In this document: piece by piece, positions 1 to 19,594 of the stretch
How the letters are laid out: the number at the start of each line of letters is the position of its first letter
Position numbering within the stretch: position 1 is the first letter of the stretch
DNA from: Candidatus Omnitrophota bacterium
GTDB taxonomy: Bacteria; Omnitrophota; Gorgyraeia; Gygaellales; Gygaellaceae
Reading direction: 5' to 3'
Assembly (NCBI GenBank): GCA_041309125.1
Contig: JBFZAD010000196.1
Coordinates: 1-19,594 of the forward strand
DNA: 19,594 nt
Made by a program: the position numbers and the translations under genes
Notes under the pieces: generated by a model
What the model saw: the letters and a program-made list of their open reading frames with translations, nothing else
Told to the model about the DNA's origin: nothing
The model's database searches: none

Positions 1-839
1 GTATCTACATATACTTTTGGTTCTAGTTTGACCGGAGCAATTACCTCCTTTGGCAATGCCTTTGTCCAACGCACTGTGATATTATTAGTATTAGGCATTA
101 CGGCCCATGCGACTGTCTTCTTGGGCTCTCTTTTAATCTCTACCTTAATTGCAGGGTCAACAAATATCTCAACTTCGTTTTCTTGCATTGTAAACTCAAA
201 CTGGGATATGGGCGCTTGCATAACATCAAAGCTAAAGCTTCCTGGGCCATTCTCACGTTCTCTTTTTGCCTTTATTAAAAATTCTATGTCAAGGGTAAAT
301 CTTCCTGGCTTATCAATCATAAGATAATATTTCCCGCCTTCCATTATGACATAAGCTGAGCCGCTATTTACGCTGACATCAATGAGGCCTACGCTGCTAT
401 TAACAAGCGCTAATTTTGTCCAACCTTTTCTAAAGACTTCAAATATAATTCTTCCCTTTATCTCAGCAACATCCCCGTCGAGTCCTGCCTCGTAATTAGT
501 CTGATATATTGCATAAGAGGATGAGGCCAGGGTAGGCGTAACTTGAGCCGCTGGCTTTTTTGATGCAAGTTGAACTCTTCCTTCTAATTCACCTTGAATA
601 GCATCATTTGCCCCCGCTTGGTCTTCTTCATCCCCAATACGATTTCTTGTCTGCGAGCTTGGTATATTATCATTATAATATGGCTCATATTGCTGCTGAA
701 ACTGTATTTTGTTTGACTTAATTCTTGCATTAAATTTTTCCTTGAAGCTGCCATCGCCGGCCTCTGAAATGTTCGATAATATTATTATACCAAAGCTAAT
801 AATGCATGTTTTAATGACACAATTATGGATTTTAAACAT
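1..839 (-). CDS. Hypothetical secreted or membrane-anchored protein; N-terminal 279 codons, 3' end outside the window
   Basis: My own translation of the minus strand gives ATG at 839-837, preceded by AAGGAGGGGAG (850-840). The frame stays open to base 3 with no stop. The product begins MFKIHNCVIKTCIISFGIIILSNISEAGDGSF, which is hydrophobic and signal-peptide-like. It is missing from the supplied track because it has no stop in the window. No family recognised. Confidence 0.6.
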   Translation of the reverse strand, partial: MFKIHNCVIKTCIISFGIIILSNISEAGDGSFKEKFNARIKSNKIQFQQQYEPYYNDNIPSSQTRNRIGDEEDQAGANDAIQGELEGRVQLASKKPAAQVTPTLASSSYAIYQTNYEAGLDGDVAEIKGRIIFEVFRKGWTKLALVNSSVGLIDVSVNSGSAYVIMEGGKYYLMIDKPGRFTLDIEFLIKAKRERENGPGSFSFDVMQAPISQFEFTMQENEVEIFVDPAIKVEIKREPKKTVAWAVMPNTNNITVRWTKALPKEVIAPVKLEPKVYVD

Positions 840-939
840 CTCCCCTCCTTTTTATTCATCTATATTATTATATAATTATACTGCGCAAAGGGCCAATAAA
901 ATTAAAATTTAATACTTAAGTGAATTCTAACTATTTATT

Positions 940-1431
940 CTATTTATTTAAAATTTCTTCAAGCTCTATGTCTCTTTCAATATAATCCTTTAACCTTTCT
1001 TTTAACTCTGCTCTAATTTTCAACCTTAACTCATCTTTATTCCTGCTTTGTTCATCTATCCTATTCTTATACAACTCATTATGCTCGTATTTATAGTTTT
1101 CTATGGCAGCTCCCGGCAATCTAAATGGGCCGGTAATAATTTTACCGAAGTCACTTAGGTTTGACAAAGCGTCATCGTATATCCTGCCCATTGATTTATA
1201 GTATTCATTTACCATGGCTTTGCGTCTCTTAAAACGAACTCTGGCAAGCTCTTTGTCGCTGGGCGCATTATTCTCTGTATCAATTGTATATTCTGGTATA
1301 ACCAGACCATGTCTTCTTATAAGATAGCCTCCGTTATAACCTTTTTTTGCAAGTTCATACCTATAGGCAGAACAACCAGAAGCAATACAAATAAAAATAA
1401 CTAAGAAACAATATCTGGATCTTGATAGCAT
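940..1431 (-). CDS. Hypothetical lipoprotein with a charged, coiled-coil-like C-terminus
   Basis: 163-aa ORF. The N-terminus MLSRSRYCFLVIFICIASGCSAY has a lipobox-like IASG|C. The C-terminal third is rich in K, E and R. No obvious Shine-Dalgarno precedes the ATG. Confidence 0.55.
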   Translation of the reverse strand: MLSRSRYCFLVIFICIASGCSAYRYELAKKGYNGGYLIRRHGLVIPEYTIDTENNAPSDKELARVRFKRRKAMVNEYYKSMGRIYDDALSNLSDFGKIITGPFRLPGAAIENYKYEHNELYKNRIDEQSRNKDELRLKIRAELKERLKDYIERDIELEEILNK

Positions 1432-1444
1432 TTACAAAAAGGCT

Positions 1445-1579
1445 TTAAATATCTTTCTTTATTTCACATAGAATCTCTTCAAGCTTGTTATATATTTTCT
1501 TTAAGAGATCAGTCTGTTCTTGTTGAAACCTATCTTGTCTTTCCTGAAGCTGCTTTGCCTCTGTGGCTAACTTAGCCAT
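1445..1579 (-). CDS. Candidate small protein (44 aa), predicted helical or coiled-coil
   Basis: My own translation is MAKLATEAKQLQERQDRFQQEQTDLLKKIYNKLEEILCEIKKDI followed by a stop. An AAGGA lies about 10 nt upstream of the ATG. The ORF fills the gap between the GT-C gene stop (1599) and the lipoprotein start (1431). It is apparently too short for the supplied track (shortest listed ORF is 60 aa). Confidence 0.3.
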   Translation of the reverse strand: MAKLATEAKQLQERQDRFQQEQTDLLKKIYNKLEEILCEIKKDI

Positions 1580-1598
1580 ATTGCCTAAGTCCTTAAAG

Positions 1599-3098
1599 TT
1601 AAAATCCATCCAACTCTCCTTCTTTTTTTAAAATTTCTCTTATTGTATCTTTTTGTTTTTCTTCATGCATATTAGCCGCTGGAATATTTAATGCGGCTTT
1701 CCATATCTGAATCGCTTTTTCTTTCTGATTTATATTATAATATGCATGTGCAAGATTAAAATAGGCAAGAAACAATGCCTTTGACTTTAATCTAATTGAA
1801 GTCTCATATTCTCTGATTGCTAAATTATATATTTTTGCATCCATATAAGCACATCCTAAATTATAATGAAGCCTTGCAGCCATCTTTTCAGGTGTTTGTA
1901 GTATCGTATATTTATATAATATTATCTCATCATGCCAGACCATATTCTGTAACCTTGTAAGCTCAGAATATCCAAATATTAAAGTAAAAAATAATAAAAC
2001 GCTTAATATCTTTAATAACTTGGAGAAAGTAAATATTTTTAAAATTAAGATAGCCTCTATAACAAAAAAACCTACGCTAGGCAGATAAAGCCAGTGCTCC
2101 GCAATCAAAGCATTTATAGGAACTATAATATTGACTACAGGTATCAATCCCAAGAAAAACCATAAACTTGCAAAGAATAAAATCTTTTTTCTCTTATAAA
2201 AGCGAACGGTCAAGATAAATATTAAAATAAGCAATAACAGAGATTTAATTATCCTTGGGTCTGTGAATATTTTTGCTAATTCTATATCTCTTTCTATATG
2301 AAGACCGATAGGAAAAATTAATATATATATATATTCGGCTAGGATTGATGGCAGATTAAGTAATCTATACCCAAAAACAACAGGGAATGGATCTTTTTGA
2401 ATAATCTTTAAGATATTAATTCTAAAAAACGTATAACCCAAGATAACAATAAAAAATAGAAAGAAATATTTTTTTAAAAATACTCTTCCATCCCTAAAAA
2501 CAAAAAAGTAAAGACATATCAAAAAAGGAGTTATCAGATATGTCTCTTTGCTTAAGATTGATATTACGAATGATAAGCCACAAAGGATATAAGTTACCGG
2601 ATTTTGTTTTTTTCTAATAGCAAGAATAAAACAAATTAATGCAAAAAAGAAGGCAATTAAATCTGCTCTGCCTGATATATAGGTAACAGCCTGCGTGTGC
2701 ACAGGATGGCACACAAACAGACTGCTTGCAATAAAAGCAATCCTATAGTCACTAAATATGATCTTTAGCAAGAAGAATAACAATATAGCATTACCCACAT
2801 GGAACAGAGTATTTGTAAAGTGGTATCCTATGGGTGGAATTTTAAGATTATAAAGAAAGTAGTCAATCATGAGGCTTAGAGACACAAATGGCCTGTAATA
2901 ACTACTCATGCTTACATCATAATATAAATCATGTTTAAAAATATGAAATATATTCTTAAAAGATTTTATGCCTTCGTTTTGAATAATAAGCAAATAATCA
3001 TCATATACAAATAGATTGTTAAAGGAGTTTAAATAAGTCAAAAATCCAATAACAAATATTGCTAAGACCGCCAAAAGATTTATGCTTTTTGATTCCAT
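1599..3098 (-). CDS. GT-C fold polytopic membrane glycosyltransferase with C-terminal TPR repeats (TMTC/PMT_2-like)
   Basis: The ORF has many hydrophobic helices. An N-terminal FVYDDY motif follows the first TM helix, matching the acidic DD/DE motif of GT-C enzymes. The C-terminus carries TPR-like repeats (YNLGCAYMDAKIYNLAIREYETSI..., FNLAHAYYNINQKEKAIQIWKAAL). I prefer the start at ATG 3098 (MESKSINLL...); the track start at 3155 would overlap the upstream gene by 76 nt. Confidence 0.75.
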   Translation of the reverse strand: MESKSINLLAVLAIFVIGFLTYLNSFNNLFVYDDYLLIIQNEGIKSFKNIFHIFKHDLYYDVSMSSYYRPFVSLSLMIDYFLYNLKIPPIGYHFTNTLFHVGNAILLFFLLKIIFSDYRIAFIASSLFVCHPVHTQAVTYISGRADLIAFFFALICFILAIRKKQNPVTYILCGLSFVISILSKETYLITPFLICLYFFVFRDGRVFLKKYFFLFFIVILGYTFFRINILKIIQKDPFPVVFGYRLLNLPSILAEYIYILIFPIGLHIERDIELAKIFTDPRIIKSLLLLILIFILTVRFYKRKKILFFASLWFFLGLIPVVNIIVPINALIAEHWLYLPSVGFFVIEAILILKIFTFSKLLKILSVLLFFTLIFGYSELTRLQNMVWHDEIILYKYTILQTPEKMAARLHYNLGCAYMDAKIYNLAIREYETSIRLKSKALFLAYFNLAHAYYNINQKEKAIQIWKAALNIPAANMHEEKQKDTIREILKKEGELDGF

Positions 3099-3481
3099 AA
3101 AATTATTATTCGTTTTATAAAAATAAAATATCCTATTATTACACTTATTATACAAGCAAACAGCACTGCTGCTGCAGACATATCCTTGATAACTTTGACT
3201 GCAGGATGAAATTTCTTGTCTGTAATCAGATTTGTTATATCTTCAACCATAGTATTAAAGATTTCACTCACAAATACAAGGCCAATAGTCAATAAAACAA
3301 CTGTCATTTCAAAGGTGCTTATTTTAAAGGCTACTCCGCATAAGATTGCAATTATTGAAAAGAATACTATAAGCTGGGCATTGTGGTGGTTTATAAAGAT
3401 ATTTAAAAGACCTTCTAAGGCGCATAAGAAACTTTTAATCAAGCGTTTATGGTGGACCGTTTGTTTTATTTTTCTTAGCAT
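3080..3481 (-). CDS. dgkA: Diacylglycerol kinase / undecaprenol kinase family small membrane protein (DgkA family)
   Basis: 133 aa with three hydrophobic helices. It has the DgkA-like motifs SEIFNTMVEDITNL and KVIKDMSAAAVL. Its ATG lies 2 nt after the folE stop. Confidence 0.8.
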   Translation of the reverse strand: MLRKIKQTVHHKRLIKSFLCALEGLLNIFINHHNAQLIVFFSIIAILCGVAFKISTFEMTVVLLTIGLVFVSEIFNTMVEDITNLITDKKFHPAVKVIKDMSAAAVLFACIISVIIGYFIFIKRIIILWNQKA

Positions 3482-3483
3482 TA

Positions 3484-4041
3484 TTAACCTTTGATTAATG
3501 CAAGCGTCTCTGAGCGCGTCTTCTCATTTTCCTTAAAAATACCTCTTACGGCTGAAGTTGTAGTAACCGTGCCTGGCTTTTTTACTCCGCGCATTGACAT
3601 GCAAAGATGCTCTGCCTCAATAACAACCATTACTCCAAGGGGTTTAAGCTTTTCCATGATTATCTCAGCAATCTGTGTAGTGAGCCTCTCCTGAACTTGT
3701 GGCCTTTTTGATAATATATCAACGACCCTGGCAATCTTGCTTAGACCAGTTACCCTGCCGCCTTTTGGTATGTAGGCAATATGCGCCCTGCCTAAAAACG
3801 GCAGTAGGTGATGTTCGCAGCAACTGTAAAGGGGTATATTTTTCAGGAGAACTATCTCCTCGTGTTTCTGATCCAAAATAACCTCTAATTCTTTTCTCGG
3901 ATCTTGTTTTATCCCGGCGAATATCTCCTCATACATCTCTGCCACCCTCCTAGGCGTTTCCAGCAAATCCCGACGTTTAGTATCCTCTCCGATTGCCTCT
4001 AAGATCATCCTTACTGCTCTCTCAATTTTCTTTTTATCCAT
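3484..4041 (-). CDS. folE: GTP cyclohydrolase I (FolE type 1)
   Basis: 185 aa with the hallmark [10 protein letters not shown] zinc/active-site motif, the GLSK.AR segment, QVQERLT and [15 protein letters not shown] lies 5 nt upstream of the ATG. Confidence 0.95.
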
Positions 4042-4062
4042 TCTATCTCCTCATGACTAACC

Positions 4063-4080
4063 CTGCCTGCCGGCAGGCAG
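4063..4080. repeat. 18-nt perfect GC-rich palindrome CTGCCTGCCGGCAGGCAG in the mnmE-folE spacer
   Basis: Read directly: CTGCCTGCC is the reverse complement of GGCAGGCAG. As RNA it could form a 7-bp stem with a CCGG loop. No U-tract follows on the transcribed minus strand. Confidence 0.85.
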
Positions 4081-4094
4081 ACACCAAACACCAA
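4081..4094. repeat. Tandem heptamer ACACCAA x2 (TTGGTGT x2 in gene sense), ending 2 nt from the mnmE stop codon
   Basis: Read directly: acaccaa acaccaa at 4081-4094, directly next to the palindrome. Confidence 0.8.
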
Positions 4095-4096
4095 AT

Positions 4097-5545
4097 CTAT
4101 TTCCCTATGCAAAACTCACTAAATATTCTATCCAACACCTCATCCGAAACAGTTTGACCCGTAATTTCACCCAGGCTCTCAATAGCTAATTTTACATCTA
4201 AAGCAACAAATTCCCAAGACAATTTTTGCCTTAAACTATCAACTGACCTAGCGATTGATTCTTCTGATTTCTTCAATGATTCTATATGCCTGGCATTGCT
4301 TACGATAATACTTTGCGTATTTATAATCTTGCCATGCCAAATCTTTTTTATGATTTCATTTTCTAAATCACCGAGCCCTATATTTCTTGTTGCAGATAGT
4401 CTGATTATCTTTTTAAATTTTTTCTTTAATAGATTAACCTCTATCTTTAATGGTAGGTCAACCTTATTAATAACTACAATAAGTTCTTTGTCCCCAGAAA
4501 GTTTAATTATCTGTTTATCTTGGTTGCTGATTTTCTTACTGCCGTCAAATATCAATAATACTAAATTTGCTTCCTTTAAATATCTTAAGCTGCGCGATAT
4601 AGCCTCTTTTTCAATTATATCCTTTGGCTCAATAATTCCTGCCGTGTCGACAAAGCGTAGTGGCACTCCCTTAATATCAACAAACTCTTCAATGACATCG
4701 CGGGTTGTCCCGGCAATTGGAGTTACAATTGCCCTCTCTTCACGTAAAAGCATATTCAATAGAGAAGATTTACCTACATTTGGCTTGCCACAGATAACAA
4801 CATTAATTCCCTCTCTTAAAATCTTGCCTTCGTTTGAGTTATGAAGGATCGAGATAATTTTGGATTTTAAATTTTTAAGCATTTTCTTTATCTCTTTATA
4901 TGATAGGCTGCTATTATCCTCATCAGGAAAATCAATATTTGCCTCTATTTGAGTCAAGATATCTAGCAGCAATCCTCTTAGAACATTAATCTCTTTTGAT
5001 AGCCTTCCCCTTAATTGATCCAGGCCTAATTGTAGTCCCATGTCTGTCTTTGAGCTCACAATATCTAAAACAGCCTCTGCCTGAGTAAGATCTATTCTGC
5101 CGTTTATAAAGGCGCGCTGGGTAAACTCGCCAGGACGGGCGAGCCTTGCACCATTTGACAAGACTAAATCTAGAATATTTTTTAAAGGAACAATCCCTGA
5201 ATGACAGTTTATCTCAACTATATCTTCGCGCGTGTATGTATGCGGCGCCCTCATTACCGTCACCAGCACCTCGTCAATAATGTTGCGTAGTGCGTAGTGC
5301 GTAGTGCGTACAGCGTTTTCTTTCGACGCACGACGCACGACGCACGACGCACGACGATTAATAATCCAGCCATAATTTGTAGAATAGTTCCTAGCCTTGC
5401 TTAAACTTCTTGCCTTTGCCGATTTAAAAATCCTATCTACAATCTTGATGGCGTCTTTGCCGCTAACCTTAACGATGCCGATTCCGCCTTCCCCTATCGG
5501 AGTCGAGATAGCAACGATTGTATCGTGTAAATCTAATTCAGACAT
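4097..5545 (-). CDS. mnmE: tRNA modification GTPase MnmE (TrmE)
   Basis: The N-terminus is DTIVAISTP.GEGGIGIV. The G-domain has GKPNVGKSSLLN, TPIAGTTRD and DTAGI. The C-terminus ends in the hallmark FCIGK. The ATG overlaps the folC stop by 13 nt. Confidence 0.95.
   Translation of the reverse strand: MSELDLHDTIVAISTPIGEGGIGIVKVSGKDAIKIVDRIFKSAKARSLSKARNYSTNYGWIINRRASCVVRRASKENAVRTTHYALRNIIDEVLVTVMRAPHTYTREDIVEINCHSGIVPLKNILDLVLSNGARLARPGEFTQRAFINGRIDLTQAEAVLDIVSSKTDMGLQLGLDQLRGRLSKEINVLRGLLLDILTQIEANIDFPDEDNSSLSYKEIKKMLKNLKSKIISILHNSNEGKILREGINVVICGKPNVGKSSLLNMLLREERAIVTPIAGTTRDVIEEFVDIKGVPLRFVDTAGIIEPKDIIEKEAISRSLRYLKEANLVLLIFDGSKKISNQDKQIIKLSGDKELIVVINKVDLPLKIEVNLLKKKFKKIIRLSATRNIGLGDLENEIIKKIWHGKIINTQSIIVSNARHIESLKKSEESIARSVDSLRQKLSWEFVALDVKLAIESLGEITGQTVSDEVLDRIFSEFCIGK
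5284..5356. repeat. Inverted pair of heptamer arrays inside mnmE: (TGCGTAG)x3+TGCGTAC, a 12-nt spacer, then (CGACGCA)x4+CGACG
   Basis: Read directly. Arm 5284-5311 and arm 5324-5351 are complementary at 23 of 28 positions, with one A/G mismatch per unit. In frame they encode NRRASCVVRRASKENAVRTTHYALRN. Confidence 0.9.
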
Positions 5546-6954
5546 AGCTTACGTGCCTCTGCTGTAACATAAAGAGAGCCTGTGATTAAAATCAAACTCT
5601 CTTTATTATTATATCTTTTAGTAAGATTTAATGCGCTGGCAACATCTTTTGTAGTATGAAATTCAGACAAAACTTCATTATTAAGGCCACCCAGTGATTT
5701 TAATATAAATTTTGTGCTTGCTGCCCTTGGATTTTTTGATTTTGTAAGAATAATATTCTTACAAATTGGGAATAACTCATTGGCAATTGATTTTATATCC
5801 TTATCTTTGGCTGCGCCAAAAATTAGATTGATACCTATTCTTGAGAATCTTTCTATCAGGGTAGTCTTCAACGCTCTTGCCGAAGCTTGGTTCTGTGCGC
5901 CATCTATTATTATTAAAGGCTTGCGGGAGATTATTTCAAACCGTGAAGGCCACTTTGTGTTTAGTAATCCTTTTCGAATTTTATTTTCTCTGACATTTAT
6001 ACTCTGTTCTTTTAGGGCCTCAATAACACCAATCGCTACAGAGGCATTAATAATCTGATGAAAACCGAGAAATGGAATCTTAACTTTTTTATAATTATTA
6101 AATTTAGAATAGAAATTAAAGGTCTCTCCTGCGCTATCAAAATCCGTTCTCTCAAATAAGATATCTTCACCTATTTCGTACAACTTTGCATTTTTATCCT
6201 TACATCTTTTTTTAATTACTTCTCCTGCAATATCTTCTTGCGGTGCACTAATCACGCATAGCTGTGGCCTGTGGCCTGTGGCCTGTGGCCTTCTTTTTAT
6301 AATTCCAGCCTTTTCCTTTGTAATTCTTTCCAAAGTGCCACCTAATATCGCAGTATGTTCATAGCTAATAGGAGTGAGCGCAGAAACGAGCGGATTCACA
6401 GTATTAGTTGCATCGAGCCTTCCCCCTAAACCAGTTTCTAGCACAACAAAATCAACTTCTTTTTCTAGAAAATACAAAAACGCCAAAGCAGTAAGCACTT
6501 CAAAAAAAGTTAAATTATAATCTTTTTTTCTTCTTTTTATCTCATCTATCCCTATTTTCAATTTTCTCATCAAGTTTGTAAAATCATCGCAGGAAATCAT
6601 TCCTTCAAAATCTGACTGAAGCCTGTGGCCTGTGGCCTGAAGCATGTGGCCTGAAGCCTGTGGCCCAGAAGATAAGATCCTTATCCTCTCTCTAAAATCA
6701 TTCAAATGCGGCGATGTATATAGTCCTACCCTATATCCCGCTTCGCGCAAAATATATGCAATGAATGCACAGGTTGAACCCTTGCCTTTAGTTCCAGCTA
6801 CATGAATACATTCAAGTCTTTCTTGTGGATTCCCAATGAAGTTCAAAAAATATTTGAAGCGACTTAAATCAAATGAGGTTTTATACGGATAGGACGATAT
6901 CTTCTCGTAATCAATGAAGGAATTTAAATAAGATATTGCTTTTTGGAAAGTCAA
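5533..6954 (-). CDS. folC: Bifunctional folylpolyglutamate synthase / dihydrofolate synthase (FolC, Mur-ligase family)
   Basis: P-loop HVAGTKGKGST, SPHL..F.ERI, ETGLGGRLDATN, ISYEHT and DGAQN motifs are all present. Confidence 0.9.
   Translation of the reverse strand: MTFQKAISYLNSFIDYEKISSYPYKTSFDLSRFKYFLNFIGNPQERLECIHVAGTKGKGSTCAFIAYILREAGYRVGLYTSPHLNDFRERIRILSSGPQASGHMLQATGHRLQSDFEGMISCDDFTNLMRKLKIGIDEIKRRKKDYNLTFFEVLTALAFLYFLEKEVDFVVLETGLGGRLDATNTVNPLVSALTPISYEHTAILGGTLERITKEKAGIIKRRPQATGHRPQLCVISAPQEDIAGEVIKKRCKDKNAKLYEIGEDILFERTDFDSAGETFNFYSKFNNYKKVKIPFLGFHQIINASVAIGVIEALKEQSINVRENKIRKGLLNTKWPSRFEIISRKPLIIIDGAQNQASARALKTTLIERFSRIGINLIFGAAKDKDIKSIANELFPICKNIILTKSKNPRAASTKFILKSLGGLNNEVLSEFHTTKDVASALNLTKRYNNKESLILITGSLYVTAEARKLCLN
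6262..6290. repeat. Tandem heptamer (CTGTGGC)x4 inside folC (GCCACAG in gene sense)
   Basis: Read directly: four perfect units at 6262-6289 plus one base. In frame they encode RRPQATGHRPQ. Confidence 0.9.
6616..6664. repeat. Tandem heptamer array of 7 units inside folC: CTGAAGC CTGTGGC CTGTGGC CTGAAGC ATGTGGC CTGAAGC CTGTGGC
   Basis: Read directly. In frame it encodes GPQASGHMLQATGHRLQ. It uses the same core unit as the 6262-6290 array, mixed with a CTGAAGC variant. Confidence 0.9.
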
Positions 6955-6964
6955 AACCTATACC

Positions 6965-8536
6965 TTAATGCCTAAAATGCCTAAATCCTGTTGCCACCAT
7001 AGGAATATTGTACTTATTGCACACCTTTACAATTTCATCATCTGCGATTGAGCCACCTGGTTGGATTACGGCCTTTATGCCATTTCTTATGGCTAGGCTA
7101 ATTGCATCTGCTTTTGGAAAGAATGCATCTGAGGCAAGACAAGCACCTTTAGTCTTAGCCTTTCCCCCGGCCTTTTTTACTGAAATATATACTGAATCAA
7201 CTCTGCTCATCTGTCCTGCACCTATACCAATAGTCTTTGTGCCCTTTGTAAGTATTATGGCATTAGACTTAACATGCTTTGCTATCTTCCATGCAAATAT
7301 CAAAGAATCCATTTGTGCCTTTGTCGGCTTCTTTTCTGTCATTACCTTTAGATTATTTACATCTAAGGTAACTAAATCCTTATCTTGAAGAAGCGCTCCT
7401 CCTGAAACTGTACGAAAGTCCAATTTCTGATTCCTAGACGTATCAAAATCACAAGAAAGTATCCTTAAATTTTTCTTATCTTTTAAAATCTTAAGCGCTC
7501 CTTCTTCATATCCAGGCGCAATAATACATTCTAAGAATCCGCTTCTTGATATTGCCTTTGCAGTATCCACATCAACTTTCCTGTTTAAACCGACTATTCC
7601 TCCAAAAGCAGACAGCTTATCGCAACCCCAAGCCTCAATGTATGCCTTTTTTAATGTCTTTGATTCGCTCGCTCCGCAAGGATTATTGTGCTTTAATATA
7701 ACCGCTGCAGGCCCCTCAAACTCTCTGACTAAATCAAATGCCGAGTTAAGGTCAAGAATATTATTAAATGAAAGCTCTTTGCCGTGCAATTGCTTGCATG
7801 ACGCAAGGCCATAATCTGCCGATGCATCTTTATAAAAAGCGCCTTTCTGATGAGGATTCTCTCCATAGCGTAAAGGCTGAAGCCTTTCGTACTCAAGTCT
7901 TAAAAATCTAGGGAATGCACTTTTCTGTTCGGAATCTTTTTTATCTGCGGCATTCTTTAGAAACTCATAAATTGCAGCATCATAATGTGAAGTCTTCTTA
8001 AAAACTTCAACTCCAAGAGAAACCAATGTCTCATCAGAAAGCGAACAGTTGTTTTTCTTTAATTCCAGGAGGATTGCATCGTATCTTTCGGGATTACTTA
8101 TGACTGCCACCGACCTAGAGTTTTTGGCAGCAGAACGCAACATTGACGGACCGCCTATATCTATATTCTCAATTGCCTCATGCAATGTGACATCAGGCTT
8201 TTTTATAACGCTCTCAAATGGATAGAGATTCACAACAACCATATCAATAAGCCCAATTCCATGATTCTGGATTTGTCTCATATGTTCTTTGTTGTCTCTT
8301 AAAGCCAATAGGCCGGCATGGATCCTTGGATGTAATGTCTTTACCCTTCCATCCAGCATTTCAGGAAAACCAGTATATTCTGAAACATCCTTAACAGGAA
8401 TTTTATTCTGTCTTAATGATTTGGCGGTGCCGCCCGTTGAAAGAATTTCTACTCCAAGACTACTTAAACCTGCTGCAAAATCTATAATTCCCGCTTTGTC
8501 AGACACGCTGATCAGCGCACGTTTTACCTTTAGCAT
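6965..8536 (-). CDS. purH: Bifunctional AICAR transformylase / IMP cyclohydrolase (PurH)
   Basis: 523 aa. The N-terminal MGS-like domain reads KRALISVSDKAGI..FA..L...GVEILSTGGTAK and GRVKTLHP.IH.G. The C-terminus reads SDAFFPF-like (SDAFFPKADAI) and ends TGFRHFRH. Confidence 0.95.
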   Translation of the reverse strand: MLKVKRALISVSDKAGIIDFAAGLSSLGVEILSTGGTAKSLRQNKIPVKDVSEYTGFPEMLDGRVKTLHPRIHAGLLALRDNKEHMRQIQNHGIGLIDMVVVNLYPFESVIKKPDVTLHEAIENIDIGGPSMLRSAAKNSRSVAVISNPERYDAILLELKKNNCSLSDETLVSLGVEVFKKTSHYDAAIYEFLKNAADKKDSEQKSAFPRFLRLEYERLQPLRYGENPHQKGAFYKDASADYGLASCKQLHGKELSFNNILDLNSAFDLVREFEGPAAVILKHNNPCGASESKTLKKAYIEAWGCDKLSAFGGIVGLNRKVDVDTAKAISRSGFLECIIAPGYEEGALKILKDKKNLRILSCDFDTSRNQKLDFRTVSGGALLQDKDLVTLDVNNLKVMTEKKPTKAQMDSLIFAWKIAKHVKSNAIILTKGTKTIGIGAGQMSRVDSVYISVKKAGGKAKTKGACLASDAFFPKADAISLAIRNGIKAVIQPGGSIADDEIVKVCNKYNIPMVATGFRHFRH

Positions 8537-8553
8537 TTCATCTCTCCCCGATA

Positions 8554-9252
8554 TTATTTATTGAATCTGAAATTAAGCCAATCTGCATCCTTAACAATAT
8601 ATTCTTTATCCTCAAGCCGCATTAAATTCTGCGCCTTTGCCTCATTAACCCCGCCTGATTTAACTAAATCTTCATAGCTAATTACCTCTGCCCGGATAAA
8701 ACCCTTTTGTATTGTAGAATGAATCTTTCCGGCTGCCTCATAACATGTTGTGCCATATTTTACACACCAGGCGCGGGCTTCTTTTGAACCTACTGTAGTA
8801 AAAAATGAGATATGTCCAAACTCTTTATACGCATTTAATAGGATATCTTCAATATTTGAGATATCTGAACCTATAATATAAACTGGTTTTAAAGTTATAA
8901 GATTATACCCAAGTATATCCTTCGGTAAATCATCCTGAAGGACACATTTAGAAAGTATATTGTCCTTTTCCAATTCCTCTTTTAGCCTTGAAATTTTTGA
9001 TATCTTGTCCTGATCAGCGGCCGAAGCGAGTAATTTTTCTACAGACTCTAAATCCTCTATTATTAAATCCGTCTTTTTCTCTTGCGAGCATATTATGGCA
9101 TCTGCCTCAGAAATTCTTGCGCTATCAATTAATTCAAGTTGGATATATGTCTGACCAGGACACTTGGTCAATTCTTTTACCTTATCCAGGCGTTCATCTT
9201 TAAGATTTGTCTTGCCCTGTTTGTATTCTATTCCTATTATGGCTATCTTCAT
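8554..9252 (-). CDS. YchF-like protein with a degenerate G-domain and an intact C-terminal YchF/TGS-like (DUF933) domain
   Basis: The C-terminus ARAWCVKYGTTCYEAAGKIHSTIQKGFIRAEVISYEDL...YIVKDADWLNFRFNK closely parallels the YchF C-terminal domain. The protein is only 232 aa. The P-loop position reads GIEYKQGKT instead of G.PNVGKST, and the switch II position reads LIDSA instead of D.AGLV. Confidence 0.7.
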   Translation of the reverse strand: MKIAIIGIEYKQGKTNLKDERLDKVKELTKCPGQTYIQLELIDSARISEADAIICSQEKKTDLIIEDLESVEKLLASAADQDKISKISRLKEELEKDNILSKCVLQDDLPKDILGYNLITLKPVYIIGSDISNIEDILLNAYKEFGHISFFTTVGSKEARAWCVKYGTTCYEAAGKIHSTIQKGFIRAEVISYEDLVKSGGVNEAKAQNLMRLEDKEYIVKDADWLNFRFNK

Positions 9253-9275
9253 TAGTCCTTTTTTTTAGGTTAGTA

Positions 9276-11222
9276 TTATTCTTCTGCCTTTTTGTCCACC
9301 TGATTCTTAGCTATAATCTCCTGCATAATTTTATGCGGAACTTCTTCGTAATGGGAAAACTTCATGGTAAAGGAACCTCTGCCTCCTGTCATAGAGCGCA
9401 GGTCATTTGCATATTTAAACATCTCTGCCAAAGGCACCTGGGCCTTGACCACCTGGTTTCTTCCTCTTGAATCCATACCCATAATCCTGCCGCGCCTTGA
9501 ATTTAAATCTCCTGAAATCTGGCCCATAAATTCTTCAGATATGAGTATCTCTACATCCATAATCGGCTCAAGCAATGCCGGGCCTGCCTCAAGCACGGCC
9601 TTACGCAATGCCATGGAACCTGCAATTTGAAAGGCCATATCAGAAGAATCAACCGGATGAAAAGAACCATCATACAGGATTACCTTAACGCTCACCAAAG
9701 GATAGCCTGCCAGGGCTCCTTCTGTCATTGCCTGTCTAACTCCCTTCTCGACAGAGGGAATATAGTTTTTAGGTATTGCACCTCCGAATATCTTGTCTAC
9801 AAATTCAAACTCTGCATCCTTTGGCAAGGGTTCTATCTCTAGCCATACATCTCCGTATTGACCACGGCCTCCGGATTGTCGTTTATACTTACCTTGGACC
9901 TTGGCGCCCTTCTTTATAGTCTCTTTATAAGGTATCTTGGGAGTACCAAGATCAACATCTACGTTAAATCTTTTCTTCATCCTGGCCACCATAACATCAA
10001 GATGTAGCGCTCCTAGGCCCGATACTATTAATTCCTTTGTCTGCAGGTCTCGGCTTACCTTAAATGTATGGTCTTCGCTGCTCAATTTTGAGAGCGCGCT
10101 TGATATCTTTTCTTCATCATGCCTTGACTTTGGCTTTATAGATTCTGAAAAACATGATTCTGGTAATGTAGTCTCAAGGTAAATAAGGCCTGAGTTATCT
10201 TCAGCCAATGAATCATTGGTTGATGTATCCTTTAATTTTGACAGCGCTACAATATCTCCGCATACAGCCTCAGTGACTGCAACCTGTTCCTTCCCCTGCA
10301 ACAGATAAATTGAACCGATTCTTTCTTTTAAATCCTTGTTTATATTATAAAATCCTGTACCAGAGATCAACTTTCCTGCAAATATCCTTATTATGCTAAG
10401 TTGCCCGACGTAAGGGTCTGATATGCTCTTAAATACAAAAGCAGAAAAAGGCTTATCAGGCCCATATACCAATAGTTTTTCTTCTTTGTTTCTGTTTGTC
10501 AATTTTAACTGCGGCCTCTCAAGAGGAGAAGGAAGAAATTTAACTATTGCATCAAATAATTCTTCTATGCCCTTATCTTGAAGACAAGAACCAAATATCA
10601 CAGGAAAAAGCTTCGCATTTTGGACCGCCTTATGAAGGCCCAGTTTTATCTCTTCTTCTGAAAGACTCGCGCCTTCTAAGTATTTCTCAAGCAAGGCATC
10701 ATCCGCTTCGCAAACTGCCTCGATTAAAGACGGATCATTAAGAGATACTAAATGAAATATATTCTTCCCAAAACATTCCCTTAATTCCTCAAGCGTCTTA
10801 TCGGCATTAGTATTTTCTTTGTCTAATTTATTTATAAAAAATATCCTGGCTAAATTATTTTTGTTCAATAACTCCCAGTCCCTTTCTGTACCAACCTCAA
10901 CTCCGGTTACGGCATCTATTACTACAATTGCGCTATCTACGCCAGCACAAGAAGAGATAACCTCTCCTTCAAAATCTGCATAGCCAGGGGTATCAATAAC
11001 CTGAATTGCATATTCTTTAATTTTAAAATTAAGGAAGCTGCTGCTTATAGAGATTTTTCTTTCTATTTCATCCTCGCTGTAGTCACTGACGGTATTGCCC
11101 TCCGGCACAGTTCCTTTGCGGCTTATAGCGCCTGCCTTAAAAAGCATGCATTCCGAAAGGGAGGTCTTACCGCTATGGGCATGGCCAACTAAAATAATAT
11201 TCCTTTTTAGATTTATATCCAT
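9276..11222 (-). CDS. Elongation factor G family GTPase, EF-G2-like paralogue
   Basis: 648 aa. G1 is VGHAHSGKTSL, G2 is GNTVSDY..DEIER, and G3 is DTPGYADF. The NKLD motif is present, and domain IV/V-like segments include GGRGQYG. The short length and the HAHSGKT and PGYADF variants resemble Thermus-type EF-G2 rather than canonical FusA. GGAGAGGA lies upstream of the ATG. Confidence 0.85.
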   Translation of the reverse strand: MDINLKRNIILVGHAHSGKTSLSECMLFKAGAISRKGTVPEGNTVSDYSEDEIERKISISSSFLNFKIKEYAIQVIDTPGYADFEGEVISSCAGVDSAIVVIDAVTGVEVGTERDWELLNKNNLARIFFINKLDKENTNADKTLEELRECFGKNIFHLVSLNDPSLIEAVCEADDALLEKYLEGASLSEEEIKLGLHKAVQNAKLFPVIFGSCLQDKGIEELFDAIVKFLPSPLERPQLKLTNRNKEEKLLVYGPDKPFSAFVFKSISDPYVGQLSIIRIFAGKLISGTGFYNINKDLKERIGSIYLLQGKEQVAVTEAVCGDIVALSKLKDTSTNDSLAEDNSGLIYLETTLPESCFSESIKPKSRHDEEKISSALSKLSSEDHTFKVSRDLQTKELIVSGLGALHLDVMVARMKKRFNVDVDLGTPKIPYKETIKKGAKVQGKYKRQSGGRGQYGDVWLEIEPLPKDAEFEFVDKIFGGAIPKNYIPSVEKGVRQAMTEGALAGYPLVSVKVILYDGSFHPVDSSDMAFQIAGSMALRKAVLEAGPALLEPIMDVEILISEEFMGQISGDLNSRRGRIMGMDSRGRNQVVKAQVPLAEMFKYANDLRSMTGGRGSFTMKFSHYEEVPHKIMQEIIAKNQVDKKAEE

Positions 11223-11286
11223 GGCTATTATCCTCTCCGTACTATTATTTTTTGTATTATTTGGGGGTTATGCTCCAAGAGAGTTT

Positions 11287-11315
11287 ATTATATGAAAAAA
11301 ATTAAAGGGCGTCAA
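11287..11315 (-). promoter_or_regulatory. Sigma70-type promoter: TTGACG, 17 nt, TATAAT, upstream of the EF-G2-like gene
   Basis: On the minus strand the -35 TTGACG is at 11315-11310 and the -10 TATAAT at 11292-11287, with an exact 17-nt spacer. It lies about 65 nt upstream of the ATG at 11222. Confidence 0.55.
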
Positions 11316-11409
11316 GGAATATCACAGTTGTTTCTAACTGCTATGGTTTAAGTGGGTTTTATGCCAGATTTGAAATTATATAGGCTTGTTAATTAAAAGA
11401 TGGGTAAAC

Positions 11410-12612
11410 CTACTCAAGATAGGTATAAATCTTTCCCTTGTAGTTACGTATTGTGTATCTACTCTTGGCTTGAGACAAGAGATAACTAGGCCCAATAGGC
11501 ACCTTACCGCCTCCACCAGGTGCATCTATGACATAGACTGGCACTGCATAACCAGAGGTATGGCCTCTTAGCTTTTCAATAATATTAATCCCTGTAGAAA
11601 CAGGAGTTCGAAAATGAGAAGTACCCTTTACTGGATCACACTGATAGATATAATATGGCCTCACTCGTATCTTAAGCAGCTCGTGCATGAGTTTTCGCAT
11701 AATATAAGGCTTGTCATTAATGCCTTTTAAGAGAACGGTCTGGCTACCCAAAGGAAATCCGTTATCTGCAAGCATATCACAGGCCAATCTTGAGCGCTTT
11801 GTGATCTCGCGCGGGTGATTGAAATGAATGCTTATCCATATAGGAGCATATTTCTTGAGCATGGTGACTAGATTTTCAGTTATTCTCTGTGGGAGTGTCA
11901 CAGGCACACGCGTACCTATTCTTAAAAATTCTATATGAGGTATACTCCTTATATTTTTAACAATTTCCTCAAGTACATCATCTTCAAGCATCAATGGATC
12001 TCCGCCAGAGATTAAAACATCCCGTACCTTCTTATTTGATCTTAGATATTCATAGGCATCATCTAATTTATTAGCACCTATGGTCTGCCTCTTTTCGCCA
12101 ACCAGTCTTCTTCTGGTACAGTGCCTGCAGTAGGTGGCACAATTCTCTGTTGCCAATAATAAAACTCTGTCCGGATATCTATGAACAAGACTTAAGGCCG
12201 GCGAATCCTTATCTTCTCCGCAAGGGTCACTCATCTCTTGAGTAGAAAAATGAAATTCTGATTCAGTTGGTACTGCCTGACGTCTTATAGGGCATTTAGA
12301 ATCATACGGGTCCATCAAGGTTGCAAAGTAAGGAGTAATTGCTATGGAAAGCCTGCCATTACATCTTTTGATGGCCTTCTCTTCTGCCGGTGTAAGTAAA
12401 ATAATCTCGCTCAATTCATCCTTTTTAGTAATTCTATTTTTTATCTGCCAATGCCAATCCTCCCACTCTAAGGGATTTACATCTTTAAAAAGACTTGTTG
12501 AACGGTAATCTATAGGAAAATAGATTCTCTTCGGTTTTATTATCGGGACATCCTGTTTAAGCAATTGAATCTTCTCGCTGACAATCTCCTGGGTGTTATT
12601 AAGCTGTGGCAA
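11410..12612 (-). CDS. kamA: KamA-family radical SAM, PLP-dependent aminomutase (lysine 2,3-aminomutase-like)
   Basis: It has the CATYCRHC radical-SAM CX3CX2C motif and the N-terminal WEDWHWQIKNRI motif. SGGDPL, YIYQCD and IDAPGGGGK (PLP lysine) are also present. The start is TTG, preceded by GGAGGAG. Confidence 0.9.
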   Translation of the reverse strand: MPQLNNTQEIVSEKIQLLKQDVPIIKPKRIYFPIDYRSTSLFKDVNPLEWEDWHWQIKNRITKKDELSEIILLTPAEEKAIKRCNGRLSIAITPYFATLMDPYDSKCPIRRQAVPTESEFHFSTQEMSDPCGEDKDSPALSLVHRYPDRVLLLATENCATYCRHCTRRRLVGEKRQTIGANKLDDAYEYLRSNKKVRDVLISGGDPLMLEDDVLEEIVKNIRSIPHIEFLRIGTRVPVTLPQRITENLVTMLKKYAPIWISIHFNHPREITKRSRLACDMLADNGFPLGSQTVLLKGINDKPYIMRKLMHELLKIRVRPYYIYQCDPVKGTSHFRTPVSTGINIIEKLRGHTSGYAVPVYVIDAPGGGGKVPIGPSYLLSQAKSRYTIRNYKGKIYTYLE

Positions 12613-12629
12613 CTAATCTCCTCCTTGTT

Positions 12630-19594: not shown

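What the first reader, a model, noticed from the sequence alone, without database searches (positions are those of the whole stretch)
4063..6664. Local hotspot: four 7-nt-periodic GC-rich elements within 2.6 kb and none elsewhere in 19.6 kb
Seen in sequence: all four heptamer or palindromic elements (4063-4094, 5284-5356, 6262-6290, 6616-6664) fall in the contiguous folC-mnmE-folE stretch. By eye, the other 17 kb or so contains no tandem heptamer arrays.

Shared properties of the three genic elements:
- 7-nt unit
- 4/7 to 5/7 GC in a strongly AT-rich host
- stop-free in the sense strand
- frame-preserving overall
- located in predicted loops

Inference: these may be a family of short selfish or expandable repeats. 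The closest analogues are cyanobacterial STRR heptamers, which are mostly intergenic, and Rickettsia RPEs, which are in frame but not microsatellite-like. Alternatively they may be the footprint of a locus-specific process such as replication slippage at a fragile site or repeat-templated repair.

Functionally, a 7-nt unit makes each tract a potential on/off frameshift switch for folate and tRNA-modification genes.
Basis: inference. Interest (0 to 1): 0.7.

Follow-up and report, generated by a model that had tools for sequence, protein, structure and literature searches.

The report
In-frame heptamer repeat cassettes, folC–mnmE
Two housekeeping genes of this uncultured Omnitrophota bacterium carry short 7-base tandem repeats that are translated as extra protein loops, and across the phylum the same few loops are repeatedly rewritten, lost or swapped, which makes this an unusual conserved hotspot of repeat DNA inside essential genes.

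Summary
Four repeat elements lie at 4063-4095, 5284-5356, 6262-6291 and 6616-6665. No other array of 3 or more copies occurs in the 19.6 kb.

The window is a Candidatus Omnitrophota contig with purH, folC, mnmE and folE on the minus strand. The elements are the local copies of a phylum-wide feature:
- They are tandem 7-nt (sometimes 8-nt) arrays of about 4 units, alone or as inverted pairs forming a roughly 69-nt hairpin.
- They sit in frame in a few permissive loops of PurH, FolC and the N-domain of MnmE.
- In 21 Omnitrophota loci, 37 of 42 such arrays fall in 8.8% of the sequence.
- A control gene, an M20 peptidase with 120 homologs, has none.

The sites are conserved but the sequences are not. 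Proteins at least 90% identical carry different cassettes, shortened ones (minus 7 aa, i.e. 21 nt) or none. Near-identical cassettes occur in hosts only 73-80% identical. One natural allele has lost a single unit and frameshifts folC.

My best reading is slippage-prone DNA repeats that are tolerated as hydrophilic loops. They appear to turn over by slippage and by short-patch copying. The copying mechanism is unknown. A regulatory RNA or a routine phase switch is not supported.

I rate this a new variant of known kinds (simple sequence repeats, the cyanobacterial STRR heptamers, and Rickettsia palindromic elements).

The parts
4063..4080 (.). Perfect 18-nt palindrome CTGCCTGCCGGCAGGCAG in the 55-nt mnmE-folE spacer. 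It is a copy of a (CCTG)n/(CAGG)n micro-palindrome that recurs in other genomes.
   Evidence: Sequence read. Same type in L081 303, L018 541 and inside the mnmE cassette of L208. The 20-mer CCTGCCTGCCGGCAGGCAGG occurs in 35 viral-contig stretches. No T-run follows it, so it is not terminator-like.
4081..4095 (.). Two-copy heptamer array ACACCAA abutting the palindrome.
   Evidence: Tandem Repeats Finder; exact scan. On its own this is chance level. However, the palindrome is embedded in heptamer arrays in about 9 of 40 independent viral contexts.
5324..5356 (-). Arm 1 of the mnmE hairpin cassette. The sense strand reads (CGTCGTG) x4.7 and encodes RRASCVVRRAS.
   Evidence: The arm is identical to that of L081, whose MnmE is only 54-55% identical.
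5311..5323 (-). A-rich spacer (the hairpin loop) between the two arms of the mnmE cassette.
5284..5310 (-). Arm 2 of the mnmE hairpin cassette. The sense strand reads (TACGCAC) x3.9 and is complementary to arm 1 at 6 of 7 positions per unit.
5281..5358 (-). The whole mnmE cassette: about 22-23 extra codons (MnmE residues about 63-88) in the turn of a beta hairpin of the N-terminal domain.
   Evidence: Alignment of 120 homologs. Pfam TrmE_N covers 142 residues against a 117-position profile. AlphaFold2 model: strands 55-62 and 89-98, pLDDT below 50 at residues 66-86.
6262..6291 (-). folC site B array. The sense strand reads (GCCACAG) x4.3 and encodes RPQATGHRPQ after the EKAGIIK motif.
   Evidence: Among 120 FolC homologs, 29 show a period-7 and 12 a period-8 peptide repeat in the 10-residue bin at this site.
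6616..6665 (-). folC site A array: 7 units mixing GCCACAG and GCTTCAG after the RERIRIL motif. It contains a 21-nt (3-unit) duplication.
   Evidence: Tandem Repeats Finder: period 21, 2.1 copies, best score.. Among 120 FolC homologs, 17-19 show periodicity at this site. The alignment to PDB 1o5z breaks at query residues 94-118.
4097..5545 (-). mnmE (tRNA modification GTPase), host gene of the hairpin cassette.
   Evidence: Pfam; homologs; PDB matches.
5533..6954 (-). folC (folylpolyglutamate/dihydrofolate synthase), host gene of two arrays. It overlaps the mnmE start.
   Evidence: Pfam; homologs; PDB matches.

Best explanation
**What it is.** The four elements are DNA-level repeat cassettes that live inside coding sequence. 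Each is a tandem array of about four 7-nt units. In some relatives the unit is 8 nt. In mnmE two arrays lie in inverted orientation and form a hairpin of about 69 nt. In the intergenic copy a small CCTGCC/GGCAGG palindrome adjoins a short array.

**Where it sits.** The cassettes occupy a handful of permissive surface loops in PurH, FolC (sites A-D) and the N-terminal domain of MnmE. This holds throughout Candidatus Omnitrophota. They are translated as hydrophilic, structurally unimportant loops.

**How it changes (shown).**
- Slipped-strand copy-number change. A change of one unit shifts the frame and is normally purged. A change of three units (21 nt) keeps the frame and is what persists.
- Replacement of the whole cassette by a short patch, so the site stays while the sequence changes.

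**How it changes (inferred).**
- The patch is copied from other arrays in the same 2-3 kb zone, and occasionally from other lineages.
- This would occur by template switching, by gene conversion, or by an unidentified structure-specific enzyme.
- This local copying would be why the repeats cluster in purH-folC-mnmE.

**Function.** I judge the repeats to be tolerated, self-renewing DNA. They are not a regulatory device.
For: **Site conservation and gene specificity**
- At the same MnmE position most of 120 Omnitrophota homologs carry an insert. Of 127 unique inserts, 50 have the modal 28 residues between the motifs.
- DNA from 10 other loci with a full- or near-full-length cassette shows paired 7- or 8-mer arrays of about x4 at that site, with different units.
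- In 21 loci, 37 of 42 period-7/8 arrays lie in 8.8% of 408 kb (binomial p = 6e-34).
- Among 120 FolC homologs, peptide repeats at offset 7 number 89, against 1-21 at the other offsets from 4 to 11. They are concentrated at four sites.
- 120 homologs of a control gene from the same window (M20 peptidase) have no cassette and a tight length distribution.

**Translation and tolerance**
- Array units are free of stop codons on the sense strand in 31 of 32 cases, against 21 of 32 on the antisense strand and 0.775 expected at random. Units are T-poor at 14%.
- The cassette forms a loop between two strands with pLDDT below 50.

**Slippage**
- L211 has one AAAAGGC unit fewer than the intact relative P0275, and its folC is split.
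- P0124 differs from P0038 by 7 aa.
- Insert lengths have modes at 28, 21 and 14 aa.
- Window site A contains a 21-nt duplication.

**Replacement**
- Within clusters at 90% identity or more there are different cassettes, or none.
- The cassette of P0127 is about 93% identical to those of P0011, P0051 and P0109, whose core sequences are 74-80% identical to it.
- Mosaic tests place the foreign tract at about positions 61-91 only.

**Within-genome copying**
- 31% of within-genome unit pairs match at 6 or more of 7 positions, against 5% between genomes (Fisher p = 2e-8). For example, L082 and L083 use one unit at 4-5 sites.

**Hairpin arms co-adapted**
- Duplex energy of a genome's own arm pair averages -30.9 kcal/mol, against -15.6 for cross-genome pairs (permutation p below 1e-4).
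Against: - The copying mechanism is not observed.
- No complete genome could be scanned. Arrays elsewhere in these genomes are excluded only for about 372 kb of flanks and one control gene.
- The fixed cassette length across unrelated families fits a dedicated mobile element as well as passive copying. So does a cassette that is more conserved than its host gene.
- Long persistence of the mnmE insert in about 70% of lineages could mean it is selected.
- The loci are related to each other and were all found through mnmE, so the p-values overstate independence.
- Clusters at 90% identity may mix species.
Confidence: 0.54

Rival explanations
1. An ultra-small, site- or structure-specific mobile element, comparable to a REPIN or MITE. 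Under this reading the cassettes are inserted, excised and horizontally spread by a dedicated enzyme, for example a single-strand Y1/HUH transposase acting on hairpins.
For: - Patchy distribution, with cassettes more conserved than the host gene.
- A fixed size of about 69 nt across unrelated unit families.
- The same families appear in FolC and MnmE.
- A Y1_Tnp gene lies 8 kb from the zone in L082.
- The associated 20-nt palindrome is found as an exact copy in 35 viral-contig stretches. It occurs inside a tRNA-Met variable arm and inside heptamer arrays.
Against: - I saw no target-site duplication or terminal inverted repeats distinct from the arrays themselves.
- Almost no copies lie outside purH/folC/mnmE in 372 kb of flanks, and none in a control gene across 120 genomes.
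- At FolC site A and the PurH site, arrays replace a loop without changing its length.
- A transposase gene is present in only 1 of about 22 loci.
Confidence: 0.22
2. A contingency locus, i.e. a phase switch. Under this reading the 7-nt tracts are maintained because gain or loss of one unit reversibly turns folC or mnmE off and on.
For: - The units are not a multiple of 3, and most arrays are perfect.
- One natural off-allele has exactly one unit fewer, on a 76.5-kb contig.
Against: - The tracts are short, about 4 units, where slippage rates are low.
- Every complete FolC or MnmE protein inspected other than the L211 allele is in frame, and the short cluster members checked are C-terminal fragments consistent with contig ends.
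- The common polymorphisms are multiples of 21 nt, or whole-cassette changes.
- The host genes are housekeeping enzymes, not surface or restriction genes.
- Many lineages have decayed arrays or none at the same sites.
Confidence: 0.12
3. A selected nucleic-acid structure. Under this reading the mnmE hairpin (and pairing between same-unit arrays in folC) regulates translation, coupling or decay of the folC-mnmE-folE transcript.
For: - Strong hairpins (z-scores about -4 to -7 for the full-length cassettes).
- The arms co-vary between families.
- The position is conserved, 170-280 nt into mnmE.
Against: - The cassette is present or absent among proteins at least 90% identical.
- There is no excess of G-U pairs on the sense strand: 21 on the sense strand against 41 on the antisense, and the antisense strand often folds better.
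- Arm complementarity ranges from 4 of 7 to 7 of 7.
- The FolC arrays are single, not paired.
- No Rfam family matches.
Confidence: 0.08
4. Adaptive hypervariable protein loops. Under this reading diversifying selection acts on surface loops of folate-binding enzymes (PurH, FolC, MnmE), for example to escape a protein inhibitor, and the repeats are merely the generator of variation.
For: - All three host proteins bind folates and are adjacent.
- The loops differ between close relatives.
Against: - The periodicity is in the nucleotides, not in any protein motif.
- The arms of the mnmE cassette are complementary, which is a DNA or RNA property.
- Arrays also occur in the purH-folC spacer (L084, L209, L210).
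- Insert-free alleles are common.
- The enzymes are cytoplasmic and no known antagonist exists.
Confidence: 0.04

Closest known systems
Long simple sequence repeats with 7-nt units in bacteria. Heptanucleotide repeats are reported as the most abundant long-repeat class (Mrazek 2007, as summarised in PMC4679880 and PMC4692102). Examples include GGGAATC in Xanthomonas/Nostoc and TAACTGA in Beggiatoaceae.
   Same: - Tandem heptamers.
- A striking preference for about four units.
- Occasional inverted pairs.
- Copy-number change by slippage.
   Different: - The published repeats are over-represented between genes and under-represented in coding sequence (PMC4692102).
- They use one unit per genome.
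- Here the arrays are in frame, inside housekeeping genes, at orthologous loops.
- They use many units and are replaced as cassettes.
Cyanobacterial STRR heptamer repeats (Calothrix and Nostoc; cited in PMC4692102).
   Same: 7-nt tandem arrays a few copies long, specific to a lineage.
   Different: - STRR has three defined units, CCCCAGT, TTGGTCA and CAACAGT (from my own knowledge). None is used here.
- STRR is mostly intergenic.
- The phylum is different.
Rickettsia palindromic elements (RPE; reviewed in PMC10969869).
   Same: - Palindromic repeat DNA inserted in frame into unrelated metabolic genes.
- Translated as extra peptide in positions compatible with the protein fold.
   Different: - RPEs are about 150 bp with a conserved family consensus, and they are scattered over the genome.
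- Here the elements are 30-69 nt and built of tandem heptamers.
- They are confined to three adjacent genes.
- They differ between close relatives.
REPINs and their RAYT transposases (PMC3116915).
   Same: - A hairpin made of two inverted short repeats, similar in overall size.
- Within-genome families.
- Related to a Y1 transposase family, one gene of which lies in L082.
   Different: - REPINs are extragenic and the arms are not tandem arrays.
- Each family has an associated RAYT gene. No consistent association is seen here.
Small dispersed repeats of Nostoc (Elhai et al. 2008, cited in PMC3116915). The paper is not held, so the details are from memory.
   Same: The CCTGCC/GGCAGG micro-palindrome is about 20 nt long. 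It nests inside other repeats and hairpin loops, and it is present or absent between close relatives.
   Different: The sequence and the host phyla are different. Here the nesting is in frame within coding loops. I could not make a direct comparison.

Membership tests
Phase-variable simple sequence repeat (contingency locus) | Perfect tandem repeat inside or upstream of a gene, with a unit length that is not a multiple of 3 | tested here: met
   three arrays at 100% matches and period 7 (two in mnmE, one in folC), plus one mixed 7-unit array in folC.
Phase-variable simple sequence repeat (contingency locus) | Copy number differs by single units between close relatives or within populations, giving on and off alleles | tested here: inconclusive
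   One allele with one unit fewer (L211). All other variants seen are multiples of 21 nt or whole-cassette changes. No read-level data were available.
Phase-variable simple sequence repeat (contingency locus) | Long tracts in genes for surface, virulence or restriction functions | tested here: not met
   The tracts have about 4 units and lie in folC, mnmE and purH.
Cyanobacterial STRR | Unit is one of CCCCAGT, TTGGTCA or CAACAGT (from my own knowledge), mostly intergenic, in heterocystous cyanobacteria | tested here: not met
   Units listed. None matches. The host is Omnitrophota. The arrays are intragenic.
Rickettsia palindromic elements | In-frame insertion of a palindromic repeat into protein-coding genes | tested here: met
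Rickettsia palindromic elements | About 100-150 bp with a conserved family consensus, dispersed in many unrelated genes | tested here: not met
   The elements are 30-69 nt with units specific to each lineage. 37 of 42 arrays lie in one zone. The control gene is negative.
REPIN/RAYT | Extragenic doublet of REP sequences forming a hairpin | tested here: not met
   A hairpin is present, but it is intragenic and its arms are tandem heptamers.
REPIN/RAYT | A cognate RAYT (Y1 transposase) gene in the genome | tested here: inconclusive
   A PF01797 gene is present in 1 locus, L082. Whole genomes were not available.
MITE | Terminal inverted repeats plus target-site duplication | tested here: not met
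   The stacked cassettes with their flanks show no duplication of flanking bases.
Known structured RNA (Rfam) | Match to a curated covariance model | tested here: not met
   Only two sub-threshold microRNA-model hits, at E = 0.15 and 0.54.

The most novel reading that the evidence does not exclude
The cassettes and the associated 20-nt CCTGCC/GGCAGG palindrome may be products of a dedicated system that recognises structure. Such a system would write tandem-heptamer hairpins and micro-palindromes into hairpin loops and permissive coding loops. The observed targets include tRNA loops in phages and specific loops of folate-enzyme genes in Omnitrophota. If so, this is a new class of ultra-small mobile or templated DNA whose families move between lineages.
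Probability: 0.2. Interest if true: 0.85.

Novelty: new variant of a known kind. Interest (0 to 1): 0.64.

Why it matters
**What it shows**
- Microsatellite-like DNA with a unit length that breaks the reading frame can persist inside essential genes.
- It is constrained to about four units and to steps of 21 nt.
- One short gene neighbourhood can remain a repeat hotspot across a whole phylum while the repeat sequences themselves turn over between near-identical strains.

**What it enables**
- It gives a natural system for studying how repeats are copied between nearby sites.
- It shows how proteins acquire and lose loops.
- It provides strain-level markers for an uncultured phylum.

**What would raise its importance**
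- An enzyme behind the cassette exchange, or behind the 20-nt palindrome seen in phage tRNA loops, would define a new kind of very small mobile DNA.

Tried and rejected
1. **Metagenome pattern scan** with a degenerate heptamer (GTKCRTS x3.5), meant to test genome-wide distribution.
   - None of the hits was mnmE or folC.
2. **Scan of species-representative genomes for MnmE**.
   - It returned mostly Firmicutes and only about 15 Omnitrophota loci.
   - Few of those carried the insert.
3. **Slow vertical co-evolution of an ancient hairpin.** This was my working idea.
   - I rejected it as the main story once clusters at 90% identity showed different cassettes or none.
4. **mRNA-level selection.** Rejected because G-U pairs show no sense-strand excess.
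5. **Short cluster members as frameshift products.** The MnmE fragments are C-terminal pieces consistent with contig ends. P0312 is ambiguous.
6. **Terminator function for the intergenic palindrome.** It is not followed by a T-run and the scan does not call it.
7. **Assembly artefact.** Rejected.
   - The same cassettes recur in independent assemblies; for example P0037 occurs on 23 contigs.
   - The arrays are shorter than typical sequencing reads (my own knowledge).
8. **Literature.** Searches found nothing on Omnitrophota repeats. The Elhai 2008 paper is not held.


Full report
**1.

- Tandem Repeats Finder and an exact period scan find these perfect period-7 arrays:
  - 5284-5310: TGCGTAG x3.9.
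  - 5324-5356: CGACGCA x4.7.
  - 6262-6291: CTGTGGC x4.3.
- At 6616-6665 there is a 7-unit array mixing CTGTGGC and CTGAAGC. Its best description is a 21-nt unit repeated 2.1 times.
- An 18-nt perfect palindrome lies at 4063-4080 and abuts ACACCAA x2.1 at 4081-4095.
- Outside 4063-6665 only four exact 2-copy heptamers exist, which is about chance level. There are no exact tandem runs of 2 or more copies at periods 8 or 10-12.
- The window has 37% G+C. Its arrays have 56-74%.

**2. Context**

- All genes in the region are on the minus strand (Pfam):
  - folE 3484-4041
  - mnmE 4097-5545
  - folC 5533-6954
  - purH 6965-8536
  - a short gene with only the YchF C-terminal domain
  - EF-G
- The nearest relatives of MnmE are 52-56% identical, and sources name them Candidatus Omnitrophota.
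- The exact MnmE protein occurs on a single 19.6-kb contig sourced from NCBI.
- The gene order LAM, EF-G, ychF-C, purH, folC, mnmE, folE is conserved in most of the related loci fetched.

**3. What the elements are in the proteins**

- Read on the sense strand, the two arrays at 5284-5356 are (CGTCGTG)4.7, a 13-nt A-rich spacer, then (TACGCAC)3.9.
- This is an inverted pair with 6 of 7 complementary positions per unit. RNAfold gives -38 to -43 kcal/mol.
- It adds about 22-23 codons (RRASCVVRRASKENAVRTTHYALR) between the conserved YGWI and IIDEV motifs of the MnmE N-domain.
- An AlphaFold2 model places residues 63-88 between strands 55-62 and 89-98, with pLDDT below 50 at residues 66-86.
- In FolC, the site A array follows RERIRIL and the site B array follows EKAGIIK.
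- The alignment to the Thermotoga FolC structure breaks across site A.

**4. The same sites carry such repeats across the phylum**

- Most of 120 MnmE homologs have an insert at exactly this position, and 50 of 127 unique inserts have the modal length.
- Within the inserts, residue identity is 17.7% at offset 7 and 13.6% at offset 8, against about 5% at most other offsets. This is the footprint of 7-nt and 8-nt DNA periodicity.
- DNA of the 10 other loci with a full- or near-full-length cassette shows the same architecture: unit x4-5, spacer, second unit x4-5, usually 111 nt between the motifs.
- The units differ between genomes, for example GCGTCGT/CGCACAG, GTCATGC/CAAGACA, CAGGTCA/CTGCAGC and ATGGTTC/ATGAACC. 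Examples of 8-mers are GTTCTCGA and GTTAGCCA.
- Among 120 FolC homologs, peptide repeats at offset 7 number 89, against 1-21 at the other offsets from 4 to 11. They cluster at four sites. About 17 of the 89 are conserved helix sequences at query positions 120 and 250 rather than arrays.
  - Site A lies around query position 90-100.
  - Site B lies around position 220.
  - Site C lies around position 260.
  - Site D lies around position 410-420.
- PurH has one such loop, seen in L018 and L083.
- Arrays also occur in the purH-folC spacer, in L084, L209 and L210.

**5. The hotspot is real and gene-specific**

- In 21 Omnitrophota loci (408 kb), 37 of 42 period-7/8 arrays with at least 3.5 copies lie in folC plus the first 300 nt of mnmE.
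  - That zone is 8.8% of the sequence (binomial p = 6e-34).
  - Two of the five outliers are in purH.
- Arrays of 3 or more exact copies are about ten times denser in Omnitrophota loci than in the other phyla fetched: 15 per 352 kb against 5 per 1,197 kb.
- As a control I searched the M20 peptidase of the same window.
  - Its 120 Omnitrophota homologs show no cassette.
  - Their only offset-7 signal is a conserved amphipathic helix.
  - Their lengths are tight at 374-376 aa, whereas FolC ranges 442-500 and MnmE 459-500.
- I could not scan a whole genome, so arrays in other, unsampled genes are not excluded.

**6. The repeats are translated and constrained by the reading frame**

- Units are stop-free in all three sense frames in 31 of 32 cases. 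The figure is 21 of 32 on the antisense strand, and 0.775 is expected at random.
- The one exception is ATGAACC in L083. It is cut short after two units, exactly where TGA would come into frame.
- Units are T-poor (14%), which gives polar residues.
- Copy number clusters at about 4.3-4.7 units.
- Loops that carry an array at site B are 21-27 nt longer than loops without one.
- MnmE insert lengths peak at 28, 21 and 14 residues.
- Window site A (7 units) contains a 21-nt duplication.
- My inference is that single-unit slippage is purged and only three-unit steps survive.

**7. Turnover is fast and cassette-like**

- In the MnmE cluster of P0038 (at least 90% identity), I found these loop states:
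  - The cassette DCHTPHATRHTPKTKSVKREACSLKQK.
  - The same cassette lacking HATRHTP, which is 21 nt.
  - No insert, in 12 of the 14 other listed members (ten of 460 aa, plus P0123 and P0134 with longer N-termini).
  - A wholly different cassette, NQFSGSKILKFSNSDLRTNELTNQRTE.
- That last cassette is about 93% identical to those of P0011, P0051 and P0109, whose core sequences are only 74-80% identical to its host P0127.
- Ordering 158 proteins by core similarity shows cassette families scattered over the tree.
- Mosaic tests place the foreign tract at about positions 61-91 only.
- FolC clusters behave the same way:
  - One member carries a two-armed cassette at site B, where its relatives have none (P0305).
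  - Other members differ by 7 or 10 aa (section 9).
  - One 1.5-kb contig joins the same-unit arrays of sites A and B. This is either a deletion or a misassembly (P0331 and P0332).

**8. A natural frameshift allele exists**

- On a 76.5-kb contig (L211) folC is split exactly at site B.
- The DNA reads ATTATT(AAAAGGC)x3.6AAAAATTAATT. This is one unit shorter than needed to encode KRQKAKGKRQK of the intact relative P0275.
- So single-unit slippage does occur. This is the only such allele among the complete genes I inspected.

**9. Small palindromes nest in the arrays**

- P0231 differs from P0329 by CLTGRQA. P0287 differs from P0324 by a stretch containing LPAGEAG. Both are translations of CCTGCC..GGCAGG-type palindromes.
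- P0336 differs from P0235 by SSAEGGPAYGG, a GCCGAAGGCGG/CCGCCTTCGGC-type palindrome. The same type occurs in L084 FolC and in MnmE P0052.
- In L208 the CCTGCC palindrome sits at the centre of the mnmE cassette.

**10. Relations between arrays**

- Within a genome, 31% of unit pairs match at 6 or more of 7 positions in either orientation. Between genomes the figure is 5%, and 1.8% is expected at random.
- L082 and L083 use one unit at four to five sites.
- The arms of a genome's own hairpin pair much better than arms taken from different genomes: -30.9 against -15.6 kcal/mol, permutation p below 1e-4.
- Within each arm the units are usually identical, while the two arms differ by a fixed mismatch per unit. 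I infer that homogenisation within an array is faster than between arms.
- There is no sense-strand excess of G-U pairs (21 against 41), and the antisense strand often folds better. The palindromy therefore looks like a DNA property rather than an mRNA signal.
- Rfam has no match.

**11. Explanation**

- Shown:
  - The arrays are in frame and translated in loops.
  - The sites are conserved and gene-specific.
  - Slippage occurs by 7 and by 21 nt.
  - Cassettes are replaced on short time scales.
  - Units are shared within a genome.
- Inferred:
  - Replacement works by short-patch copying from nearby arrays, through template switching or gene conversion over a fork-sized distance.
  - That would explain why the repeats stay clustered in a 2-3 kb zone.
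  - Occasional transfer between lineages also occurs.
- A dedicated enzyme is not excluded. The fixed size of about 69 nt and the conserved cassette families argue for one. The absence of copies elsewhere and length-neutral replacement at FolC site A and PurH argue against it.
- I rank the rival readings lower, for the reasons given with each: a phase switch, a regulatory hairpin, and adaptive protein loops.

**12. Comparison with known systems**

- Heptanucleotide repeats are reported as the commonest long simple repeats in bacteria, with a noted preference for four units. They are mainly intergenic and under-represented in coding sequence (PMC4692102, PMC4679880).
- Rickettsia palindromic elements insert in frame, but they are about 150 bp, have a family consensus and are dispersed over the genome (PMC10969869).
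- REPINs are extragenic hairpins tied to RAYT transposases (PMC3116915).
- This case shares features with each and fails a defining feature of each.
- Literature searches found no description for Omnitrophota.
- I therefore rate it a new variant of a known kind.

**13. Wider context seen on the way**

- The exact 20-mer CCTGCCTGCCGGCAGGCAGG occurs in 35 stretches of viral contigs with G+C from 0.38 to 0.68.
  - Some contigs carry several copies.
  - One copy forms the variable arm of a tRNA-Met.
  - One sits in a D-loop-like context, and others sit in loops of larger hairpins.
  - In about 9 of 40 contexts it lies inside heptamer arrays.
- This links the intergenic element of the window (palindrome plus ACACCAA x2) to a much wider phenomenon that I did not resolve.

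Noticed in passing
window 4063-4080; L226-L260 (for example L250 2239-2330, L257 515-534, L246 2648/9001/10422/10690): The exact 20-mer CCTGCCTGCCGGCAGGCAGG occurs in 35 viral-contig stretches with GC 0.38-0.68, several times in some contigs. It lies inside a tRNA-Met variable arm (92-nt tRNA), in a D-loop-like context and in loops of larger hairpins. In about 9 of 40 contexts it is inside heptamer arrays. It behaves like an ultra-small element that targets hairpin loops.
   Followed up: partly
L084 9682-9738; proteins P0052, P0336: A second small palindrome type, GCCGAAGGCGG/CCGCCTTCGGC-like, is translated as AAGGSAFGE, ARGGFAFGE or AEGGPAYGG. It is inserted in frame in FolC and MnmE loops. 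It is present in P0336 and absent in P0235, which belong to the same cluster at 90% identity or more.
   Followed up: partly
L207 9246-9320: FolC site B carries a perfect 32-nt unit repeated 2.3 times (75 nt, in frame) instead of heptamers. The same loop therefore accepts other tandem duplications.
   Followed up: no
proteins P0331 and P0332 (1456-nt contig), compared with P0265: A contig in which folC appears to be deleted between the same-unit arrays at sites A and B. This is either recombination between direct repeats or an assembly misjoin.
   Followed up: no
L082 18150-18749: A Y1_Tnp (PF01797; the IS200/IS605 and RAYT family) gene lies about 8 kb downstream of the repeat zone. I saw it in only one locus.
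   Followed up: no
L205 8803-9960: Three small ORFs, including a ParE toxin gene, are inserted between folC and mnmE. Arrays persist on both sides of the insertion.
   Followed up: no
window 8554-9252 and all syntenic loci: The gene between EF-G and purH encodes only the YchF C-terminal domain (229-236 aa) in every locus. It is therefore a conserved short protein and not a frameshifted ychF.
   Followed up: partly
L119 5011-6719 (GC 0.63): A non-ribosomal peptide synthetase ORF from an unrelated high-GC organism carries four in-frame heptamer arrays. In-frame heptamer arrays are therefore not unique to Omnitrophota.
   Followed up: no
L213, L215, L218, L219, L220: Related large viral contigs (34-265 kb) carry (GCGTCGT)n at one orthologous spot with 3.3 to 4.4 copies. 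This is a copy-number polymorphism of the same unit as the window's mnmE arm.
   Followed up: no
L064 20811-21383: A Thermodesulfovibrionales locus has a cluster of three period-7 and period-8 arrays within 600 nt.
   Followed up: no
L210 4048-4086 and L207 10184-10218: The same 8-mer (GTTAGCCA / CAGTTAGC) forms an array in the purH-folC spacer of one genome and an arm of the mnmE cassette in another.
   Followed up: no

What the first reader, a model, noticed from the sequence alone, without database searches (positions are those of the whole stretch)
5284..5356. In-frame, hairpin-forming heptamer-repeat element inside the N-terminal domain of mnmE
Seen in sequence: two arrays of GC-rich 7-nt units face each other, (TGCGTAG)x3+TGCGTAC at 5284-5311 and (CGACGCA)x4 at 5324-5351, separated by 12 nt.
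- The arms are complementary at 23 of 28 positions, with one regular mismatch per unit.
- The reading frame is preserved, giving NRRASCVVRRASKENAVRTTHYALRN.

By eye against E. coli MnmE, this is about 25 extra residues in the loop between the Y..Y strand and the conserved (V/I)L(V/E)..CHGG block. That places it inside the tetrahydrofolate-binding and dimerisation domain.

Because 7 and 3 share no common factor, each arm is read in all three phases, and neither heptamer produces a stop in the sense strand.

A palindromic repeat sitting in frame in a conserved housekeeping gene resembles Rickettsia palindromic elements (selfish DNA tolerated in surface loops). Here, however, the arms are themselves microsatellite arrays. 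I do not recognise this as a described element.
Basis: partly seen in the sequence, partly recalled or inferred. Interest (0 to 1): 0.8.

Follow-up and report, generated by a model that had tools for sequence, protein, structure and literature searches.

The report
In-frame heptamer-repeat hairpin cassette in mnmE
A real 81-base hairpin made of two opposed 7-base repeat arrays is translated as an extra loop of the housekeeping enzyme MnmE, and it is one allele of a previously undescribed, fast-turning-over class of in-frame 7-base arrays found in conserved enzyme loops across Omnitrophota bacteria.

Summary
mnmE lies on the minus strand (4097-5545). Its loop between YGWI and IIDEV (5282-5362) holds two opposed heptamer arrays, complementary at 23 of 28 positions, in frame and without stops. 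The RNA hairpin folds at -43 kcal/mol.

It is not a one-off insertion:
- The neighbouring folC-like gene carries two more in-frame heptamer arrays, both unpaired.
- In 730 kb of related Omnitrophota loci there are 50 such arrays, all inside housekeeping genes. Other repeat periods are almost absent.
- Most Omnitrophota MnmE carry a 28-residue (84-nt) cassette at this same loop, usually built from other units.
- Insert lengths cluster at 28, 21 and 14 residues, which are steps of three heptamers.
- MnmE backbones 90-97% identical carry unrelated cassettes or none.
- Backbones only 55% identical can share an identical arm.
- Arms of one genome are more complementary to each other than arms from different genomes.

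Best reading (0.5): dispensable, frame-locked repeat DNA tolerated in a disordered loop, remodelled by slippage or template switching and reshuffled by recombination.

Not excluded: a site-specific cassette-writing or mobility mechanism, or a functional hairpin.

The nearest known kinds are heptanucleotide SSR/STRR arrays and Rickettsia palindromic elements. It meets the full definition of neither.

The parts
4097..5545 (-). mnmE (tRNA modification GTPase) coding sequence, 482 aa plus stop. This is the host gene.
   Evidence: ORF list and translation. Pfam TrmE_N 2.9e-39, MMR_HSR1 1.4e-27, MnmE_helical 1.1e-57. Matches solved MnmE structures 3GEH, 1XZP and 3GEE.
5282..5362 (-). Hypervariable loop cassette: 27 codons (81 nt) between the conserved YGWI and IIDEV motifs. 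Relatives without a cassette have 5-7 codons here.
   Evidence: Coordinates read. Alignment of 120 homologues. AlphaFold pLDDT below 50 for residues 66-86.
5324..5356 (-). 5' arm in the mRNA: (CGTCGTG) x4.7, written CGACGCA on the + strand. Encodes RRASCVVRRAS.
   Evidence: TRF: period 7, 4.7 copies, 100% matches. An identical 30-nt arm occurs in L161, whose MnmE is only 55% identical.
5312..5323 (-). A-rich spacer that forms the hairpin loop. It falls within the codons for KENA.
   Evidence: Comparable A-rich spacers of roughly 7-19 nt occur in the cassettes of relatives.
5284..5311 (-). 3' arm in the mRNA: (CTACGCA) x3.9, written TGCGTAG x3 + TGCGTAC on the + strand. Encodes VRTTHYALR. Pairs with the 5' arm at 23 of 28 positions, with one C/U mismatch per unit.
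   Evidence: TRF, the repeat finder I1/I2, folds.
5533..6954 (-). folC-like Mur-ligase-family gene immediately upstream of mnmE in the operon. It hosts two further in-frame heptamer arrays.
   Evidence: Pfam Mur_ligase_M and Mur_ligase_C. Relatives' orthologues also hit FOL3_C. Conserved synteny purH-folC-mnmE-folE.
6261..6292 (-). folC site A array: (GGCCACA) x4.3 in the sense strand, encoding RRPQATGHRPQ directly after EKAGIIK. Unpaired.
   Evidence: TRF 6262-6291. At the same site relatives have either 9-12 nt or exactly 33 nt made of four units plus 5 nt, each with a different unit.
6610..6672 (-). folC site B array: 63 nt = nine heptamer units alternating GGCCACA and GGCTTCA, encoding SSGPQASGHMLQATGHRLQSD after RERIRIL. 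Unpaired, same orientation as site A.
   Evidence: TRF rows 6616-6665, sequence. Site B is 36 nt in most Omnitrophota relatives and ranges from perfect arrays to fully decayed ones.

Best explanation
The segment is one allele of a hypervariable, dispensable 'heptamer-array cassette' that occupies a short beta-hairpin loop of MnmE in most Omnitrophota.

Anatomy (shown):
- Two arrays of about four heptamers in opposite orientation flank an A-rich spacer.
- In the 84-nt alleles of relatives, 28 + ~13 + 28 = 69 nt is added to a 5-codon loop. The window's allele is 81 nt, about 66 nt added.
- The cassette is translated straight through as a low-confidence, probably disordered, surface loop.

Class (shown): it belongs to a phylum-wide class of 4-5-unit heptanucleotide arrays that sit in frame in loops of housekeeping enzymes. 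The hosts seen are folC, purH, leuS, a MiaB-like enzyme and others.

Frame lock (shown as a length pattern, inferred as the cause):
- Because 7 is coprime to 3, only gains or losses of three units (21 nt = 7 aa) keep the frame.
- Each array is therefore locked into about 1 or about 4 units.
- This explains the four-unit size, the 28/21/14-aa length classes and the persistence of arrays inside genes.

Origin and turnover (inferred):
- Arrays arise and are remodelled by replication slippage and hairpin-mediated template switching.
- Whole alleles are swapped between strains by short-patch recombination.
- Between such events they drift neutrally and decay.

Hairpin (inferred): it follows from two related arrays lying in opposite orientation and needs no function of its own. 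No dedicated function is required: the cassette is tolerated passenger DNA.
For: - Period 7 is specific. 35 arrays in 647 kb of Omnitrophota-type loci, against 0 for periods 5, 6 and 9-12 and 2 for period 8. Only 7 arrays in 1.24 Mb of other loci.
- All 50 arrays found in 730 kb lie in frame inside long genes, and all are 23-41 nt long. Hosts include LeuRS, PurH, a PLP enzyme, a MiaB-like enzyme and FolC.
- Length quantisation. MnmE inserts are 28 aa (44), 21 (8), 14 (8) and 5 (6). P0124 differs from P0038 (94% identical) by loss of exactly HTPHATR, which is three units. folC site A is either 9-12 nt or exactly 33 nt.
- Dispensable. MnmE proteins 90-92% identical to P0038 lack the cassette entirely. 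The DNA alignment shows a clean 69-nt difference with flanks 88-97% identical.
- Neutral drift when retained. Retained cassettes change 1-4 times faster than the backbone, and site B shows every stage from perfect array to complete decay.
- Recombination. The folC site A presence/absence difference between L181 and L182 sits at the edge of a ~280-nt tract that is markedly more diverged than the rest of the gene (about 65% against 93-95%, estimated by eye from the alignment). Divergence is raised for about 30 nt on either side of the mnmE cassette.
- The hairpin is not general. Arrays in folC and other genes are unpaired.
- Arm mismatches are regular (one or two per unit) rather than compensated.
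- The insert is predicted as a low-confidence loop between two strands.
- No Rfam family matches.
Against: - None of the 50 arrays is intergenic (coding proxy 92.5%; chance of this about 0.02). Neutral junk should accumulate between genes, and known heptamer SSR families are intergenic (PMC4692102, PMC4679880). The frame-lock argument is only an inference.
- Going from 1 to 4 units (+21 nt) in an essential gene, without passing through frameshifted +7 or +14 nt states, has no demonstrated route.
- Identical arrays sit at the same site in distant genomes with unrelated flanks: WIN/L161 arm at 55% identity, L161/L182 folC site A at 65%.
- Backbones 97% identical carry three unrelated cassettes (P0005, P0014, P0017). 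Cassette similarity barely tracks phylogeny (r = 0.20). This pattern is also what a mobile or actively written cassette would give.
- Arms covary. Same-genome complementarity is 15.8 of 21, against 11.4 of 21 across genomes, with 0 of 20,000 permutations reaching the observed value.
- Even non-heptamer inserts at this loop are palindromic (L006 z = -3.8, L053 z = -5.2). This could reflect selection for a hairpin.
- Arrays within a genome share units far more often than arrays from different genomes (13 of 42 pairs against 48 of 1443 at distance <= 1). Local slippage alone does not predict that.
Confidence: 0.5

Rival explanations
1. Actively written or homing cassette. A dedicated mechanism installs or replaces ~4-unit arrays (and the 69-nt inverted pair) at particular loop sites. 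Candidates are reiterative copying of a short template by a reverse transcriptase or primase-polymerase followed by snap-back synthesis, or a site-specific recombinase or nuclease. The mechanism would act within a genome and possibly between genomes.
For: - Presence, absence and complete replacement between flanks 88-97% identical, with divergence confined to about 30 nt on either side.
- Three unrelated cassettes in backbones 97% identical.
- Identical arrays at the same site in genomes only 55-65% identical, with unrelated flanking codons.
- Genome-specific unit sharing: L162 has five arrays with GACACA[AG] in both orientations, and L164 has three with GGTTCAT.
- A narrow size range of 23-41 nt, and a 69-nt pair that is in frame by construction.
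Against: - No candidate enzyme gene lies near the arrays in the window.
- The only transposase-like gene seen, a RAYT-like gene in L162, is flanked by a different palindrome.
- No target-site duplications or terminal motifs were found.
- About 40 different units occur among 50 arrays, and several different units can occur in one genome, including the window.
- Short-patch recombination can explain the allele swaps.
Confidence: 0.2
2. Functional nucleic-acid hairpin. The stem-loop inside the mnmE coding region is selected at the RNA or DNA level, for example as an RNase III or processing site in the purH-folC-mnmE-folE operon mRNA, as a translational pause, or as a protein-binding site. The peptide would be a by-product.
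For: - Significant hairpins in 11 of 13 inserts of 80 nt or more for which DNA was obtained (z = -2.5 to -6.7; the other two: L078 z = +0.9, and L170, 72 nt, z = -1.5).
- Arms covary across lineages.
- The 84-nt length is conserved.
- Unrelated, non-heptamer palindromes occupy the same loop in L006 and L053.
Against: - Close relatives (90-92% identical) lack it entirely, and many lineages have 5-21 aa inserts that cannot form the hairpin.
- Arm mismatches are regular and uncompensated, with only 4-5 of 7 positions paired in L166, L167 and L170.
- Arrays in folC and other genes are unpaired.
- No Rfam match.
Confidence: 0.12
3. Member of a transposable palindromic-element family of the Rickettsia RPE or MITE type, inserted in frame.
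For: It is palindromic, in frame, located in a loop, and polymorphic for presence and absence.
Against: - There is no conserved family sequence: the window's own three sites use different units, and about 40 units occur among 50 arrays.
- It is only 21-69 nt long.
- No terminal inverted repeats or target duplications were found.
- Most class members are not palindromic.
Confidence: 0.05
4. A lineage-specific functional protein loop of MnmE. The repeats would merely be how the loop is encoded.
For: The modal length is conserved at 28 aa, and the sense-strand arrays are T-poor (17% T).
Against: - Peptide sequence is unconstrained and unrelated between backbones 97% identical.
- The loop is absent in close relatives.
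- The same nucleotide unit is used in different frames and orientations within one genome.
- The structure prediction is low-confidence for this segment.
Confidence: 0.05
5. A phase-variable contingency switch, in which heptamer slippage turns mnmE or folC on and off. Alternatively, an assembly artefact.
For: Heptamer SSRs are slippage-prone, and single-unit changes would shift the frame.
Against: - The hosts are housekeeping genes.
- All 50 arrays are in frame, and length variants differ by three units.
- The same architecture appears in many independent assemblies, and identical cassettes were recovered from different samples.
Confidence: 0.05

Closest known systems
Dispersed heptanucleotide SSR arrays: cyanobacterial STRR, Xanthomonas GGGAATC and Nostoc GGGGA(C/T)T repeats, Beggiatoaceae TAACTGA repeats (PMC4692102, PMC4679880; Mrazek 2007 and Mazel 1990 as cited there)
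   Same: - Tandem 7-nt units.
- Many loci per genome, sometimes with one genome-specific unit.
- A marked preference for about four units.
- Occasional inverted pairs that can form stem-loops.
- Conserved positions between relatives, with variable length and sequence.
   Different: - The known families are intergenic and under-represented in coding regions. Here 50 of 50 arrays are inside genes and in frame.
- Units here are very diverse (about 40 among 50 arrays) and not G-rich, so the G-quadruplex explanation offered for four units does not apply.
- Lengths are quantised in three-unit steps.
Rickettsia palindromic elements (RPE) (recalled from memory: Ogata et al. 2000)
   Same: Palindromic DNA inserted in frame into conserved housekeeping genes, translated, located in permissive surface regions, and polymorphic between relatives.
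   Different: - RPEs are 100-150-bp families with a conserved consensus, and their arms are not microsatellites.
- Here the element is 66-69 nt with no conserved sequence, its arms are tandem heptamers, and most class members are single arrays rather than palindromes.
Small dispersed repeats (SDR) of Nostoc (recalled from memory: Elhai et al. 2008)
   Same: - Tiny (21-27 nt) hairpin elements often embedded in tandem heptamer arrays.
- A comparable nested palindrome, CCTCG(N)CTTCGCTCGGG, sits inside the folC site A array position in L081 and L169.
   Different: - SDRs are defined sequence families and are mostly non-coding.
- The window element is the heptamer array itself, not an SDR.
Phase-variable contingency loci with heptanucleotide repeats (for example in Neisseria; from memory)
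   Same: Heptamer SSRs inside coding sequence, where one-unit slippage shifts the frame.
   Different: - Here the hosts are essential housekeeping enzymes.
- No out-of-frame alleles were seen.
- Variation is in three-unit steps or by whole-cassette replacement.
REP elements and RAYT transposases (PMC3733652)
   Same: - Short imperfect palindromes.
- The window units happen to contain GTAG and CGTC, the tags of the two REP superfamilies.
- A RAYT-like gene with its own REP-like palindromes exists in relative L162.
   Different: - REPs are extragenic single palindromes linked to a RAYT gene.
- No RAYT gene lies in the window.
- The L162 REP-like sequence (GGTGACAGTCACC) differs from that genome's heptamer unit.

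Membership tests
Heptanucleotide SSR / STRR-type arrays | Head-to-tail tandem copies of a 7-nt unit | tested here: met
   TRF finds period 7 with 100% matches at 5284-5310, 5324-5356 and 6262-6291. Only period 7 is enriched.
Heptanucleotide SSR / STRR-type arrays | Many dispersed loci sharing one or a few genome-specific units | tested here: inconclusive
   Met in relatives L162, L164 and L029. The window's 19.6 kb holds three sites with different units.
Heptanucleotide SSR / STRR-type arrays | Predominantly intergenic location, under-represented in coding sequence | tested here: not met
   50 of 50 arrays in 730 kb of Omnitrophota loci lie in frame inside genes. This contrasts with PMC4692102 and PMC4679880.
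Rickettsia palindromic elements | In-frame palindromic insertion in a conserved gene, at a permissive surface position | tested here: met
   The AlphaFold model shows a low-confidence loop between two strands. The surface position is inferred and was not measured.
Rickettsia palindromic elements | Multi-copy family with a conserved consensus of about 100-150 bp | tested here: not met
   The element is 66-69 nt. Cassettes at the same site are unrelated in sequence. About 40 units occur among 50 arrays.
REP/RAYT | Extragenic palindromes associated with a RAYT (Y1 transposase) gene | tested here: not met
   The element is intragenic. No Y1_Tnp domain was found in the 15 window ORFs scanned. The RAYT-like gene in L162 has different flanking palindromes.
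Phase-variable contingency locus | Unit-number changes that switch the reading frame on and off in a population | not testable with these tools
   This needs read-level data. Indirectly, all 50 arrays are in frame and the variants differ by three units.
Known structured RNA family (Rfam) | Match to a curated covariance model | tested here: not met
   Only two sub-threshold microRNA-like chance hits (19-24 bits against gathering scores of 45-56) in 4000-7100.

The most novel reading that the evidence does not exclude
Omnitrophota, and to a lesser degree neighbouring lineages, may possess an active process that writes or replaces ~30-nt heptamer arrays. At some sites this would be a 69-nt inverted pair that is in frame by construction. 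The targets would be specific loops of housekeeping genes. If so, the cassettes are a new kind of very small site-specific mobile or templated element, or serve an RNA-level purpose, rather than being passive slippage products.
Probability: 0.2. Interest if true: 0.85.

Novelty: new variant of a known kind. Interest (0 to 1): 0.7.

Why it matters
Heptanucleotide arrays are the most over-represented long microsatellites in bacteria, yet their origin is unexplained and they are regarded as intergenic. Here they sit in frame in conserved enzymes across a phylum.

What this system shows:
- Lengths are quantised in 21-nt steps.
- Cassettes are replaced wholesale between near-identical strains.
- Identical arrays recur in distant genomes.

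What it offers:
- A natural system for asking how such arrays are born.
- A reason other than G-quadruplexes for the four-unit preference, namely the reading-frame lock.
- A caution for annotation and phylogenetics of Omnitrophota proteins, whose hypervariable loops are repeat DNA and not protein adaptation.
- If an active mechanism is involved, possibly the smallest site-specific cassette system known.

Tried and rejected
- Exact look-up of the window's MnmE found no record, although an identical protein, P0001, is in the protein collection.
- The single metagenome scan used generic MnmE motifs and returned mostly non-Omnitrophota loci, so it was of little use.
- A search of the 5.8-billion-protein collection with the array peptide (RRASCVV)x6 returned only tiny spurious ORFs from high-GC genomes. 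The E-value ceiling of 10 hides 11-residue matches, so the host range of this unit could not be measured that way.
- (CGTCGTG)x3 occurs in 10 stretches from 9 IMG/VR contigs of varied GC content, in unrelated contexts. This gives no link to phages of this lineage.
- RAYT/REP link: rejected.
- G-quadruplex explanation for four units: rejected, because the units are not G-rich.
- Translational bypassing: considered only because ATTATT flanks the cassette. It is not needed, since the insert is open in frame and the flanking repeat simply encodes the conserved I/V residues.
- Slow concerted evolution of an ancient array as the sole process: rejected, because backbones 90-97% identical carry unrelated cassettes or none.
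- A single restricted vocabulary of units: only weak support. Between-genome pairs at distance <= 1 number 43, against 29 +/- 5 expected.
- Testing whether imported flanks travel with a cassette class (L183 against L005): no clear signal.
Full report
OBSERVATION

The window is a 19.6-kb, 37% G+C contig. Its genes all read on the minus strand, and their best homologues are named Candidatus Omnitrophota. The closest other MnmE is only about 59% identical.

mnmE is the minus-strand ORF 4097-5545. Pfam finds TrmE_N, MMR_HSR1 and MnmE_helical. At 5284-5311 the + strand reads (TGCGTAG)x3 + TGCGTAC. At 5324-5356 it reads (CGACGCA)x4.7. The two arrays are 12 nt apart.

The arms are complementary at 23 of 28 positions, with one regular mismatch per unit (repeat finder gives 26 nt at 88% and 31 nt at 81%). 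In the mRNA the 5' arm is (CGUCGUG)n and the 3' arm is (CUACGCA)n. The frame is open and gives INRRASCVVRRASKENAVRTTHYALRN.

The RNA segment folds to -43.3 kcal/mol (z = -3.8; 0 of 200 shuffles as stable). The DNA strand folds to -29.9 kcal/mol (z = -4.3). Among periods 4-12, only period 7 gives arrays anywhere in the window.

IT IS NOT ALONE IN THE WINDOW

The next gene upstream in the operon is a folC-like Mur-ligase-family gene (5533-6954, minus strand). It carries two more in-frame heptamer arrays in the same orientation:
- (GGCCACA)x4.3 at 6261-6292, encoding RRPQATGHRPQ.
- A nine-unit array alternating GGCCACA and GGCTTCA at 6610-6672.

Neither has an inverted partner. The heptamer array, not the palindrome, is therefore the recurring object.

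A PHYLUM-WIDE CLASS

I gathered loci around mnmE from genome and metagenome collections.
- In 647 kb of Omnitrophota-type loci there are 35 arrays of at least 3.5 units with period 7. There are none with periods 5, 6 or 9-12, and two with period 8.
- In 1.24 Mb of other bacteria there are seven period-7 arrays.
- With slightly looser settings, all 50 arrays in 730 kb lie in frame inside long genes, although about 7.5% of the DNA is outside such ORFs.
- Array lengths run from 23 to 41 nt, mostly 29-37 nt.

Hosts are ordinary housekeeping enzymes: MnmE, FolC, PurH, leucyl-tRNA synthetase (two arrays), a PLP enzyme and a MiaB-like radical-SAM enzyme. Outside the phylum the hosts are a pseudouridine synthase and an M16 peptidase.

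Units are very diverse, with about 40 rotation classes among 50 arrays. Arrays within one genome nevertheless share units far more often than arrays of different genomes: 13 of 42 pairs against 48 of 1443 at distance <= 1. L162 uses GACACA[AG] at five arrays in both orientations, and L164 uses GGTTCAT at three.

FIXED SITES AND QUANTISED LENGTHS

In an alignment of 120 MnmE homologues, nearly all differences in length fall in the one loop between YGW[IV] and [IV]IDEV. Non-Omnitrophota sequences have 5-7 residues there. Among the 120, the loop is 28 residues in 44, 21 in 8, 14 in 8 and 5 in 6. These are steps of 7 aa, equal to 21 nt or three heptamers.

At the DNA level the 28-residue alleles are 84 nt. 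They consist of a few loop codons, four units, an A-rich spacer and four units of a related but inverted heptamer:
- (CGTCGTG)4...(CGCACAG)4 in L161
- (GTCATGC)4...(GACACAA)4 in L167
- (GGTTCAT)3...(ATGAACC)3 in L164
- (GGTCACA)4...(CTGCAGC)4 in L166

In L005, L169 and L183 the arms are 3.5 octamers, and the total is still 84 nt.

folC behaves the same way. After EKAGIIK there are either 9-12 nt or exactly 33 nt made of four units plus 5 nt. The unit differs in each genome (AGGCCAC, GTTCAGA, AGCCGCC, AGTCAAA, AGACACA and others). After RERIRIL most relatives have 36 nt, ranging from perfect arrays to sequences with no visible periodicity.

A change of three units is the only in-frame change a heptamer array can make. 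I infer that this frame lock explains the four-unit size and the length classes. It may also explain why arrays persist in genes while any intergenic ones would be free to shrink away.

TURNOVER

Cassette similarity hardly follows the gene tree. The correlation of insert identity with backbone identity is 0.20.
- P0005, P0014 and P0017 are 97% identical outside the loop and carry three unrelated cassettes.
- Within the 90% cluster of P0038 there are four kinds of allele:
  - the 28-aa cassette;
  - the cassette minus exactly HTPHATR (three units);
  - a completely different octamer cassette (P0127);
  - many with no cassette at all (460 aa, loop TAGPK).
- The DNA of three of these (L182, L181, L183) is 88-97% identical along the whole gene. 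It differs by a clean 69-nt presence/absence or by total replacement. Divergence is raised only within about 30 nt on either side.

Conversely, identical arrays occur at the same site in distant genomes whose flanking codons differ:
- the 30-nt (CGTCGTG)4 arm in the window and in L161 (55% identical MnmE);
- (AGTCAAA)4 at folC site A in L161 and L182 (65%);
- (GACACAA)4 in L162 and L167.

Where a cassette is retained between relatives, it changes only 1-4 times faster than the backbone. Gradual in-place evolution therefore cannot explain unrelated cassettes at 97% identity. Whole alleles are being replaced.

One mechanism is visible. The folC site A difference between L181 and L182 lies at the edge of a ~280-nt tract that is markedly more diverged than the rest of the gene (about 65% against 93-95%, estimated by eye from the alignment). 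This is a recombination tract.

THE HAIRPIN

Eleven of the thirteen inserts of 80 nt or more at the mnmE loop for which I have DNA fold into long imperfect hairpins (z = -2.5 to -6.7). They include two that are not built of heptamers (L006, L053). The two exceptions are L078 (z = +0.9) and, among shorter inserts, L170 (72 nt, z = -1.5); other shorter inserts also do not fold this way.

Arms from the same genome are more complementary (15.8 of 21) than arms paired across genomes (11.4 of 21). None of 20,000 permutations reached the observed value. So the arms are related within a cassette.

The mismatches, however, are regular: one or two per unit, identical in every unit. They are not compensated. 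Some pairs match at only 4-5 of 7 positions (L166, L167, L170). This fits arms that are born related and are then homogenised separately. It fits strong selection for pairing less well, but it does not exclude a functional stem.

No Rfam family matches.

THE PROTEIN

An AlphaFold model built from 21 homologues has modest overall confidence (mean pLDDT 71, pTM 0.40). It places the insert (residues 66-86, pLDDT below 50) between strands 54-62 and 89-98 of the N-terminal domain. Solved MnmE structures align only from residue 83-89 onward and up to about residue 46.

The cassette is thus an extension of a beta-hairpin loop and is probably disordered. I could not determine its distance from the folate site or the dimer interface.

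INTERPRETATION

The best-supported reading (0.5) is as follows.
- The cassette is dispensable repeat DNA tolerated in a permissive loop.
- It is locked in frame by the 7-versus-3 arithmetic.
- It is created and remodelled by slippage or template switching.
- It is moved between strains by short-patch recombination.
- Between such events it decays by drift.

Anatomy, distribution, quantisation, dispensability and replacement are shown. The generating mechanism is inferred.

Four facts strain this reading and keep alive an active, site-specific writing or mobility mechanism (0.2) or a functional hairpin (0.12):
- No array is intergenic.
- A jump of +21 nt in an essential gene has no known route.
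- Identical arrays recur in distant genomes with unrelated flanks.
- Units are shared within genomes.

COMPARISON WITH KNOWN SYSTEMS

Heptanucleotide arrays with genome-specific units, a preference for about four units and occasional inverted pairs are known in Xanthomonas, Nostoc, Calothrix and Beggiatoaceae. Those arrays are intergenic and under-represented in genes, and their four-unit preference was attributed to G-quadruplexes (PMC4692102, PMC4679880).

Rickettsia palindromic elements share the in-frame, tolerated-in-a-loop behaviour. They are longer families with a conserved sequence.

The present class meets some defining features of each and fails at least one defining feature of each. 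I found no report of in-frame heptamer arrays in Omnitrophota or elsewhere. I therefore rate it a new variant of a known kind, of considerable interest.

Noticed in passing
window 4081-4095: A 2.1-copy heptamer (ACACCAA) in the short spacer between the mnmE stop codon and the folE start. It is the only non-coding period-7 run in the window and is too short to count as an array.
   Followed up: no
L162 18138-19157: A 199-aa Y1-transposase protein. It scores 68.5 bits against the NCBIfam REP-associated tyrosine transposase model, below the 80-bit cut-off. It is flanked by REP-like palindromes AAAGGTGACAGTCACCTTT. So at least one Omnitrophota relative has a REP/RAYT-like system, distinct from its heptamer unit.
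   Followed up: partly
L081 858-916, L169 9256-9305, L026 14129-14185: A second family of tiny palindromes, CCTCG(N)CTTCGCTCGGG(A/G), occurs in three different genomes. In L081 and L169 it is duplicated and nested in frame inside the folC site A array position. This recalls the Nostoc SDR elements embedded in heptamer arrays.
   Followed up: partly
L167 4042-4088 and L169 10184-10225: A purH-folC intergenic octamer array, (CCAGTTAG)x5, in L167 uses the same octamer as the 5' arm of the mnmE cassette in L169 (GTTAGCCA). It is the only intergenic array of this kind seen.
   Followed up: no
L006 10172-10252 and L053 10166-10279: The same mnmE loop holds 27-aa and 38-aa in-frame inserts that are strong palindromes (z = -3.8 and -5.2) but are not built of heptamers. 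The loop therefore accepts several kinds of hairpin DNA.
   Followed up: partly
L181 about 2120-2400 against L182 about 150-450 (alignment columns about 620-900): A stretch of roughly 280 nt, estimated by eye at about 65% identity, in a folC gene otherwise about 93-95% identical between two close relatives. It starts at the site A array. It looks like a recombination tract imported from a diverged lineage.
   Followed up: partly
L171-L180 (IMG/VR contigs): (CGTCGTG)n arrays of 3.5-6 units occur in 10 stretches from 9 viral contigs with 44-65% G+C. They include both ends of one 41.7-kb contig (L176/L180; not checked whether this is a terminal repeat) and two contigs above 250 kb. The contexts look unrelated to the window.
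   Followed up: partly
L024 1080-1111 and 10137-10155; L076 9878-9897: Thermodesulfovibrionia and Nitrospirota relatives also carry a few heptamer runs: an in-frame 4.5-unit array in an M16 peptidase gene (L024 1080-1111), a 2.7-unit run near the 5' end of mnmE (L024), and a 2.9-unit run about 100 nt upstream of the mnmE match in L076, whose frame and gene were not checked. The phenomenon is not strictly confined to Omnitrophota.
   Followed up: no
window 943-1431 and 13802-14536 (minus strand): Two ORFs (163 aa and 245 aa) with no Pfam match at E <= 1e-5. The rest of the contig keeps the gene order seen in relatives: ATP-grasp, lysine aminomutase-like, EF-G-like, YchF C-terminal domain, purH, folC, mnmE, folE.
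   Followed up: no

What the first reader, a model, noticed from the sequence alone, without database searches (positions are those of the whole stretch)
6262..6290. Perfect (CTGTGGC)x4 heptamer array in frame inside folC
Seen in sequence: four perfect tandem copies of a 5/7-GC heptamer sit in an AT-rich gene and are read through as RRPQATGHRPQ.

The array lies directly after the conserved KAGIIK motif, where FolC homologues as I recall them continue straight into a short hydrophobic strand. It therefore looks like an insertion of roughly 9-10 residues.

Gain or loss of one or two units would frameshift folC; only changes of three units keep the frame. A slippage-prone tract of this kind in a core folate gene is unexpected.
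Basis: partly seen in the sequence, partly recalled or inferred. Interest (0 to 1): 0.65.

Follow-up and report, generated by a model that had tools for sequence, protein, structure and literature searches.

The report
In-frame heptamer cassette in FolC
Four perfect copies of a 7-base repeat are translated as about eight extra residues in a predicted coil loop of the folate enzyme FolC, and this is one of about 140 such mini-arrays in this Omnitrophota genome, which related bacteria carry at the same loop with different repeat units.

Summary
Window 6262-6291 is a perfect (CTGTGGC)x4.3 array of 30 nt inside folC (5533-6954, minus strand), read as KAGIIK-RRPQATGHRPQ-LCVIS.

It is a real insertion of about 8 residues. 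Outgroups and some relatives of the same order have only 3 residues there. AlphaFold places it in a coil of lowered confidence.

It is not special to folC:
- G000 has 141 period-7 arrays against 1 in a Markov null. They are mostly 30-33 nt.
- 88 lie inside long ORFs, including ValRS, PheS, HemB, PurM, NadC, PyrF, PyrK and MiaB.

Across 115 Omnitrophota FolCs the loop length is quantised: 8 aa, 15 aa (+3 heptamers) or 16 aa (mostly +3 octamers). Units differ between genera. Genes 88-96% identical carry different cassettes with sharp boundaries. Cassettes are shared between sites of one gene 9-17 times more often than between proteins.

Best reading: a translated passenger cassette of a dispersed heptamer-repeat class. 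It turns over by slippage or template-switch copying and is filtered by reading frame. It is not a folC switch.

This scan has noted the same phenomenon before, in this window (mnmE, folC site 2) and in other genomes of several phyla.

The parts
6262..6291 (-). FolC site-1 cassette. On the + strand it is (CTGTGGC)x4 + CT. In the sense of the gene it is (AGGCCAC)x4 + AG, 30 nt. It is translated as RPQATGHRPQ (residues 222-231).
   Evidence: Searches show the sequence and translation. Searches show it is an insertion relative to orthologues. One search places it in a coil with pLDDT about 74.
6616..6665 (-). FolC site-2 cassette. It has about 7 units mixing GGCCACA and GGCTTCA in the sense of the gene, and is translated as GPQASGHMLQATGHRLQ. 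It shares the unit of site 1.
   Evidence: Searches show the array. One search shows outgroups have no insert here. One search gives pLDDT below 50 for residues 100-112. One search shows the shared peptide QATGHR.
5533..6954 (-). folC, encoding folylpolyglutamate synthase / dihydrofolate synthase (473 aa, TTG start). This is the host gene of both cassettes.
   Evidence: One search lists the ORF. One search gives Pfam PF08245 and PF02875. One search gives the PDB FolC/FPGS hits. One search finds a single match in G000.
5284..5316 (-). mnmE cassette arm 2, of the (ACGCACT)n family in the sense of the gene. It is translated as AVRTTHYALR.
   Evidence: Searches show the array. One search shows it pairs with arm 1 (z = -3.6).
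5324..5356 (-). mnmE cassette arm 1. It is (CGACGCA)x4.7 on the + strand and a near-inverted partner of arm 2. It is translated as RRASCVVRRAS.
4097..5545 (-). mnmE (tRNA modification GTPase), the neighbouring host gene. It overlaps the end of folC by 13 nt.
4063..4095 (.). An 18-nt perfect palindrome CTGCCTGCCGGCAGGCAG (4063-4080) followed by (ACACCAA)x2. It is one of 9 copies of a palindrome that elsewhere in G000 is nested in heptamer or octamer arrays.

Best explanation
What it is: the (CTGTGGC)x4 tract is a 30-nt 'heptamer cassette'. It is one member of a dispersed class of short tandem arrays, about 4 units of 7 nt (sometimes 8 nt) and about 30-33 nt in total. These arrays pepper this Omnitrophota genome and its relatives.

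What it does in folC: it is simply translated. Because 7 and 3 share no factor, a stop-free heptamer array gives the same cyclic heptapeptide in every phase. Here it lengthens the coil between the KAGIIK helix and the next beta-strand by about 8 residues. It is not predicted to disturb the fold.

How it behaves (inferred): such cassettes arise and are replaced at the DNA level by replication slippage and short-range template-switch copying between arrays. Purifying selection then leaves only states that are stop-free, sit in tolerant loops and preserve the frame. That means steps of 3 units, or +21 and +24 nt. The cassette is a neutral or slightly risky passenger. It is not a regulatory switch of folate metabolism.

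Shown: the insertion, translation through the array, the genome-wide class, the length quantisation, cassette replacement with sharp boundaries, and sharing between sites.

Inferred: the slippage and template-switch mechanism, and neutrality.
For: Insertion and loop:
- Outgroups and some orthologues of the same order lack the insert.
- The AlphaFold model has pLDDT 89.6 and pTM 0.91, with coil at 219-232 and a dip to about 74.

Genome-wide class:
- 37 perfect period-7 arrays of at least 3 copies, against 0 for period 6 and 2 for period 5.
- 141 TRF period-7 arrays against 1 in the Markov null. Median length is 31 nt, IQR 28.5-33, in both coding and non-coding DNA.
- 88 of 141 lie inside long ORFs. 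Eight sampled hosts are ValRS, NadC, PyrK, PyrF, PurM, HemB, PheS and MiaB.

Same site, other units:
- G004 has (AGCTGTC)x4, G015 has (GTTCACA)x4, G008 has (GGGACGA)x~4. All are 30-31 nt.

Quantisation:
- Loop lengths are 8 aa (17 sequences), 15 aa (38) and 16 aa (28) among 115 homologues.
- 29 of 38 in the +7 class are 7-aa periodic. 17 of 28 in the +8 class are 8-aa periodic.

Turnover:
- FolCs 96% identical outside the loops carry an octamer cassette versus a heptamer cassette. A 90% relative has none.
- At the DNA level the swap is exact between collinear flanks. It is the only intragenic length difference in 3.8 kb.

Copying:
- The same cassette occurs at sites 1 and 2 of one protein in 14% of cases against 1.6% between proteins. 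For a shared peptide of at least 6 aa the figures are 6.6% against 0.39%.
- Arrays are clustered: 16 adjacent pairs within 100 nt against 1.1 expected. Near pairs share unit families in 26% of cases against 10%.

No OFF alleles:
- No frameshift-split genes occur at arrays in G000.
- The folC matches listed in 30 of 31 genomes show no internal stop, except one TGA in G001.

Literature:
- Heptanucleotide long SSRs are the commonest class in most prokaryotes, and a 7-nt polymerase footprint was proposed (Mrazek 2007 as summarised in PMC4679880).
- A preference for four units is reported in Xanthomonas and Nostoc (PMC4692102).
Against: - Simple stepwise slippage cannot create a 4-unit array inside an essential gene, because the +1 and +2 intermediates are frameshifts.
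- The tight mode of about 31 nt also holds in non-coding DNA, where frame cannot be the filter.
- Members of a family share phase boundaries and a conserved core with wobble positions.
- A conserved 20-nt palindrome nests inside arrays.
- These four features look more like discrete mobile units than free-running microsatellites.
- No direct evidence (reads, strain variants) shows this particular array changing.
- Neutrality of the loop for FolC activity is not tested. The insert starts only 6 residues after the conserved Lys of EKAGIIK.
Confidence: 0.55

Rival explanations
1. The cassettes are true miniature mobile elements, comparable to REP/REPIN or cyanobacterial SDR elements. A dedicated trans-acting activity would write or copy them as blocks of about 31 nt. 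That activity could be a transposase, a nuclease plus polymerase, or a reverse transcriptase with a short template. It would insert into, or overwrite, sites that already hold a cassette. The folC array would be one such insertion that survived because it landed in frame in a tolerant loop.
For: - Block length is fixed in coding and non-coding DNA.
- Families share phase boundaries and a core-plus-wobble design.
- The same unit families occur at many unrelated loci of one genome, but repertoires are genome-specific. (CTGTGGC)x3 is found in only 3 of 201 genomes of the order.
- Cassette swaps are exact. In the P0047 lineage site 1 was overwritten by the site-2 cassette.
- Inverted doublets form hairpins.
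- A palindrome conserved across families nests in arrays.
Against: - G000 has more than 50 distinct units, and the conserved feature is the format, not a recognisable sequence.
- The only Y1 (RAYT/IS200-type) transposase gene in G000 is flanked by a different inverted repeat. Neither arrays nor the palindrome flank it.
- Y1 gene counts do not track array density. G018 has 2 genes and 0 arrays in 60 kb.
- No target-site duplication or constant flank was seen.
Confidence: 0.27
2. The array is a contingency locus. Slippage by one or two units would switch folC off and on, or tune its level, as in neuO-type phase variation.
For: - By arithmetic, +/-1 or 2 units shift the frame.
- The array is perfect, which is the most slippage-prone state.
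- neuO shows that a coding heptamer array can act as a switch (PMC13001214).
Against: - folC gives a single match in the 83%-complete G000 and is a core gene.
- The array has only 4.3 units and lies mid-gene. neuO has 3-53 units in the 5' region, and 65.6% of genomes are OFF (PMC13001214).
- Only frame-preserving loop lengths are seen in 115 homologues, though these are called proteins. The folC matches listed in relatives' genomes show no internal stop apart from one TGA in G001.
- No split genes occur at arrays in G000.
- The same kind of array sits in ValRS, PheS, HemB, PurM and others, where switching off would be lethal.
Confidence: 0.05
3. The extra loop is an adaptive protein feature of Omnitrophota FolC, for example an interaction or regulatory loop. 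The DNA periodicity would be incidental.
For: - About 85% of FolCs in this subclade have an insert at this loop, and nearly all have one at site 2. Occupancy is therefore persistent.
Against: - The peptide is not conserved at all between genera, or even between proteins 96% identical.
- 17 homologues lack the insert.
- The periodicity is at the DNA level and identical in kind to arrays in intergenic DNA.
- Model confidence is low in the loop.
Confidence: 0.05
4. The array is an assembly or binning artefact: a collapsed or expanded repeat, or a chimeric contig.
For: - The source is a fragmented MAG of 269 contigs.
- Read support could not be inspected.
Against: - The array is 30 nt, shorter than any read.
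- The frame is intact.
- Equivalent arrays occur at the same codon position in independent assemblies from different projects and assemblers.
- Arrays are not enriched at contig ends: 5 observed against 4.1 expected.
Confidence: 0.02

Closest known systems
Dispersed heptanucleotide long SSRs of prokaryotes. Examples: Mrazek et al. 2007 as summarised in PMC4679880; GGGAATC of Xanthomonas and GGGGA(C/T)T of Nostoc, Rehm et al. 2015, PMC4692102; TAACTGA of Beggiatoaceae, PMC4679880; cyanobacterial STRR, from memory (Mazel 1990).
   Same: - The unit is 7 nt and the copies are head to tail.
- There are many dispersed loci per genome.
- Period 7 is in strong excess over neighbouring periods.
- Four units are clearly preferred (PMC4692102; here the median is 4.4 copies).
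- The origin is unexplained.
   Different: - The published cases have one dominant unit per genome, are mainly intergenic and are reported as under-represented in coding regions. G-quadruplex or regulator-binding roles were proposed for them.
- Here there are dozens of unit families, most not G-rich.
- 88 of 141 arrays lie inside ORFs, including conserved enzyme domains.
- Loop lengths are quantised at +7/+8 aa.
- Cassettes are replaced at orthologous sites.
Rickettsia palindromic elements (RPE): selfish DNA inserted in frame in protein-coding genes. From memory: Ogata et al. 2000. Referred to in PMC1779305 and PMC10969869, which came up in the paper search and were not read here.
   Same: - A repeated, non-genic sequence is read through in frame inside housekeeping genes.
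- It is tolerated because it lands in surface loops.
- It looks selfish or neutral, not functional.
   Different: - RPEs are palindromic elements of about 100-150 bp from a few sequence families and are evolutionarily stable.
- The folC cassette is a 30-nt direct array with only weak self-pairing (z = -1.8).
- It is replaced between close relatives.
neuO of E. coli K1 prophage CUS-3: (AAGACTC)n heptanucleotide array in the coding sequence (PMC13001214).
   Same: - It is a heptamer array inside a coding sequence.
- The protein is full-length only when the unit count keeps the frame, in steps of three.
   Different: - neuO is an accessory surface-modification gene.
- Its array is in the 5' region, has 3-53 units, and is OFF in 65.6% of genomes.
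- The folC array has 4.3 units, lies mid-gene in a core enzyme, and no OFF state was seen in relatives.
Very small mobile repeated elements (SDRs) of Nostoc punctiforme. From memory: Elhai et al. 2008, Genome Res 18:1484. The paper is not held in the library; the citation was seen in PMC3116915.
   Same: - Elements of tens of nucleotides differ between orthologous sites.
- As I recall, they are associated with hairpins and heptameric repeats.
- The 20-nt palindrome nested in G000 arrays resembles this.
   Different: - SDRs are defined sequence families of 21-27 nt, not tandem arrays.
- No enzyme is known for either.
- The comparison could not be checked against the paper.

Membership tests
Heptanucleotide long SSR class (Mrazek 2007; Rehm 2015) | Head-to-tail copies of a 7-nt unit, longer than chance allows | tested here: met
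   The array is a perfect 4.3 copies. The longest perfect period-7 run in the Markov null is 18 nt.
Heptanucleotide long SSR class (Mrazek 2007; Rehm 2015) | Genome-wide excess of period 7 over neighbouring periods | tested here: met
   TRF arrays of at least 3 copies: 141 for period 7, against 0, 3, 26 and 13 for periods 5, 6, 8 and 9. The null gives 1.
Heptanucleotide long SSR class (Mrazek 2007; Rehm 2015) | Preference for about four units | tested here: met
   Median length is 31 nt, or 4.4 copies, with IQR 28.5-33. The folC arrays of four genera are all 30-31 nt.
Heptanucleotide long SSR class (Mrazek 2007; Rehm 2015) | Mainly intergenic and under-represented in coding regions | tested here: inconclusive
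   62% of arrays lie in long open frames, against 93% of the genome. That is a relative depletion. In absolute terms 88 arrays are genic, including in core enzymes.
Heptanucleotide long SSR class (Mrazek 2007; Rehm 2015) | One dominant G-rich unit able to form a G-quadruplex (the Xanthomonas/Nostoc subtype) | tested here: not met
   There are 53 distinct sense units among the genic arrays. The main families (ACGCANN, CTCCNAA, CGCTANN, CAGGCNN) lack G3 tracts.
Phase-variable contingency locus (neuO type) | Out-of-frame (OFF) unit counts common among strains or relatives | tested here: not met
   The folC matches listed in the relatives searched show no internal stop, except one TGA in G001. Homologue loop lengths fall in frame-preserving classes. 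No split genes occur at arrays.
Phase-variable contingency locus (neuO type) | Unit number polymorphic within a population | not testable with these tools
The protein is a singleton in the 5.8-billion collection. A flank-anchored search of metagenome contigs found nothing.
Phase-variable contingency locus (neuO type) | Located in an accessory or surface-structure gene, near the 5' end or in the promoter | tested here: not met
   The host is folC, a core enzyme with a single match in G000. The array is at residues 221-231 of 473.
In-frame selfish palindromic elements (RPE type) | Repeated element read through in frame inside conserved genes at tolerant loops | tested here: met
In-frame selfish palindromic elements (RPE type) | Palindromic element of about 100-150 bp belonging to a conserved sequence family | tested here: not met
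   The cassette is a 30-nt direct array. Its RNA fold is -14.1 kcal/mol, z = -1.8. The unit is found in only 3 of 201 genomes of the order.
REP/REPIN-RAYT system | RAYT (Y1 transposase) gene flanked by the repeats it mobilises | tested here: not met
   The single Y1_Tnp gene of G000 (C168:5113-5859) is flanked by GGTGTCAGAACTC / GAGTTCTGACACC. Neither arrays nor the palindrome flank it.
FolC / FPGS (Mur ligase family), the host gene | Mur ligase middle and C-terminal domains, and similarity to solved FolC/FPGS structures | tested here: met
   PF08245 at 6.9e-15 and PF02875 at 2.5e-12. 1o5z at 6.6e-57 and 1fgs at 9.2e-55. The AlphaFold model has pTM 0.91.

The most novel reading that the evidence does not exclude
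A so far undescribed DNA-writing process exists in several bacterial lineages. It reiterates a template of 7 or 8 nt to about four units (about 31 nt). It can overwrite an earlier cassette at the same spot with sharp boundaries, copying units between nearby sites. If so, it continually rewrites surface loops of essential enzymes. The four-unit preference reported for Xanthomonas and Nostoc heptamers would then be a signature of this process, not of G-quadruplex selection.
Probability: 0.25. Interest if true: 0.85.

Novelty: new variant of a known kind. Interest (0 to 1): 0.6.

Why it matters
Heptanucleotide repeats have been known since 2007 as the commonest long simple repeats of prokaryotes, but nobody has explained why the unit is 7 nt or why about four units are preferred.

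This lineage offers a natural experiment:
- The same loop of an essential enzyme is occupied in most species.
- Its length is quantised at +3 units.
- The cassette is replaced between genes that are 88-96% identical.

This makes the process datable and its donor and recipient sites identifiable. It would also mean that a DNA-level repeat process, not amino-acid substitution, is a major source of length variation in core proteins of these bacteria.

In practical terms, such arrays will confuse alignments, orthology-based trees and frameshift or pseudogene calls in MAGs.

Tried and rejected
2. Strain-level variants. G000 FolC is a singleton, with no relative above 54% identity by BLASTP among the 5.8 billion proteins. 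A flank-anchored pattern allowing 9-39 nt between exact flanks found nothing in metagenome contigs.
3. A RAYT/IS200 link. Y1 transposase genes exist, but the G000 copy has unrelated flanks, and gene counts do not follow array density.
4. The duplicated array pair on C162 is only a conserved intergenic segment between tandem PEP-CTERM paralogues.
5. Frameshifted genes at arrays. The four candidates were all ordinary neighbouring genes.
6. The hairpin idea for this array. It folds weakly (z = -1.8), unlike the mnmE double array and folC site 2.
7. Unit count versus total length as the conserved quantity. G000 octamers are too scattered to decide.
8. In-situ triplication of a native seed as the sole origin. 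It fits the x1x2x3-xxxx-x1x2x3 pattern and the unit-like tripeptides of insert-free alleles. It cannot explain identical cassettes at two sites of one gene.
9. Distance of the loop from the active site. Model coordinates are not exposed.
10. Elhai et al. 2008 could not be read.
Full report
**1. The observation**

Window 6262-6291 is a perfect tandem array of CTGTGGC: four full units plus CT, 30 nt in all. TRF reports period 7, 4.3 copies and 100% matches.

It lies inside the 473-aa ORF 5533..6954 on the minus strand. That ORF hits Pfam Mur_ligase_M and Mur_ligase_C. It also hits the solved folylpolyglutamate/dihydrofolate synthases 1o5z, 1fgs, 2vor and 1w78. In the sense of the gene the unit is AGGCCAC, and the protein reads EKAGIIK-RRPQATGHRPQ-LCVISAPQ, residues 221-231.

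Local G+C is about 0.57 in a gene of about 0.30-0.35. A 3rd-order Markov genome of the same size has no perfect period-7 run longer than 18 nt. Chance is therefore excluded.

**2. It is an insertion in a loop**

FolC from Nitrospirota, Chloroflexota, Dadabacteria and Bacillota goes from KAGIIK through three residues into the next strand. So does FolC from the more distant Omnitrophota (L024-L026) and from some members of the same order (L005/L021, L011, L017, L022). G000 has eleven residues there.

An AlphaFold2 model built on 81 homologues is confident overall (pLDDT 89.6, pTM 0.91). Residues 219-232 are coil between helix 208-218 and strand 233-236. Confidence dips to about 74 for residues 221-230. 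The second array of the gene, residues 100-112, is below 50.

**3. It is not a peculiarity of folC**

The window itself holds a second folC array (6616-6665) and two opposed arrays in mnmE (5284-5316 and 5324-5356).

The whole genome has 1.84 Mb in 269 contigs at 37.6% G+C. It holds 37 perfect period-7 arrays of at least three copies, against 0 for period 6 and 2 for period 5. With TRF it has 141 period-7 arrays, against 1 in the null.

Of these, 88 lie wholly inside stop-free frames of at least 100 aa. Eight sampled hosts are ValRS, NadC, PyrK, PyrF, PurM, HemB, PheS and MiaB. In each the array sits inside the conserved domain match.

None of the arrays outside ORFs marks a frameshifted gene.

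**4. Anatomy of the class**

- Array length is tightly distributed: median 31 nt, IQR 28.5-33, in both coding and non-coding DNA.
- Perfect-run lengths plateau from 21 to 35 nt and stop at 37. That is not the geometric decay of an open-ended microsatellite.
- About half of the arrays fall into four families (ACGCANN, CTCCNAA, CGCTANN, CAGGCNN). Members of a family share phase boundaries and a conserved core of 4-5 nt plus wobble positions.
- Many non-coding copies are inverted doublets.
- Arrays are clustered: 16 adjacent pairs within 100 nt against 1.1 expected. Near neighbours share a unit family in 26% of pairs against 10%.
- The folC unit belongs to the CAGGCNN family. It recurs at folC site 2 and on contig C106.

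**5. The same loop in other Omnitrophota**

At exactly this position other genera carry arrays of unrelated units. All are 30-31 nt.

| Genome | Array at folC site 1 |
|---|---|
| G000 | (AGGCCAC)x4 + AG |
| G004 | (AGCTGTC)x4 |
| G015 | (GTTCACA)x4 |
| G008 | (GGGACGA)x~4 |

Among 115 homologues of about 50% identity, the loop between GIIK and APQ is quantised.

| Loop length | Sequences | Interpretation |
|---|---|---|
| 8 aa | 17 | base state |
| 15 aa | 38 | +3 heptamers |
| 16 aa | 28 | mostly +3 octamers |
| longer | a small tail | array plus further insert |

In the +7 class, 29 of 38 loops are 7-residue periodic. In the +8 class, 17 of 28 are 8-residue periodic.

Most of the +14/15 class consists of an array with a nested LPAGRQ-type segment. 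That is the translation of the palindrome CTGCCTGCCGGCAGGCAG. The palindrome occurs at 9 loci in G000 and 5 in G008. In G000 it is almost always inside or next to arrays, and one copy is at window 4063-4080.

**6. Turnover is fast and cassette-like**

P0047 and P0052 are 96% identical outside the loops. Yet at this site one carries an octamer cassette (SHKVTRSQSHQ) and the other a heptamer cassette (RQKTGGRRQK). P0065, at 90%, has none.

At the DNA level, L057 and L058 are 88% identical and collinear. Only the stretch between the Lys codon and TTAGT differs: (GTCACAAG)x4, 33 nt, against AGGCAAA/AAGCAGG x4.3, 30 nt. This is the only intragenic length difference in 3.8 kb.

The L057 site-1 cassette equals its own site-2 cassette over 24 nt. 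P0005 and P0052 share the other site-1 cassette. P0005 and P0047 share the site-2 cassette. The simplest history is therefore that site 1 was overwritten by a copy of site 2 in the P0047 lineage.

Generally, the two sites of one protein share a peptide of at least 4 aa in 14% of cases, against 1.6% between proteins. For at least 6 aa the figures are 6.6% against 0.39%. G000 is one of these cases.

**7. Distribution**

- Both inserts are confined to a subclade of Omnitrophota.
- Array density varies: G000 about 7.7 per 100 kb, G008 about 5, G009 and G012 low. There are none in 80 kb of G001 (same family as G000) or in 60 kb of G018.
- (CTGTGGC)x3 with at most one mismatch occurs in only 3 of 201 genomes of the order.
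- The format is therefore shared across the clade, while the unit repertoire is genome-specific.

**8. Mechanism**

Shown: the array is translated; it is one of a genome-wide class; only frame-preserving states are seen; cassettes are replaced with sharp boundaries; and cassettes are shared between nearby sites.

Inferred, as my preferred reading (about 0.55): these are passenger arrays. They are generated and exchanged by replication slippage and short-range template switching. Mrazek et al. proposed a register of about 7 nt reflecting the polymerase footprint (as summarised in PMC4679880). Selection then removes everything that is not stop-free, loop-tolerated and in frame.

Against a purely passive model:
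- A 4-unit array cannot be built stepwise inside an essential gene.
- The mode of about 31 nt also holds where frame is irrelevant.
- Families have fixed boundaries.

The main rival (about 0.27) is therefore a dedicated writing or copying activity. I found no candidate enzyme. The single Y1 transposase of G000 is flanked by an unrelated inverted repeat.

A folC phase switch is unlikely (about 0.05):
- The array is short, lies mid-gene and is in a core gene with a single match in G000.
- No OFF states were seen.
- The same arrays sit in aminoacyl-tRNA synthetases.
- By contrast, neuO has 3-53 units and 65.6% OFF genomes (PMC13001214).

**9. Comparison with what is known**

Dispersed heptamer SSRs are known. 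Their excess was noted in 2007. [quoted passage not shown] TAACTGA repeats of Beggiatoaceae are mostly upstream of start codons (PMC4679880).

I did not find in the library any description of the following:
- in-frame occupation of conserved enzyme loops;
- the +7/+8-residue quantisation;
- the multiplicity of non-G-rich units;
- cassette replacement at orthologous sites.

I therefore file it as a new variant of a known kind.

**10. Limits**

- No strain-level relatives of this allele exist in the collections.
- 'Inside a gene' was judged by open frames of at least 100 aa plus a Pfam sample, not by a gene caller.
- The census in relatives rests on samples of 40-120 kb.
- Elhai et al. 2008 and Ogata et al. 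2000 are cited from memory.

**11. Earlier notes of this scan**

The scan has described the same phenomenon in this window (mnmE and folC site 2) and in other genomes of Omnitrophota, Patescibacteria/CPR, Bacteroidota and an alphaproteobacterium. I used these as leads only. The scores here rest on the tests above.

Noticed in passing
window 4063-4095; also G000 C106:3143, C111:2615, C125:2670, C201:12723, C203:6555, C268:2288, C44:1871, C220:379: An 18-20-nt perfect palindrome (C)CTGCCTGCCGGCAGGCAG(G) occurs at 9 loci in G000 and 5 in G008, and at none in G001, G004 or G018. In G000 it is almost always nested in or next to heptamer or octamer arrays. Its translation (LPAGRQ-like) recurs in the longer FolC loops of other genera, where it adds 21 nt in frame. 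It may be a tiny mobile hairpin that targets arrays.
   Followed up: partly
G000 C268:2181-2673 (PyrK-like ORF): One 285-aa ORF (dihydroorotate dehydrogenase electron-transfer subunit) carries heptamer arrays of several different unit families plus a nested copy of the palindrome (LQTPACRQARPNSKLQT). It is an extreme case of loop rewriting in a single small enzyme.
   Followed up: partly
L058:5260-5275 (mnmE of a related Omnitrophota contig): mnmE is called in two pieces because of an in-frame TGA (…KEAVKR*KRHIHL…). The stop is not at a repeat array. It could be a sequencing error, a pseudogene or recoding.
   Followed up: no
G001:C1:82077-83393 (L019): The folC match in the genome of the same family as G000 contains one in-frame TGA, and the open frame is 444 aa. 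Its position relative to the two loop sites was not examined.
   Followed up: no
G000 C168:5113-5859: The single IS200/RAYT-like Y1 transposase gene is flanked by inverted copies of GGTGTCAGAACTC, with two copies upstream and one downstream. This is a separate REP-like system, unrelated to the heptamer arrays.
   Followed up: partly
G000 C162:3860-4040 and 5620-5800: A segment of about 170 nt containing two heptamer arrays (GTCTCGA and CGCCGTA) is repeated 1,758 nt apart, between tandem genes for PEP-CTERM proteins. It looks like a conserved intergenic region duplicated along with the genes.
   Followed up: partly
G000 C29:2437, C42:548, C69:4739, C184:14600: An octamer family (GTTATCCG / CGGATAAC, 35-41 nt) occurs mostly outside long ORFs. 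Where it lies in a frame it is read as SGYPVIRL. In G008 the octamer arrays (TGGTGACN) are also 32-36 nt long.
   Followed up: no
window 5533-5545: The end of folC and the start of mnmE overlap by 13 nt. The purH-folC-mnmE-folE order is conserved in related Omnitrophota contigs (L057, L058).
   Followed up: no

What the first reader, a model, noticed from the sequence alone, without database searches (positions are those of the whole stretch)
6616..6664. Second folC heptamer array: seven units mixing CTGTGGC with CTGAAGC/ATGTGGC variants
Seen in sequence: seven contiguous 7-nt units (CTGAAGC, CTGTGGC, CTGTGGC, CTGAAGC, ATGTGGC, CTGAAGC, CTGTGGC) are translated as GPQASGHMLQATGHRLQ.

They lie in the loop after SPHL..F.ERI, in the Mur-ligase N-domain of FolC.

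The core unit is the same as in the 6262-6290 array 330 bp away, so both sites were seeded by the same sequence family. The variant units suggest this array is older or has diverged. Two independent in-frame arrays of one heptamer family in a single gene argue for an active process (insertion, templated expansion or gene conversion) rather than chance.
Basis: partly seen in the sequence, partly recalled or inferred. Interest (0 to 1): 0.7.

Follow-up and report, generated by a model that had tools for sequence, protein, structure and literature searches.

The report
Slippage-prone heptamer array in FolC loop
The seven 7-base repeats are real and are translated as a floppy surface loop of the folate enzyme FolC; related Omnitrophota bacteria carry unstable 7- or 8-base repeats at the same two spots, and gaining or losing one repeat unit breaks the gene.

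Summary
Window 6616-6664 holds seven contiguous heptamers, read on the minus strand as GPQASGHMLQATGHRLQ inside folC (5533-6954). The unit is the same as in the 6262-6291 array.

The array is not a one-off. Most of the 120 closest FolC homologues (Omnitrophota, at most 54% identity) carry a hypervariable insert at the same two loops. Outgroup FolCs have only 2-3 residues there.

Site-2 lengths are quantised: 4, 11, 12 or 18-20 aa. That is a 4-aa base plus three 7-nt or three 8-nt units, as frame preservation requires. The finding's seven-unit array fits the next in-frame state after four units.

Where I had DNA from relatives, most of these inserts are near-perfect 7- or 8-nt arrays with genome-specific units. 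Units are often shared between sites in one genome. One strain differs from six others over the 1.4-kb folC region, and from one of them over 6.6 kb, only by loss of one heptamer, which splits folC. A second lineage has a frameshifted site-1 allele.

Best reading: hypermutable in-frame microsatellites in tolerant loops, kept going by slippage and inter-array copying. A true ON/OFF switch role is possible but unproven. I found no description of this in the literature searches I ran.

The parts
6616..6664 (-). The finding: imperfect heptamer array of 7 units. On the coding strand the units are GCCACAG, GCTTCAG and GCCACAT. It encodes GPQASGHMLQATGHRLQ in FolC hot-spot loop 1, between ERIRIL and FEGMIS.
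   Evidence: loop placement; orthologous hot spot
6262..6291 (-). Perfect heptamer array (GCCACAG on the coding strand, 4.3 units, 30 nt). It encodes PQATGHRPQ in FolC hot-spot loop 2, between AGIIK and VISAPQ.
   Evidence: length quantisation
5533..6954 (-). folC (folylpolyglutamate/dihydrofolate synthase, 473 aa), the host gene of both arrays.
   Evidence: Pfam Mur_ligase_M and Mur_ligase_C; PDB FolC/FPGS hits; homologues
5324..5356 (-). Heptamer array (CGTCGTG on the coding strand, 4.7 units) in the mnmE N-domain loop between YGWII and IIDEV. It forms the 5' arm of a hairpin.
5284..5310 (-). Heptamer array (TACGCAC on the coding strand, 3.9 units). It is a near reverse complement of the 5324-5356 array and forms the 3' arm of the hairpin.
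   Evidence: RNA fold -38.5 kcal/mol, z -3.3
4097..5545 (-). mnmE (tRNA-modification GTPase). It is the second gene with an orthologous array hot spot, and it overlaps the folC stop by 13 nt.
4063..4080 (.). Perfect 18-nt palindrome CTGCCTGCCGGCAGGCAG in the mnmE-folE spacer. The same palindrome lies in intergenic DNA of relatives. Its translation (PAGRQA and similar) is nested inside FolC arrays of other genomes.
   Evidence: presence/absence in near-identical proteins
4081..4095 (.). Short heptamer array (ACACCAA, 2.1 units) abutting the palindrome.

Best explanation
What it is. The segment is an in-frame, slippage-prone heptanucleotide microsatellite. It sits in a disordered surface loop of FolC that is specific to this lineage.

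Wider pattern. Two fixed loops of folC and one loop of mnmE act as hot spots in related Omnitrophota. They hold tandem arrays of 7- or 8-nt units, which are not multiples of three.

Frame constraint. Only changes of three units keep the reading frame. Surviving alleles therefore sit at about 1, 4 or 7 units. The site-2 array is the 4-unit state and the array in question is the 7-unit state.

How the arrays turn over (inferred). Units are gained and lost by replication slippage. Point mutations spread through an array by further slippage. Sequence is occasionally copied between arrays by gene conversion or template switching, which would explain why both folC sites carry the same unit here. In some genomes a small palindromic element inserts into the arrays.

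Protein and gene consequences. The encoded peptide is a tolerated filler with no conserved sequence. Single-unit changes give frameshifted, presumably null, folC alleles, and such alleles do occur in natural populations.

Shown versus inferred. Shown: the anatomy, the orthologous hot spots, the quantised lengths, the unit-number polymorphism and the sharing of units between sites. Inferred: slippage and conversion as the molecular mechanisms, and neutrality of the peptide.
For: Insertions relative to other FolCs:
- Both sites are insertions. Outgroup FolCs from other phyla have only 'DG/NG' at site 1 and 'PG/SG' at site 2.
- T. maritima 1o5z lacks query residues 94-118.
- The AF2 model gives pLDDT below 50 for residues 99-113 and a mean of 68 for 221-230, inside an otherwise confident fold.

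Hot spots in relatives:
- Most of the 120 closest homologues have a hypervariable segment at both sites. No residue is conserved inside them, and about 40% per site show clear internal periodicity, mostly of 7 or 8 aa.
- Site-2 lengths are quantised: 4 aa (16 proteins), 11 aa (43), 12 aa (29), then 18-20 aa, with nothing from 6 to 10 aa. This equals 4 aa plus three 7-nt or three 8-nt units.
- DNA from eight relatives shows near-perfect 7- or 8-nt arrays at these sites in most of them.
- In loci of about 20 kb, the clear 7- or 8-nt arrays (about 3 or more units) lie only in folC, in mnmE, or as inverted pairs in spacers.

Polymorphism among close relatives:
- L205 differs from six strains (L206-L211) over the 1.4-kb folC region, and from L206 over 6.6 kb, only by deletion of one AAAAGGC unit in the site-2 array. 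This splits folC into ORFs of 219 and 221 aa.
- L213 carries a frameshift inside the site-1 repeat relative to P0015.
- All internal indels among proteins at least 90% identical (1, 7, 7, 10 and 18 aa) fall at the two sites.

Copying between sites:
- L203 sites 1 and 2 share a composite of about 70 nt.
- The L202 site-1 unit recurs in an intergenic hairpin 5.4 kb away.
- L204 folC sites 2 and 3 and the mnmE site share 14-20-mers.
- A permutation test supports sharing within proteins.
- L201 has near-identical units to the window at both sites.
Against: - No read-level or strain data exist for this genome, so instability of this particular array is inferred from relatives.
- Slippage alone does not explain why 7- and 8-nt units dominate and 3n units are absent.
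- Slippage alone does not explain how a 4-aa state could regain an array without passing through frameshifted intermediates.
- It does not explain why arrays stay near-perfect across a whole phylum.
- Together these gaps point to an extra ingredient that is not identified here: a mutational bias, block copying from other arrays, or selection.
- The frameshift alleles come from metagenome assemblies. They are very probably real, because the arrays are shorter than the assembler's k-mer (the k141 in the contig names), but they are unverified.
Confidence: 0.68

Rival explanations
1. The arrays are contingency loci. Omnitrophota keep non-triplet arrays in folC and mnmE under selection as heritable, reversible ON/OFF switches of folate polyglutamylation and tRNA modification.
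For: - Units are consistently 7 or 8 nt and never 3n at these sites across the sampled Omnitrophota FolCs.
- Two independent frameshifted alleles, each assembled as the consensus of a natural population, lie exactly in the arrays.
- Populations from one sample series differ in ON/OFF state while otherwise identical over 6.6 kb.
- Near-perfect arrays persist despite 50% protein divergence.
- A precedent exists: neuO is switched by a heptanucleotide array in its coding sequence and is ON only when the repeat number is divisible by 3 (PMC13001214).
Against: - Only 4-7 units are present, so switching rates would be modest. Known switches such as neuO carry 3-53 units.
- The genes are housekeeping genes and not surface or restriction functions.
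- 16 of about 110 homologues have collapsed to the 4-aa state without an array.
- No reversibility, rate or phenotype data exist.
- Frameshifted alleles could simply be deleterious variants or pseudogenes in host-dependent cells.
Confidence: 0.17
2. The arrays are pieces of a small mobile or REP/MITE-like hairpin element whose arms are built of tandem 7-10-nt units. The element inserts repeatedly into permissive sites, and the folC arrays are single arms or decayed copies.
For: - Arrays occur as inverted pairs that fold into long hairpins: the mnmE pair (z -3.3), the L202 purH-folC spacer (z -5.5) and L202 15745-15822 (z -5.2).
- L201, L206 and L123 also have inverted arrays upstream of folC.
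- The same composite of array and 26-nt palindrome sits at both folC sites of L203.
- A palindrome of 21-30 nt shows presence/absence between near-identical proteins. The same kind of palindrome lies in spacers of the window and of relatives.
Against: - The arrays in question have no inverted partner, terminal repeats or target-site duplication.
- This array's own fold is only moderate: -24.5 kcal/mol, z -2.9.
- Positions are strictly orthologous, and many units begin inside the conserved flanking Lys codon, which looks like local duplication and not insertion.
- Units drift by single-base steps between genomes at the same site.
- No Rfam family matches the window or two related loci.
Confidence: 0.12
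3. Frozen accident or artefact: a chance low-complexity stretch, or an assembly error, with no ongoing process.
For: Only one contig of this genome is available, so invariance in this lineage cannot be excluded.
Against: - Shuffles give 0.04 expected matches against 7 observed.
- The same sites carry arrays in many independent assemblies from NCBI, JGI and ENA.
- Unit-number and indel polymorphism is concentrated at these sites.
Confidence: 0.03

Closest known systems
neuO of E. coli K1 prophage CUS-3: heptanucleotide (AAGACTC)n array in the coding sequence
   Same: A heptanucleotide tandem array lies inside an ORF and is translated. Full-length protein is made only in one of three repeat-number classes. 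Unit number changes by strand slippage (PMC13001214).
   Different: neuO carries 3-53 units at the 5' end of an accessory, phage-borne capsule-modifying gene, and its switching has been shown experimentally. Here there are 4-7 units in internal loops of chromosomal housekeeping genes. The positions are conserved among related Omnitrophota, the units differ between genomes, and switching is not demonstrated.
Dispersed heptameric SSR families (GGGAATC in Xanthomonas, GGGGA(C/T)T in Nostoc, STRR heptamers in Calothrix)
   Same: These are genome-specific heptamer families present at many loci, with a preference for about four units and occasional inverted pairs able to form stem-loops (PMC4692102).
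   Different: Those repeats are G-rich, quadruplex-forming, mostly intergenic and under-represented in coding regions. The arrays here are coding, in frame and at orthologous loop positions. Genome-wide dispersal could not be tested for this genome.
Rickettsia palindromic elements (in-frame palindromic insertions in protein-coding genes; from my own knowledge, not checked here)
   Same: Short selfish or neutral sequences are tolerated in frame in surface loops of housekeeping proteins. The palindrome of 21-30 nt nested in relatives' arrays behaves this way.
   Different: RPEs are about 100-150-nt palindromes and not tandem arrays of 7-nt units. The array in question is not a palindrome.
Classical contingency loci (tetra-, penta- and heptanucleotide SSRs in Haemophilus and Neisseria)
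   Same: Non-triplet SSRs in reading frames act as indel hot spots and give frameshifted alleles (abstracts of PMC3315296, and PMC2651432).
   Different: Those loci are in host-adapted pathogens, mostly in surface or restriction-modification genes, and usually carry many units. Here the genes are core metabolic and tRNA-modification genes of free-living or episymbiotic, uncultured bacteria.

Membership tests
SSR contingency (phase-variable) locus | Tandem array of short units inside the coding sequence or promoter | tested here: met
SSR contingency (phase-variable) locus | Unit length is not a multiple of three, so a one-unit change shifts the frame | tested here: met
   The unit is 7 nt. A one-unit loss in the orthologous array of a relative truncates FolC.
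SSR contingency (phase-variable) locus | Unit-number polymorphism among closely related strains | tested here: inconclusive
   Met for orthologous arrays in relatives (L205 against L206-L211; L213 against P0015). Not testable for this genome, which is known from one contig only.
SSR contingency (phase-variable) locus | Frequent, reversible ON/OFF switching with a selectable phenotype | not testable with these tools
   This needs read-level population data, culture or reporter assays.
Dispersed heptamer SSR family (STRR or Xanthomonas type) | The same unit at many loci across the genome | tested here: inconclusive
   There are two loci with the same unit in the window. In relatives, unit families recur at 2-4 sites per 20 kb.
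Dispersed heptamer SSR family (STRR or Xanthomonas type) | Predominantly intergenic and under-represented in coding regions | tested here: not met
   All four strong arrays of the window are inside ORFs.
In-frame palindromic mobile element (RPE/MITE-like) | Inverted-repeat (hairpin) architecture of the inserted segment | tested here: not met
   The array 6616-6664 has no inverted partner and only a modest fold, z -2.9. The mnmE array pair and the spacer arrays of relatives do meet this feature.
In-frame palindromic mobile element (RPE/MITE-like) | Defined ends, target-site duplication and presence/absence between close relatives | tested here: inconclusive
   Not seen for the heptamer arrays. 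Seen for the nested 21-30-nt palindromes in relatives.
FolC / Mur-ligase family (host gene) | Mur_ligase_M and Mur_ligase_C domains, P-loop, and homology to solved FolC/FPGS structures | tested here: met
   Pfam E-values 6.9e-15 and 2.5e-12; 1o5z E-value 6.6e-57; AF2 pTM 0.90

The most novel reading that the evidence does not exclude
Omnitrophota maintain non-triplet (7-8 nt) tandem arrays at fixed loop positions of core folate and tRNA-modification genes (folC, mnmE) as a conserved system of heritable stochastic ON/OFF switches. The arrays would be replenished by copying between arrays. Subpopulations could then shut down folate-dependent metabolism, for example during host-dependent or dormant phases. 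This would extend contingency loci from surface antigens of pathogens to the central metabolism of environmental bacteria.
Probability: 0.15. Interest if true: 0.85.

Novelty: new variant of a known kind. Interest (0 to 1): 0.6.

Why it matters
Non-triplet repeats are expected to be purged from essential genes. Here they persist at the same loop positions of folC and mnmE in most related Omnitrophota FolCs. Their lengths are quantised by the reading frame. Natural alleles exist in which a single unit change breaks the gene.

If the arrays are merely tolerated, they are a clean natural example of microsatellites trapped by frame selection, and of concerted evolution between arrays. They are also a practical hazard: they cause scaffold gaps and split gene calls in MAGs.

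If the arrays are selected, they would be contingency switches in core metabolism of an uncultured, partly host-dependent phylum. Existing metagenomic reads would be enough to test this.

Tried and rejected
1. Exact-product look-up of the window's FolC, to reach the rest of the source genome, failed twice. The window is the whole 19.6-kb contig, so 'same family elsewhere in this genome' stayed untested.

All were from unrelated, mostly high-GC genomes: Acidobacteriota, Streptomyces, a Thermoleophilaceae MAG with about 13 contigs, Myxococcales and Treponema. The unit is therefore not specific.

It returned mostly other phyla, which served as outgroup controls.

4. An Rfam search of the window and two related loci found no family.

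5. Literature searches for Omnitrophota/Omnitrophica together with repeat terms found nothing on this phenomenon.

6. P0157 looked like a third frameshift allele but is a scaffold gap (a run of N) placed exactly at site 1.

7. The P0158/P0159 contig appears to have lost the segment between sites 1 and 2. It is only 1.5 kb long, so it could be an assembly path through the shared repeat. I did not count it as evidence.

8. HMMER aligned PQATGHR to T. maritima 'PLVTGER' at site 2. I regard this as spurious, because outgroups show GIIK-PG-xPVV..PQ and the Omnitrophota strand IVISAPQ follows the array.

9. A functional, sequence-specific peptide was rejected, because no residue is conserved inside the loops.

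Full report
**Observation.** The + strand at 6616-6664 reads CTGAAGC CTGTGGC CTGTGGC CTGAAGC ATGTGGC CTGAAGC CTGTGGC. It lies in a 473-codon minus-strand ORF (5533-6954) and is translated as ...SPHLNDFRERIRILSSGPQASGHMLQATGHRLQSDFEGMIS.... The ORF is FolC: it has Mur_ligase_M and Mur_ligase_C domains and matches solved FolC/FPGS structures with E-values down to 6.6e-57. TRF reports periods of 7, 14 and 21 for the array. The unit dimer with up to 2 mismatches occurs 7 times in the window, against 0.04 expected from shuffles. Among unit lengths of 5-12 nt, only period 7 gives exact arrays of at least 2.5 units. There are four: two in folC and two in the neighbouring mnmE. They are 56-74% G+C in a 37% G+C window.

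**Where it sits in the protein.** Against T. maritima FolC (1o5z), query residues 94-118 have no counterpart. FolCs from other phyla, recovered as outgroups in the metagenome scan, have only 'DG/NG' between ER(I/V)x(V/I) and the next strand. They have only 'PG/SG' between GIIK and xPVVxxPQ. An AlphaFold2 model built on 52 homologues is confident overall (pLDDT 87.8, pTM 0.90). Residues 99-113 fall below 50, and the block 221-230 averages 68. Both array-encoded segments are therefore lineage-specific, probably disordered loops between conserved secondary-structure elements.

**The pattern in relatives.** The closest homologues are at most 54% identical. Where a source names them, it calls them Candidatus Omnitrophica or Omnitrophota.
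- In an alignment of 120 of them, the flanks (ERIRIL / FEGMIS and AGIIK / IVISAPQE) are almost invariant.
- The segments between the flanks share no residue, vary in length, and in roughly 40% per site show internal periodicity, mostly of 7 or 8 aa. Examples are SHKPQATSHKP, RRPSSVVRRPS, AQSSKLKAQSS and KCQSVKVSKCQ.
- Site-2 lengths are sharply quantised: 4 aa (16 proteins), 11 aa (43), 12 aa (29), then 18-20 aa and a tail, with nothing between 6 and 10 aa.
- This is what a 4-aa base plus three 7-nt units (7 aa) or three 8-nt units (8 aa) would give.
- Site 1 peaks at 12, 14 and 15 aa. The window has 21 aa, which is 14 + 7.

**DNA of relatives.** I recovered DNA for syntenic loci (ddl-ddl-LAM-fusA-ychF-purH-folC-mnmE-folE) from several relatives.
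- In most of these relatives the hypervariable peptides are near-perfect tandem arrays:

| Locus | Site 1 | Site 2 |
|---|---|---|
| L201 | (AGCCACA)4.9 | (GTCACAG)4.3 |
| L202 | (AGTGTCAA)4.0 | (AAGGTGTC)4.6 |
| L124 | (GACAGGC)5.3 | (GCCGCCA)4.1 |
| L123 | not an array | (AAAACGC)4.7 |
| L206 | (AGCTCCA)4.6 | (AAAAGGC)4.6 |

- The L201 units differ from the window's GCCACAG by about one base at both sites.
- Many site-2 units begin inside the conserved Lys codon of GIIK, which looks like local duplication and not foreign insertion.
- Within loci of about 20 kb, the clear 7-8-nt arrays (about three or more units) lie only in folC (sites 1 and 2, sometimes a third site), in the mnmE loop between YGWI and IDEV, and as inverted pairs in spacers.
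- Loci from other phyla rarely contain period-7 arrays.

**Evidence for an ongoing process.**
- Among 20 clusters of FolC proteins at least 90% identical, every internal indel (1, 7, 7, 10 and 18 aa) falls at site 1 or site 2.
- One 76.6-kb contig (L205) matches six other strains (L206-L211) across the 1.4-kb folC region, and L206 across 6.6 kb, apart from deletion of one AAAAGGC unit in the site-2 array (a single SNP private to L211 aside). The deletion splits folC into ORFs of 219 and 221 aa.
- A second lineage (L213 against P0015) has a frameshift inside the site-1 repeat. It appears to have three copies of a TCCCTGCCTG unit instead of four, the four-copy state being inferred from the P0015 protein.
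- The arrays are far shorter than the assembler k-mer (141) indicated by the contig names, so these are probably real alleles. They are unverified.

**Copying between arrays.**
- In L203, sites 1 and 2 share a composite of about 70 nt: array, 26-nt palindrome, array. The two copies differ by one base in the palindrome and are otherwise near-identical.
- In L202, the site-1 unit recurs in an intergenic hairpin 5.4 kb away.
- In L204, folC site 2, folC site 3 and the mnmE site share 14-20-mers.
- Across 120 proteins, sites 1 and 2 of the same protein share two or more tripeptides in 11 cases. Permuted pairs give 1.9 on average, with a maximum of 8 in 2000 permutations.
- The window's identical unit at both sites is thus a minority state, but one that is significantly enriched.

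**Interpretation.** The array is an in-frame, hypermutable microsatellite in a tolerant loop.
- The units are 7 nt, so only changes of three units keep FolC in frame. This explains the quantised lengths, the prevalence of about 4 units, and the seven units seen here.
- The three identical GCTTCAG variant units and the 95%-matching period-14 alignment indicate duplications in a 14-nt register. They do not indicate simple age-related decay.
- Slippage plus occasional inter-array conversion explains most of the observations.
- It does not explain three things: why 7-8-nt units dominate and 3n units are absent; why arrays remain near-perfect across a phylum; and how 4-aa states could regain arrays without passing through frameshifted intermediates.
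- These gaps leave room for a selected switch function (compare neuO, PMC13001214) or for a hairpin-type mobile element.
- The hairpin idea draws on the mnmE double array (-38.5 kcal/mol, z -3.3) and the spacer arrays of relatives (z -5.2 to -5.5).
- The array in question folds only moderately (z -2.9) and has no inverted partner.

**Comparison with the known.**
- Heptamer SSRs are known to be over-represented in bacteria. Dispersed heptamer families with about four units are described in Xanthomonas and Nostoc, but they are mainly intergenic (PMC4692102).
- Coding heptanucleotide arrays that gate translation are known from neuO.
- I found no report of conserved in-frame non-triplet arrays in housekeeping genes of Omnitrophota, and no Rfam family matches.
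- I therefore rate it a new variant of a known kind (SSR hypermutable or contingency-type loci), of moderate to high interest.

**Limits.**
- Nothing is known about this genome beyond the contig.
- The genome-collection scan for the unit was swamped by unrelated high-GC genomes.
- Mechanism and function are inferred, not shown.

Noticed in passing
window 5284-5356 (mnmE, minus strand): Two different heptamer arrays, (CGTCGTG)4.7 and (TACGCAC)3.9 on the coding strand, are separated by 13 nt. They are near reverse complements and fold into a hairpin of about 27 bp with one mismatch per 7 nt (-38.5 kcal/mol, z -3.3). They are translated in frame as RRASCVVRRASKENAVRTTHYALR in the loop between YGWII and IIDEV. 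Relatives carry other arrays, or only 4-6 aa, at the same place.
   Followed up: partly
window 4063-4095 (mnmE-folE spacer): A perfect 18-nt palindrome, CTGCCTGCCGGCAGGCAG, abuts (ACACCAA)2. Nearly the same palindrome lies in spacers of L203 and L204. Its translation (PAGRQA, CLTGRQA, LPAGEAG) is nested inside FolC arrays of other genomes, with 7-aa presence/absence between near-identical proteins. It looks like a conserved REP-like or miniature mobile palindrome of Omnitrophota.
   Followed up: partly
L202 9920-10003; L201 9912-9996; L206 9927-9999; L123 536-636 (purH-folC spacer of relatives): Relatives carry inverted pairs of 7-10-nt tandem arrays just upstream of folC. The L202 pair folds into a long hairpin (z -5.5). 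The window has only a 10-nt spacer at this place, and a short (AATGCCTAA)2 run at 6967-6985 at the end of purH.
   Followed up: partly
L001-L120 (genome-contig hits): (CTGTGGC)n arrays of 3 or more units occur on many contigs of single, unrelated genomes. Examples are Thermoleophilaceae SMAG_U9019 (about 13 contigs), Myxococcales HKST-UBA02 (7), Acidobacteriaceae MFD09294 (6) and several Treponema MAGs. Genome-specific dispersed heptamer families therefore seem widespread. Their gene context was not examined.
   Followed up: no
L212 (GCA_964545575.1, CAZJFL010000007.1) about 1300-1400: A scaffold gap (a run of N) sits exactly at FolC site 1, so the annotated FolC is a 289-aa fragment. These arrays break assemblies and gene calls in MAGs.
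   Followed up: yes
contig carrying P0158 and P0159 (1456 bp, ENA; cluster of P0092/L203): The two ORFs end and start at sites 1 and 2, and the roughly 370 nt between the two near-identical repeat composites appear to be missing. This is either a recombinational deletion between the direct repeats or an assembly path through them.
   Followed up: no
window 5533-5545: The folC stop region overlaps the mnmE start by 13 nt. All annotated genes from 940 to 19522 lie on the minus strand, in a gene order conserved in relatives (ddl-like x2, lysine 2,3-aminomutase-like, fusA, ychF C-terminal fragment, purH, folC, mnmE, folE). This is a folate-related cluster.
   Followed up: partly
L121 site 2 (FolC aa about 237-270): In place of a short-unit array, this relative carries a tandem duplication of about 42 nt, G+C-rich, encoding PSPSLGTPFGRT / PFPRLRSGFPSVAR at site 2. 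The hot spots therefore also accept other kinds of repeat.
   Followed up: no
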